Positions 1 through 47,555 of a DNA stretch of 47,555 nucleotides are shown here, piece after piece. This DNA comes from a bacterium (GTDB lineage: Bacteria; Actinomycetota; Acidimicrobiia; Acidimicrobiales; Bin134): the NCBI GenBank assembly GCA_026709815.1, contig JAPOSH010000044.1, positions 1 to 47,555 of the forward strand, in the 5' to 3' direction. Position 1 is the stretch's first letter. Each line of letters begins with the position of its first letter. Made by a program: the position numbers and the translations under genes. The notes under the pieces are model-generated. The model was not told where the DNA came from. It ran no database searches and saw only the letters and a list, made by a program, of their open reading frames with translations.

Positions 1-234
1 CCGGTAGCCCAGTGCGCCGACCACCAGCGAGCGGGCCCCTTCAACCGCGCGGCTGGGATCGGTGGAGCGCTCGGGATTCCGATAGGTAAACGCCATCCCC
101 CCGTGCAGACCCTGTTCCCGGCGCCGGGCCAACACAGCTCGGGTGGACTCGAAGGGCCCGGCCGGCGCCACGCCGACGGCATCGAGCCCCGCCGCCAATC
201 CGGCGGCAACCACCTCGTCAGCACGGACGGCCAT
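1..234 (-). CDS. queG: tRNA epoxyqueuosine reductase QueG, N-terminal part (runs off window)
   Basis: Not in the ORF track. Manual translation from ATG at 234 (overlapping the upstream TGA): MAVRADEVVAAGLAAGLDAVGVAPAGPF...GLHGGMAFTYRNPERSTDPSRAVEGARSLVVGALGY, a typical QueG N-terminus. Confidence 0.8.
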   Translation of the reverse strand, partial: MAVRADEVVAAGLAAGLDAVGVAPAGPFESTRAVLARRREQGLHGGMAFTYRNPERSTDPSRAVEGARSLVVGALGYR

Positions 235-1619
235 CACCGGTGTCCGAACATCGACCACCCGTCAGGATCCTCCACCTCCAGTCCCATGACCGTCAGGAGT
301 TTGCGGGGATGGACCAGATTGGCGCCCTGGCCGCGGGCTCGCTCTCGCACGTCGTTGTCCTCCGAAACCACTACCAGCGGCCTTCGGAGCGGGTACCCGC
401 TGCACAAGGCGATGATGCGGTCGTCGGCGGTCTCCTGCGACGGGGTGAACTGCACAGACACTCCCACCGAGCGGGGGGTGGTGGCAATGTAGTCGTAGTC
501 GGTAACGCTGCCGTCGAACACCACCACGAATTCGGAGCATGGGTACCGGGAACTCAACTCCTCGACGTTGCGCAGGAACCGGCGGCGCTGTTCTCGCAGC
601 GTCATCTCCGGCCATTTCTTGAAGGTCACGTTGTAGCCGTCGATCAGCACCACGACCTCAGGAACCGAGTGGAGCAGGTATTCAACCGCCTCCGGCGTAT
701 CGTTGAGCAGCCCCTTGGGCATCGGGACCGGCAGGCGCTTGGTGGGGGGCTCAGGGCCGCTGTCGGTGCCGGGGGCTGGTTCTGGCTGGGCCTCGAAGCC
801 GGCTTTCTCGGCCACCGCCAACCGGCGCTCGACGTCCGCCAGCTTGTTGGTCAGGCTGTTGATCTCCTCCTCATGGCGGCTGCGGGCGCCCTTCAGATCC
901 TTCTTCAGCTGTTCGTTGTGCGTTTGGGCCTTCTTGAGCTTCTCGTCAAGGCGACGCCGGGTGCGCTGGCTTTGCGTCAAGCTGGTCTGGGCTGAGTCGA
1001 GCGCAGCGCGGGCCTGCTCGAGCTCAGCGGCCAGCTGGGCGGCCTTATCCTCGGCCCGATGGGCCTCGGTGCGGGCCTGGGCGGCCTGCAATCGGGCCTC
1101 GTCGCGCTCTCGGGTGGCCCGGTCACGCTGGGCATCGGCCTTTTGTCGGCTCGCTTCAGCCCGCTGAAGCCGCTGCTGTTGGCCTTGACGCCTTTGAGCG
1201 TGAGCGGCCTGCTCAGACTCCTGCTCGGCCACCGAGGCGAGTTGCCGGCACTCCTGGCGCCAGCCATCCGGGCGAGTCAGCCACAGCCAGCCGATGCGGC
1301 CGATCTCCCCCTCGGCAGCTGAGGCCGCAGTCCGCTCCCGGAACTCGTCGTCGGCCTCCACGATCTCGCGCACCTGCTCCAAGGCCCGCCCCGAGAACTT
1401 CTTGAATGCCAGGATCTGCTTCAACCTCGCCGGCGGGTCGATCGGGGATTTCTCGCGCTGGCCGGCCCGAGCGACTTCGACCGACTTCAAGAGCGCTTCT
1501 CTCAGCTCCTGCGTTTTCGGGCCGTCCTCCGGACTCGGGCCCTCTTCTTCTCCTTCTGTGTTTACCATCGGCGGGTGGGACTGCTCGGGTGATGCCGCCG
1601 GACTGTCTTTTAAGCTCAT
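234..1619 (-). CDS. Coiled-coil protein with C-terminal NYN (YacP-like PIN-fold) nuclease domain
   Basis: VVLIDGYNV, VVVFDG, ETADDRI and VVVSEDN motifs; long Ala/Gln/Arg/Glu heptad region. Confidence 0.8.
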   Translation of the reverse strand: MSLKDSPAASPEQSHPPMVNTEGEEEGPSPEDGPKTQELREALLKSVEVARAGQREKSPIDPPARLKQILAFKKFSGRALEQVREIVEADDEFRERTAASAAEGEIGRIGWLWLTRPDGWRQECRQLASVAEQESEQAAHAQRRQGQQQRLQRAEASRQKADAQRDRATRERDEARLQAAQARTEAHRAEDKAAQLAAELEQARAALDSAQTSLTQSQRTRRRLDEKLKKAQTHNEQLKKDLKGARSRHEEEINSLTNKLADVERRLAVAEKAGFEAQPEPAPGTDSGPEPPTKRLPVPMPKGLLNDTPEAVEYLLHSVPEVVVLIDGYNVTFKKWPEMTLREQRRRFLRNVEELSSRYPCSEFVVVFDGSVTDYDYIATTPRSVGVSVQFTPSQETADDRIIALCSGYPLRRPLVVVSEDNDVRERARGQGANLVHPRKLLTVMGLEVEDPDGWSMFGHR

Positions 1620-1625
1620 GTCTGC

Positions 1626-1653
1626 CTTTTGGTCTCATGCTTTTGGTCTCATG
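1626..1653. repeat. 14-bp tandem duplication (cttttggtctcatg x2) upstream of the NYN gene start
   Basis: Read directly: 1626-1639 and 1640-1653. Confidence 0.9.
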
Positions 1654-1666
1654 TTGTCTTTCAAGT

Positions 1667-2770
1667 TTACCTTTGCCCTCCACCGGCCTGGGCCGCCTCA
1701 TTGGAAATCGATACGAAGCGCTCCAACACCCGACTGGCCCCGCCGTCGTCAATGGACGCCGAGGCGGCCTGAAGCCCCTCTTCCAGCGCGTCGCACACCT
1801 CGGCCACCACCAGCGCTGCGGCGGCGTTGAGCACCACGATGTCGCGATGGGCGCCTGGTCGGCCGTCGAGCAACCGCCGCAGATAGTCGGCGTTGAGAGC
1901 CGCTTCCCCGCCCACCAGATCTTCGGCCCGGGCGGGGGCCAGCCCAAAGGCGGCGGGGTCCACTGTGTGGTGGAAGATGCCGCCGTCTCGCAGCTCCCAC
2001 ACGTCGCTGGGAGCGGTGGTGGACAGCTCGTCCAAGCCGTCGCGACCGCGCACCACCATGGCCCGCTCCGACCCGGTGGCAGCCAGCACCTCAAGCATGA
2101 TCTCGGCCATCGACCGGTCGCTGACCCCCACCAGTTGGCGCTTCACCCTGGCCGGGTTGGCCAGCGGGCCGAGGAAATTGAAAACTGTGGCCACCGCCAG
2201 CTCCCGACGCGGCGGCCCGGCATGGCGCATGGCCGGATGAAACCGAGGCGCCATGCAGAAGCCGAAGCCGACCTCGGTGACGCATCGAGCCACCCCGGCG
2301 GGACCGAGGTGAATCGCCGCCCCCAGCGCCTCCAGCACATCGGCTGAGCCGCATTTCGACGAGGCCGACCGGTTGCCGTGCTTGCACACCCTCGCCCCTG
2401 CTCCGACGGCGACCAGCGCGGCCGCAGTGGAGACGTTGATGCTCCCGCTGTTGTCGCCGCCGGTCCCGCAGGTATCGATGAGACCGAGGCCGGCCGCATC
2501 GAGCGGGACCGGTGCTGAAGCCCTTCGCATGGCCCAGAGCAGGCCCACCAGCTCCTCTTGGGTCTCCCCCCTAGTCCGCAAGCCGATCACGAAGCCGGCG
2601 ATCTGAGCCGGGGTCGCCTGCCCGAGCAAGATCTCTGTCATCGCCGCGTCAGCGATCTCCGACGAAAGGCTGCCCCCCGCGGTGATCTGCCGGAACACTT
2701 CGGGCCATCCCCCGCGCTCGCCAAGGCTCACCGCCTCTTCGGGCCATCCCCCGCGCTCGCCAAGGCTCAC
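1667..2770 (-). CDS. trpD: Anthranilate phosphoribosyltransferase
   Basis: DTCGTGGD, INVST, KHGNRSASSKCGSADVLEALG, FNFLGPLANP, DGLDE. The real start is GTG at 2770 or 2731 (duplicated start region); the 878-aa ORF is an upstream over-extension. Confidence 0.93.
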   Translation of the reverse strand: MSLGERGGWPEEAVSLGERGGWPEVFRQITAGGSLSSEIADAAMTEILLGQATPAQIAGFVIGLRTRGETQEELVGLLWAMRRASAPVPLDAAGLGLIDTCGTGGDNSGSINVSTAAALVAVGAGARVCKHGNRSASSKCGSADVLEALGAAIHLGPAGVARCVTEVGFGFCMAPRFHPAMRHAGPPRRELAVATVFNFLGPLANPARVKRQLVGVSDRSMAEIMLEVLAATGSERAMVVRGRDGLDELSTTAPSDVWELRDGGIFHHTVDPAAFGLAPARAEDLVGGEAALNADYLRRLLDGRPGAHRDIVVLNAAAALVVAEVCDALEEGLQAASASIDDGGASRVLERFVSISNEAAQAGGGQR

Positions 2771-2775
2771 CGCCT
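2698..2775. repeat. Perfect 39-bp tandem duplication spanning the trpD start (AVSLGERGGWPEE/V)
   Basis: cttcgggccatcccccgcgctcgccaaggctcaccgcct at 2698-2736 and 2737-2775. Confidence 0.95.
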
Positions 2776-2815
2776 TAGTGTGGCCGATCACCGCTGTGGT
2801 GCCACAATCTCCTTT

Positions 2816-4255
2816 GTGAAGATCTGCGTCATCGACGTCGGCACCAGCAGCATCCGCTCTGCGGTCACCGACGGGCACCGGGTCATCTGCTTCCGCCAAC
2901 AGTCCACCCCACCCGACATGCCCGAACCGGGATTGGTGGAGTTCGACGCCGACGACATGGCCTCGGCCATCGTCCAGACCGCCACCGAGGCTGTGAATGA
3001 GGCTGGGGGGGTCGATGCCGTCGCCGTCGCCAGCCAGCGGGGCTCGGCGGTGGTGTGGGAGCGCAAGACCGGCCGGCCGGTGGCCCCGGCGCTGGGCTGG
3101 CAGGATCTGCGCACGGTGGGCGAATGCCTCCGGTGGCAAGCCGAGGGCCTGTGGCTGGTACCCAACGAGTCGGCCACCAAGCTGGTCTGGCTGCTCGACC
3201 AGCATGACCCCGGCCGAAACCGGGATCTTTGCTTTGGCACCGTGGACTCGTGGGCAGTCTGGTGCCTGTCGCAGGGCGCCGACCATGTGATCGACCCCTC
3301 CAACGCGGCCATGAGCGGCATGCTGGCCGACGACGGCCGCTGCTGGTCGGATGCGCTCGTCGAGCAGATCGGGGTTCCCCCCCGCTGCCTGCCTGAGATC
3401 GTGGACTCCACCGGAGTGGTGGGCGCCGCCGCCGCCCTGCCCGGAGCACCGCCGATTGCCGGCATCATCGGCGACCAGCAGTCGTCGCTTATCGGACAGC
3501 GCTGTGTGCTCGAGGGGTTGGCCAAGCTCACTTTCGGTACCGGCGCCTTTCTGAACGTCTTCACCGGCCCAGACCGCCTGATTGCTCAGAAGCGCAGCGA
3601 CCGGGGCACGTTTCCCATCGTGGCCTGGCAGGAGAACGGGGAAACCGCGTGGGGCGTGGAGGCCATGATGATCGCCGCCGGGTCGAACATGAACTGGCTC
3701 ATAGACGATGTGGGCTTGCTGGGTGATGCCTCGGAGTCGTCCGCGATGGCCGACAGCGTGGCCGACACCGGCGGGGTGGTGTACGTGCCCGCCCTCTACG
3801 GGCTGGGCACGCCCCACTGGGACTTCGGGGCCCGAGCCGCCCTGTTCGGCATGACCGGGGGCACCACTGCGGCCCACATCGTTCGAGCGGTGTTCGAAGG
3901 GGTGGCCAATCGGGCCGCCGATCTGCTGGAAGCGGCCGAGGCCGACAGCGGCTACCACATCGAGCGGATCCGGGCGGACGGCGGAATGTCGAAAAATCCG
4001 GTGTTCATCCAGATATTGGCCGACACCCTCGGGCGAACGGTTGAGCTGTGCCCGGTGCCAGAGGGGACCGCACTGGGGGCTGCCGTGCTGGCCGGACGCG
4101 CCCTGGGACAGTGGTCGAGCTGGCAGGAGGTGGCTGATTCCTGGTCGCCGCGGGCGGTGGTGGCACCGCAGGCAGCCGCAGACCGCCAGCGCTGGCACGA
4201 GGCGGTGCAGCGGGCCTCCCGCTGGTATCCCGAGCTGTCCGACATCGGCCTCTAG
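2816..4255 (+). CDS. FGGY-family carbohydrate kinase (glycerol kinase-like)
   Basis: IDVGTSSIR, SQR..VVWERKTG.P, WQDLRT, GDQQSSL.GQ, KLTFGTGAF, GLGTPHWD, DGGMS; GTG start at 2816. Confidence 0.88.
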   Translation: MKICVIDVGTSSIRSAVTDGHRVICFRQQSTPPDMPEPGLVEFDADDMASAIVQTATEAVNEAGGVDAVAVASQRGSAVVWERKTGRPVAPALGWQDLRTVGECLRWQAEGLWLVPNESATKLVWLLDQHDPGRNRDLCFGTVDSWAVWCLSQGADHVIDPSNAAMSGMLADDGRCWSDALVEQIGVPPRCLPEIVDSTGVVGAAAALPGAPPIAGIIGDQQSSLIGQRCVLEGLAKLTFGTGAFLNVFTGPDRLIAQKRSDRGTFPIVAWQENGETAWGVEAMMIAAGSNMNWLIDDVGLLGDASESSAMADSVADTGGVVYVPALYGLGTPHWDFGARAALFGMTGGTTAAHIVRAVFEGVANRAADLLEAAEADSGYHIERIRADGGMSKNPVFIQILADTLGRTVELCPVPEGTALGAAVLAGRALGQWSSWQEVADSWSPRAVVAPQAAADRQRWHEAVQRASRWYPELSDIGL

Positions 4256-4320
4256 CGGTCCGGAGAGGTTGGGTTCGAAAACACTGCGACCGGTGCCCTT
4301 CAAGCTGACAGACTAGGGCC

Positions 4321-4697
<377 letters not shown>

Positions 4698-4734
4698 CCG
4701 GCCTCTTCAGGCTTCTTCAGAGCAGAAGGGGCGT

Positions 4735-5247
4735 TCAGCATCCTCGGGGGGGCCGCCGGCGATTGGCGCCCATTTGGGCACGATCCAGCCGGCCTTGGGC
4801 GCAGAACAGGCGGCGGCGTTCCCGGTCGGTCAGCCCGTAGCGATTTATCGCCCACGCCCCGACGGCCAGCCCGATCAGCTCCAGAGCGATCAGCGCGGGG
4901 GCAGGCTTGAATTCGGGGAGATCTCCGCGGCCCACCCTGACCCCGAGAGCCGGCCACCAGAGCAGCTCGGTGCGCAGCCACGCTCCGTCGAGCACCAGGT
5001 ACAGGAACAGCCCGATGGGCAGGCCCAGCCATCGGCGGCGGGCCAGCCGGCGGCCCCGGGTGGCCAGCATCACCGCCACCATCGCCACCAGGGGCGCCAA
5101 CAGGGTGTGCATCGCCCACGGACCCCCGGCCAGCAGCTCAGCCACCGGCAGCACCGAGCCGAGCATCACCACTCGGTAGTCAAGAGCCGGGCTGTCGAAC
5201 ACCAAGGCCACCAGCACGAAGCTGAGGGCCAGGAACCAGAAGAACAC
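4735..5247 (-). CDS. Hypothetical integral membrane protein
   Basis: Several hydrophobic segments; LDYR.V.LGSVLP and HTLL motifs loosely resemble membrane metal-dependent hydrolases; collinear with upstream genes. Confidence 0.7.
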   Translation of the reverse strand: MFFWFLALSFVLVALVFDSPALDYRVVMLGSVLPVAELLAGGPWAMHTLLAPLVAMVAVMLATRGRRLARRRWLGLPIGLFLYLVLDGAWLRTELLWWPALGVRVGRGDLPEFKPAPALIALELIGLAVGAWAINRYGLTDRERRRLFCAQGRLDRAQMGANRRRPPRGC

Positions 5248-5262
5248 CGGCCGGCGGCCCGA

Positions 5263-5985
5263 TCAAGTCCGCACCAGGATGCGGCCGCATTCCTCGCAGT
5301 GGAGCAGCTCATCGGCCGGAGCATGGCGGATGCGGTCGAGCTCCATGGCCGACAGCGCCAGATGGCAACCCTCGCAGATGCCGTTGCGGAGCCGGGCCAC
5401 CGCCACGCCGCCCATGCGGGATCGCAGCCCGTCATAACCGGCCAGCGCGGCCGGCGGGACTCTTGCGGCCTCGGCGCAGCGGGCGGCTGACTGCTGATCG
5501 ATCTCGGCCTGCACCACCGCCTCCGCATCGGCGAGCCGGCGCCCGGCGGCGGACACCTCGGCTTCGGCCGCTTCAATATCCGACCCCAGGGCCTCCACCC
5601 GGGCGTCGATCTCCTCGATCGCCTCCATGAGCTCCAAGGCGTCGCTCTCCATGGCGGAGCAGCGGGATCGCAGTCCGTCCACCTCCTCTTGGAGGGTCAG
5701 CAGCTCCCGAGTGCCGGTGACCTCTCCTGAATACAGCCGGTCGTGCTCCCGCTTGGCCCGATCCTCCAGAGCGGCCAGCTCGTCCTCGTGTCGGTTGAGG
5801 GCCCGCTTGAGCTCCAGCTGCTCGACTTGCAAGGCCTCGCGCCGGCCCGCGACCTGTTCGCGATCCTGTTGCCGGGCAGCCAGAGCAGCCCGCTCGGCGA
5901 GGGTCTCATGGCGGTGGCGAAGCTGGTCGATTCTGATGTCGTGATCCTGCACCGACAACAGGAGCTGAAGCTGATCGTCGCTCAC
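5263..5985 (-). CDS. Coiled-coil protein with C4-type zinc ribbon (DUF164/CT398-like)
   Basis: LL.VQDHD N-terminus, long coiled coil, CEGCH...CEECGRILV; commonly found near rnpB in Actinobacteria. Confidence 0.9.
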   Translation of the reverse strand: MSDDQLQLLLSVQDHDIRIDQLRHRHETLAERAALAARQQDREQVAGRREALQVEQLELKRALNRHEDELAALEDRAKREHDRLYSGEVTGTRELLTLQEEVDGLRSRCSAMESDALELMEAIEEIDARVEALGSDIEAAEAEVSAAGRRLADAEAVVQAEIDQQSAARCAEAARVPPAALAGYDGLRSRMGGVAVARLRNGICEGCHLALSAMELDRIRHAPADELLHCEECGRILVRT

Positions 5986-8366
5986 GGCTCGATATTAGGT
6001 TCGGTATCAGGTTCAGCCGCGCCCTGCGCCGCGGGACTGGCGGCGGGATCACCACCGGCGCCGGAGGCTGCCGGGGCTTCGCCTTCGCCGGGGCCGTCGA
6101 ATTCGGTGCTGCGGCCCACGCAGGTGTCGGCCACCCCGTCGTCGTCGGAGTCCAACGGGAACTGCCCGCTAGGGCACACCGCTTCTACAGGCTGTGGGGT
6201 GCCGCAGTACAGCGGAATGGGATCCCCGCCCTCCACTGCGAATTCGCTGAACCCGCAGGGCGCCAATCCCGTCGTTGCCAGCAGATCAGCGCACGCGTCG
6301 TGGATGCCGTCGCCATCGGTGTCCACTGGGACGATGACCGGCACGACCGCCTCGGGGTCTTCGGGCGCGATGGGCGTATCACATGGGACACCCACGGTGA
6401 ACACGTCCTCCAGCTCTATCAGATCGCCGAGCCTGGGCTCGCCGGGGCAGCCGGGAAAGTCCACCGGCACCCGGTCGGCGTGGTAGGCCGTCATGAACCG
6501 CCCCCACGCCACGGCCGGATAGGAACTGCCGGTCACGCCCCGCATGGGAATTCGCTCGTTGGGGTTCCCTAGCCACACCGCAGTGGCCAGATAGGGGGAG
6601 TACCCGACGAACCAGGCGTCGGCCGACTCCTCGGTGGTGCCGGTTTTGCCTGCTCCGACCTGATTGGGGATCTGTGCCCGCCGACCAGTGCCGTTGGCCA
6701 TGTTGTTCTCCAGCACTTCAGAGGCCCAGCAGGCCGATCGCTCCGTCACCACCCGTCGGCCTGAGAGCTCGTGGCGGTAGAGCACGTTGCCCTGGCGGTC
6801 GACGATCCTCTCGATGAAGTAGGGCTCGTAGCGGATGCCACCGGTGCCGATCACACCGTAGGCCGACGCCATGTCGATCGGGTGAACTTCCTCGGAACCC
6901 AGCGGCAGCGACGCTACCGGCTCCAGCTCGCTGGTCACGCCCATGATCGCGGCGACGTCGATAACCGGCTGGATTCCGGCCACCCGGCCCAGCCGCAAGA
7001 AGGCGCAGTTGGAGGACACCCTGATCTGGTCGGTGATGGTTTCCACCTGCCCGGGCGAACTGGCGAAGTTGTTGGCCACATAGGGATCAGGCACGCCGCC
7101 GGGGTTGGGGATCTGACACGGGCCCCGCCCGCTGACGAGGTCGCTGGGCTGGTAGCCCTGCTCGAACAGGGCCATCATAACGAAGGTCTTGAACGCCGAC
7201 CCCGGCTGGCGGGAGCCCTGGGTGGCCAGGTTGAACTCCTCTGTGTCCTGGGCGAACCCCGGCCCGCCCACCACCGCCCGAACCGCCCCGGTGTCAGGCT
7301 CCAGCGCGGCCAGGGCCATGGTGGCTTCCACCCCGCCGTGGCTGCCCTGGTCGTACTCGGCCAGGGTGGCCGACACTGCGGCCTCGGCCTGCCGTTGGGC
7401 CGCGGGGTCGAAGGTGGTGTGGATGCTGAGGCCGCCGTTGAACACCAGGTTGAAGCGATCCTCGGGGCTCCCGCCCAGATACCTGGGGTCGTCCAACAGC
7501 TGCTGCTTCACCTCCTCCACGAAGTAGCTCTTGGGGGGCAGCTCGATCTCGTTGACTGCTTCGGGCAGCGGCTGGAGATGGTAGGAGTCGGCCTGCTCGG
7601 AAGTGATGAAGCCCAGCTCGGCCAGCCGGTTCAGCACGATGCGCCGCTGGCGCAGCGCCCGGATGGGGTTGTTGATGGGATCGGTTCTGCTGGGGTTGCT
7701 GATGAGAGCGGCCAGCAGCGCGGCCTCCCCCCATCCCAACTCGGAGGCATCCAAACCCCAGTAAACCTCGGCTGCAGCCTGAACACCGTAGGCGCCCTGG
7801 CCGAAGTACACCGTGTTCAAATACAGGTTGAGGATCTCGTGCTTTTCCATCTGCCGCTCGAGGCGCTTGGCCATGGCCATCTCCTGGAGCTTGCGCTCGG
7901 CCTCGACCTTGTTGCCCACCACTAGGTTTTTGATGAGCTGCTGGGTGATGGTGGAGCCGCCCTGGGTGATCCCCCCGGCCCCCACGTTCTCCAGACCAGC
8001 CCGGAACACCGCGCTGAGATCGACGCCGGTGTGGAGGTAGAAGTTCTCGTCCTCGATGGCGAGCACCGCATGCTGTACTTCGTCGGAGATGTCGCCCAGG
8101 TCCACGAGCACCCGGTTCTCCACATAGCTGAATACGTCGATGACCTGGAGGTTCGAGTCGTATACGTACGAGCGGATGGCCAGCTCGTCCAGGCTCACGT
8201 CTTCAGTCAGGTTCACCTCCACCGGGGTGGACTCCCACGACTGGAGCACATCAGCAGTAGGCGGCCATACCACGAAAAGGGTGGCGGCCAAGGCCAGCGC
8301 CAGCATCGGCATGAGCACCGTCAGACGGAACAGGTGGGACAGCCACCTCAGCAAGTCCTTCACCAT
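5982..8366 (-). CDS. Class A penicillin-binding protein (transglycosylase + transpeptidase) with Cys/Asp-rich C-terminal tail
   Basis: N-terminal TM; EDENFY.H.GVD, GGSTITQQLIKN, RKLQE, YLNTVYFGQGAYGV; SAFK (SxxK), SSN (SxN), KTGT. Confidence 0.93.
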   Translation of the reverse strand: MVKDLLRWLSHLFRLTVLMPMLALALAATLFVVWPPTADVLQSWESTPVEVNLTEDVSLDELAIRSYVYDSNLQVIDVFSYVENRVLVDLGDISDEVQHAVLAIEDENFYLHTGVDLSAVFRAGLENVGAGGITQGGSTITQQLIKNLVVGNKVEAERKLQEMAMAKRLERQMEKHEILNLYLNTVYFGQGAYGVQAAAEVYWGLDASELGWGEAALLAALISNPSRTDPINNPIRALRQRRIVLNRLAELGFITSEQADSYHLQPLPEAVNEIELPPKSYFVEEVKQQLLDDPRYLGGSPEDRFNLVFNGGLSIHTTFDPAAQRQAEAAVSATLAEYDQGSHGGVEATMALAALEPDTGAVRAVVGGPGFAQDTEEFNLATQGSRQPGSAFKTFVMMALFEQGYQPSDLVSGRGPCQIPNPGGVPDPYVANNFASSPGQVETITDQIRVSSNCAFLRLGRVAGIQPVIDVAAIMGVTSELEPVASLPLGSEEVHPIDMASAYGVIGTGGIRYEPYFIERIVDRQGNVLYRHELSGRRVVTERSACWASEVLENNMANGTGRRAQIPNQVGAGKTGTTEESADAWFVGYSPYLATAVWLGNPNERIPMRGVTGSSYPAVAWGRFMTAYHADRVPVDFPGCPGEPRLGDLIELEDVFTVGVPCDTPIAPEDPEAVVPVIVPVDTDGDGIHDACADLLATTGLAPCGFSEFAVEGGDPIPLYCGTPQPVEAVCPSGQFPLDSDDDGVADTCVGRSTEFDGPGEGEAPAASGAGGDPAASPAAQGAAEPDTEPNIEP

Positions 8367-8470
8367 GCCTCCGGGATTTCCGGTCTCGCTGCAAACATCG
8401 GGCTCACGCGGCCCGCATATGTACCCAGGCCCCTCACGCTAGCGGCTACGAGGCAAGGCAAGGGGCTCGC

Positions 8471-8935
8471 TCAGTAGCTGCCACCCAGTTTGGTGTGATC
8501 CCAGCTGACGGTCTTCTCGGCCTTGATCACTACCGCGGTGCGCTTCTGGGCCATGCTCTCGGCCGCTTCGGACAGCATCTCACGGTCGACGTCGGGGTTG
8601 TTGCGGGCCATCACCGCCAAGGCGTAGCGGTGGACCACCTCGGGGTCGGTGTGCAGTTCGGCATAGCCGTTGATCGCCACCCCCCTCAGCTTGTCGTATT
8701 CCAGGCCGTCCTCCATCAGCACGGCGATGCGGCCGTCCCGCTCCAAGTTCTTGATCTTCTGCGACTTGGTATAGGTCTCGAAGACGATGTCGCCGTCCAC
8801 CACCCCGAACCACAGTGTGCTCAGATGGGGGGTTCCGTCCTGGTTGATGGTGGCCACCTGGAGGCTCTTCTGCTCCTCGATGAAGGCTTCGAGCTCTTCG
8901 GGGGTCATGCGGATCTTCTCGCGTCGCTTCGCCAT
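8471..8935 (-). CDS. Pyridoxamine 5'-phosphate oxidase family (PPOX class, probably F420-dependent) protein
   Basis: MAKRREKIRMTPEE, VATINQDGTPH, KSQKIKNLERD, YDKLRGV, SWDHTKL; start taken at ATG 8935. Confidence 0.85.
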   Translation of the reverse strand: MAKRREKIRMTPEELEAFIEEQKSLQVATINQDGTPHLSTLWFGVVDGDIVFETYTKSQKIKNLERDGRIAVLMEDGLEYDKLRGVAINGYAELHTDPEVVHRYALAVMARNNPDVDREMLSEAAESMAQKRTAVVIKAEKTVSWDHTKLGGSY

Positions 8936-9012
8936 GGGGTCAGCCTCCCACACCGGCTCGGCGCGTGCCTCGCCGTTTGACGCCGACTCCTTGGGGCGAT
9001 GTCGGCGACTGG

Positions 9013-9342
9013 TCAGACGATATCGGGCGCTGCCGCCCACCACCACCAGCCCAAGGCTGCGACTGCTCCTGCGAACAAGGCGAAAAACAACGCCCGCTTG
9101 GCCAGTTTGTACAAGCACACCACCGTGGCCAGCACGGCGACGATCACTGCGGCCAGCGCCAGCTCAGGGTTGACAGTGGCGAACTCGATCAGCTCGGGGG
9201 GTATGTCATCGCGCACCGACGATGGCACGCAGTCAAGGGCCTGCTCGGGGATCTTGGCTATCGATCCCTCGCGCAGCTTCTCCAGCAGATGAGCGTCGAC
9301 GCAGTCCAGCCCGTCGGGGAGCCGCTGCTCACCGCTGCTCAG
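9013..9342 (-). CDS. Small membrane protein with two C-terminal TM helices; start uncertain (CTG 9342 or GTG 9228)
   Basis: The frame is open upstream of the ORF-track start with protein-like sequence (LPDGLDCVDAHLLEKLREGSIAKIPEQALDCV), but has no ATG/GTG/TTG there. Confidence 0.55.
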   Translation of the reverse strand: MSSGEQRLPDGLDCVDAHLLEKLREGSIAKIPEQALDCVPSSVRDDIPPELIEFATVNPELALAAVIVAVLATVVCLYKLAKRALFFALFAGAVAALGWWWWAAAPDIV

Positions 9343-9625
9343 CGGCCCCTGCCTGATCCTTCAGGCGCCCTTCGAGGCGGCCTATCCTGCCGGCCAAATC
9401 CATGAGAAGACCGGTCAGCTGATCCAATCTCTGATGAACCCGGACAAATCCGGCCTGCGTCTCATCCCGGTAGGCCTTCAACTGCGCCTGCGTCTCATCC
9501 CGGTGAGCTTTCAACTGCGCCTGCGTCTCATCCCGGTGAGCCCTGAGATCGGCGCGGTGCGACCGGTCGAGGTACAGCATGAGAGCGATTACGACCCCCA
9601 GCATGGAAATGATGACTTGTTCCAC
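9329..9625 (-). CDS. Small TM-anchored coiled-coil protein with 11-aa tandem repeats
   Basis: N-terminal hydrophobic helix, repeats AHRDETQAQLK, ends RIGRLEG; RBS-like gggag upstream. Confidence 0.65.
   Translation of the reverse strand: MEQVIISMLGVVIALMLYLDRSHRADLRAHRDETQAQLKAHRDETQAQLKAYRDETQAGFVRVHQRLDQLTGLLMDLAGRIGRLEGRLKDQAGAAEQR
9453..9541. repeat. 33-bp tandem repeat, about 2.7 copies
   Basis: gcctgcgtctcatcccggt... units start at 9453, 9486 and 9519. Confidence 0.92.
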
Positions 9626-9688
9626 TTCGGTTCTCCCGAAAAGGTGCGAAATTGGGGAAGCAGCATCACTATACCGGGCCTCGGCCGA

Positions 9689-10810
9689 TCACCGGGCCAG
9701 ATCAGCGAGTTTGACCAACTCGGGCTCGATGCGCTCCACCGGTCCTGCGGGCAGGAAGAAACGCCAGAAGATGCTGCCCGCAGGGCGGCCCTCGGTGTCC
9801 AGCCAGTTGTCGACGCCGGGATCTTCGTGGGCGATCACCATCTTGAAGGCGCCGTCGGCCTCCAAGGTCGTGTTGGCCCGATTTCGGCTGGTGACTCGGT
9901 TGGCGTAGTCGTAGGTCTGGCCGAAGGCGGTCCACAGGCACACGTTCCCGAACTTGCACTCCGGCCACCGCCCGGTCATCACCAGGGCTTCGTCAGGGCC
10001 GAGCACATAGCGCCCCATGGTGTAGTAGGCGTCAAAGGCGGCAAAGCCCATCGTGCCGGGCGGCTGGGGGTCGGGCAGAACGTTGGGCTCTCGGCTGACC
10101 CATGCCGGGAGCGGATAAGTGCCGGGGACGGGCTGCTGCACAGTCTTGCCCAGCACATGGTTGGTCACCCGGCCGATGGCCGCAGCCACGGTCTCGTCAC
10201 CCCAGCGTGCGGCCGGGCCCACCGGCGAAAGGCACTCGATTGCCAGCGGGATGTGGAGCGACTCGTCGGCCGCCGCGGGCTTGGGGAACTCGAAGTAGTG
10301 GCGAGTGGTGATCCGGCCCGATTCGGGGGGCAAGTCCAGCCAGTTGCGGTCCCGGGGCGCGCCGCCCAAGAACACCTCATAGTTGCCCTCGGCGTCCACC
10401 TCGATGTCGTCGTCGTTGAGCACCCCGCCGGTGCCGGTGGCATATCGGCCCTCCGATGAGCCCAGCTCCACCGTGAACGACGTGTAGACCGCTCCGGCCA
10501 AATTGCCGGTGACCCGATAGGCCAGATCACTGCTCACCGGGGCCTCGAAGTACACCGCATCGGCATTGTCACCGGTGAACTTGCGGGTGGGCGACACAAT
10601 GCGGCGCCACACCGGGCGCTCAGGGTCGAACTCCGCGTGGGCGAACAGAGCCGACTGGAGGATGTGCAGCGCCAATCGGTGGCTGTCGGCGATGTCCTGC
10701 TCGCCGAACACCCCCCACTCCTCACCGCAAAACCGGTCGCTGGCTTGCGATAAGGCGTCAACCATGTCGGCCCACGCGGCCTGGGTCTTGGTCTGCTCTG
10801 CCATGGTCAT
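9689..10810 (-). CDS. DUF1214-domain protein
   Basis: KFTGDNADAVY, Y.SFTV, TRHYFE, VIAHEDPGVDNWLDTEG..GSIFWRF; RBS gaaggggg before ATG 10810. Confidence 0.8.
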   Translation of the reverse strand: MTMAEQTKTQAAWADMVDALSQASDRFCGEEWGVFGEQDIADSHRLALHILQSALFAHAEFDPERPVWRRIVSPTRKFTGDNADAVYFEAPVSSDLAYRVTGNLAGAVYTSFTVELGSSEGRYATGTGGVLNDDDIEVDAEGNYEVFLGGAPRDRNWLDLPPESGRITTRHYFEFPKPAAADESLHIPLAIECLSPVGPAARWGDETVAAAIGRVTNHVLGKTVQQPVPGTYPLPAWVSREPNVLPDPQPPGTMGFAAFDAYYTMGRYVLGPDEALVMTGRWPECKFGNVCLWTAFGQTYDYANRVTSRNRANTTLEADGAFKMVIAHEDPGVDNWLDTEGRPAGSIFWRFFLPAGPVERIEPELVKLADLAR

Positions 10811-10901
10811 ATCCCCCTTCGGCTTCGCCGGGACGTTACCTCGGCACCTCGAGGCCCCCACCATCCACCATTGCGTCATCTCCCCTGGATATGGTCCAAC
10901 T

Positions 10902-11477
10902 GTGAGCACAGTTCTCGTAGACGCCGCGGCTGACGCCGTTTCGGATGCGACCCCGGACGGTGTCCCGGCGGCGGTGCCCCGGCTTCCCGTCCGCGTGATC
11001 CGCAGTCCGCGTCGGCGCAAGACGGCCGCAGCGAAGGTCCAGCCCGATTGCATCGAGGTGCGGGTGCCCGCGGGGATGACCCCGGATGCCGAAGCCGAGA
11101 TGGTGGCAAGTCTGGTGACCCGCCTCGAGCGCAAGCGGGCGGCCGAGGTCTGCGGCCCGAACCTGGCCGATCGGGCGGCCGAGCTCGCCTCTCGTTACGG
11201 CTTGGCCCAGCCGGAGTCGGTTACCTGGGCCGAGCAGAACGACCGCTGGGGATCGTGTACTTCGGCCCGGGGCACGATCCGCATCTCCACCCGTCTGGCC
11301 CGGGTGCCCGGCTGGGTGCTCGATGCCGTCATCGTCCACGAGCTGGCCCACCTCAGCGAGCCCAACCACGGCCCCGCCTTCTGGGAGCTGGCCAACCGCT
11401 ATCCCCGCCAAGAACGCGCCTCCGGCTTCCTCGAAGCCATGTCAGCCGGCCACTCCGACCCCCGCCACACCGTCTGA
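10902..11477 (+). CDS. YgjP/DUF45 (M48-like) metal-dependent hydrolase
   Basis: VIRSPRRRKT, RWGSCT, DAVIVHELAHL.EPNHGPAFW. Confidence 0.88.
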   Translation: MSTVLVDAAADAVSDATPDGVPAAVPRLPVRVIRSPRRRKTAAAKVQPDCIEVRVPAGMTPDAEAEMVASLVTRLERKRAAEVCGPNLADRAAELASRYGLAQPESVTWAEQNDRWGSCTSARGTIRISTRLARVPGWVLDAVIVHELAHLSEPNHGPAFWELANRYPRQERASGFLEAMSAGHSDPRHTV

Positions 11478-11516
11478 GCCCCAAGATTATTCAAAACTAG
11501 AATTAAGGAGAGCCCC

Positions 11517-12602
11517 ATGCGCGGTGCCGTTTTGCACGCCAGCCCCGGCGAGTTGGTCGTCGAGAATCTCACCGTGGACAAACCCGATCCCAACGAGGTG
11601 CTCATCAATACCACCTATGCCGGCCTGTGCCACTCCGACCTGCACTTCATGGACGGCCATTGGCCGGTGGCGGCGCCGACGGTCATGGGCCACGAGTCGG
11701 CGGGCGTGGTGGCCGCGGTGGGCGAGGACGTGACGTATGTGAAGCCTGGCGACCACGTCATCACCTGTGTGTCGATGTGGTGCGGGGTGTGCAGCAAGTG
11801 TCTGGACGGCAAGCCCTACATGTGCCTCAACGCCGACTCCATGCGCTCGGGACGGCCAAGCCCCTCGCTGCAGCTCGACGACGGCCGGAGCTGCATCGCC
11901 TTCGCCGGGCTGGGGTCGTTCGCCGAGGAGCTGCTGGTACACGAGCGGGCGGTGGTCAAGATCCGCGACGACATGCCGCTGGACCGGGCTGCTCTGATCG
12001 GCTGCGGGGTCACCACCGGCCTGGGAGCCGTGATGCGCACCGCAGCAGTGCCCGCCGGATCGAGTGTGGTGGTGATCGGCTGCGGCGGCATCGGGCTGTC
12101 AGCCGTGCAGGGGGCCCGCATCGTGGGAGCGACGCCGATCATCGCAGTGGACGTGGCAGCATCCAAACTGGAGGCGGCGCGGCGCCTGGGCGCAACCCAC
12201 ACCGTCGATGCGTCACAGTCCGATCCGGTGGCCGCGGTCCACGAGATCACCGCGGGCGGCGCCGACTACTCGTTCGAGGCCATCGGCTTGACGGCCACCG
12301 TCGAGCAGAGCTGGGCCATGCTCGGTGCCGGCGGCACGGCCACCATCATCGGGATGCTGCCCATGACCAGCCAGGTGACCATTCCCGGCGGTGAGATCAT
12401 CTTGAGCGAGAAGAAGCTCCAAGGCTCGCTCATGGGGAGCAACCGCTTCCGGCTGGACATGCCCAAGTTCATCGACCTGTACCTTGACGGGCGGCTCAAG
12501 CTGGACGAGATGGTTTCGGCCACCATCGGCATCGACGAGGTGAACGACGGCTACGCGGCCATGAAGGCGGGCGAGACCCTTCGCTCGGTCGTAGCCTTCT
12601 GA
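11517..12602 (+). CDS. Zn-dependent alcohol dehydrogenase (class III-like MDR)
   Basis: GLCHSDLH, GHESAG, CGVCSKC..G.P.MC, GCGVTTG, GCGGIG; strong RBS aaggag. Confidence 0.93.
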   Translation: MRGAVLHASPGELVVENLTVDKPDPNEVLINTTYAGLCHSDLHFMDGHWPVAAPTVMGHESAGVVAAVGEDVTYVKPGDHVITCVSMWCGVCSKCLDGKPYMCLNADSMRSGRPSPSLQLDDGRSCIAFAGLGSFAEELLVHERAVVKIRDDMPLDRAALIGCGVTTGLGAVMRTAAVPAGSSVVVIGCGGIGLSAVQGARIVGATPIIAVDVAASKLEAARRLGATHTVDASQSDPVAAVHEITAGGADYSFEAIGLTATVEQSWAMLGAGGTATIIGMLPMTSQVTIPGGEIILSEKKLQGSLMGSNRFRLDMPKFIDLYLDGRLKLDEMVSATIGIDEVNDGYAAMKAGETLRSVVAF

Positions 12603-12632
12603 TCCTCTCCCCCCGCCCCGCTCGTTGGGCTG

Positions 12633-13844
12633 CTAGCCCCGCAGGTTGGGCAGAACGTCGGCCAGGGCGTCTAACAGGGTGTCGATCTCATGGTCGGTGA
12701 TGACCAGCGGCGGGCAGATGGCCAAAGCCGACCCGATTGGGCGCAACACCACCCCCGCCTCCAACAGCCGCATCCGGGCGGGGGCGGCGTCGCAGCCCAA
12801 TTCGGCGGCGTACACCGCCCCGGTCCCCCGATAGCTCTGAATGATCCCGTCGGCTTGGAGGGCGCCCAAGCCCTCGGAGAGCCTTTCAGCCAGGTGCGGC
12901 ACCCGCTGAACCAGTTGCTCTTCTTCCATCAGGGCCAGATTGGCCACCCCTGCGGCCATGCACGCGGGGTGACCGGCGTAGGTGTAGCCAGTGCGCAGCG
13001 CATAGCCGGGCTGCTCCAGCAAGTCGCACACCGCCCGGCTGCAAATCACCCCTCCCACCGGCTGGTAGCCCGAGGTGACCCCTTTGGCGAACGTCATCAG
13101 ATCCGGGGTCACGCCGAAGTGCTGAGCCCCGAACCATTCCCCCAAGCGGCCGAACCCGCAGATCACCTCGTCGAAAATCAGCAGGGCGCCGTGCTGGTCG
13201 CACAGTCGCCGCAGCCCCTCCAAGTAGCCGTCAGCCGGCGGAAACACCCCTCCCGCGCCCTGTACCGGCTCGGTGATGACGGCTGCCACCCGGCCATAGT
13301 TGGCGGCCATGACGGTGCTGACCGCTTCGATGTCGTCGCGGGGCACCTCGACGAAGTGGGGCAAAAGGTCGCCCCACCCTTCCCGGTTGCCGGCAATGCC
13401 CTGGGCGGAGGTGCCCCCGAAGTTGGTGCCGTGATAGGCGTCGGTGCGCCGGATGACGACCTGCCGGTCGGGCTCGCCCCGGAGCTGATGTGTCGCCCGG
13501 GCGATCTTGAGGGCGGAATCCACCGCCTCGGAACCCGAGCCGCAGAAGAACACCCGGCCGTCGGTGAGCGGCGAACGCATCGCAACCATCGCGGCCAGCT
13601 CCTCGGCTGGCTCATTCGTGAACGGGGCGAATGTCTGATAGGCGTCCAATCGCCGCATCTGGTCGGCCACGGCGTCGATGATCTCGGCCCGGCCGTGGCC
13701 CACCTGGCAGTACCAAAGGCTGGCCATGGCATCCAGGTATCGTCTGCCGTGGTCATCCCAGAGCGTGCAACCCTCGGCCCGCACGATGGTGACGAAGTCG
13801 TCAGCCGCAGGCGGGGTGAACGGGTGCAAGAACTTCGTGGGCAC
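12633..13844 (-). CDS. Class III PLP-dependent aminotransferase
   Basis: SGSEAVDSALK, AYHG, EPVQGAGG, LIFDEVICGFGRLG, PDLMTFAKGVTSGY. Confidence 0.92.
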   Translation of the reverse strand: MPTKFLHPFTPPAADDFVTIVRAEGCTLWDDHGRRYLDAMASLWYCQVGHGRAEIIDAVADQMRRLDAYQTFAPFTNEPAEELAAMVAMRSPLTDGRVFFCGSGSEAVDSALKIARATHQLRGEPDRQVVIRRTDAYHGTNFGGTSAQGIAGNREGWGDLLPHFVEVPRDDIEAVSTVMAANYGRVAAVITEPVQGAGGVFPPADGYLEGLRRLCDQHGALLIFDEVICGFGRLGEWFGAQHFGVTPDLMTFAKGVTSGYQPVGGVICSRAVCDLLEQPGYALRTGYTYAGHPACMAAGVANLALMEEEQLVQRVPHLAERLSEGLGALQADGIIQSYRGTGAVYAAELGCDAAPARMRLLEAGVVLRPIGSALAICPPLVITDHEIDTLLDALADVLPNLRG

Positions 13845-13906
13845 CGTCGAATACTAACGACCGCTGATTCACCGGCATGTCACCGGGAGTGGGATAGTCG
13901 GGGCTT

Positions 13907-14977
13907 ATGAAGCTGGGAATCGGAGTGGACATCTGGAACCAGGCTAGGCTGGACCCCTCGCTAGCCCGAGAGGAGCTGGCCAGGGTCCAGTTGGCCGAGC
14001 GCCTGGGGTACGACTCGGTGTGGTCGGCCGAGATCTACGGCGTCGACGCCATCACCCCGCTGGCCTGGATCGCAGCCCACACCCGACACATCCGGCTGGG
14101 CACCGCGGTGTGCCAGGTGGCGGCCCGGCCGGCGGTGACCACCGCTATGCAGTTCGGCACCCTGGAGGCGCTGGCCGGTCCCGGTCGGGCCATCTGCGGT
14201 TTGGGCCTGTCAGGCCCCCAGATCGTGGAGGGGTGGTACGGCCAGCCCTGGGGCAAGCCCAATGCGCTGCTGCGCGACTACGTGTCCATCATCAAGAAGG
14301 TGTTCGCTCGCCAAGAGCCGGTGACCCACGGCGGACCGCAGATCAGCCTGCCCTATGCCGGCGACGGCGCCTTGGGCGTCGGCAAGCCGCTGAAGTCGAT
14401 CTTGCACATGAACCCCGACATTCCCGTGTTCCTGGCCACCGGCGGGCCGTCCAACACCGCGCTGATGGCCGAGCTGGCCGACGGGTGGCTGCCGCTGGGC
14501 TACACCCCGGACAGCGCCCACCTCTACACCGAGTCCATCCAGAGGGGGCTCGACCGTGCCGGGCGCACCTGGGACGACATCGAGATCCAAGCCGGAGCCA
14601 AAGTGTCGATCACCGACGACGTGCAGGGGGCCATCGACGAGGCCAAGCCCCAGTTCGCTTTTCTGGTGGGGGGCTATGGAACCCGGGAGCACAACTTCCA
14701 CCGAGACGCCATGGTGCGACGGGGCTTCGGCGAGGCCGCCGAGCGCATCCAAGAGCTGTTCATGGCCGGGCGCCGGGACGAGGCGGTGGCCGCAGTGCCC
14801 GACGAGTACATCGACGACGGGGCGCTGATCGGCTCCCGCCCGCGCATCAAAGAGCGCTTCGCCCGCTGGTGCGACACCAAGGCCACCGGCCTCACCATCC
14901 GGGCCGACACCGAAGAGGAGCTGGCCTACATCGCCGAGCTGGCCGAGGCCCGCCCCCGCACCGACCGCACTCCGTAG
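13907..14977 (+). CDS. LLM-class flavin/F420-dependent oxidoreductase
   Basis: AERLGYDSVWSAEIYGVDA, GLGLSGPQIVEGWYG, ELADGW. Confidence 0.9.
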   Translation: MKLGIGVDIWNQARLDPSLAREELARVQLAERLGYDSVWSAEIYGVDAITPLAWIAAHTRHIRLGTAVCQVAARPAVTTAMQFGTLEALAGPGRAICGLGLSGPQIVEGWYGQPWGKPNALLRDYVSIIKKVFARQEPVTHGGPQISLPYAGDGALGVGKPLKSILHMNPDIPVFLATGGPSNTALMAELADGWLPLGYTPDSAHLYTESIQRGLDRAGRTWDDIEIQAGAKVSITDDVQGAIDEAKPQFAFLVGGYGTREHNFHRDAMVRRGFGEAAERIQELFMAGRRDEAVAAVPDEYIDDGALIGSRPRIKERFARWCDTKATGLTIRADTEEELAYIAELAEARPRTDRTP

Positions 14978-14995
14978 GATTCACCGGAGCAGCCA

Positions 14996-15883
14996 GTGCC
15001 TCATCCGCCCTACCTGTGCACCGGTACGCTGGGCAGAGCGCCATGGGACGACAAGGCCCGGGCTGCTTCTGCCGCTGGATTCGCCCGGCTGTCGATCTAC
15101 GGGTGGGAGCACCGCAAACTGCAAGACCGCGGATGGGGCGACGCTCGCATCATGCGCCTCTTGAGAGCACTGGGCCTTGGGGTGGCCGAGTACGACGGGG
15201 CGGTTATGACCATGCGGTCACCGGAGGGTGCCGAGGAGACAGTGGCTTCAGCCGCGGCCCTGGACGCCCGGTCGATCACAGTGTTGGAGCATTCCCATTG
15301 GCAGCCGAGCCACCACATCGACCAGGCGGCGGCCACGCTGGCCGAGATCGCCGACCAAGCCGCCGAATACGGCATCCTGGCTTTGGTCGAGCCGTTCTCC
15401 TGGTCGCCATTGGACGATCATCGGGTAGCGGCTGAGATCGTCGAGCGGGCCGACCGCCCCAACACCGGCCTGCTCGTGGACACATGGCATCTGCAGCGGG
15501 GCCCAGAACGAGGCCTGCTCGATCCCGCCATCGACTCGGCCATGATCAAGGCCATCCAAATCGGAGACACTGGCCAAATCGGAGACACCGGCCCAGACCC
15601 CGCGGGCCAGCCAACCCCCCGAGAAATCGCCGACGAGTGCATACACCGTCGGCTCATGCCCGGCGATGGAACCAGTGATATTGCCGGATTGCTAGCTGGC
15701 CTGGCCGACCGCGGTGTCGATGCCCCCGTCGCCATCGAGGTGTTCTCTGACGAGCTGAACGCTCAGGAAATCAATGTGACGGCCCGCCAAGCGATGGAGT
15801 GCTTCAAGAAGCTTCGCCTCATCCCGGATGCCAACTGTCTCCAAAGGAACTCGTTGGAGGTTGGTGGATGGGAACAAATATGA
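14996..15883 (+). CDS. Sugar phosphate isomerase/epimerase (xylose isomerase-like TIM barrel)
   Basis: ALVEPF, GLLVDTWH, IQIGD, RLMPGDG, IEVFS; contains an 18-bp duplication at 15556-15591. Confidence 0.82.
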   Translation: MPHPPYLCTGTLGRAPWDDKARAASAAGFARLSIYGWEHRKLQDRGWGDARIMRLLRALGLGVAEYDGAVMTMRSPEGAEETVASAAALDARSITVLEHSHWQPSHHIDQAAATLAEIADQAAEYGILALVEPFSWSPLDDHRVAAEIVERADRPNTGLLVDTWHLQRGPERGLLDPAIDSAMIKAIQIGDTGQIGDTGPDPAGQPTPREIADECIHRRLMPGDGTSDIAGLLAGLADRGVDAPVAIEVFSDELNAQEINVTARQAMECFKKLRLIPDANCLQRNSLEVGGWEQI

Positions 15884-15995
15884 ATCTTGAACAGATCAAA
15901 AAGAAGATTGAGTTAGTCTGCGAAGTAGCGGACGCTAGTTTTGGTGCAAATTTTATTTTAATCGAAGAGTGAACATTGAGTTTATTTTCGCCGGT

Positions 15996-17234
15996 TCAGG
16001 CAGCGATGGAGGGTTGTCGCTGGGGCTGCTGGGGTGGGGGGTGGCTGTGGCGGGCTGGGGGATGGAGGGTGTGCCGGCGGGTCTGTTCGTTTTGTTCGAT
16101 GGTGTGGCCGTGTTTGTGGGCTTTGCGGTGGCAGCTAGGGCATAAGAGGACGAGGTTGTCGATGTTGGTGGACCCGTTGAGTTCCCAAGGCACGATGTGG
16201 TGGACATCGCAGGCTTGGAGTCGGATGCCGCAGCCGACGCAGCCGCGGTCTCGGCGGTACAAGGCCAGCTTCTGGGCTTTGGTGGGCGCCCGCTGGGCTT
16301 GACCCACATACAAGGGCTGTCCATCGGCGGAGAAGATCATCGGCACGATATCGGCATCACAAGCCAAGCGGCGGAACTCGTCCAAGTCGATCGGGGCTCC
16401 GTCGATGAGCCCGGCGCCGGCGAGCCGGCCCTCGATGGCGTCGTAATCGGCGGTCACCAAAAGCACCGTCTTCTGCGGGCGGACACCGCAGCACTCGCCA
16501 TCAGCCCCAGCTTTAGGGGCATCGGCGGGTTGTTGGGTGACGAGCGCCACCAGCGCGTCGGCGTTGCGCTGCTCGAAGGTGCGAACCGGATCGAAAGCAA
16601 TGTCATCGGCGAGCATCTTGTTGCTCATGGCACCGAGCGCAACCTTGACCCGATCACCGGCTATCTGGTCCAGCTCGGCGTGCAACACGACCATGCCGCC
16701 CGCCCCATCGAACACCTTGAGGGACCGGCGGGCCCGTTGCTGCTCAGAACGGCTCATCCCGTCGGCGGCCCGGCGCTGGTCCTCGCGGGCGGCCACGGTC
16801 TTCTTGTACTCATCGTGGTTCTGCCAGCCGCCCAGCTCCAACAGCTCCTGCTGGTCTTGGACGCTCATCGGCGCTCTTTTATGTGACTCCGCCACCATGG
16901 CGCCCTGCTCCGCGGACAGGCGCCCCTGCTGCACCGCGCCCAGCACATCCGGCAGCGCCTTCAGCCCTTCGGCGGTGCGGGCCAGTTGGCGGGCTTTGTG
17001 GGCGCTGATACCGAACTGATGGCACACCGACGCCGCCGCACTGCGCCCCTCGAGCTCGCCGTAACGGGCAATGAGACCAACCAGGTACCCTTCCGCTCGA
17101 CGGCGAACCGAATCAGCCTCACCCATCAAACCCAACAACTCCGAAGCGCTCAACTCAGAGAAATCAGGAAACCTGAAACCCCCGGCAACACCGGTATTAC
17201 TATATCTTTGACCGGGGTTTATTCCGGATATCAT
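15996..17234 (-). CDS. DUF222 (13E12 repeat family) HNH endonuclease
   Basis: QRNADALVAL, RRLACDADI.P, RDRGCVGC...CDVHHIVPW..G.TNIDNLVLLCPSCHRKAH; flanked by AT-rich DNA. Confidence 0.9.
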   Translation of the reverse strand: MISGINPGQRYSNTGVAGGFRFPDFSELSASELLGLMGEADSVRRRAEGYLVGLIARYGELEGRSAAASVCHQFGISAHKARQLARTAEGLKALPDVLGAVQQGRLSAEQGAMVAESHKRAPMSVQDQQELLELGGWQNHDEYKKTVAAREDQRRAADGMSRSEQQRARRSLKVFDGAGGMVVLHAELDQIAGDRVKVALGAMSNKMLADDIAFDPVRTFEQRNADALVALVTQQPADAPKAGADGECCGVRPQKTVLLVTADYDAIEGRLAGAGLIDGAPIDLDEFRRLACDADIVPMIFSADGQPLYVGQAQRAPTKAQKLALYRRDRGCVGCGIRLQACDVHHIVPWELNGSTNIDNLVLLCPSCHRKAHKHGHTIEQNEQTRRHTLHPPARHSHPPPQQPQRQPSIAA

Positions 17235-17241
17235 ACATCAA

Positions 17242-17262
17242 ATTATACCGGACCCAGTGACA
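17242..17262 (-). promoter_or_regulatory. Putative promoter TGTCAC-N9-TATAAT, probably leaderless (7 nt before the HNH ATG)
   Basis: Minus strand reads ttgtcactgggtccggtataatttgatgtATG. Confidence 0.55.
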
Positions 17263-17423
17263 ACAACCACCCAAAATAAGAAAAAATATAGCCAAAATCG
17301 GAAAAATTATAGAGCTTTTCTCTAGAAATCGAGATGGACTGGACTTTATCGGGACCGCCTTGGCGAAATCTTCGTCGGCGAGCAAGTGGCCTACCTCAGG
17401 GGATTGAAGGCTAGATTTAGCCT

Positions 17424-18623
17424 GTGAGCGCTGATGCCATCCCTCAAGAAGTCGACGACGCCATCGACACCCTTTTGGCCGAGCACGACCCCGCTGCCAT
17501 GTCAGTGGAGGAGTTCCGGGGCCACCAGTACGACGCCGGCCTGGCCTGGGTCCACTTCCCAGCGGGTTTCGGCGGCCTCGGACTGGCCCCCCGATTCCAA
17601 CGCCACATCGAAGCCCGCCTGCGCGACGCAGGCGCCGGTCCGCCTGATCCGGGCACGTTCTTCTTCACCCTGGCCGGACCGACCATCGTGACCCATGGCA
17701 CCGACGAGCAGAAGCGCCGGTTCCTGCGGCCTATGTTCACCGGAGAAGAGCGCTGGTGCCAGCTGTTCTCCGAGCCCGGTGCGGGCAGCGACTTCGCCGG
17801 TCTGGCTACTCGGGCGATCCGCGACGGCGACGTCTGGACCGTGGACGGCCAGAAGGTGTGGAACACCATCGCCCACCTGGCTGACTGGGGCATGCTGGTA
17901 GCCCGAAGCGACCCCGATGCCCCCAAGCACCGGGGCATGACCTACTTCGCTTTGGACATGCACGCCGAGGGAGTAGAGGTGCGTCCCTTACGCCAGATCA
18001 CCGGCGAAGCCGAGTTTAACGAGGTCTATATGACGGGCGTGCAGGTGCCCGACGCCAACCGCATCGGCGATGAAGGAGGCGGCTGGGGGGTGGCGCTCAC
18101 CACGCTGATGAACGAGCGCACGGTTATCGGGGGCGGCGGCTCGCCCAAGCGGGGCTCGGGCAGCATCGCCGAACTGGTACGGGTGTGGTCGGAGCTCTCC
18201 GATGAGCAGCGCACCTCAGCTCGTCTCGACCGGGTGATGAAACTGTGGAGCCAGGCCGAGACGCTGCGGCTCACCAATATGCGGGCCTCGCAGAACCGCC
18301 GGGCCGGCAACCCCGGACCCGAGGGCTCGGTGGCCAAGGCCATACACGCCGAGCTGAACAAGTCCGTCTTCGAGGAGTGCGTGAATCTCCAGGGGCCCGC
18401 CGGGTCGGTGGACTTCGACTACACCTTCCGCCGGCCCGAAGCGGTGTCGGTAACCGGCGTTGAGAACGGGGTCGGGCACGCCTTTTTGCGATCCCGAGCC
18501 AACTCCATCGAGGGCGGCACCACCGAGATCATGCGCAACATCCTGGGCGAGCAGATCCTCGGCCTGCCCGGCGAGCCCCGGGTGGACAAAGCCATCCCGT
18601 GGAACGAGGTCCCCCGCAACTAG
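17424..18623 (+). CDS. Acyl-CoA dehydrogenase family protein
   Basis: WCQLFSEPGAGSD, GQKVWNT, RQITGEAEFNEV, RANSIEGGTTEIMRNI. Confidence 0.93.
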   Translation: MSADAIPQEVDDAIDTLLAEHDPAAMSVEEFRGHQYDAGLAWVHFPAGFGGLGLAPRFQRHIEARLRDAGAGPPDPGTFFFTLAGPTIVTHGTDEQKRRFLRPMFTGEERWCQLFSEPGAGSDFAGLATRAIRDGDVWTVDGQKVWNTIAHLADWGMLVARSDPDAPKHRGMTYFALDMHAEGVEVRPLRQITGEAEFNEVYMTGVQVPDANRIGDEGGGWGVALTTLMNERTVIGGGGSPKRGSGSIAELVRVWSELSDEQRTSARLDRVMKLWSQAETLRLTNMRASQNRRAGNPGPEGSVAKAIHAELNKSVFEECVNLQGPAGSVDFDYTFRRPEAVSVTGVENGVGHAFLRSRANSIEGGTTEIMRNILGEQILGLPGEPRVDKAIPWNEVPRN

Positions 18624-18694
18624 GTCCGAACCTGCGGTCAAGCCAGCCGATCACCGTCTCAGCGGCGGCTGCTGCCGGTTAGCCTGTCGGCCAA

Positions 18695-19741
18695 GTGCCA
18701 GTCGCCGATTCGCTGTTGTCCGTTGAGGGCGTGTGCAAGTCGTTCGGCGCGACCGAGGTGCTGGCGGACTTCGATCTGGCGCTGAACGCAGGTGAGATGC
18801 TGTCGCTGCTGGGGCCGAGCGGGTGTGGCAAGACCACGCTGCTGCGGCTCATCGCCGGCCTGGAGCAGGCCGACCGGGGCAGGGTCGTGCTGGACGGAAC
18901 CGCCGTAGACGGCGACGGTGCCTGGAGCAGGCCCGAGGACCGCCAAGTAGGCATGGTGTTCCAAGACTGGGCGCTGTTTCCGCATTTGGATGTGGCCGGC
19001 AACGTGGGCTACGGGGTTCCCCGCCGCCAGCGGACCGCAGAGGTATCCAAGACCCTGGAAATGGTGAACCTGCCGAGAACCCAAGACCGCATGCCCGACA
19101 CCCTCTCCGGCGGCCAGCAGCAGCGGGTGGCGCTGGCCCGGGCCATCGCCCCCAAACCCAAGGTCTTGTTGCTGGACGAGCCTTTTTCCAACCTGGACGC
19201 CGCTTTGCGGCGCGAGGTCCGAACTGAGGTGCGCGAGCTACTCCAAGAGGCCGAGATCACCGCGGTTTTCGTCACCCACGACCGAGAAGAGGCGCTGGCT
19301 CTCGGCGACCGGGTGGCGGTGATGAACGCCGGGCGAATCGTGCAGGAAGGATCGCCATCGGAGGTCTACCGGCAGCCGGCCAATCCGTGGGTGGCAGGGT
19401 TCGTGGGGGGGGTGTCGATGTACCCCGCGAGCGCCGCCGGAAACGTGGCCCACGCCGACTTCGGCGCCATTCCCCTGCTCAAACCGGACCAGGGCGCCGT
19501 GGAAGTGGCGGTGAGACCCGAGAATGTGGACCTGCTTCCCGACGGCAACCGCGCCGCCACTCATATCGTGGAGCGCCTGGAGTTCCAAGGGGCTGATTCC
19601 ATGGTCACGGTGGCCAACTCAGCCGGCGTCCGCCTTCAGGCCCGAGTCAGCGGCACGCAGAGCATCAAACCCGGAGATCGGGTGCTGCCGGTGTTCTCCG
19701 GATCGCCCGCGACGGCCTTTGCCCGGTCCGACGCCGACTGA
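18695..19741 (+). CDS. ABC transporter ATP-binding protein (FbpC/PotA-like, TOBE domain)
   Basis: GPSGCGKT, LSGGQQQRVALARA, LLLDEPFSNLD, VTHD. Confidence 0.92.
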   Translation: MPVADSLLSVEGVCKSFGATEVLADFDLALNAGEMLSLLGPSGCGKTTLLRLIAGLEQADRGRVVLDGTAVDGDGAWSRPEDRQVGMVFQDWALFPHLDVAGNVGYGVPRRQRTAEVSKTLEMVNLPRTQDRMPDTLSGGQQQRVALARAIAPKPKVLLLDEPFSNLDAALRREVRTEVRELLQEAEITAVFVTHDREEALALGDRVAVMNAGRIVQEGSPSEVYRQPANPWVAGFVGGVSMYPASAAGNVAHADFGAIPLLKPDQGAVEVAVRPENVDLLPDGNRAATHIVERLEFQGADSMVTVANSAGVRLQARVSGTQSIKPGDRVLPVFSGSPATAFARSDAD

Positions 19742-19833
19742 CCTCCGGCGGCCGACGGCCTGCTCAGCAGAGGCGGCAAAGAATGTAAAGCAAGCTTCAC
19801 GGATGGCGGGGCCAGCCGGTAAAGTCGCTCTTC

Positions 19834-21432
19834 GTGGGGCCCACGACAATCCGGTCTTCAGCCATTTTGCGGGCCGCCGCCATCGTCGTCACGGTTGGCT
19901 TCGCCTTCCCGGCGGGCTACTTGGTTTGGCGCAACTTCACCTTCCACAGCGACCCATTGGGCGTGCTCTTCTCCCAGCGCACCCAGGGGCCGCTGCTGCG
20001 CACGCTGCGGCTGGCCGCGCTGGTCTCGGTTTCCACCGCGGCGCTCGGCACCTCCCTGGCCTGGTTGACCACCCGGTGCGACATCCCTCTCCGGCGGATG
20101 TGGCAGGCGCTGTTGCCGCTGCCGCTGGTGTTCCCCACCTTCATCGGCGCGGCGGCGCTGATCCGCACTCTCAACCCCGGCGGCCTGCTGTCGGACTGGC
20201 TGGACAACCTGGGGCTGGTGTGGGACGTGGAGATACAGGGCCTGTTCGGCGCATGGCTGGCGCTCACCCTCTTCACCTACCCCTACGTTTACCTGCCGGT
20301 GGCCGCCCGGCTGCGGCGCCTGCCCGGCTCGGCGGAGGAGACCGCCCGGCTGTTGGGCGACAGCCCGCCGGCGGTCATCAGGCGGGTGGTGCTCCCCCAG
20401 ACGGCAACGGCCATCAGCGCCGGCACCCTGCTGGTGTTCCTGTATGCCATCAGCGACTTCGGCGCGGTCCAGCTCATGCGCTATGACACGCTCAGCCGGG
20501 CCGTCTACACCACCCGGCTCAACAACCAGCCGGTCTCCATGGCACTCAGCGTGGTCCTGCTGGTACTGGCCGCCGCAGTGGTGCTGGCAGAGCGGGGGGC
20601 CACCCGCCGTTTCGAGCACGCCGCCCCGGTGCGCTCGCAAAACCCGGTGGTCTATCGGCTGGGCCGGACCAAGCCAATCGCCGTGGCTTTTTTGGCCAGT
20701 TCGGTCGCGCTGGCCCTGTTGGGGCCGCTGGCGTCGTTGGCCGACTGGACAATCGACGGGATCAGGCTGGAGGCCTCTGGGGGGCGGGATCTGCTCGTGG
20801 GATGGGAAGACGTGTGGTCGCCCGCCTGGCACACCGCCTATGGCAGCATTCTGGCCGCGGCGGCATCGGTGGCCATCGTGCTGCCGGCGGCCTACCTCGT
20901 GGTGCGCCACCGGTCTCGCATCGGCACATTGGCCAATGCGGTGATCGTGTCGGCGTTCGCCCTGCCGGGAATACTCATCGGGCTGGCACTACTGTTCTGG
21001 ACGCTCCAAACCGACGTCGGCAGCCATCTCCGCAACACCCTGGTGTTGCTGGTTTTCGCTTACATCGTGCGATTCGGAGGCCAGACGATGCGCACCTCCC
21101 AAGTGGCGGTGGCCGCGGTGTCGTCCCGGCTGACCGACGCCGCCCGCACCCTGGGCGCCGGCGGGCTGCGTCGATTCCGGTCTCTGGAGCTGCCGCTCAT
21201 GGCCCCGGGGCTGCTGGCCGGGGGCGGGCTGGTGATGCTCTCGGTGATGAAGGAGCTGCCCATCACGCTGCTCATCGCCCCCTTCGACTTCCCCACGCTC
21301 ACCACCAAGGCGTTCAACAGCATCGAGGAGGCCTTCGTGGCCGAGGCCGGCATCTGGTCGGGCGCGCTCGTCGTGCTGTCGGGCGCGCTCACCTGGCTCT
21401 TCATCGTCCGCCGGTCCGACTACTTCGACTAG
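19834..21432 (+). CDS. Fe3+-type ABC transporter permease (FbpB-like, two TM domains)
   Basis: YPYVYLPV, EETARLLG, SDFGAV, DAARTLGA, MKELPITL. Confidence 0.9.
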   Translation: MGPTTIRSSAILRAAAIVVTVGFAFPAGYLVWRNFTFHSDPLGVLFSQRTQGPLLRTLRLAALVSVSTAALGTSLAWLTTRCDIPLRRMWQALLPLPLVFPTFIGAAALIRTLNPGGLLSDWLDNLGLVWDVEIQGLFGAWLALTLFTYPYVYLPVAARLRRLPGSAEETARLLGDSPPAVIRRVVLPQTATAISAGTLLVFLYAISDFGAVQLMRYDTLSRAVYTTRLNNQPVSMALSVVLLVLAAAVVLAERGATRRFEHAAPVRSQNPVVYRLGRTKPIAVAFLASSVALALLGPLASLADWTIDGIRLEASGGRDLLVGWEDVWSPAWHTAYGSILAAAASVAIVLPAAYLVVRHRSRIGTLANAVIVSAFALPGILIGLALLFWTLQTDVGSHLRNTLVLLVFAYIVRFGGQTMRTSQVAVAAVSSRLTDAARTLGAGGLRRFRSLELPLMAPGLLAGGGLVMLSVMKELPITLLIAPFDFPTLTTKAFNSIEEAFVAEAGIWSGALVVLSGALTWLFIVRRSDYFD

Positions 21433-21478
21433 CAGCGCCAACGCAAGCGCCAACGCAGATCTGTGACACGCTGCGGGG

Positions 21479-22648
21479 GTGAGCATCGAGCCGTTCGAGA
21501 TCTGCGTCCCCCGAGCCGACCTAGACGACCTACACCAGCGTTTGTCCATGACCCGTTGGCCCGACACCGTGAGGCCGGGTTGGGCCGACGGCGCTTCGGT
21601 GGCTTACATGCAAGATCTGTGCCGACACTGGGCCGACGGCTACGACTGGCGGGCCCGGGAGACCTACCTCAACGCCTTCCCCCAGTTCACCGCCACTGCG
21701 GCCGGCGAGCGGGTGCACTTCTACCATGTGCGCTCCCCAGCGACCGATGCGCTGCCCATGGTGATGATCCACGGGTACATGGGCTCGGTGGTGGAGTTCC
21801 GCGAGATGATGGGACCGCTGTCCGATCCGGCGGCTCACGGCGGCGATCCGGCTGACGCCTTCCACCTCGTGGTCCCGTCGCTGCCCGGCTACGGATTCTC
21901 CGGCCCGACCGCCAACCCCGGCGTAGACGTGCACCGCTGCGCCGAGGCCATCGCCGGGGTCATGGAGCAGTTGGGCTACGAGCGCTACATCGTGCAGGGG
22001 GGCGACTGGGGGGCGCTGGTCACCCGGCGCATGGCGGAGGCCTTCGGCGACCGGCTCATCGCCGCCCACTTCAACATGCTCTTCGCCCAGCCCACGGCGG
22101 AGGAGGCCGCCGAGCAGGCTGAGATGATGGAAGGGGTGACCGAGGCCGAACAGGCGGCCATGGCCCGCTCGCTGGAGGTGATCGCCGACGGCACCGGCTA
22201 CATGGCCATGCTCTCCACCAAGCCCCAAACCCTGGCCGTGGCCCACAACGACTCCCCCGCCGGTCTAGCGGCGTGGTTCATGGAGAAATACCAGCACTGG
22301 TGCGACCTGGAGAACGGCGATCTCGAGAGCGTGTTCACCAAGGACCAGCTACTCGACAACGTGATGCTGTACTGGATCACCGCCACCGCGGCGTCATCGG
22401 GGCGGCTGTATCTGGAGTCGGCCCGCACCGGCACGTCGGCGCTGGACTCCTGGGCCGGTCGGGTGGAGGTGCCCACCGGCCATGCCGTCTACCCTCGGGA
22501 GCTGCTGCAAACCCCGCGGGTGTGGGCCGAGCGCCGCTACAACATCGTTCACTGGGCCGTGCAGCCCAAAGGCGGCCACTTCGCCCCCTTCGAGCAGCCC
22601 GAGCTGTTCACCGACGACCTGCGAGCCTTCGGGCGCCTGTTCCGCTGA
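21479..22648 (+). CDS. Epoxide hydrolase (EHN N-terminal domain + alpha/beta hydrolase)
   Basis: IEPFEI, YDWRARE, HGYMGS, PSLPGYGFS, QGGDWGA, DSPAGLAAW, GGHFAPFEQP. Confidence 0.92.
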   Translation: MSIEPFEICVPRADLDDLHQRLSMTRWPDTVRPGWADGASVAYMQDLCRHWADGYDWRARETYLNAFPQFTATAAGERVHFYHVRSPATDALPMVMIHGYMGSVVEFREMMGPLSDPAAHGGDPADAFHLVVPSLPGYGFSGPTANPGVDVHRCAEAIAGVMEQLGYERYIVQGGDWGALVTRRMAEAFGDRLIAAHFNMLFAQPTAEEAAEQAEMMEGVTEAEQAAMARSLEVIADGTGYMAMLSTKPQTLAVAHNDSPAGLAAWFMEKYQHWCDLENGDLESVFTKDQLLDNVMLYWITATAASSGRLYLESARTGTSALDSWAGRVEVPTGHAVYPRELLQTPRVWAERRYNIVHWAVQPKGGHFAPFEQPELFTDDLRAFGRLFR

Positions 22649-22651
22649 GGG

Positions 22652-23215
22652 CTACGCGAACCGGGCGGAGCGCATAGCCAAGATGTCGTCCTCGCCGCGG
22701 CCCTCGGTGGCCTCGAGCGCCTCTTCGGGGCCTTTCATGCGCAGCGGGCAGGAAACCGACACGTCCATCACCTGATTGACGCGGCCGAAGGCGATCCAGC
22801 AGCCGATGGACAGGGTCATGTCCATCATCAGCTCGTCGCCGAAGTGCCCGACCATGCGGTCCATGAACGCCTGGTCGATGGCCAGATGGTCGGTGGCGTA
22901 CTTCTCGCAGTACTCCAAGGCATCCCGCTCGGCCTCGCTGTAGCCGTGGTATTGGTCTCGATTGCCGACGTTGAGGTAGTCGTCCTCGCTCAGATCATGT
23001 TGCGCCAACGACGCAACCCGGGTGTCCAGTCAAACCACGCAGTGGTTGATCTGGGCGATCCTCATCCTCAGCAGCTCCCGCAGCCGCACCGAGAGCTTGC
23101 TCTTGTTGTACACCGCCGCGCTGAATGCCGACGCCGGAGCGGTCAGCTCCGGGCACAGCATCCACAGCCGATGCAGCTCCTCGGCGGGGCCATCGGGGAT
23201 CTTGATTCGCGCCAT
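22652..23215 (-). CDS. AhpD/carboxymuconolactone decarboxylase-family protein with in-frame UGA (probable selenocysteine, CVVU)
   Basis: ORFs 23030..23215 and 22652..23008 share a frame and are separated only by TGA at 23030-23032: RELLRMRIAQINHCVV(TGA)LDTRVASL...YSEAERDALEYCEK. Strong RBS GAGGAGG before ATG 23215; 187 aa if read through. Confidence 0.82.
22999..23017 (-). promoter_or_regulatory. Putative bacterial SECIS hairpin
   Basis: GUUGCGUC-GUU-GGCGCAAC: 8-bp stem starting 12 nt 3' of the UGA, loop beginning GU. Confidence 0.7.
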
Positions 23216-23353
23216 GCCTCCTCCTCGGCCGGAATGCCAAGACTGTACAGTCCCAGACGCCTCCCAGCTCGCACAGTCGCTTCACGAGCAGGCGTTCGGG
23301 CCCGTTGCCGCGACTTGCGGCTGTGCTGCTCGCCGCGGCCTCGGCCTTTTCCG

Positions 23354-24241
23354 TCAGCCCAGATCAGCGTGATTCTTCGGACGGGTGGTGGCGATGGTGC
23401 CGTAGAACACACCGACGAGCACGATGACCGCGCCAACGGCGGCGACAGGGCGGGGGAACTCGCTGAAGAACGCCGCGGCCCAAACTGTGCCCGCCACCGT
23501 CTCGATGGGTGAGAACAAGGCCACATCGGCCACCGGGGCGAAGCGAGGCGCGTTGGACAGTGCCAGTCGGCCGAAAGGGTTGAACACCAGCCCCATGGCG
23601 GCGATGGACAGATAGGCCCGGGCGTCCAACGAAAGCGGCGACGCCCAGTACATCAGCGCCGCCACGGTCAGCACTCCGCCGATGGACAACCCCACCAGCC
23701 GGCTCATGTCGGGATACCGGCGCCACATGGTCAGGCTCACCGAGAAGCCCACAATGGCCACCACGCCCAGCAGGTCGCCCGAGAGGGTGGGCTCGCCCAC
23801 CGAGCTGAACACGATGGCCACGATGCCCGCCAGGGTGATGGCGATGGCAATGGCGATGGCGCGGCTTATGCGCTCCTTCAGCCATATCCAGGCGCTCACC
23901 GCGGACAGCAGCGGCACCGCCGACACGATGGCCACCACATTGGCCACCCGGGTCTCGGTGACGGCGATCACGAAGCAGAGCTGGCTGCCTCCGCTGAGCG
24001 CCCCAATGACCAAGTGCTGCCACCGGTGGCTGCGGAACGCCTCCAGCGGCCCGCAGCCGTCCACCCGATGGCTCAGGCCGGTGTAGAGGGGTACCGAGCA
24101 GCACGCGACCCAGAAGGAGACATCCACGGCATCGGCCTCCGAGAGCCGGATCCAAAGCGAATCGGTGGAAACCGCCAGCATCCCCACTCCGGCGAGCAAC
24201 CAGCCCAGCCGCCGTTGATCATTGGCCCGGGCGGCATCCAT
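23354..24241 (-). CDS. DMT/EamA family transporter
   Basis: About 10 TM helices; LKERIS and FFSEFP half-repeat motifs. Confidence 0.85.
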   Translation of the reverse strand: MDAARANDQRRLGWLLAGVGMLAVSTDSLWIRLSEADAVDVSFWVACCSVPLYTGLSHRVDGCGPLEAFRSHRWQHLVIGALSGGSQLCFVIAVTETRVANVVAIVSAVPLLSAVSAWIWLKERISRAIAIAIAITLAGIVAIVFSSVGEPTLSGDLLGVVAIVGFSVSLTMWRRYPDMSRLVGLSIGGVLTVAALMYWASPLSLDARAYLSIAAMGLVFNPFGRLALSNAPRFAPVADVALFSPIETVAGTVWAAAFFSEFPRPVAAVGAVIVLVGVFYGTIATTRPKNHADLG

Positions 24242-24243
24242 TC

Positions 24244-24319
24244 GGTGGGCCGTAAGGGACTCGAACCCCTGACCCCCTGCGCGTCATGCAGGTGCTCTAG
24301 CCAACTGAGCTAACGGCCC
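24244..24319 (-). tRNA. tRNA-Val(GAC)
   Basis: gggccgttagctcagttggctagagcacctgcatGACgcgcagggggtcaggggttcgagtcccttacggcccacc; cloverleaf with TTCGA. Confidence 0.93.
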
Positions 24320-24422
24320 GCGGCGAGCTAGGTTAGCAGGAGCAGCCGCACAGCCGTGAACGGCTTTCAAGCTGCTTGGGCTCGACCGCCTCAAGGGCAG
24401 CAGATGCTGCCGCTCGACTTGC

Positions 24423-25256
24423 TCACCCAGCGCTCACTTCGATCCACAGCCGGCAGTGGTCGCTGCTCCCCCACTGTCCGGGTTCGTTCATGGCTCGCAC
24501 AGTGACGCTCTCGTGGAAGCCACGCGAGGCGAAGGCATAGTCGAGCTGGTTCTCGGCAGTTTCCGGTGACCTTCTGGAGGTGTAATAGGTGGGGACGTTT
24601 TTGGTGTCTCCCGGCAGGCCTTGGGGTGTCGGACTGGCTCGTCTGCCATTGGGAAACTGCGGGCCCAGAAACTCCAATCCGAGCGCGGCCATCCTGTCGA
24701 TGACAGTGCGCTCGCGCGCTGGAAGCGACAGCCGATTGTTGTCAGCGGCTCCGTAGATCATATTGAGATCGCCTGCGGCCAAAATGCGATGGGTGCTGGG
24801 GTTGGAGCTGCCGGCGAACGCCGAAAGGTCCGAGACGATCCGGTGAGCTGAGCCATCGGAATAACCGACCCCCCACGTAGTTCCAGTCGAGGAGTGAGGG
24901 ATGATCCAGCGGGCATACATGGAAACCACGATGAACGGGTCTGCGTCTCGCGGGATGACGCGCGCCGCGGCGACGGTGCTCACGTCACTGACTGGGATCT
25001 CCAGCTCTGCAGGCTCATGCATGAGACCCACCGGCTTGAACCACTCAACCTCTACCCGGTCCGACAGCTTCACCACCATCGGCCAGCGGTCGTAGAGGTC
25101 GTCGGGTCGGTCTGCACTGGCGATTTCAACTTGACCGGCGACGTCTTCTGGCACCTGACCCGCCTCTTGCAGCAGGGCCACATCGGCGTCCATGCCCACG
25201 AGTTCGCGCCAAGGCTCATGGCGCTTGGCGATGTTCCAGGAGACGACTCTCGTCAC
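24423..25256 (-). CDS. Endonuclease/exonuclease/phosphatase (EEP) family protein
   Basis: VVSWNI, DVALLQE, AAGDLN, PTYY, QLDYAF, SDHC. Confidence 0.88.
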   Translation of the reverse strand: MTRVVSWNIAKRHEPWRELVGMDADVALLQEAGQVPEDVAGQVEIASADRPDDLYDRWPMVVKLSDRVEVEWFKPVGLMHEPAELEIPVSDVSTVAAARVIPRDADPFIVVSMYARWIIPHSSTGTTWGVGYSDGSAHRIVSDLSAFAGSSNPSTHRILAAGDLNMIYGAADNNRLSLPARERTVIDRMAALGLEFLGPQFPNGRRASPTPQGLPGDTKNVPTYYTSRRSPETAENQLDYAFASRGFHESVTVRAMNEPGQWGSSDHCRLWIEVSAG

Positions 25257-25297
25257 CGAATCTTCCTCTAAGTAAGACAGGACATGGAATAGATCGG

Positions 25298-25609
25298 TCA
25301 GCGTCTGTGCTGTGCTCTTGAATCAACTGGCTCGCGGATGACAACGTCACCGCTCTCATCCAACTCGGCAAATGGGAGACCCTGGGCAACGAACTCCGTC
25401 TCCAAATCAAGCGATTCGCGCCAGAGCTTCATCTCCTCAGCCCACACGGTCCGCACAATCGCCTGAGCGCAGGGGTCGTCAAGGTGGTCGTAGTGGGTTT
25501 CGCCTTTGAGAACAGCAGCGATCTCGCTGTGGGGTATCTCGCGCGACCTCTCCATCTCTCGGCCGATCCTAGCCCAATGGGAAACCTGCAGGGCGGCGCT
25601 GCGGTCCAT
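25298..25609 (-). CDS. ParD-like antitoxin family protein, apparently N-terminally truncated
   Basis: RSAALQVSHWARIGREME matches the RSAAQQ..HWARIGR.LE motif of this family; the motif starts at residue 3. Confidence 0.7.
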   Translation of the reverse strand: MDRSAALQVSHWARIGREMERSREIPHSEIAAVLKGETHYDHLDDPCAQAIVRTVWAEEMKLWRESLDLETEFVAQGLPFAELDESGDVVIREPVDSRAQHRR

Positions 25610-25633
25610 AGCCGGGGCCGCTGTCGACCCTCT

Positions 25634-25710
25634 TGGAGCGCCGGACGGGATTTGAACCCGTGAATCATGGCTTTGCAGGCCACTCCCTTAGTCCGCTCGG
25701 GCACCGGCGC
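25634..25710 (-). tRNA. tRNA-Cys(GCA)
   Basis: gcgccggtgcccgagcggactaagggagtggcctGCAaagccatgattcacgggttcaaatcccgtccggcgctCCA. Confidence 0.92.
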
Positions 25711-25791
25711 AAGGTTGGCCGCCGAGGCGGCCGACCCTGACAGTGTATGGGATCGACCCGGCTGCATCACACGGGGGTTTAGAGTTTCCCC

Positions 25792-26742
25792 ATGACTGAG
25801 ACCGGCGAGCGCCTGCTGAGCTCCGAGGAACTGGCCAAGCTCAGCCAGCCGCCCCGAGCCGATCTGGCCGACGCGCTGGCCGAGGGCCCCGAGGCCGCAG
25901 TCAAGACCTTTCGGCGCATCGACCGGGCCTATCGGAACTTCATCGACGGGTTCGGAGCGTGGGTCGCCCAGACCCAGGCGTTCGCAGCCGAGCGCTACGG
26001 CGCTGACGGCCTGGAGCGGTTGGTCTCGGCCGACGACGCCTACCGGTCGGTGCTCTTGCACTCGCTGACCGATGAGGACATCACCGGCCGCCACCAGAGC
26101 GATCGGGCTGACCGCATTGCCGGGCTGATCGATCAAGGCGACCACCAGGCCGCGCTGGCCGCTTTCGATGCCTTGGAGGCCAGCTATCGCCGGATCCACG
26201 ATGTGGAGCGCGACCGGGTGGCCTCGGTGCTGTCACAGGTGTACCGGGCCTGGGGTCCCGACGTGCTGGAGGCGAGCATCCGCTTCGCCGGCGAGCAGAC
26301 GCTGCTGGGATGGATGCCCCACGATGTGGTCCGACCGGCCGAGGTGCGGGTCCGCCAGTGGGCCGCCATGCAGAAGGGCAATTTCGCCGACATCACGGTG
26401 GAAGAGACCGACGACGCTTTCGTGATCACCGTCCACCTGTGTGGCACGTGCGGGCGCCAAGTGTCGGACGGCTGTTACGGCGAGACCATGAACCTGGCGG
26501 TGGTGGCCGAAGACCATCCCCTCACCTTCGGCCAAGGTCCCGCCCCCATCTACCGAACCCACGTGTCGGTGATGCACTTCATCGTGCCGATGGAGCGTAC
26601 CGAGGTGCCGTGGCCGGTGGTCCAGTGCCCTGCGGGGATGGACGCGGGGCCCTGTCGGATCATGCTCTACAAGAACCCGGCGGCCACCCCGCCGAAGGCG
26701 TATGAGTTCGCGGCTGGCGCTTTGGCTGCTGGGAGCGGATGA
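25792..26742 (+). CDS. Hypothetical protein with Cys/His cluster (HLCGTCGR...H...C...C)
   Basis: 316-aa ORF with GC-typical codon usage; its stop codon lies antisense within the tRNA-Gly 3' end. Confidence 0.75.
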   Translation: MTETGERLLSSEELAKLSQPPRADLADALAEGPEAAVKTFRRIDRAYRNFIDGFGAWVAQTQAFAAERYGADGLERLVSADDAYRSVLLHSLTDEDITGRHQSDRADRIAGLIDQGDHQAALAAFDALEASYRRIHDVERDRVASVLSQVYRAWGPDVLEASIRFAGEQTLLGWMPHDVVRPAEVRVRQWAAMQKGNFADITVEETDDAFVITVHLCGTCGRQVSDGCYGETMNLAVVAEDHPLTFGQGPAPIYRTHVSVMHFIVPMERTEVPWPVVQCPAGMDAGPCRIMLYKNPAATPPKAYEFAAGALAAGSG

Positions 26743-26806
26743 CCGGGCTCGAACCGGCGACCTACACCTTGGCAAGGTGTCGCTCTCCCAACTGAGCTAC
26801 ATCCGC
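26732..26806 (-). tRNA. tRNA-Gly(GCC)
   Basis: gcggatgtagctcagttgggagagcgacaccttGCCaaggtgtaggtcgccggttcgagcccggtcatccgctcc. Confidence 0.94.
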
Positions 26807-26854
26807 AGGAGGCCACAGCATAGCAAGCTGTCACCGGACGCCCACAGCAATAGC

Positions 26855-27463
26855 TCAACCGCCACCGCCGGCCGACTCCAGCAGGGCTGCGGCCCTCGGG
26901 TTCATCGCCAAGTCTTGGGCGATGAGGCGGGCCGATGGGCTCATTTTGGCCATGGTCTTGGCCAGCACTTCGGCCATGTGGGCGTCGCCGAGCTTGTCGG
27001 CTAGCTCATCGAACTGGGTTTGGAGGAAGACCAGGCAAAGGGCGTCCTCGTGGGTCTGCACCCGGGGGTCGGCGGCCAAGCCCTTCTTGGCCACGATGGC
27101 CGACACATCGGATGCGAAAGCCTCGTCGTAGCCCACCGAGATGACGATTTCGGCCACGTCGGCGGCGTGGCGCTTCGCTTGGGCGGTGCGCCAGCGCAGG
27201 TAGCCGGCCCGGCCCTCGGGATAGTCCGATCGGGGCAGCAGCCAGCGCCGCAGGTGGTGGGCCCGCGCCGCCACCAGCTGGGCATCATCGGCCTCGGAGT
27301 CGAGACGCTGTACCCACTGCGTCATCAACTCGGCATGGGCCTGCTCTTTGGGTCGGACTCGGCCGCCGATTCGGATGGTGTGGGGATCGCCAGCGTTGGC
27401 CGCATCGATGGCCGCCAATGCGGCCTGCAGCCGGTCGCCAGAGGTCACGGCATCGGTGGGCAT
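26855..27463 (-). CDS. DUF4202 family protein
   Basis: AIDAANAGDP, ARAHHLRRW..PR.DYPEGRAGYLRWR, QTHEDALCLVFL, KMS. Confidence 0.88.
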   Translation of the reverse strand: MPTDAVTSGDRLQAALAAIDAANAGDPHTIRIGGRVRPKEQAHAELMTQWVQRLDSEADDAQLVAARAHHLRRWLLPRSDYPEGRAGYLRWRTAQAKRHAADVAEIVISVGYDEAFASDVSAIVAKKGLAADPRVQTHEDALCLVFLQTQFDELADKLGDAHMAEVLAKTMAKMSPSARLIAQDLAMNPRAAALLESAGGGG

Positions 27464-27471
27464 CGCCGGGT

Positions 27472-27702
27472 TCAGGAGTCAGCAGGCAGACGCAAGTCCA
27501 CCCTCAGGACAAGAAACCCGTCCTCAATGGCGCCGACGGCATCGCCGATGACGGCGAAGTCCTGGAAGTCCTCCTGGGCTCGGCGGATGAACAGAGTCCG
27601 CTCTTCGCCCCCCACCGGCGGCAGCGGGCGGCTCCTCACCGCCTCAGCCCGCTCCCGGAACCGGTTTATCATCGCGTCCACGTCCAGCTCGTCAGCCATC
27701 AA
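27472..27702 (-). CDS. Small conserved hypothetical protein
   Basis: 76-aa ORF overlapping the upstream stop by 4 nt; operon-like. Confidence 0.7.
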   Translation of the reverse strand: MMADELDVDAMINRFRERAEAVRSRPLPPVGGEERTLFIRRAQEDFQDFAVIGDAVGAIEDGFLVLRVDLRLPADS

Positions 27703-28055
27703 CCGAGCGTATCTTCTGATCCGGCGCTGTTCGGCGAATCTTCCCGGTCCGGGTGAGCGGTGTCGCCCGTTCGCACCCAGTAGACGAACGTGCCCAGCAG
27801 TGCGATCACCGCCACCGCGATCAGCAGCGCCATCACCAGCCGGATTTCGTCGTCGGAGTCAGACGGCGCGGCCAAGGCCCCGTTTTCGGGCCGATCGGAT
27901 TGGGCCGCCGAGTCAAACAGATCGGAAGCCTCGGCCACATGAGCGGGGGCGACCGTCCCCCACACGACCGCCAGGAACAGCACCCCGAGCAACAGCCGCT
28001 TCAAATGCACTGTTCTCAGTCTCGCGCGGTGCCCGATCCCAGCAGAGTCGGTCAT
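27699..28055 (-). CDS. Hypothetical membrane protein (signal/TM + C-terminal TM)
   Basis: ATG 28055 overlaps the fpg stop; two hydrophobic segments. Confidence 0.65.
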   Translation of the reverse strand: MTDSAGIGHRARLRTVHLKRLLLGVLFLAVVWGTVAPAHVAEASDLFDSAAQSDRPENGALAAPSDSDDEIRLVMALLIAVAVIALLGTFVYWVRTGDTAHPDREDSPNSAGSEDTLG

Positions 28056-28849
28056 CGCTGATGCCGAGGACAAGAGTAAGTGGTGCGCCCGCCGATGGTC
28101 CGCCGGTCCAGCAGCTCGCCGTCTCGGGGACAGGAGCCGCCCCGGACTCGGGCCAAGTGGAGGTCGCCGGTGTGCGAGCCGCCCCGCTCGGCCAACTCGG
28201 CCGTCGTCGAGCGGATGGCCTCGGCCAGCTGCTTCTGCTCGACCTCGTCGAGAGACCGGGCCTCGCGAGCCGGGTCCAGCCCGGTGCGCCACAGGATCTC
28301 GTCAACCAGCAGGTTGCCCAACCCGGCCACCCGCCGCTGGTCCAGCAGTCGGGCTTTCAGCGCATTGCGGCCCCCTTCCAAAGCGGCGGCCAACTGCTCA
28401 TCAGCCACCTCGAAGGCATCAGGGCCGAGTCGGGAGTCATCGGGGTTCAGCTCCACGCCGCCCAGGCGGCGGGGATCGACCACCGCCAAGGATCCTTCGT
28501 CGTCGAAGCGCAGTTCGAAACGGCACCATTCGGGAAGAATCCGAGCGCTGGAGTACTCCAGCCTCTCAATTGCGGCGAGATCGTCCATCACCAGCCTGCC
28601 AGTCATGCCGAAGCGAAGGCCCAGCACCGCTCCGAGCCGTCCGTCGGGACCACCGAAGTCCATCATCAGGAGCTTGCCCGTCCGGCGCAACCCGGCAACG
28701 GTTTGGCCCGCCAATGCAAGATCCAGCGCACCAGCGTCGGCGCCTCCCTTTATGAACCAGTCGTCGGGGGCGCGAACCGCCGACACTGCGCGACCCACCG
28801 CAGCCGCTGCGGCCCGGCGGTAGTACTCGACCTCGATGATCTCAGGCAG
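28052..28849 (-). CDS. Fpg/Nei family DNA glycosylase (CTG start)
   Basis: N-terminal (M)PEIIEVEYYRR from CTG 28849; RRTGKLL, LRFGMTG, DPRRLG, LLDQRRVAGLGNLLVDE, CPRDG...CPRHQ zinc finger. Confidence 0.88.
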   Translation of the reverse strand: MPEIIEVEYYRRAAAAAVGRAVSAVRAPDDWFIKGGADAGALDLALAGQTVAGLRRTGKLLMMDFGGPDGRLGAVLGLRFGMTGRLVMDDLAAIERLEYSSARILPEWCRFELRFDDEGSLAVVDPRRLGGVELNPDDSRLGPDAFEVADEQLAAALEGGRNALKARLLDQRRVAGLGNLLVDEILWRTGLDPAREARSLDEVEQKQLAEAIRSTTAELAERGGSHTGDLHLARVRGGSCPRDGELLDRRTIGGRTTYSCPRHQR

Positions 28850-28900
28850 CGACCCCGACCTCTCGAGGCATCAGACGAGCACTGAGGTCTCCTCGAAACA

Positions 28901-30139
28901 TCAGGCGGACTCCGCGGTGGCTTGGTCGATTGCGCAAACAAGGTCGGCGACCACGTCGTCTCCGTGCTCCAGGCCCACCGACACGCGGATGGTGCCCGGG
29001 CCGATTTCCGCGGCCGCCAGCTCCTCGGGCGCCAGCCCGGCGTGGGTGGTGGACGCCGGATGGGCGACCAGCGTCTCGGGGCCGCCCAGCGACGTCGCCA
29101 CCTGGGCCAGCCTCACCGCATCGATGAATCGACTCCCCGCTTCCCCGCCTCCCGCGAGGTCGAAGGCCAGCAGCCCTCCGAACATCCTCATCTGCCGTTT
29201 GGCCAGTTCGTGCTGGGGATGGGAGGCCAACCCGGGGTAGCGCACCGTCTCCACTGCGGGATGATCCGACAGAGCCTCAGCCAACCGCTGGGCGGTGGCG
29301 CTCTGGCGCTCGAGGCGGACTCCCAGGGTGCGCAGGCCCCGCAGTCCGTTCATGGCGTCGAACGGCGCGGCGTTGGCCCCCTGCAAGACGGCGAACCCCC
29401 AAAGGGAGGCAACCAAATCGGCGCTGCCCGACACCACTCCCAGAGTGGCGTCGTTGTGGCCGCCGAGGCCTTTGGTGGCCGAGTGCAGGCTCAGATCCAC
29501 GCCGTAGTCCAGCGGCCGGGTGACGCACGGCGGGGCGAAGGTGGAGTCCACTGCGGTCAGCGGGCCCCGAATGGCCCCCAATTCCCCCAGATCAACCAGG
29601 TCGAGGCGAGGGTTCGCCGGGCTCTCGGCGAATACCAGCATGGTCCGGCCCGGTCGGACCGCAGCTTGGAACGCCCCTGCCTCAGTGCCGTCTACAAAGG
29701 TCACGTCGATCCCGAAGCGGGGGCACACCGCCTGCAGCAGGAACTGGGTGCCGGAGTAGAGCTGTTGCTGGGCCACGATGTGATCGCCCGAGGAGCACAA
29801 GCCGAGGATGACACAGGTCGCCGCGCCCATGCCCGACGCGAAGGCCCGCGAGGCCTCCGCCCCCTCCAGGACGGCCATGGCCTCCTCAAACGCGACCACG
29901 GTGGGATTGCCGTTGCGGGTGTAGTAGCGGCTCTCCGTCGGATCCAGCGCCATGCGCCGGCCGACCTCCAACGACGGAATGCGGAACGTGGTGGTGGGAA
30001 ACAGGGTCGGGGCCAGCTCAGCCCCGCCGGAGCGTCGTCCGGCTAAGACCGCCAGGGTGTCGGGATGGGAGAACCCTGCGGGGTCGGGGGCGGCAACCGC
30101 CTCCCGGCCTCGCACATCCCCGCCCGAATCAGCAGACAC
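28901..30139 (-). CDS. PLP-dependent trans-sulfuration enzyme (cystathionine gamma-synthase / MetB-MetZ family)
   Basis: YTRNGNPT, ASGMGA, ESPANP, DSTFA, HSATKGLGGH, SLGGPETL, RVSVGLE; GTG at 30139. Confidence 0.88.
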   Translation of the reverse strand: MSADSGGDVRGREAVAAPDPAGFSHPDTLAVLAGRRSGGAELAPTLFPTTTFRIPSLEVGRRMALDPTESRYYTRNGNPTVVAFEEAMAVLEGAEASRAFASGMGAATCVILGLCSSGDHIVAQQQLYSGTQFLLQAVCPRFGIDVTFVDGTEAGAFQAAVRPGRTMLVFAESPANPRLDLVDLGELGAIRGPLTAVDSTFAPPCVTRPLDYGVDLSLHSATKGLGGHNDATLGVVSGSADLVASLWGFAVLQGANAAPFDAMNGLRGLRTLGVRLERQSATAQRLAEALSDHPAVETVRYPGLASHPQHELAKRQMRMFGGLLAFDLAGGGEAGSRFIDAVRLAQVATSLGGPETLVAHPASTTHAGLAPEELAAAEIGPGTIRVSVGLEHGDDVVADLVCAIDQATAESA

Positions 30140-31385
30140 TGCTCGCCTCTTTTTCCAGGAAGTCCTTGATGGCCTGGCCCACCGCTTCGACCTCCAGCAA
30201 AAACCCATCGTGGCCGTGGGGGCTGTCCACCACCGTGTACACGCAGCGACCGCCTGCAGCCACCACCGCGTCGTGCAGCTCCCGCTGCTGGCGAGGCGGG
30301 TAAAGCGTGTCGCTGGAAATGCTCAGCGAAAGCACCGGCGAGGTGATTCTGGAGATGGCTCGGGCGATGCCGCCCCGGTCCCGGCCGATGTCGTGCAAGT
30401 CCATCACCCGGTTGAGCACCAGGTAGGTGTTGGCATCGAACCGGCGGACCAGCTTCTCCCCGTGATAGTCCAGGTACGACTCCACCTGGAACCGGTCCCA
30501 GGCGCCGTACACCGAGCGGACATCGAACAACTCCCGGCCGAAGCGGTCTTCGAACACCTCGTCGGACCGGTAGGTGATCTGGGCCAGGGAACGGGCGATG
30601 GCCAATCCGGCATGGGGTCCCTGGCCGGGCGGATTGTCGTAGTAGTCGCCTCCCCGCCAGTTGGGGTCCAGCGCCAGCGCGGTGCGGCCTACCGCCGACC
30701 AGCCGACCTGCTGGGCGCTGGCCGCCATGCAGCCGGCCAGCGCGCACACCGAGCCCACCCGGTCGGGGAACATCACCGCCCACTCCAAGGCCTGCATCGC
30801 CCCCATGGAGCCTCCCACCACGGTCAACCACCGCCCGATGCCAAGGTGGTCGGCCAGCCGGCGCTGGGTGCGCACGATGTCGCGCACCGTCACGGTGGGA
30901 AACGAAGAGCCGTAGGGGTCGCCGGTTCGGGGGTCGGGCGAGGACGGCCCGGTAGTGCCCTGACACCCGCCCAGCACATTGGCGCACACCACGTAGAGAG
31001 AATCGGTGTCCAGCGTCTTGGCCGGGCCTACCATCTCCCCCCACCAGCCGGGTGTGGGGTGGGCGTGGCCGGCGTCGCCCGAGACGTGCGAGTCGCCGGT
31101 GAGGGCGTGGCAGACCAGCACGGCGTTCGATCCGTCGGCGGCCAGTTCGCCCCAAGTCTCATAGGCCACGGTCACATCCCGGAGCGATCCACCGCCCTCG
31201 AGCTCAAAGGTGTGAGGGCGTTGCAAGGTGAAGAACCGGCGGTTGCCGCGAGGGTCACCGGGCCGCCACGCGCCGGTTACCGGCAGGTCGGCGGAATAGC
31301 CCCGAGGATGGGGCGCGGGAATTACGCCATCGGTGGTCGACGCGACAGGACTGCTCAAAGGCTTGCGGGTCTCGCTTGCCGGCAT
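30129..31385 (-). CDS. metX: Homoserine O-acetyltransferase
   Basis: AYETWG, CHALTGD, NVLGGCQGTTGP, GGSMG nucleophile, RFDANTY, HGHDGFL. Confidence 0.92.
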   Translation of the reverse strand: MPASETRKPLSSPVASTTDGVIPAPHPRGYSADLPVTGAWRPGDPRGNRRFFTLQRPHTFELEGGGSLRDVTVAYETWGELAADGSNAVLVCHALTGDSHVSGDAGHAHPTPGWWGEMVGPAKTLDTDSLYVVCANVLGGCQGTTGPSSPDPRTGDPYGSSFPTVTVRDIVRTQRRLADHLGIGRWLTVVGGSMGAMQALEWAVMFPDRVGSVCALAGCMAASAQQVGWSAVGRTALALDPNWRGGDYYDNPPGQGPHAGLAIARSLAQITYRSDEVFEDRFGRELFDVRSVYGAWDRFQVESYLDYHGEKLVRRFDANTYLVLNRVMDLHDIGRDRGGIARAISRITSPVLSLSISSDTLYPPRQQRELHDAVVAAGGRCVYTVVDSPHGHDGFLLEVEAVGQAIKDFLEKEASSVC

Positions 31386-31429
31386 GGTCCTCCCTTCGCC
31401 TTGGGCTCAACCTTTTGCTCCCTGATCAC

Positions 31430-32596
31430 TCAGACGGGCTCAGCTACCGGATCCCATTGGTCGAGGGCGTCTAGGCGATCGTCGTTGGAGAACATCTCCA
31501 CGATAGGCAGGTCCAACGAGAGCCGGCGCTGAAGCCGCTTGACTTCGAGCTCCTCGTTCCAAAGCGACAACGTCACCGCCATCCCCTTCTCCCCCGCCCG
31601 GGCAGTGCGCCCCGAGCGGTGCAGATAGGTCTTGTGGTCGGGCGGCGGGTCGTAGTGAATCACCACGTCCACATCATCGATGTGCAGACCCCGGGCGGCC
31701 ACGTCGGTGGCCACCAGCGCCTGGATCTCGCCCGACGCGAATCGCTCCAGCGACCGCTCCCGGGCCTTTTGGCGCAGGTCGCCGTGGATAGGCTCGGCTC
31801 GCACGCTCTCCGCTTTCAGCTTGCGGCTGAGGCGGTCGCAACCGTGGCGGGTAGCGGAGAACACCAGTGTGCGCTTGGAGGCCTGGATAATGGCCGCGGC
31901 CACCTTGACCTTGTCCATCTCGTGCACGGCCACAAACCGGTGCTGCATCTCGTCCACCGTCACCTGCGGAGATTGAACCTCGTGGCGAACCGGGTTGTGC
32001 TGGTAACGACGGACCAGGGCGTCTACCACCCCGTCGAGGGTGGCGGAGAACAGCAAGGTCTGATGGCGGGAGTCCACATGGCGCAGGATCCACTCCACCT
32101 GGGGCAAGAAGCCCATGTCGGCCATGCGATCGGCCTCATCCACCACCACCATCTCCAGCTTGGCCACCGACACTGCCTTGCGGTCGATCAGGTCGATGAG
32201 GCGCCCGGGCGTGGCCACGATGATGTCCAGCCCGGATTTGATCTTGTTGATCTGGGCCTCCATCGGGGCACCGCCGTAGACCGGGGCCAGGTCGAGATCC
32301 CGGCATCGGGCCAGTGGATGGAGCTCTTCGGCCACCTGCACGGCCAGCTCCCGGGTGGGAACCAGTATCAGGCCGCGCACCCAATGGGAGTCGGCCCGGG
32401 ACAGATTCTCCACCAGGGGCAGGCCGAAAGCCAGGGTTTTTCCCGACCCGGTCTTGGCCTTGCCGCACACGTCTTTGCCGGCGAGGGCATCGGGGATGGT
32501 GAGGACTTGTATGGGGAATGGGGCGTGGATGCCCCGTTGGCTGAGCGCTGCCACCAGATCTGAGGCCACGCCCAATACGCGGAATTCTTCTGTCAT
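31430..32596 (-). CDS. DEAD-box RNA helicase
   Basis: Q motif, AKTGSGKT, PTRELA, TPGR, DEAD, SAT, ARGL, HRSGRTAR. Confidence 0.95.
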   Translation of the reverse strand: MTEEFRVLGVASDLVAALSQRGIHAPFPIQVLTIPDALAGKDVCGKAKTGSGKTLAFGLPLVENLSRADSHWVRGLILVPTRELAVQVAEELHPLARCRDLDLAPVYGGAPMEAQINKIKSGLDIIVATPGRLIDLIDRKAVSVAKLEMVVVDEADRMADMGFLPQVEWILRHVDSRHQTLLFSATLDGVVDALVRRYQHNPVRHEVQSPQVTVDEMQHRFVAVHEMDKVKVAAAIIQASKRTLVFSATRHGCDRLSRKLKAESVRAEPIHGDLRQKARERSLERFASGEIQALVATDVAARGLHIDDVDVVIHYDPPPDHKTYLHRSGRTARAGEKGMAVTLSLWNEELEVKRLQRRLSLDLPIVEMFSNDDRLDALDQWDPVAEPV

Positions 32597-32685
32597 CTGT
32601 GATTCGGGCGGCGGAAGGAAGCGGAAATATCGCCAGCCCGCTTCCCCAGGATAACGGGTTTACCCGTCCGAGGAGATGTTTTTCG

Positions 32686-33507
32686 CTAACGTCTCGCCAG
32701 TTTCCGGCTCAGGATCCACATCGCCCTCGCCGCCACGACCCCAAAGCAGTAGGCCGCCGAGCCGATGATCAGCGCCAGCATCACCCAGATGTTGACCCGC
32801 ACCCCGGCCAGCTCGCTGGCGAAGTCCACCCGGATGAACTCGATCCACAGGCGTCCCAGGGAATAACCCAGCACATACAGCCCGAACAGCCGGCCCGGCT
32901 TCAGCGTGAAGCGCTTGGCGACCCACAGCAGGACCCCGACCAGCGCCAGGTTCCAGATGCATTCGTAGAGGAACGTGGGATGGAAGGTTTCTCGGTCGAG
33001 GTATTGGAATCGGCGATGCTCGGGGTCGATCTCCAGGGCCCAAGGCACGTCGGTGGGCCGCCCGTACAGCTCCTGGTTGAACCAGTTCCCCCATCGGCCG
33101 ATGGCCTGGCCCAGCGGCAGCGCCGGAGCCGCCGAGTCGGCGATGCCGGACAGCGGGATGCCTCTTCGGCGGGCGTATGCCCACACGACCAAAGCGGCGA
33201 CCATGACCGCGCCGGGTATGCCCAGGCCTCCCTCCCAGATCTGCCAGGTTTCTCCCCAGTTGCCCTCGTAGGTCTTCCAGTCGGTGACCACATGGTAGGC
33301 ACGGGCGCCGATCAGCCCGGCGATCACCGCCCACGCGGTGATGGAGCTGGCCAACTCTTGAGAGTGGCCCCGCTGGGTGAACCGCCGGGTGAAGAGCCAA
33401 GCGGCGGCAACCACACCGAGGGCGATCATCAAGCCGTAGGCCCGAAGTTCCAGAGAGCCGATCTCCAGACTGTCGGCGCCCGGACTGGGAATCGCTGCTG
33501 GCATCAC
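32686..33507 (-). CDS. lgt: Prolipoprotein diacylglyceryl transferase
   Basis: RAYGLM, GAR.YHV, WEGGL, QAIGRWGNWFNQELYG, HPTFLYE. Confidence 0.94.
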   Translation of the reverse strand: MMPAAIPSPGADSLEIGSLELRAYGLMIALGVVAAAWLFTRRFTQRGHSQELASSITAWAVIAGLIGARAYHVVTDWKTYEGNWGETWQIWEGGLGIPGAVMVAALVVWAYARRRGIPLSGIADSAAPALPLGQAIGRWGNWFNQELYGRPTDVPWALEIDPEHRRFQYLDRETFHPTFLYECIWNLALVGVLLWVAKRFTLKPGRLFGLYVLGYSLGRLWIEFIRVDFASELAGVRVNIWVMLALIIGSAAYCFGVVAARAMWILSRKLARR

Positions 33508-33586
33508 CGCTCCACTCTGCCACGCGACGGCGCCGATGGCTCAGCTCTGCTGCGGACGCGGCGCGTGAGCGGATTAGATTCAGCTT

Positions 33587-34042
33587 ATGACCGACAGCGC
33601 TCGACAAATTGAAAACCTGATATACACCTACGCTGAGCGGATCGACTCCGGAAACCTGGAGGGGGTGGCCGACCTGTTCGCCAACGGGCGGATTGTGGCT
33701 TCCCCCGGCGCGACGATGGAAACCACAGTGGCCGGGCGCGACGAGGTGCTGGAGATGTACCAGGGGTCCACCCGCATCCACCCTTGCGGCACCCCCCGCA
33801 CCAAGCACGTCACCACCAACGTCATCATCGAGGTCGACGACGACGCCGGCACAGCCGCGGCCCGGTCGTATTTCACCGTCTTCCAACAGCTCGACGACTT
33901 CCCGCTCCAGCCCGTCATCACCGGCCGCTACCACGACGCCTTCCACCGGATCGAAGGGGTGTGGTGGTTCGACCAGCGGACCATGCTGGTAGACCAGCTC
34001 GGCGACCTCAGCCGCCACCTGCTGTTCGAGTTGAAGCCGTGA
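33587..34042 (+). CDS. SnoaL-like / NTF2-family protein
   Basis: IENLIYTYAERID, TKHVTTN, GRYHDAF.R..G.W.F. Confidence 0.85.
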   Translation: MTDSARQIENLIYTYAERIDSGNLEGVADLFANGRIVASPGATMETTVAGRDEVLEMYQGSTRIHPCGTPRTKHVTTNVIIEVDDDAGTAAARSYFTVFQQLDDFPLQPVITGRYHDAFHRIEGVWWFDQRTMLVDQLGDLSRHLLFELKP

Positions 34043-34082
34043 GACCAATTTCGCACTCGCCCCGCACCGAAAGAAGGAACCC

Positions 34083-34868
34083 ATGACCGACTTGACTCCC
34101 GCCAACCTCTTCAGCCTTGAGAACAAGGTCGCCCTGGTCACCGGAGGGGGGCGGGGCATCGGCGCCATGTTCACCGAAGGACTCCTGGGCGCGGGCGCCC
34201 GGGTGATCATCTCCTCCCGCCGACAGGATCAACTCGACGAGGCGGTCAAGGAGATGGGGAGCATCGGGCCCATCGAGGCCATCGCGGCCGACCTGTCCAC
34301 CGAGCAGGGCTGCCTGGGGTTGGCCGAAGCCGTCGGCCAGCGCACCGGGCGGCTGGACGTCTTGATCAACAACGCCGGGGCCACTTGGGGAGCGCCGATA
34401 GCAGAGTTCCCCGATGCGGCCTGGGACCGGGTGATGAGTCTGAACGTCAAGGGGGTGTTCCAGCTGACCGCAGCCCTGATTCCCCTGCTGGAGGCAGCGG
34501 CGGATGCCGATGATCCCGCCCGGGTGATCAACGTGGGCTCGATTCATGGACTCCAAGCCCCCGAACTCGATAACTACTCCTACTCGGCCAGCAAGGCTGC
34601 GGTGCATCACATGACCCGGGTGCTGGCCAAGAAGCTGGCCCCCCAGCACATCACGGTGAACTGCATCGCGCCCGGGGTGTTCCGCACCAAGATGATGGCC
34701 CACACCCTGGACACCTTCGGCGACGAGATCGTGGCCGACACCCCGCTGGGAAGGATCGGGCGACCCGAGGACATGGCCGGAGCAGTGCTGTTCCTGTCGG
34801 GGCGGGGCGGGGCTTATCTGACCGGCGCGGTCATCCCCGTGGAAGGCGGCTACGCCACCACCCTCTAG
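34083..34868 (+). CDS. Short-chain dehydrogenase/reductase
   Basis: TGGGRGIG, NNAG, YSASK. Confidence 0.92.
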   Translation: MTDLTPANLFSLENKVALVTGGGRGIGAMFTEGLLGAGARVIISSRRQDQLDEAVKEMGSIGPIEAIAADLSTEQGCLGLAEAVGQRTGRLDVLINNAGATWGAPIAEFPDAAWDRVMSLNVKGVFQLTAALIPLLEAAADADDPARVINVGSIHGLQAPELDNYSYSASKAAVHHMTRVLAKKLAPQHITVNCIAPGVFRTKMMAHTLDTFGDEIVADTPLGRIGRPEDMAGAVLFLSGRGGAYLTGAVIPVEGGYATTL

Positions 34869-34875
34869 CCGCGGC

Positions 34876-36525
34876 TCATAGCCGTGCCCCCGGTGGTCGT
34901 CGAAGTCCCGAATCGGCGTCCGGCACCCGAATAAGAAGCACCCCTTCGGGAGCATCGAGCACGATGGCCGAGGTGATGGCGGCCCCCGCGGGCCGCCGCG
35001 AGGAGAAAGCCAACCGCCACTGACCGGGCGGAAGCTGGAACTCAGCCGGGACGTCGCCCGCGTTGAGAGCGCACACGGTGTCGCCCCGCCGGAAGCCGAT
35101 CACCGAGCTTGTCCGGCCGGTCAGCCACTCCAGCCCCTCGGCGTGCAGGTCGTGCCGCTCTCGTCGCAGGGCCAGCAGCTTTCGATACTTGTGCAGGATT
35201 GAGCCCTGCTCGCCGCGTTGGACGGACACGGTTTCTCCGTCTTCGCGGGCTGCAGGCAGCCACGACTCGGCGCCATCGGTAAAGCCAGCGGCGGGCCCCG
35301 GCGACCACGGCATCGGAGTGCGGCATCCGTCGCGCCCGTCAGCGGGGTTCTGGTTGCGAATGGCCACCGGGTCTCGGCGCTGGTCCAGTGGCACGTCTAC
35401 ATCTTCCAGGCCCAGCTCGTCACCCTGATACAAAAAGGGCAGGCCGGGCAGGGCGAACAGCATCACGCTGTAGGCCAGCGACCGCGACTGGCCCATCTCG
35501 CCGCCGCCCAGCCGGGAGGGCGCCCGGGGGTCGTCGTGGCTGCTGATTGCCCAGGACAAATCCCGGGGGGCGGCATCCAGCGCGTCCCGGAACGTAGACC
35601 ACATAGCCGACGGCTCCCAGGGAGTGTGCATGGGCGCGAAGTAAAACGCCCGGTGCAGCCCGTCTTGGGCCGACACATATCGGCTGACCCGGTCGGGGTT
35701 GTTCTCCCTCAGGTAGACCTCCCCCAAAAGGAGGGCGTCGTAACGCTCGGCGATGGCCCGCCAACGTCGATAGATGGAAGCATTGCCCGACTGGTCGAGG
35801 TCATAGCGGTGCTCGTAGCAGCCGAATACCTGGCGGGGGCTCATGCCGGGAGCAGTCGCAAAGCGCTGGGGATTGTCGGGCATGAGCATGTTCTTGACCA
35901 GGCCGTGCGCCACATCGATCCGGAATCCGTCCACTTCTCGGTCGAGCCAGAACGCCAGCACGTCGTCGAACTCCCGCACCAGGTTCGGGTTTGACCAGTT
36001 CAGATCGGGCTGCTCCGGCAAGAACAAGTGCAGGTAGTACTGCTGCGAGGCCTCGTCAAAGGTCCACGCAGACCCGCCGAAGTGCGATACCCAGTTGTTG
36101 GGCGGGCCTCCTCCCACCGCCGGATCCCGCCAGTGGTAGTAGCCCCGCTTGGGGCTGTCGGGGTCGGACCGGGAGGCTTGGAACCACGGGTGCCGGTCAG
36201 AAGAGTGGTTGGGAACCAAGTCGATGAGCACCCGCAGGCCCAGCTGATGGGCTTGGGCGATGCAGTCGTCGAAGTCGTCCAGCGTGCCGAAAAGGGGGTC
36301 GACCCCGGTGTAGTCGGCCACGTCGTAGCCGAAGTCGCACATGGGCGATGGGTAGAAGGGGGTGATCCACACGATGCCGACTCCGAGCCAGGCCAGATAG
36401 TCCAGCTTCTCGGTGAGACCGGGAAAATCGCCGACCCCGTCGCCGTCGCCGTCGGCGAACGACCGGATGTACACCTCATAGCCCACCTCGCGGTCCCACC
36501 AGCGCAAGCTGCCGTCGGCCATCAC
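34876..36525 (-). CDS. GH13 alpha-glucosidase-like glycoside hydrolase
   Basis: YIRSFAD, DFGYDV, DLVPNH, QPDLN, DGFRIDVA, GEV, SHD, RDGCRTPM. Confidence 0.92.
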   Translation of the reverse strand: MMADGSLRWWDREVGYEVYIRSFADGDGDGVGDFPGLTEKLDYLAWLGVGIVWITPFYPSPMCDFGYDVADYTGVDPLFGTLDDFDDCIAQAHQLGLRVLIDLVPNHSSDRHPWFQASRSDPDSPKRGYYHWRDPAVGGGPPNNWVSHFGGSAWTFDEASQQYYLHLFLPEQPDLNWSNPNLVREFDDVLAFWLDREVDGFRIDVAHGLVKNMLMPDNPQRFATAPGMSPRQVFGCYEHRYDLDQSGNASIYRRWRAIAERYDALLLGEVYLRENNPDRVSRYVSAQDGLHRAFYFAPMHTPWEPSAMWSTFRDALDAAPRDLSWAISSHDDPRAPSRLGGGEMGQSRSLAYSVMLFALPGLPFLYQGDELGLEDVDVPLDQRRDPVAIRNQNPADGRDGCRTPMPWSPGPAAGFTDGAESWLPAAREDGETVSVQRGEQGSILHKYRKLLALRRERHDLHAEGLEWLTGRTSSVIGFRRGDTVCALNAGDVPAEFQLPPGQWRLAFSSRRPAGAAITSAIVLDAPEGVLLIRVPDADSGLRRPPGARL

Positions 36526-36566
36526 CGATCGTGCCTCTCTAGGTGCCGAGCCGGGGCGGAGTTCGC

Positions 36567-39275
36567 TCAGGAGCAGCCGGAGGTGGCGCCGCAGCTGGGG
36601 CAGGCGTGGCAGCTTCCGGCCCGGACCATGAGGATCCCGCAGTCAGAGCAGAACGGGGCGCTGGCATCCAGGGGGCGCCGGCGGGTGAAGGGGGACGGCG
36701 GGTCGGGCTCCACGATGTCACCGGGCACGGTCACCGGCACCTGCTCTTCCACTCCGGGCAGGGTCGGCTGGCTCCGCTCGTCAGTGGTGTAGACCCCCAG
36801 CCCGAACCGTTCGCTTTGGTCGAGGTACTCCACCGCCAAGCGCCGGAACAGGTAGTCGATGAGGCTGGTGGCAATGCGTATGTCGGGGTCGTCGGTCATC
36901 CCGGCCGGTTCGAAGCGCATGCCTTTGAAAGCATCCACATAGGCCCGCAGCGGCACCCCGTACTGAAGGCCGTGGCTCACCGCCATGGCGAACGCGTCCA
37001 TGGCCCCGGCCAGCGTCGAACCCTGCTTGGACACCCGGATGAATATCTCGCCGGGGCTGCCGTCCTCGTACTCCCCGACGGTGGCGAAGCCCTTGCAGTC
37101 GGCCACCCGGAACTCGAAGGTGCGGCTGGTGCGGGACCGGGGCAGCCGACGGCGCTCCGGCTGAGCTGGCGCCGGTGCCGAGTCCGGGACCGGAGCGCCC
37201 GATACCGACAGGGGTTGGCCCAGCTTGCAGCCGTCCCGGTAGACGGCCAGAGACTTGACGCCCATTTGCCAGGCGTCCACGAACAGCTGCTGGATCTCCC
37301 CTGCAGTGGTGCTCTCCGGGACGTTCACCGTCTTGCTGATGCCCCCCGAGAGCCACGGCTGCACCGCGGCCATCATCTTCACATGGCCGCTGGGGGAGAT
37401 CACGTTGTCGCCCATCGAGCAGGCGAACACCGGCAGGTGGGCGGGGTGCAGATGGGGGGCGCCCACTATGGAGCTCCGTTGGTGCACATAGGCCTCGATG
37501 TCAGCGGCTTGCTCCGCGGTGTAGCCCAAGCGGCGCAGCGCCCGGTCGACCGTCCGGTTGAGGATCGGCATGGTGCCGCCCCCCACCAGCTTCTTGGTCT
37601 TGACCAGGCCCAGGTCGGGCTCAATGCCGGTGGTGTCGCAGTCCATCATGAACGAGATCGTGCCGGTGGGGGCCAGCACCGTGGCCTGTGAGTTGCGGAC
37701 GCCGACCGCGTCCCCCCACTCCACTGCGGCATCCCAGGCCGACCGAGCCGCATCCAGCACCCCGGTGGGCACCGGTTCGGCTTCCAGCCTGCTCAGCGCA
37801 TCCCGGTGCATTCGCAGCACCCGCTGAGTGGGCACCATATTCTCCTCGAAACCCTCGAACGGTCCGAGGCGTGCGGCCATGCGACCCGACGTCTCGTAGG
37901 CCACCCCGGTCATCAGCGCAGTGACGGCGGCGGCCAGGCCCCGGCCCTCATCGGAGTCATAGGCCAGACCCAGGGCCATGAGCGTCGCCCCCAGGTTGGC
38001 GTAGCCCAGGCCCAGCTGTCGGAACCGCCGGGTGGTGGCGCCGATCTGCTCAGTGGGATAGTGCGACGGACCGACCAAGATCTCCTGGGCCAGGGTCATC
38101 ACTCTGACTGCGGCGCTGAAACCCTCCACGTCAAACTCGCCGCCGTCGCCGACGAACGAGAGCAAGTTCAAACTGGCCAAGTTGCAGGCCGAATTGTCCA
38201 GGTGGAAATACTCCGAACAGGGGTTGCTGGCGGTAATCCGGCCCGTTTCAGCCGCGGTGTTCCACCGGTTGATGGTGGTCTCGAACTGCACCCCGGGATC
38301 GGCGCACTCCCACGCAGCCTCGGCGATCTGGGCGAGAAGCGACCGGGCCGACATCGTCTCCAGCACCTCGCCGTTGGTGCGGGCAGTAAGTTGCCAGTCT
38401 TCGTCGTCGACCGCCGCCGACATGAAGGCGTCGCTGAGCCGCACCGAGTTGTTGGCGTTCTGGTACTGGATGGAGTGGACATCGGCGCCGTCTAGATCCA
38501 TGTCGAAGCCCGCGTCGCGCAACGCCCGGGCCTTGCGCTCCTCAACCGCCTTGCACCAAATGAACACGGCAATGTCGGGGTGGTCGGCATCGAGCACCAC
38601 CATCTTGGCCGCCCGCCGGGTCTTTCCTCCCGATTTGATGGTGCCCGCGGAGGCGTCCGCGCCCCGCATGAAGCTCACCGGGCCGCTGGGGGCGCCTCCG
38701 CCGCTCATCTTCTCCTGCCGCGACCTGATCCGGCTCAAGTTGACGCCGGCACCTGAGCCGCCCTTGAAGATGCGGCCCTCCTCGCCGTACCAGTCGAGGA
38801 TCGACTCCATCGTGTCGTCCACCGCCAGGATGAAGCAGGCCGACGACTGGGGTACCGCGTCGGGAACCCCGAGGTTGAACCACACCGGCGAGTTGAACGC
38901 GGCGCGCTGGCGGACCAGCAGCCAGCGGAGTTCATCGGCGAAGATCGCCGCCTCCTCGGGTTCGGCCAGATGCCCTGAGCCAACACCCCAATCCACCAGC
39001 GTGTCCACCACTCGATCGATCACCTGACGAAGAGAAGTCTCTCGCTCCGGGGTCCCGAGACCCCCGCGGAAGTACTTCTGAGTCACGATGTTTCCTGCGT
39101 TGACCGACCAGACCACCGGGAACTCCACATTGCTCTGCTCAAAGGCCACCTCGCCGTCCGAGCTGGTTATCCGGGCGTCGCGGCGGTGCCACTCAACCTG
39201 GTCATAGGGGTGGGCATCGGCGCGGCTGAAGTGGCGGCTCAGACCGATCCTGGTGCAATCAGATGCCAGAGCCAT
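36567..39275 (-). CDS. nrdJ: Adenosylcobalamin-dependent (class II) ribonucleotide reductase with TSCPD domain and C-terminal Zn ribbon
   Basis: FNSPVWFN, SACFI, SNPCSEY, CNLASLN, APTGTIS, GISKTVN, YRDGCK, CPSCGATSGCS; RBS aaggag before ATG 39275. Confidence 0.95.
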   Translation of the reverse strand: MALASDCTRIGLSRHFSRADAHPYDQVEWHRRDARITSSDGEVAFEQSNVEFPVVWSVNAGNIVTQKYFRGGLGTPERETSLRQVIDRVVDTLVDWGVGSGHLAEPEEAAIFADELRWLLVRQRAAFNSPVWFNLGVPDAVPQSSACFILAVDDTMESILDWYGEEGRIFKGGSGAGVNLSRIRSRQEKMSGGGAPSGPVSFMRGADASAGTIKSGGKTRRAAKMVVLDADHPDIAVFIWCKAVEERKARALRDAGFDMDLDGADVHSIQYQNANNSVRLSDAFMSAAVDDEDWQLTARTNGEVLETMSARSLLAQIAEAAWECADPGVQFETTINRWNTAAETGRITASNPCSEYFHLDNSACNLASLNLLSFVGDGGEFDVEGFSAAVRVMTLAQEILVGPSHYPTEQIGATTRRFRQLGLGYANLGATLMALGLAYDSDEGRGLAAAVTALMTGVAYETSGRMAARLGPFEGFEENMVPTQRVLRMHRDALSRLEAEPVPTGVLDAARSAWDAAVEWGDAVGVRNSQATVLAPTGTISFMMDCDTTGIEPDLGLVKTKKLVGGGTMPILNRTVDRALRRLGYTAEQAADIEAYVHQRSSIVGAPHLHPAHLPVFACSMGDNVISPSGHVKMMAAVQPWLSGGISKTVNVPESTTAGEIQQLFVDAWQMGVKSLAVYRDGCKLGQPLSVSGAPVPDSAPAPAQPERRRLPRSRTSRTFEFRVADCKGFATVGEYEDGSPGEIFIRVSKQGSTLAGAMDAFAMAVSHGLQYGVPLRAYVDAFKGMRFEPAGMTDDPDIRIATSLIDYLFRRLAVEYLDQSERFGLGVYTTDERSQPTLPGVEEQVPVTVPGDIVEPDPPSPFTRRRPLDASAPFCSDCGILMVRAGSCHACPSCGATSGCS

Positions 39276-39345
39276 CAGCACTCCTTACAGGAATGCGCCT
39301 CGAAAGGGGGCATTCCACCTTGGCGGGTCAACGGTTTCGATTGAG

Positions 39346-39506
39346 GCTGCGGCATGAGCGGCCAGGTCAAAAGGGCCTCCGAATAAGGCATGTCTTCACC
39401 AGACACGCCAGCCTGGACAAACGCCGGGCTGAACCCCTCAAGGAGTCGCCTGAACCCCACTTTGGTTGTCGGCGCCAACCACCATTCCGGACGCTCACGC
39501 CGCAGC
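39346..39506 (-). ncRNA. Candidate structured RNA in the nrdJ 5' leader
   Basis: 15-bp closing helix (39492-39506 with 39346-39360) enclosing four hairpins; G-U pairs favour the minus strand. Folded by eye only. Confidence 0.55.
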
Positions 39507-39628
39507 GGTAGATCACGGTAGATGATGGTGCCTGTGGACGGTAAGGAGGACAAGGGGGATTCCCTGTGGATTTCGCGTGAATATCCCAAGACGTGCCGGG
39601 CTAGCCTGCCTGCTACCGTCGCGCGCCG

Positions 39629-40363
39629 GTGGATCAGCTGTTCCCTCGGTTCGTCTCGGACATCGATCCGGTGGCGGTCTACGCCTCCGACAGTCGGCCT
39701 GCACGCCCCGACCGGCCGTGGCTGATGCTGAACATGGTCACCTCTCCGGACGGCGCCACCTCGATCGACGGCGTCTCGGGGGGCCTGTCGAGCCCCGAAG
39801 ACCGCCAGGTGTTCGCAGCCATCCGGGGGGTGGCCGATGTGATCCTGGTCGCAGCCGAGACCGTGCGCCGGGAGGGCTACGGACCGCCGAAGACGGCCCC
39901 GGCGGCGGTCGCCGCCCGGACGGCCCGGAACCAAGCGGCCCGGCCCCGCGTGGCAGTGGTGAGCGCCTCGCTGGATCTGGACTTCACCGCCCCGGTATTC
40001 CAAGACCGCCCGCCTCCCCTGGTGCTCACCGTGGAAGCGCCCCCGGCCGACCGGCTGGCCCAGGCTGAGTTGGCGGCCGAGGTTCACCGCACGGGCATCG
40101 ACCGGGTGGATCCGGTTGAGGCGATGACCCGAATGCGGCAGACAGGAGCTGAAGTGGTGCTGGCCGAGGGCGGACCGAGCCTCAACGGCCAGCTCCTGGC
40201 TGCCGGACTTCTGGATGAACTGTGCTGGACGATCTCGCCTGCGCTGGCGGGCGGCGAGTCCACCAGGATGGCCGACGGCGCGCCACCCCTGCTTCAGCGT
40301 CTTCGGCTGGAGCGGATACTGGTCCACGGCCACACCCTGTTCTTGCGCTACCTCCGCCACTGA
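39629..40363 (+). CDS. RibD C-terminal domain / pyrimidine reductase family protein
   Basis: NMVTSPDG, ADVILVAAETVRREGY, EGGPSLNG.L..GLLDELC. Confidence 0.88.
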   Translation: MDQLFPRFVSDIDPVAVYASDSRPARPDRPWLMLNMVTSPDGATSIDGVSGGLSSPEDRQVFAAIRGVADVILVAAETVRREGYGPPKTAPAAVAARTARNQAARPRVAVVSASLDLDFTAPVFQDRPPPLVLTVEAPPADRLAQAELAAEVHRTGIDRVDPVEAMTRMRQTGAEVVLAEGGPSLNGQLLAAGLLDELCWTISPALAGGESTRMADGAPPLLQRLRLERILVHGHTLFLRYLRH

Positions 40364-40367
40364 TCGC

Positions 40368-40664
40368 CTATCGACCGTCGGGGCTTACCGGCAGCGCGGT
40401 GTCGCCCACGACCACGTATCCCGGCTGCGGCTGGACATGCCCGGCGGGGTTCTCCGGAGACAGCGCCCAGCCGAATTCTGCGGCCAGAAGCGAGCTGGCC
40501 CACAGCGCCAGCAAGAAAAGAGCAGCAATCAGCGTCCGGCGGAACCAGTACACCGATGCAGGCCGCCGGGGGGTGACAGGAAGGCGGCGCCGCGTCGGTG
40601 CGCCATTGGGAACCAAGGCCAACGCCGGGCGGGCTTGGGGGTGGTCGTACAGGGGTAAAGCCAT
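40368..40664 (-). CDS. Small membrane protein resembling a LysM-type (ChiZ-like) protein with truncated LysM
   Basis: VYWFRR plus TM helix, then YVVVGDT (start of LysM YVVxxGDTL) shortly before the stop; lies between hflX/dap genes and nrdJ. Confidence 0.55.
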   Translation of the reverse strand: MALPLYDHPQARPALALVPNGAPTRRRLPVTPRRPASVYWFRRTLIAALFLLALWASSLLAAEFGWALSPENPAGHVQPQPGYVVVGDTALPVSPDGR

Positions 40665-40745
40665 GCGACCATTCTCCAGACGACGGTGACAGTTTGTGTA
40701 AAAACCCCCGTCAAGCTGGACTTTTGCGAATTTCAGGGATGTTTT

Positions 40746-41810
40746 TTACCCGCTGGTGAGGAGCGCCTTGAGGGTGCTGTGGTAAGCCTCTAGCGCGGTT
40801 CGGGCCACCCGCTCTTCGGCAGTGTGGGCCAGGGTCGGGTCGCCGGGCCCGAAGTTGGCCGCGGGGATGCCCCGTTCGGCGAAGAAGGCCACATCGGTCA
40901 ATCCCAGCTTGGCCCGGATCTCGAGGTTGTGGCGGCCGACAAGTTGTTGCAGCACGGGATGGCTCAAACCCGGCGGCGCCGCGGGGGCTCGCTCGACCAC
41001 CTCGAAAAGATCATCGTCGCCCAGCGCGGGGGCGATCAGCGCTCGAAAGGCGGCTTCGGCGGTTGCCGCGTCTTGATCGGGGGCGAATCGGTAGCCCAGC
41101 GTCACCCCGGCGCGGTCGGGCACCACGTTGCCCGCCACGCCGCCTTCGACCGCCACCGCCTGAAGCGACTCCCGATACTGACAGCCGTCGATCACCGGTG
41201 TGCGGGGCTCGTAGGCGTCCACCAGCGACAGCAGCGGCCCCAATCGGTGAATGGCGTTGACCCCCATCCAGGGCCGCGCGGTGTGAGCGCGCAACCCGGC
41301 CAAGGTGACCACCGCCCGCAGCACCCCCTGGCAGCCGGCTTCCACCACTCCCCCTGAGGGCTCGCCCAACAAGGCGACGTCGGCGGCGAGCAAATCGGGG
41401 CGAAACTCGAACAGCTCGCGCAGTCCGTTGTCGGCTATTCGGACTTCCTCGCGGGCGTAGAAGAGCCAGGTGACGTCCACTGCCGGTTCGTCCACCGCGG
41501 CGGCCAGGTCCAGCATGACCGCCAGCGCCGACTTCATGTCGGCTGCTCCGAGACCCCATACCACGTCGCCCTCTATTCGGGCGGTGGCGTTGCCGTTGGG
41601 GGGGACGGTGTCGGTGTGGCCGCCGACGAGCACCCGAAGGGGCCGGCCCAGCTCGGTCCGGGCCACCAGGTTGTCTCCCACCCGTTCCACGACCAGTCCG
41701 GGCACCGACCGCAGCCGAGCCTCGATGAGGTCCACGATGGGCTGCTCCTGATAGGACACCGATGCCACGTTGATCAGCTCGGCCGTCTTGGCCAAAAGGT
41801 CAGCAGTCAC
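40746..41810 (-). CDS. dapE: Succinyl-diaminopimelate desuccinylase
   Basis: GHTDTV, GAADMK, REE, GEP, AHTARPW.G.NAIH, TDVA, GPGDP.LAH. Confidence 0.93.
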   Translation of the reverse strand: MTADLLAKTAELINVASVSYQEQPIVDLIEARLRSVPGLVVERVGDNLVARTELGRPLRVLVGGHTDTVPPNGNATARIEGDVVWGLGAADMKSALAVMLDLAAAVDEPAVDVTWLFYAREEVRIADNGLRELFEFRPDLLAADVALLGEPSGGVVEAGCQGVLRAVVTLAGLRAHTARPWMGVNAIHRLGPLLSLVDAYEPRTPVIDGCQYRESLQAVAVEGGVAGNVVPDRAGVTLGYRFAPDQDAATAEAAFRALIAPALGDDDLFEVVERAPAAPPGLSHPVLQQLVGRHNLEIRAKLGLTDVAFFAERGIPAANFGPGDPTLAHTAEERVARTALEAYHSTLKALLTSG

Positions 41811-41821
41811 GGCCCTGCTCC

Positions 41822-42658
41822 TCAGGTCGTGGCGCCGTGGTCTCGGAGCACATCGTTCAGCTGGGCCTTGTCGTGACGTTCGCCGGGCGCCAGGTGGCGA
41901 ATCACGAGTACGCAGGGCATGCCGAAGGTCCCTCCGTCGAAGACGCGGGGGCGAGTGGCCGACACGGCTACCGTCCAGTCGGGGACCACGCCGCGTCCGA
42001 GCTCCTCGCCGGAGGCCGCGTCGATGACCGGAATTGAGCCGGTGAGCACGCAGCCCGCCCCGAGCACCACACCGTCGCCCACCCGGGCGCCGTCAGCCAC
42101 GATGCAGCGGCTCCCGATCAGACAGTCATCGCCAACGATGACCGGCGCGGCTTGAGGGGGCTCCAGCACCCCGCCGATGCCGACCCCGCCCGAGAGGTGG
42201 ACGTTGGCCCCGATCTGAGCGCACGAGCCCACCGTGGCCCAGGTGTCAACCATGGTGTTGGCCCCCACCCGGGCGCCGATGTTCACGTAACTGGGCATCA
42301 TGATCACGCCTCGGTCCAAGAACGATCCCCAGCGGGCCGACGCGCCCGGCACCACCCGCACCCCGGCCGCCTGATAGCGGCGTTTGAGGGGTATCTTGTC
42401 GGCGTACTCGAACGGCCCCAGCTCCACGGTCTCCATCTCGGCCATGGCGAACAGCAGCAAGATGGCCTGTTTGAGCCATTGGTTCACCACCACTTCCCCG
42501 TCGTCGCCCACCTCGGCCACCCGGGCTGCGCCAGCGTCGAGCAAGCCGATGGCCTCCTCCACAGTCGCCCGGGCCTCGGGGTCGCCCCGATCGATGGGCG
42601 CCCGGTCGACCCACAGCTCCTCGATCCGGGCTTGCAGATCACTCATGCTCTCAGCCAT
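41822..42658 (-). CDS. dapD: Tetrahydrodipicolinate N-succinyltransferase
   Basis: NQWLKQAILL, DKIPLK, RVVP, MPSYVNIGA, DTWATVGSCAQIG, GGVLEP. Confidence 0.94.
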   Translation of the reverse strand: MAESMSDLQARIEELWVDRAPIDRGDPEARATVEEAIGLLDAGAARVAEVGDDGEVVVNQWLKQAILLLFAMAEMETVELGPFEYADKIPLKRRYQAAGVRVVPGASARWGSFLDRGVIMMPSYVNIGARVGANTMVDTWATVGSCAQIGANVHLSGGVGIGGVLEPPQAAPVIVGDDCLIGSRCIVADGARVGDGVVLGAGCVLTGSIPVIDAASGEELGRGVVPDWTVAVSATRPRVFDGGTFGMPCVLVIRHLAPGERHDKAQLNDVLRDHGATT

Positions 42659-42727
42659 TTCTCCCCTGATGATGCCATTGGCCCCCTTGGAGGCTGTCGA
42701 CGACTGCGAAAGCGCTCATGGCCGCGC

Positions 42728-43864
42728 TCATTTCCCCACGGTATCGCCGCGCCGAGCAGCCATACGTTGTTCTAGCAAGTCAATCCGGGATTCGGGGGCC
42801 ACGGCGGCCACCCGGATGTGGCCGGACCCAGACGGGCCGTAGAACTCGCCGGGGCTGACGAGCGCTCCGATCTCGCCGGCCGCCCGGCGAGCCAGTGCCC
42901 AGCCGTCGCCGTCGGGCGCCGCCACCCACAGATACAGCCCGCCGCCGGGAAGGGCAGCCTCGGGGTCATAAACCGAGAAGATCTCCCGCAAGCGGTTCAG
43001 CCGAGACCGATAGACGGCCCGCTGAGCATCGACGTGGGCGTCGTCTCCCAACGCGGCCGCCGCCGCGGCTTGCACGGGACCGGGAACCATCATCCCGGCG
43101 TGCTTGCGGACCTCTGACAAGTAGCCGACCAGATCGGGGTCGCCGGCGTAGAACCCGGCCCTGATCCCGGCCAGATTGGACCGCTTGGACAGGGAGTAGA
43201 CCGCCACCACCCCCGAGGCGCCATGGTGCAAGATGCTGGCAGCGGCGGCGCCCCAAGTGAACTCGATGTAGCACTCGTCGCTGAGCACCGGCACGCGGTG
43301 CTCCCTGCCCCATTGGGCGATGGCCGCCAAGTCTTCGAGACCACCGGCGGGGTTGCCCGGCGTGTTGACCCACAGGCACAGGGAGCGGGCGGCATCGTCG
43401 GGATCAATGGCAGCCAGGTCGAGGCGCCACCGGCGATCCACCGGCACGGCCACCGCCCGGCAGCCGGCCAGAGCCGCTCCCATGGCGTAGGTGGGGTAGG
43501 AGACCGCCGGGTACAGCACGGTGTCGCGGCTTAGATCGCGCAGGTGCAGAAAACGGGGCAGCGAAGCCACGAACTCCTTGGTGCCCACGCAGGCGGCCAC
43601 CGCGGCATCGTCGGCCTCGATCCCGAACCGCCGGCTCAGCCAGCCCATTGCCGCATCCCGATAGCGGCGCGACCCGATCGACGCCGGATAGCCCCGCTCC
43701 GCATTCGAAGCCGACAGAGCAGCCACTGCCTCCACAGGGGGCGGGTCGGACGGCGCCCCGATGGACAGGTCCACGCAGCCGCCTTCGAAGCCGTCAGCCA
43801 CCGCCCGCAGTTCATCGAGCCGGTCGTAGGGGTATGGCGGAGGAATGAACCCGCCTGCTACCAC
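42728..43864 (-). CDS. dapC: Succinyl-diaminopimelate aminotransferase (class I/II)
   Basis: PPYPYD, DLSIG.P.DP, GTKE, YPTY, NTPGNP, SDECY, SLSKRSNLAG.RAGF; adjacent to dapD/dapE. Confidence 0.9.
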   Translation of the reverse strand: MVAGGFIPPPYPYDRLDELRAVADGFEGGCVDLSIGAPSDPPPVEAVAALSASNAERGYPASIGSRRYRDAAMGWLSRRFGIEADDAAVAACVGTKEFVASLPRFLHLRDLSRDTVLYPAVSYPTYAMGAALAGCRAVAVPVDRRWRLDLAAIDPDDAARSLCLWVNTPGNPAGGLEDLAAIAQWGREHRVPVLSDECYIEFTWGAAAASILHHGASGVVAVYSLSKRSNLAGIRAGFYAGDPDLVGYLSEVRKHAGMMVPGPVQAAAAAALGDDAHVDAQRAVYRSRLNRLREIFSVYDPEAALPGGGLYLWVAAPDGDGWALARRAAGEIGALVSPGEFYGPSGSGHIRVAAVAPESRIDLLEQRMAARRGDTVGK

Positions 43865-43868
43865 GGCG

Positions 43869-45179
43869 TCACCCCACTACCCACTCGGACAACCGAGAAG
43901 CCGACGCCGCGTCGAGGCGAGCCTGCACCCGATATCCCTGCTCATCGGGGTCGGTGGCCAGCACATGGCCGGCGCGTTGCACCGCGGCCAGCACCTCACC
44001 CCGGGCATAGGGCACGCGCAACTCGACGATGATCCCATCGGAGCGCAGTTCGTCGGCCACGGCGGCCAGGAGCTTGTCGGTTCCCTCGCCGGTGGCCGCC
44101 GAGACCATGACGGCGCCTTTGTTGACTCCTGGGAGGATGCCGCGACCGGCCAGCCGATCGCACTTGTTGTACACCAGCAACTCCGGCACTGCTGCGGCCC
44201 CGATCTCCCGCAGCACTCGGCGCACGGCGGCGATGTGAGCGTCGGGGTCAGGGCCGGAGGCGTCCACGATGTGCAACAGCAGGTCGGCCTCGGCCACCAC
44301 GTCGAGGGTGGAGCGGAAGGCCTCCACCAGCTGGTGGGGAAGCTTCTGGATGAAACCGACGGTATCGGTGAGCAGCACCCGCTCCCCGCCGGGCAGATCG
44401 AGGCGCCGGGTGGCGGCGTCGAGGGTGGCGAACAGTCGGTCCTGCACCAGCACGCCCGAATCGGTGAGCCGGTTGAGCAGCGTGGACTTGCCTGCGTTGG
44501 TGTAGCCGACGATCGCCACTGCGCTCTGGGCCGAGCGGCGGCGGCTCCGGCTCTGCACGCCGCGGTTCTTGGCGATGTCTTGGAGTTGGGCCTCCAGTTT
44601 GTGGATGCGCCGCTGGATGCGCCGCCGATCCACCTCCAGCTGGGTCTCTCCCGGTCCCCGGGTGCCGATCCCGCCCGCCTGCTGGCTGAATCCCCGACCC
44701 CGCCGCAGTCGGGGCAGCCGATAGCGGAGCTGGGCTAGCTCCACTTGGGCCTGGCCTTCTTGGCTGCTGGCATTCTGGGCGAAGATGTCGAGGATCACCG
44801 CGGTTCGGTCGATGGCCGTGCGGCCGAGAATCTTCTCCAGGTTGAACTGCTGGGCCGGGCTCAGCTCGTCGTCGAACACCACCGTGTCGGCGTCGACCCG
44901 CTCGCACAGGGCCAGAATCTCGTCGGCCTTGCCCTTGCCGATGTAGGTGGAAGGATCAGGAGCGCGGCGACGCTGGACCAGCCGCCCCACCTCGTCAGCC
45001 CCTGCGGTGTCGACGAGCTGGGCCAACTCGTCGAGGTCGGCCCCGGTGCGGGTCGGTTCGCGGCCGCTGAGGGCCACCCCCACCAGCACGATCCTCTCCC
45101 GAAACGCCCGTTCGATGAAGGCGCCCGACTCACCGCCGTGAGTCCCGAATCCCCCTCGGTGCGTCTCGCTCTCAGTCAC
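43869..45179 (-). CDS. hflX: GTPase HflX
   Basis: YIGKGK, ILDIFAQNA, GPGETQLE.DRR, GYTNAGKST, LFATLD, DTVGFI, NKCD; GTG at 45179. Confidence 0.95.
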   Translation of the reverse strand: MTESETHRGGFGTHGGESGAFIERAFRERIVLVGVALSGREPTRTGADLDELAQLVDTAGADEVGRLVQRRRAPDPSTYIGKGKADEILALCERVDADTVVFDDELSPAQQFNLEKILGRTAIDRTAVILDIFAQNASSQEGQAQVELAQLRYRLPRLRRGRGFSQQAGGIGTRGPGETQLEVDRRRIQRRIHKLEAQLQDIAKNRGVQSRSRRRSAQSAVAIVGYTNAGKSTLLNRLTDSGVLVQDRLFATLDAATRRLDLPGGERVLLTDTVGFIQKLPHQLVEAFRSTLDVVAEADLLLHIVDASGPDPDAHIAAVRRVLREIGAAAVPELLVYNKCDRLAGRGILPGVNKGAVMVSAATGEGTDKLLAAVADELRSDGIIVELRVPYARGEVLAAVQRAGHVLATDPDEQGYRVQARLDAASASRLSEWVVG

Positions 45180-45972
45180 AGTCCACCGTCGCAATGAACT
45201 CCGCTGGGCCGAGGAGGAACACCGGATCGCCCAACTCCACCACCACGTCTCCCCCTGGCATGCAGACTCGCACAACCGGGCCCGCCAACCCCCAGCGGTG
45301 GGCGGCTTGAGCGGCGGCGCAGGCCCCGGTCCCGCACGCCTCTGTCACCCCCACCCCCCGCTCCCACACCCGCAGGTTGATGCCGTCGGGCATGCCGCTG
45401 ATGAACTCCACGTTGATTCCCCCCGCCAGCCGGGAGAGCTCGGATCCGCTCCGGGCTGCATCGACCTGATGAACGTCTTGCACCCCGATGACCAGATGAG
45501 GATTGCCCACGGTCGCCGTTGCGAACTGATCGGCGAACCCGTGATGGCGGAGATAGCGGAGAACATCCCCGTCCCCAAGTTCCGGACCGGTGCTGACGGG
45601 GCCCATATCCACCCGAGCCTGCACTACCGCGGGGTCATCGGTTGCGGTCACGCTCACCGTGCGCACACCGGCGTCGGTGCCGATTCGGAGTGCTCCGTCA
45701 AGGCTTGCCCCTGCCTGGACCAGTGCCTGGGCCAGACAGCGAATTCCGTTGCCGCTCATCTCCGCCCGGCTCCCGTCGGCGTTGAACAGCACCATGGCGG
45801 CATCGGTGCTTGCGTCGGAATTGCCCGGCAAGGCGAGAATCAGGCCGTCGGCGCCTACTCCCCGATTGCGATGGCACAGCCCCCGGGCCAGCGATGGAGC
45901 ATCGTCGGGTAACACATCAACCGACCCGACCAAAAAGTCGTTCCCCAAGCCGTGGTGCTTGGTCAACCGCAT
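45172..45972 (-). CDS. dapF: Diaminopimelate epimerase
   Basis: MRLTKHHGLGNDF, GADG, NADGS.AEMSGNGIRC, GNPH, INVEF, WERGVG.T.ACGTGA. Confidence 0.94.
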   Translation of the reverse strand: MRLTKHHGLGNDFLVGSVDVLPDDAPSLARGLCHRNRGVGADGLILALPGNSDASTDAAMVLFNADGSRAEMSGNGIRCLAQALVQAGASLDGALRIGTDAGVRTVSVTATDDPAVVQARVDMGPVSTGPELGDGDVLRYLRHHGFADQFATATVGNPHLVIGVQDVHQVDAARSGSELSRLAGGINVEFISGMPDGINLRVWERGVGVTEACGTGACAAAQAAHRWGLAGPVVRVCMPGGDVVVELGDPVFLLGPAEFIATVDCD

Positions 45973-46059
45973 CGCCCGCTCCCCAAGCCGCGGGTCTTGG
46001 TCAACCGCATGGTTCCAGTCTGGCAAGTCCTGCTCCTGTGGCCGCGCCCCATTTCAACT

Positions 46060-47049
46060 TCAGTCTCCAACACCGAATTGCGGGAAGCGGGACAGCACCT
46101 CGTCGGCCAGAGCCTCGGCGCCGGCGGCAGCGTCGAGCCAGACGATTCGGGGGTCGCGGCGGAACCAACGCTCTTGGCGGCGGGCGAACCGCCGGGTGCG
46201 GGAGACGGCCAGCGCCACCGCCTCGGCCCGCGAGATCCCGCCGCGGACACAATCCAGCAACTCCTTGTAGCCCAGCGCCTGCGACGCCGTGCGCGACAGC
46301 GGGGGTTGGCGAGCAGCCAGCGCTTCCACCTCGGCCAGAAATCCGTCGGCCATCTGCCGGTGGTAGCGCTGCTCGATGAGGCGGTCAACCTCGGCTCGGG
46401 CCCGCCACAGGCCGACTTGCACGATGCCGCGAGGAGGATACTCGCCCAGACCCGGACCGTAGGAGGAGAACGGGCGGCCGCTTCCCACGGTGACCTCCAG
46501 TGCCCGCAGGGTCCGGCGACGGTTGGCAGGCTCTATGCGGGATGCGGCTACTGGATCAAGCTCGGCCAAGCGGAGGTGCAGCGCTGCAGTGTCGGGCTCT
46601 TGCTCCAGCACCGCCGCCGTATCGGGGAAGCGGCCGGGGATGTCGAGGTCGTCTATCACCGCCCGGTAGTAGAGCCCGGTGCCGCCCACCAGCACCGCAT
46701 GCCGGCGCCGCGCCCCGATGTCGGCCCGGGCCCGGCGGGCGGCGGCTTGGAACATGGTCAGGGAGTAGTCCTCGGAGGGGTCGGCCACGTCGATGAGGTG
46801 GTGGGGCAGCTCATCTCGCACCGAAGCAGGCGGCTTGTCGGTGCCGATGTCCATTTCCCGGTAGACCTGCATGGAGTCCACCGAGATGATCTCGGCATTT
46901 CCCAACCGCCGGGCGATGGCCGCCGCCGCAGCCGACTTTCCGCTGGCGGTGACCCCCACGATGGCCAGGGCGCTCGGAACGCCTCGGTGGGAAGCGACGG
47001 TAAGCGGCAAGCCGCTCAGAGCGCCGCTACCGGAATCCTGGTGCGCCAC
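46060..47049 (-). CDS. miaA: tRNA dimethylallyltransferase (start approximate)
   Basis: GVTASGKS, SVDSMQVYREMDIGTDKP, VGGTGLY, QALGYKE, ARRQERWF. Confidence 0.95.
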   Translation of the reverse strand: MAHQDSGSGALSGLPLTVASHRGVPSALAIVGVTASGKSAAAAAIARRLGNAEIISVDSMQVYREMDIGTDKPPASVRDELPHHLIDVADPSEDYSLTMFQAAARRARADIGARRRHAVLVGGTGLYYRAVIDDLDIPGRFPDTAAVLEQEPDTAALHLRLAELDPVAASRIEPANRRRTLRALEVTVGSGRPFSSYGPGLGEYPPRGIVQVGLWRARAEVDRLIEQRYHRQMADGFLAEVEALAARQPPLSRTASQALGYKELLDCVRGGISRAEAVALAVSRTRRFARRQERWFRRDPRIVWLDAAAGAEALADEVLSRFPQFGVGD

Positions 47050-47555
47050 CGGGGCCGCGCGGTGATCTCAGCCGACTCGCCCCGCAGGTGATTGGCACCG
47101 GCCGCCGCCACCTCTACTGTGGCGAAGGTTCCCGGCTTCAGCGCCTGCGCCGAGGGGAAGTGAACCAGGCGGTTCTGCCTGGTCCGCCCGGTGAGCAGGC
47201 CTGGATCCTTCTTGGACGGACCCTCCACCACCACTTCCTCGCAGCCTCCCACCCGGGCCTGATTGGCCCGCCGGCTGGAGCGCTCCACCACCGTCCGAAG
47301 CCGCTCGAAGCGATCCCGCACCTCGTCGGGATCGCAGAACTCCTCGACCATCTCCGCGGCCTCCGTGCCCGGTCGGGGCGAGTAGACGAAGGTGAACGCC
47401 GAGTCGAACTCCGCCGCCGCCGCGACCTGGAGGGTCTGCTCGAAATCATCCTCGGTCTCGCCGGGAAAACCCACGATGATGTCAGTGGACACCGCCAGGT
47501 CGTCCACTGCGGCCCGGGCGGCCTGAAGCCGCTCCAAATACCGCTCAGCGGTGTA
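47016..47555 (-). CDS. miaB: tRNA-i6A37 methylthiotransferase, C-terminal part (runs off window)
   Basis: STDIIVGFPGETE.DF, YSPRPGT.AA, TRAM domain GRTRQN.LVHF. Confidence 0.93.
   Translation of the reverse strand, partial: YTAERYLERLQAARAAVDDLAVSTDIIVGFPGETEDDFEQTLQVAAAAEFDSAFTFVYSPRPGTEAAEMVEEFCDPDEVRDRFERLRTVVERSSRRANQARVGGCEEVVVEGPSKKDPGLLTGRTRQNRLVHFPSAQALKPGTFATVEVAAAGANHLRGESAEITARPRWRTRIPVAAL

Follow-up and report, generated by a model that had tools for sequence, protein, structure and literature searches.

A probable CMD-superfamily selenoprotein with a CxxU motif and a SECIS-like hairpin in sponge-associated Acidimicrobiia

Analysis of a 47,555-nt stretch of bacterial DNA (the window, in what follows, is this whole stretch) points with high confidence to one intact selenoprotein gene on the minus strand, in which UGA codon 62 would be recoded as selenocysteine (Sec) by the complex of SelB, GTP and Sec-tRNA(Sec) recruited by a downstream hairpin. 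The frame runs from an ATG at 23213-23215 to a TAG at 22652-22654, and its sole internal stop is the TGA of codon 62, in the context AQINHCVV-TGA-LDTR. Under translation table 11, the halves of this single frame appear as two ORFs, one of 61 aa (23030..23215) and one of 118 aa (22652..23008). The original prediction had read them as a hidden selenoprotein, and its coordinates, two-fragment frame, TGA site and 187-aa length were every one correct on re-reading, as was its placing of the TGA at the second position of a CxxC-type motif, here C59-x-x-U62. An AAGGAG(G) or GAGGAG core is kept ahead of the ATG in all 30 orthologues described below, suggesting that translation starts at the N-terminal piece. 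The features of the locus are listed in Table 1.

Table 1 Features of the predicted selenoprotein gene, in positions of the window.
Feature	Position	Strand	Remarks
Selenoprotein coding sequence (predicted)	22652..23215	-	187 codons + TAG; predicted CMD/AhpD-fold product with Sec at residue 62; same architecture in 30/30 orthologues
Shine-Dalgarno-like GAGGAGGAGG	23217..23226	-	Ends just ahead of ATG 23213-23215
CMD domain, Pfam PF02627, residues 22-102	22910..23152	-	35.4 bits against a cut-off of 23; one TGA inside the match
Glu47 codon	23075..23077	-	Conserved Glu of the E-x11-C-x2-C/U spacing; RLRELLRMRIA kept in 10/10 full-length homologues
Cys59 codon (TGC)	23039..23041	-	First position of the CxxU redox motif; invariant among orthologues
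UGA codon 62, probably read as Sec	23030..23032	-	Cys opposite in 10/10 full-length homologues; TGA in 30/30 orthologues
Spacer from UGA to SECIS stem, 12 nt, codons L63-R66	23018..23029	-	Arg66 (23018-23020) stands where AhpD has His
Putative SECIS hairpin, 8-bp stem + GUU apical loop (loop 23007-23009)	22999..23017	-	-9.6 kcal/mol; conservation and covariation; within consensus constraints
C-terminal extension, residues 158-187	22655..22744	-	Missing from 160-aa Cys homologues; conserved end ...ILAMRSARFA; dN/dS 0.30

The residue replaced by the TGA is a cysteine in every stop-free relative found. A protein database search with the 187-aa query returned 22 matches, comprising 10 full-length proteins (160-167 aa, 36-57% identity) and 12 fragments, and Cys stands opposite U62 in 10/10 of the full-length matches. 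Stop-free genomic homologues from G044, G047, G052 and G053 carry TGC or TGT at this position (4/4), so that the homologues with Cys at codon 62 expected by the original prediction are present in both collections. In addition, 61 related genomes were searched with stops read through, 37 of them (the host genome included) from the same genus. These 37 genomes yielded 30 full-length orthologues with 78-94% protein identity, all distinct in gene sequence, and each has exactly one in-frame stop, which is TGA at codon 62 in 30/30. In genome G015 the gene is divided over two contig ends and has the TGA there too, and in G005 only its first 32 codons are present, at a contig end; no orthologue was detected by this search in the same-genus genomes G004, G011, G012, G013 and G030. 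TGA also occupies the same CxxU position in four to five further homologues, the distant ones of which (36-39% identity) come from G037, G040, G058 and a paralogue in G002. Among the 30 orthologues, dN/dS is 0.139 for codons 2-61, 0.188 for codons 63-157 and 0.30 for the C-terminal tail, pointing to purifying selection on both flanks of the TGA.

The sequence was also compared over 22600-23300 with contigs of four public sequencing runs; most public runs in which the stretch occurs bear the label sponge metagenome. Over 22860-23300 there is full identity to a DNA contig of the same study but another sample, and another study contributes a contig that spans all of 22600-23300 with 9 differences. 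The TGA is also bridged by contigs of two metatranscriptomic libraries, both of one study, that represent a relative with about 93% identity; this establishes presence in RNA libraries but does not prove transcription. Across the four runs, none of the differences listed falls at 23030-23032, nor between 22986 and 23116. The agreement of contigs from other samples argues against an assembly error, and the question of a sequencing error raised in the original prediction is answered in the same direction by TGA at codon 62 in all 30 species-level orthologues and, among the differences listed, by these contigs.

It is on these data that a pseudogene, or an ordinary CxxC CMD gene with an assembly or sequencing error at the TGA, has to be judged. 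A base-calling mistake or a recent nonsense mutation would indeed show up as a lone in-frame stop, and public annotation has the locus as a truncated hypothetical protein, but a TGA at the same codon in 30/30 orthologues at 78-94% protein identity, dN/dS of 0.14 and 0.19 on either side of it, the agreement of independent contigs and the sharing of the TGA by four distant homologues leave this reading a negligible probability, and it is effectively refuted already.

In an unrooted phylogeny, whose deep branches are long and unresolved, the 30 Sec forms of the genus are sister to nine 160-aa Cys forms (support 98/98), and the distant Sec forms fall outside. At least two switches between Sec and Cys, in either direction, are required by this tree, in keeping with the dynamic exchange of the two residues that earlier work describes in bacteria. 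In one congener, G002, the orthologue is accompanied by a 37%-identical paralogue with a CxxU TGA (L049, G002:C8:103307-104380, minus strand); the paralogue has its own hairpin with the 5-nt loop CGGGA.

The hairpin following the UGA has the form GUUGCGUC-GUU-GGCGCAAC (23017..22999). Its stem begins 12 nt past the UGA, so that the loop opens, with a G and then a U, at nucleotide 21 after the UGA; the 8-bp hairpin with a GU-initiated loop, 12-nt spacing and loop 21 nt from the UGA had been claimed in just this geometry, which is correct. According to section 5 and the Fig. 2 legend of a 2026 review (PMC13188914), bacterial SECIS (bSECIS) elements have an apical loop of 3-9 nt, an upper stem of 4-16 bp, 16-37 nt between UGA and loop, a G within the first two loop positions that is usually followed by G or U, and a minimum free energy of -7.5 kcal/mol or lower. 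All these constraints accommodate the hairpin described here (loop 3 nt, stem 8 bp, G first and then U, 20 nt between, -9.6 kcal/mol). The 19-nt hairpin folded alone is more stable than shuffled sequence (z -3.17; 0/200 shuffles as stable), and a 43-nt piece less distinctly so (z -1.96; 8/200 shuffles fold as well). Wider pieces are no stabler than shuffles in this GC-rich DNA (54 nt, z -0.16; 66 nt, z -0.09), and therefore conservation and covariation, rather than folding energy, carry the argument for the hairpin.

In an alignment of 35 TGA-bearing sequences, 17 of them distinct, pairing is seen in 97.8% of the stem cells; sliding the partner by 1-3 columns lowers this to 22-56%. Three of the eight pairs have changed on both sides, namely 19/37 (G-C, G-U, A-U), 20/36 (U-A, C-G) and 24/32 (G-C, A-U), and the compensatory pairing reaches proteins merely 36-39% identical. 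The shuffle control for covariation takes the 35 rows as unrelated; most of them are close kin, so that few independent events underlie the covariation. In minimum-energy folds, the hairpin recurs at the same register in 6/6 TGA sequences and in 0/4 Cys sequences. The degenerate codons for A68, S69, L70 and Q72, which lie within the stem, are each represented by a single codon across all 30 species. A scan of 22900-23120 against Rfam, with E values up to 10, gave three chance-level matches and no SECIS, a class of bacterial element that is poorly represented there.

Within the genus, V67I and H73Y change together (codons at 23015-23017 and 22997-22999, minus strand). The first positions of these two codons form the outermost pair of the SECIS stem, which passes from G-C to A-U; one genome (L032) shows the G-U intermediate. 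As judged from the alignment, RNA pairing constrains the protein sequence and drives the coupled V67I/H73Y changes, making this SECIS a clear example of such a constraint.

The host genome, an assembly of 244 contigs that is 88.9% complete, encodes the machinery for Sec insertion that the original prediction had proposed to look for. A tRNA-Sec (67.5 bits against a cut-off of 47; anticodon UCA according to ARAGORN), selA (392 bits), selB (258 bits, adjoining selA) and selD (358 bits) were all found above their curated cut-offs. Neither selA nor selB has internal stops, and selD has one in-frame TGA, in the motif HGAGUAGKL, so that it is itself Sec-containing. Matches to selA are present in 36 of the 37 same-genus genomes and in all three genomes outside the genus that bear the TGA form; selA was not found in G020 (93% complete), which carries the TGA gene, and a selA match is absent from two of the four genomes with Cys forms. 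The TGA at 22646-22648 serves as the ordinary stop of the adjacent convergent gene, which rules out a global reassignment of TGA.

Conservation of the TGA is by itself silent on the residue inserted, and a read-through that inserts something other than Sec, whether by near-cognate insertion of Trp or Cys or because UGA is reassigned throughout the lineage, has to be considered. We regard it as very improbable, because the genome has the complete Sec pathway, with selD itself a Sec user, the UGA is followed by a covarying hairpin within the bSECIS consensus, the neighbouring gene stops at TGA, selA and selB are free of internal stops, and the site is a redox Cys, the typical position for Sec. 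Recoding of the UGA as Sec, as inferred in the original prediction, is thus supported by four independent lines that agree, namely Cys/Sec pairing, TGA conservation, the SECIS and the machinery.

Further candidates for recoding occur in the same genome. In selD, the TGA (L015 1170-1172, minus strand; G000:C235) is followed after 7 nt by the start of an 8-bp hairpin with the loop CCG. Four PF02627 matches were found in the host genome, two of which carry a TGA. The second of these candidates (L056 565-1068, plus strand; 167 aa) has its TGA at 736-738 (G000:C169:10235-10237) within the motif NDCNIUKNLR, which again follows E-x11-C-x2-U-x3-R, and a 7-bp hairpin with the loop AGGU starts 10 nt past the TGA.

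The match to PF02627 spans residues 22-102 of the 187-aa read-through product, and the domain therefore crosses the TGA. The active-site motif, E47-x11-C59-x2-U62-x3-R66, keeps the Glu and CxxC spacing of AhpD-type proteins, the catalytic motif of AhpD being E-x11-CxxC-x3-H. Arg occupies the +4 position, that of the AhpD His, in 10/10 Cys homologues and in the distant Sec forms; this CxxUxxxR arrangement and a genus-specific C-terminal tail are the traits particular to the subfamily. Scores for the NCBIfam models lie below their cut-offs (NF053654, 39.7 against 310; TIGR01926, 19.1 against 81.8; TIGR00778, 20.6 against 27.8; NF041047, 13.1 against 110), and on these profile comparisons the protein is a member of the CMD superfamily that lies outside all curated NCBIfam selenoprotein equivalogs. 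Of the label "AhpD/CMD-family" given by the original prediction, membership of the CMD superfamily stands, with PF02627 above its cut-off and the fold in agreement. Assignment to AhpD proper does not, because the His of CxxCxxxH is replaced by Arg and the AhpD core model TIGR00778 stays below its cut-off.

An AlphaFold2 model of the product has a mean pLDDT of 73, with a core at about residues 40-140 of about 87-98 and both termini below 50. In a Foldseek search of the PDB with this model, the best 10 matches are all CMD/AhpD proteins with target-normalised TM scores of 0.76-0.85, and the predicted structure has the AhpD/CMD helical fold. The C-terminal extension, with pLDDT below 50, has no confident structure. 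This 30-aa tail of the Sec forms of the genus has an acidic, variable middle and is predicted to be disordered.

Fragments of 117-120 aa with 76-90% identity, covering 63% of the query, make up the 12 closest protein clusters, and the six that were aligned all begin at residue 70. On this evidence, gene callers have truncated one and the same gene, a systematic mis-annotation that agrees with the statement in the original prediction that genes of this kind are routinely split in annotation. Public collections present the gene, in 12 clusters of which one has 80 member sequences, only as a "hypothetical protein" whose start is a TTG within the SECIS hairpin. The same ORF could be taken literally, the locus then giving two products, a 61-aa peptide ending at the UGA and a 118-aa piece from the TTG at 23006-23008. 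That gene callers yield exactly such a 117-120-aa ORF in 12 protein clusters speaks for this, as does the fact that termination at a Sec UGA occurs when selenium is scarce. Nevertheless, the TGA falls within both the Pfam CMD domain (residues 22-102) and the predicted fold, the Cys homologues are single 160-aa chains, the TGA always stands in for a catalytic Cys, and the TTG lies inside the SECIS hairpin, across the loop and 3' arm, with no Shine-Dalgarno-like motif ahead of it; we accordingly give two separate products little credence. With a single recoded product as the preferred reading, at least 12 public clusters show the gene without its catalytic centre, and the second CMD selenoprotein and selD of the host genome are probably mis-annotated in like manner.

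Downstream of the selenoprotein gene lies an epoxide hydrolase gene with EHN and alpha/beta-hydrolase domains (21479-22648, plus strand). The two genes stand tail to tail with 3 nt between their stops (TGA and TAG), and the neighbour, which is kept in 20 of 30 orthologous loci, is convergent and therefore not in an operon with the selenoprotein gene. Upstream, an EamA transporter gene (23354-24241, minus strand) is kept in 7/30 loci, and an EEP-family protein is also encoded among the neighbours. No adjacent ahpC and no operon partner pointing to a substrate were seen among the locus neighbours. A scan of 22500-23500 for promoters and terminators gave no promoter-like site and one chance-level terminator-like site on the opposite strand. 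The gene neighbourhood was considered as a clue to function; with EamA in 7/30 loci and the epoxide hydrolase convergent, it allows no firm inference.

The organism is known from metagenome-assembled genomes only. Its lineage is Acidimicrobiia (Actinomycetota), the relatives including Candidatus Poriferisocius and other Acidimicrobiales, and the naming of Actinobacteria as the host group in the original prediction was right. Sec use in another Acidimicrobiia order is described in a 2026 preprint (10.64898/2026.04.03.716425), and nothing was found on Sec use in the genus Poriferisocius in the open-access literature. The present analysis documents genus-wide Sec use and a small selenoproteome in this sponge-associated lineage.

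Based on these results, a mechanism can be proposed. UGA 62 would be recoded as Sec during translation to give one 187-aa CMD/AhpD-like selenoprotein, with the 8-bp, GUU-loop hairpin 12 nt downstream acting as a bacterial SECIS. SelB bound to GTP and Sec-tRNA(Sec) would bind this hairpin and hand Sec to the ribosome, and the charged tRNA would be supplied by the genome-encoded tRNA-Sec, SelA and SelD. In the predicted product, a short helix would begin with the C59-x-x-U62 centre, and the conserved Glu47 precedes Cys59 by twelve residues. U62 holds the position of the second Cys of AhpD, which we take to be the nucleophile in that enzyme; by family resemblance, U62 would be the attacking nucleophile and C59 would resolve the selenenylsulfide. 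By analogy with AhpD-type proteins, the protein would most likely cycle between the selenol/thiol and selenenylsulfide states while reducing an oxidised substrate such as a peroxide or a peroxiredoxin, and a function as a thiol/selenol oxidoreductase is inferred on the same ground. With Arg standing in for the AhpD His, the proton relay of AhpD is not kept here and an AhpD-like peroxidase function is an analogy only.

A different chemistry can also be envisaged for the CxxUxxxR subfamily, which might act not as a peroxide-defence AhpD but, for example, in the reductive dehalogenation of sponge brominated aromatics. The Arg in place of the proton-relay His, the conserved genus tail and the retention of the gene across a sponge-associated genus motivate this idea, and brominated aromatics are abundant in sponges; we hold it to be unlikely. 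If it were true, the enzyme would have a CMD-fold counterpart in the debrominase Bmp8 and a mechanistic one in the Sec-dependent deiodinases, and the convergent epoxide hydrolase kept in 20/30 loci would be consistent with a part in processing xenobiotics or natural products.

Bmp8 (6ohi, 6ohj) demonstrates that the CMD fold is able to perform thiol-based reductive dehalogenation. It shares the CMD fold with the protein predicted here, and its CxxC aligns with the CxxU; the match (Foldseek TM 0.59; E 4.1e-08 with the family profile against the PDB) is much weaker than that of PA0269, and no genes for halogenated substrates were seen among the neighbours of the selenoprotein gene. The best profile and structural matches are PA0269 of Pseudomonas aeruginosa (2o4d, 2ijc, 7xw1; E 1.3e-17) and Atu0492 (2gmy; E 1.4e-13), with TM scores of 0.76-0.85 and a CxxC that aligns with the CxxU; the top Foldseek matches include an entry named "AhpD from P. 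aeruginosa". Both differ from the present protein in having Cys instead of Sec and His instead of Arg four residues past the second Cys (CAYCVNMH and CAFCVDMH), and their identity to it is 21-23%. Mycobacterium tuberculosis AhpD is alike in the CMD fold and in the arrangement of Glu and CxxC, whereas its proton-relay His is missing here, the TIGR00778 score is sub-threshold and ahpC is not adjacent.

Among selenoproteins, the AhpD-like 1, COG2128 or YciW-type proteins (NF053654, TIGR01926) share the CxxU and a CMD-type helical fold with the present protein and give weak profile matches over residues 26-149. The scores for NF053654 ("YciW-related (seleno)protein") and TIGR01926 ("peroxidase-related enzyme") are far below the cut-offs, so that the protein is not a member of these families. 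The existence of AhpD/CMD-like selenoproteins, on which the original prediction relied, has been catalogued since 2005, when the Sargasso Sea study recorded 27 sequences of a CxxU "AhpD-like" family (COG2128) and four of a "CMD domain-containing" family (PF02627) (PMC1088965). The GOS data set added 299 AhpD-like and 70 CMD sequences, with an entry "AhpD-like 2, pfam02627, CxxU" that lists 70 selenoproteins and 207 Cys homologs (PMC2398784), and the table of the 2026 review includes both families, with an entry "CMD-like protein PF02627 CxxU" (PMC13188914). AhpD-like and CMD selenoprotein families are also found in BSepDB. The protein predicted here resembles the CMD or "AhpD-like 2" selenoproteins in the PF02627 domain, the CxxU with Sec in second place, the downstream bacterial SECIS and the marine setting. 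Set beside the published entries by their description, it differs in the motif E-x11-C-x2-U-x3-R, the 30-aa tail and the sponge-associated Acidimicrobiia host. The gene therefore belongs to a selenoprotein family already known and leaves the current understanding of Sec decoding unchanged.

Follow-up and report, generated by a model that had tools for sequence, protein, structure and literature searches.

Control of ribonucleotide reductase, which determines the supply of DNA precursors, is a classic problem. The nrdAB promoter of Escherichia coli carries DnaA boxes as well as NrdR boxes, the nrdABS genes of Streptomyces have a cobalamin riboswitch, and a 2'-deoxyguanosine riboswitch of the purine family is located upstream of reductase genes in Mesoplasma florum. 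To our knowledge, RNA control of reductases has so far comprised cobalamin riboswitches, which act on B12-independent enzymes, and this one mollicute deoxyguanosine switch.

One study places cobalamin riboswitches on nrdAB and nrdDG and not on nrdRJ in Propionibacterium acnes (PMC3848588), and a second reports that the long 5' untranslated region of nrdAB in Pseudomonas aeruginosa affects mRNA level and stability (PMC12528414). The RF03034 'nrdJ' motif is entered in one table as '(nrdJ)-nrdJ, deoxyribonucleotide biosynthesis' (PMC8079986); in the main text of PMC5737381 'nrdJ' occurs zero times and RF03034 is not described. Here we describe a genuine structured RNA core of about 160 nt (39346-39506, minus strand) upstream of nrdJ in a bacterial contig, whose fold, strand, distribution and linkage to nrdJ emerge from covariance models and covariation counts.

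Results

The window (the whole stretch of DNA analysed, 47,555 nt) comes from an assembly of 2.8 Mb in 244 contigs that is 88.9% complete. The RNA lies within a 353-nt divergent spacer (39276-39628). On one side of this spacer is nrdJ, encoding a class II ribonucleotide reductase (36567-39275, minus strand; ATG at 39273-39275; PF02867 match at 37239-38843), with a Shine-Dalgarno sequence, AAGGAG (39281-39286, minus strand), five bases upstream of the ATG. On the other side a divergent 244-aa gene with a GTG start (39629-40363, plus strand) is a conserved neighbour in most related loci; judged by eye from its translation, we take it to be RibD-C-terminal/DHFR-like, and the names of neighbouring genes used here (RibD/DHFR-like, dnaE, methyltransferase, B12-binding protein) were all read from translations. 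A 261-nt stretch folds to -115.3 kcal/mol, compared with -98.3 ± 5.3 kcal/mol for shuffled sequences (z = -3.2), and none of 200 shuffles is as stable. The first-pass annotation of this DNA had noted a TACCGT hexamer, a 15-bp helix, a GGAAUGC/GCAUUCC hairpin and the AAGGAG, all of which we verified in coordinates and sequence. Its central proposal of an RNA structure in the nrdJ leader is borne out by comparison across genomes, which shows a conserved, covarying and strand-specific RNA directly ahead of nrdJ.

The spacer occurs once in its own genome, and a DNA search recovers it at 70-86% identity from all but one (G038) of the 39 other genus genomes, with the start of nrdJ visible in all 38 matches. 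One copy per genome disposes of the dispersed repeat (MITE or REP) that the first-pass annotation had named as a possible refutation. The core alignment of 39 genus sequences has a mean identity of 88%, much above what would be expected of a neutral spacer. Two covariance models were built, R1 from genus sequences and R2 from 23 diverse sequences, the E-values of both being rough. R1 gave weak matches in nine further genomes of the order sample, and at eight of these nine loci outside the genus nrdJ lies downstream on the same strand; the ninth (L046 in G126) contains only a long bare hairpin and was discarded as a false positive. R2 matched 32 of 151 genomes sampled from the order, representing 25 of 122 genera. 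At 18 of its 19 additional loci nrdJ follows directly on the same strand, and at the remaining one (G063) it is found 1.9 kb downstream.

Matches in the class sample (10/151) and the phylum sample (3/151) all fell in genomes of the same order, with no R2 match among the sampled class and phylum genomes from outside it. Among the searched genomes, the RNA family is confined to one order, apparently the Acidimicrobiales. The model matched 8 of 80 NrdJ loci from a species collection, so many relatives either lack the RNA or carry a version that has diverged past the model. The nearest NrdJ locus (L087) has 90% protein identity, and the lineage appears to be one of Acidimicrobiia and not a typical actinomycete. 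Core length ranges from 117 to 170 nt among 33 sequences from outside the genus, and the distance from RNA to ATG from 29 nt to 1.9 kb. At the loci examined the RNA is always co-oriented with nrdJ, and no other gene association was seen.

The closing helix, P1, joins a 15-nt 5' strand (39492-39506) to 39346-39360 (both minus strand, with the same covariation counts for the two strands). It is continued by a 4-bp extension in which CCGG (39487-39490, minus strand) faces CUGG (39362-39365, minus strand), as judged from pair counts in 48 sequences; the outer pair of the extension covaries as C-G, G-C and U-A, and G39488 pairs with U39364 in an invariant G-U that lies beside the innermost P1 pair in 47 of the 48. 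In an alignment (A6) of 48 true-strand sequences from many families, which was fitted to the covariance model and so is favourable to it, compensatory changes occur at 17 of the 20 pairs of P1 and its extension, and 93.7% of cells are paired. All five measures for P1 exceed those of all 500 shuffles and all slid controls, and sliding the partners brings pairing down to only 30-49%. The covariation of the 15-bp helix seen by the first-pass annotation is thus far beyond chance. Including its flanks, P1 is 19-30 bp long. G-U cells outnumber A-C cells by 135 to 10, and pairing reaches 94.2% in the sense and 83.0% in the antisense direction; the G-U excess assigns the fold to an RNA of nrdJ sense and confirms the earlier remark that the wobbles fit this strand only.

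RNAalifold, applied to the 48-sequence alignment, independently recovers the same 20 P1 pairs and no inner helix; the inner helices rest on the genus alignment, comparison of loci, pair counts and a permutation test. These comparisons correct the inner fold to a three-way junction, in which P1, P2 and a long-range P3 are linked by conserved junction strands. The first strand, J1/2 (39475-39486, minus strand), consists of AAUGGUGG and 4 nt, with a near-invariant GGUGG. It leads into P2 (39447-39474, minus strand), a hairpin with GUGGGG in its loop that is formed by CGCC (39471-39474) and GGCG (39447-39450) and sits directly 5' of ACUCC. Three of its four pairs show compensatory changes and 97.1% are paired; the stem covaries as CGUC/GACG, as CGCU/AGCG and as longer variants at loci L075, L077 and L073. 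J2/3, the highly conserved ACUCCUU of the cross-family alignment (39440-39446, minus strand), precedes the 5' strand of P3, GAGGG (39435-39439, minus strand), which is assigned by the permutation test to CCUUU at 39370-39374 (minus strand). J3/1 (39366-39369, minus strand) is UGAC here and is conserved as UGAC or UAC in comparisons between families.

In 28 sequences from outside the genus, P3 duplexes formed within a lineage have a mean energy of -13.1, against -11.1 ± 0.47 for permuted partners, and 0 of 5000 permutations are as low; the corresponding figure for a local hairpin, ACUCC/GGGGU, is 1350 of 5000. The G-run 3' of ACUCCUU has lineage-specific complementarity only with the C-rich segment just before UGAC, and at L068 and L072 the upstream complement of the G-run is lost and the downstream complement retained. 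All three segments are altered together at L071, so that an alternative pairing may exist. The local hairpin was rejected, its outer pairs being disrupted in about 20 of 43 sequences and lineage-specific complementarity being absent, as was an RNAalifold helix, CUGA/UCAG, with A-A mismatches in L053 and L070 and G-G mismatches in L050 and L052.

Within the P3 domain, the genus sequences have two covarying hairpins and one optional one. CAGCC...GGCUG (39409-39431, minus strand) shows compensatory changes at four pairs in the genus, and GCCUU...GGAGGC (39375-39389, minus strand) shows a C-G to U-A compensation in two sequences. The optional hairpin, GGCGUGUCU...AGACAUGCC (39387-39409, minus strand), is present in 26 of the 39 genus sequences and replaced by a 15-nt gap in the other 13. 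In the window, the GCCUU...GGAGGC hairpin has 3 nt in common with it.

Of the four inner hairpins drawn in the first-pass annotation, CAGCC/GGCUG is backed by these changes, and GGCGUGUCU/AGACAUGCC is real in most of the genus and must be regarded as a dispensable insert. The other two do not survive comparison: UGGUUG/CAACCA is private to the window sequence, most relatives having GGCUGAC...GACGACC, and GACUCCU/AGGGGUU is without covariation, its G-run pairing over a long range with CCCUU before UGACC. The pairing UCCGGAAU/AUUCGGA, proposed to compete with extension of the closing helix, falls in a non-conserved hairpin loop. Covarying helices are combined in this RNA with conserved unpaired junction bases, the sensor-type fold of riboswitches. 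Variable or optional stems next to invariant junction bases are also a pattern of ligand-binding RNA domains.

Inspection of the DNA upstream of P1 points to a promoter belonging to the RNA. The hexamer TACCGT (39515-39520, minus strand), flagged by the first-pass annotation as -10-like, lies 8 nt before the 15-bp helix in the window, is conserved in the genus and corresponds to TAnnnT at the equivalent site in 34 of 36 loci. It is the predicted -10 element of the RNA's own promoter, and transcription of the RNA probably begins from it. Two TCCACAGG boxes precede it, both conserved in the genus: a proximal box (39531-39538, minus strand), which starts 18 nt before the hexamer, the distance also found in most of the 36 loci, and a distal, DnaA-box-like one (39563-39570, minus strand). 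At least two boxes occur within 90 nt upstream of the RNA in 32 of 36 loci, and several lineages have extra ATCCACC-type repeats spaced about one helical turn apart.

The DnaA-box consensus is a 9-mer, and the boxes here contain its core. In G020 and G024, which are complete relatives, the boxes that precede dnaA or lie in the dnaA-dnaN spacer have the core TCCACA in common with those here, several with a following G. The boxes upstream of the RNA form a cluster of DnaA-box type, near the consensus and like the oriC boxes of these relatives. In the window's own genome (G000), pairs of TCCACAGG are found only here and upstream of the gene read as dnaE. Closely spaced box pairs number 2-6 per genome in five relatives, against 0-4 for the control; they occur at the RNA promoter in all five, upstream of a DNA methyltransferase gene in three and at oriC in one (G020). 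These likenesses suggest that the promoter of the RNA may be under the control of DnaA.

The first-pass annotation had placed the RNA where nrdR is usually found, as if in its stead. It was right that nrdR is absent from the window, and NrdR (TIGR00244) was found in none of 40 genus genomes, 35 of which are at least 90% complete, in a search whose control gave a signal in 9 of 14 genomes. The idea of a replacement does not hold: seven of the eight genomes from other families that carry the RNA also have nrdR, on the same contig and 1-2.5 kb upstream, in the order nrdR, opposite-strand RibD-C/DHFR-like gene, RNA, nrdJ. The joint presence of the two in other families indicates that the RNA is an older and separate layer that has outlasted the loss of NrdR in the genus.

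In 23 of 36 loci the segment from the RNA to the start of nrdJ contains NrdR-box-like sites, a count that is approximate given the loose half-site expression used as the pattern. In every such sequence read they follow a TTGACA-N17/18-TGTAAT promoter, the -35 element of which begins 0-6 nt past P1 at several loci. In the other 13 loci, those of the genus included, the ATG is 29-150 nt away and NrdR-box-like sites are absent. We agree on inspection with the earlier observation that the RNA has neither a B12 box nor an NrdR box, and no NrdR operator, which would be a pair of 16-bp palindromic boxes, is evident in the window, there being no box-like match between RNA and ATG and no NrdR in the genus. 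A second -10-like hexamer, TAGAAT or TAAAAT, is located 44-47 nt before the ATG in 34 of the 39 genus sequences and is missing from the window and from its closest relative, L002. Most lineages seem to transcribe nrdJ from a proximal promoter as well as from a distal one, to which the boxes and the RNA belong. In the window, simple scans of the segment between RNA and nrdJ returned 0 sigma-70-like promoters and 0 terminators; with neither a proximal promoter nor a terminator, the RNA should here be the leader of nrdJ, and the absence of both NrdR and the second hexamer likewise makes it the probable 5' leader of the nrdJ mRNA.

Two candidate expression platforms were found downstream of the core. 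In the window, a hairpin H1, GGAAUGC...GCAUUCC (39290-39316, minus strand), stands just before the Shine-Dalgarno sequence and is 93.8% pairable in the genus, with covariation not above that of shuffles. The alternative hairpin H2, GCAUUCC/GGAGUGC (39278-39296, minus strand), is part of the minimum-energy fold and 98.7% pairable, and its one compensatory change is not significant. Because GCAUUCC is common to both, H1 and H2 are mutually exclusive, and H2 would mask the Shine-Dalgarno sequence. At a related locus, L063, the segment between the RNA and the Shine-Dalgarno sequence holds a GC-rich stem of 15 bp with UUUUUUCUUU (a U6 tail) after it. This terminator-shaped hairpin, identified by folding (the simple promoter and terminator scan of L063 gave 0), is about 20 nt before the ATG, too close for a promoter to fit; the Shine-Dalgarno sequence is a possible pairing partner of its U-tail.

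In order to relate the RNA to catalogued families, we scanned the locus with Rfam. At the gathering thresholds of Rfam 15, the window contains only RNase P RNA and three tRNAs, all elsewhere. At E ≤ 10, the 601 nt from 39150 to 39750 yield no cobalamin, 6S or RF03034 match, the only output being chance matches to P5 and RcsR1 with E > 5, and at E ≤ 0.1 a scan of 18 nrdJ loci gave no match in the carriers L087, L091, L045, L050 and L068. The check proposed with the first-pass annotation, against the cobalamin classes, the nrdJ motif and 6S, thus turned up no known family. Searches of open-access PMC and bioRxiv articles, supplements aside, likewise turned up no account of the RNA. It is a previously uncatalogued structured RNA family.

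RF03034, from Streptomyces, is likewise an actinobacterial candidate for a cis-regulatory RNA that directly precedes nrdJ. Its model has 80 positions compared with about 160 nt here, and its gathering score of 40.3 bits is not reached; on Infernal scoring the two are separate. RF03034 had no match in 151 genomes of the class, where the controls were equally silent. The cobalamin riboswitches of reductase genes (RF00174) also exert RNA-level control in actinobacteria, but they act on B12-independent enzymes, whereas the RNA described here is linked to a B12-dependent enzyme and fails the cobalamin models, with no member of clan CL00101 (RF00174, RF01482) matching at E ≤ 10. A canonical cobalamin riboswitch (L167, 87.5 bits) before a B12-type ABC transporter in the same genome, G000, served as a positive control. 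The genus also encodes a class I reductase, and no cobalamin riboswitch was found upstream of nrdA in G020.

The M. florum switch is also a three-way-junction sensor before a reductase and provides a precedent for nucleotide-pool sensing; our RNA matches neither its sequence nor its model, has a P1 of 19-30 bp and differs in the size and sequence of stems and junctions. As at E. coli nrdAB, a reductase gene appears to receive both DnaA-type and, in most related lineages, NrdR inputs, but here they fall on two promoters with a structured RNA of 120-170 nt between them, and the genus is without NrdR. The P. aeruginosa nrdAB leader is another long reductase leader, for an enzyme of another class in another phylum. 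6S RNA was considered and rejected: the fold is a three-way junction, not a rod with a large central bubble, and RF00013 has no match in the window or in any of five genus genomes, with a control that gave a signal in 5 of 14 genomes and marks the model as one of limited sensitivity.

Discussion

The fixed linkage to nrdJ, the absence of another promoter in the window, the terminator shape at L063 and the H1/H2 pair favour a leader acting in cis. Our best reading, held at about even odds, is a new cis-acting leader of nrdJ, possibly a riboswitch; its main rival is a stable small RNA. Under this reading the RNA would be transcribed from its own TAnnnT promoter, some 8-14 nt before P1, which overlaps the DnaA-box-like TCCACAG array. 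The conserved junction (AAUGGUGG, ACUCCUU, UGA) would bind a signal, which may be a protein or a small molecule tied to nrdJ; the exclusive association with this gene points to adenosylcobalamin or a nucleotide as candidates. The signal would set whether replication-coupled transcripts give NrdJ, through exposure or masking of the Shine-Dalgarno sequence (H1 versus H2 here) or, in at least one relative, through read-through of a terminator. The action in cis and any ligand are proposals, as are the transcription start and control by DnaA. A more specific version makes the RNA the sensing domain of a previously undescribed riboswitch class that responds to a nucleotide-pool or cofactor signal (for example a dNTP, a deoxynucleoside or adenosylcobalamin) and gates DnaA-timed nrdJ transcripts; this we hold to be rather doubtful.

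Several of these features can also be read as those of a stable, separate small RNA, trans-acting or protein-binding, whose gene is flanked by the DnaA-box array and the nrdJ promoter. It would be either its own transcription unit or excised from a longer precursor, in the way that 6S RNA is released from the ssrS-ygfA transcript; this is possible, with a chance that we place well below even. P1 joins the presumed 5' end to the 3' end through 19-30 bp, and such a helix at a presumed +1 is unusual for a helix that switches, whereas stable small RNAs and RNase III substrates typically have one. At loci with the strong NrdR-controlled promoter, whose -35 element in several cases begins 0-6 nt after P1, nrdJ can be transcribed without the RNA, and NrdR-box-like sites in 23 of 36 loci, the downstream -10-like hexamer in 34 of 39 genus members and the highly variable spacing to the ATG all speak against a leader, as does the lack of significant covariation in H1 and H2; and with a canonical cobalamin riboswitch already in use for a B12 transporter in the same genome, a further B12 sensor of unrelated type is less economical. 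The lack of a detectable 6S RNA in all five genus genomes means in addition that the annotation could be missing a housekeeping RNA. A small RNA would not, however, be expected to lie in constant co-orientation with nrdJ and beside no other gene; L063 excepted, no terminator was seen after P1 in 36 downstream sequences, and in the window no other nrdJ promoter is visible. Identification of such a species as 6S is opposed by the three-way junction with its 3-nt 3' junction strand and by the lack of an RF00013 match. The long helix could also belong to a passive 5' element with no ligand, either a stabiliser or a processing site for RNase III, governing the half-life of transcripts from the distal promoter: P1 is near-perfect, extends over about two helical turns or more and starts at the presumed +1, and RNase III-targeted leaders are known in actinobacteria, the pnp leader being an example. 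We consider this unlikely, since some 25 near-invariant unpaired junction bases and an invariant G-U would be superfluous in such an element, as would a three-way architecture conserved over at least 25 genera.

NrdJ requires adenosylcobalamin, and the RNA might be a highly divergent cobalamin riboswitch that activates nrdJ in the presence of the cofactor; there are short local resemblances to the cobalamin consensus both on the 5' side (GG-GAA...GGUG versus CGG-AAU-GGUGG here) and on the 3' side (GACCUGCC versus UGACCUGGCC). Such an origin is nevertheless very improbable in view of the missing consensus core elements GCCACUG and CCCGCAACUG and the lack of a model match, whether at E ≤ 10 in the 601 nt of the locus or at E ≤ 0.1 in five carriers; the canonical cobalamin riboswitch already present in the same genome also counts against it. 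That the element is not an RNA at all is hardly credible. The outer arms do form an inverted repeat in DNA, and 38 of 39 genus sequences can be read through the core in one sense frame without a stop. Open frames are usual in GC-rich DNA, however, with at least one in 30 of the 33 sequences from outside the genus, and the lengths of these 33 fall about equally into the three length classes (14, 10 and 9), against a small protein-coding gene; a DNA palindrome or mobile repeat is opposed by the 135 G-U to 10 A-C cells and by the single copy per genome. Wobble asymmetry, length classes and the open-frame background effectively refute the coding and the palindrome or repeat readings.

The Acidimicrobiia are abundant in waters and soils and genetically almost unstudied. 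In at least 25 genera of the Acidimicrobiales, the B12-dependent reductase is accompanied by an RNA that probably helps to set the amount of NrdJ made and would be a new orphan regulator tied very narrowly to one gene; the narrowness of the association limits the list of plausible ligands and renders the question testable. The RNA stands between two promoters, one with DnaA-box-like repeats and the other with NrdR boxes, and persists in a genus without NrdR, which offers a natural experiment on the connection of replication timing with nucleotide sensing. If the riboswitch reading is true, DnaA, the ATP/dATP balance (through NrdR where present) and a signal sensed by RNA would converge on a single gene, and in the genus that lacks NrdR the RNA would be the main feedback sensor.

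Known RNAs in the window and the genus

The known RNAs of the window are ordinary: a class A RNase P RNA at 4325-4697 (225.9 bits) and three tRNA genes at 24246-24319, 25637-25710 and 26734-26806. No 6S RNA could be detected with RF00013 in five genomes of the genus (G000, to which the window belongs, G019, G020, G024 and G034); the same model failed to recover the RNA from 9 of 14 control genomes.

Sequence elements within the RNA and between it and nrdJ

The hairpin H1, located just 5′ of the nrdJ Shine-Dalgarno sequence, carries in its 5′ arm (GGAAUGC) an ATG that is nearly invariant in the genus alignment (in the window, the site at 39296-39312). This ATG opens a frame of 8-13 codons with its stop inside or just past the nrdJ Shine-Dalgarno, and in most members of the genus its TGA overlaps the ATG of nrdJ. 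Either it serves as a small upstream reading frame, or it may simply have arisen as a by-product of the hairpin.

Outside the genus, the NrdR-controlled nrdJ promoters, situated downstream of the RNA, have in common a TGTAATTACA-like inner palindrome between the -35 and -10 elements (L050, L052, L081, L083, L068 and others), which may be a site for an additional regulator. A conserved CUUCGCGAAC, common to many lineages outside the genus, lies immediately 5′ of the 3′ strand of the long-range helix P3 (L050, L062, L066, L091, L068, L072, L074 and L110); within the genus, the same position is occupied by a GCCUC...GAGGC hairpin.

The promoter block and its boxes elsewhere

Upstream of the RNA, the divergent gene for a 244-residue protein has, around its start (window 39600-39631, plus strand), no visible Shine-Dalgarno sequence and a TACCGT hexamer 9 nt upstream of its GTG, which together suggest that its mRNA is leaderless and that the box region is common to this gene and the RNA promoter.

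The box-CCTCCTTAC-box promoter block has a second locus in one relative (L040/L041; G026:C1, about 1203167-1203209), where 43 nt are 95% identical and are followed on the downstream side by TAAAAT and then unrelated sequence. Further TCCACA-type boxes lie upstream of this copy, and its neighbourhood includes a transposase and a restriction-modification methyltransferase. A tight triple-box cluster (L178; G020:C1:1599451-1599477), which recurs at the corresponding position in both G034 and G021, is situated within an AT-rich spacer. Downstream of it lies the gene for a DNA methyltransferase that has a DPPF motif and, by eye, appears CcrM-like. G000 itself contains one other close TCCACAGG box pair genome-wide (C204:18603-18632), directly upstream of a gene that, from its first part, looks like one for DNA polymerase III alpha, which hints at a small replication regulon with common TCCACAGG boxes.
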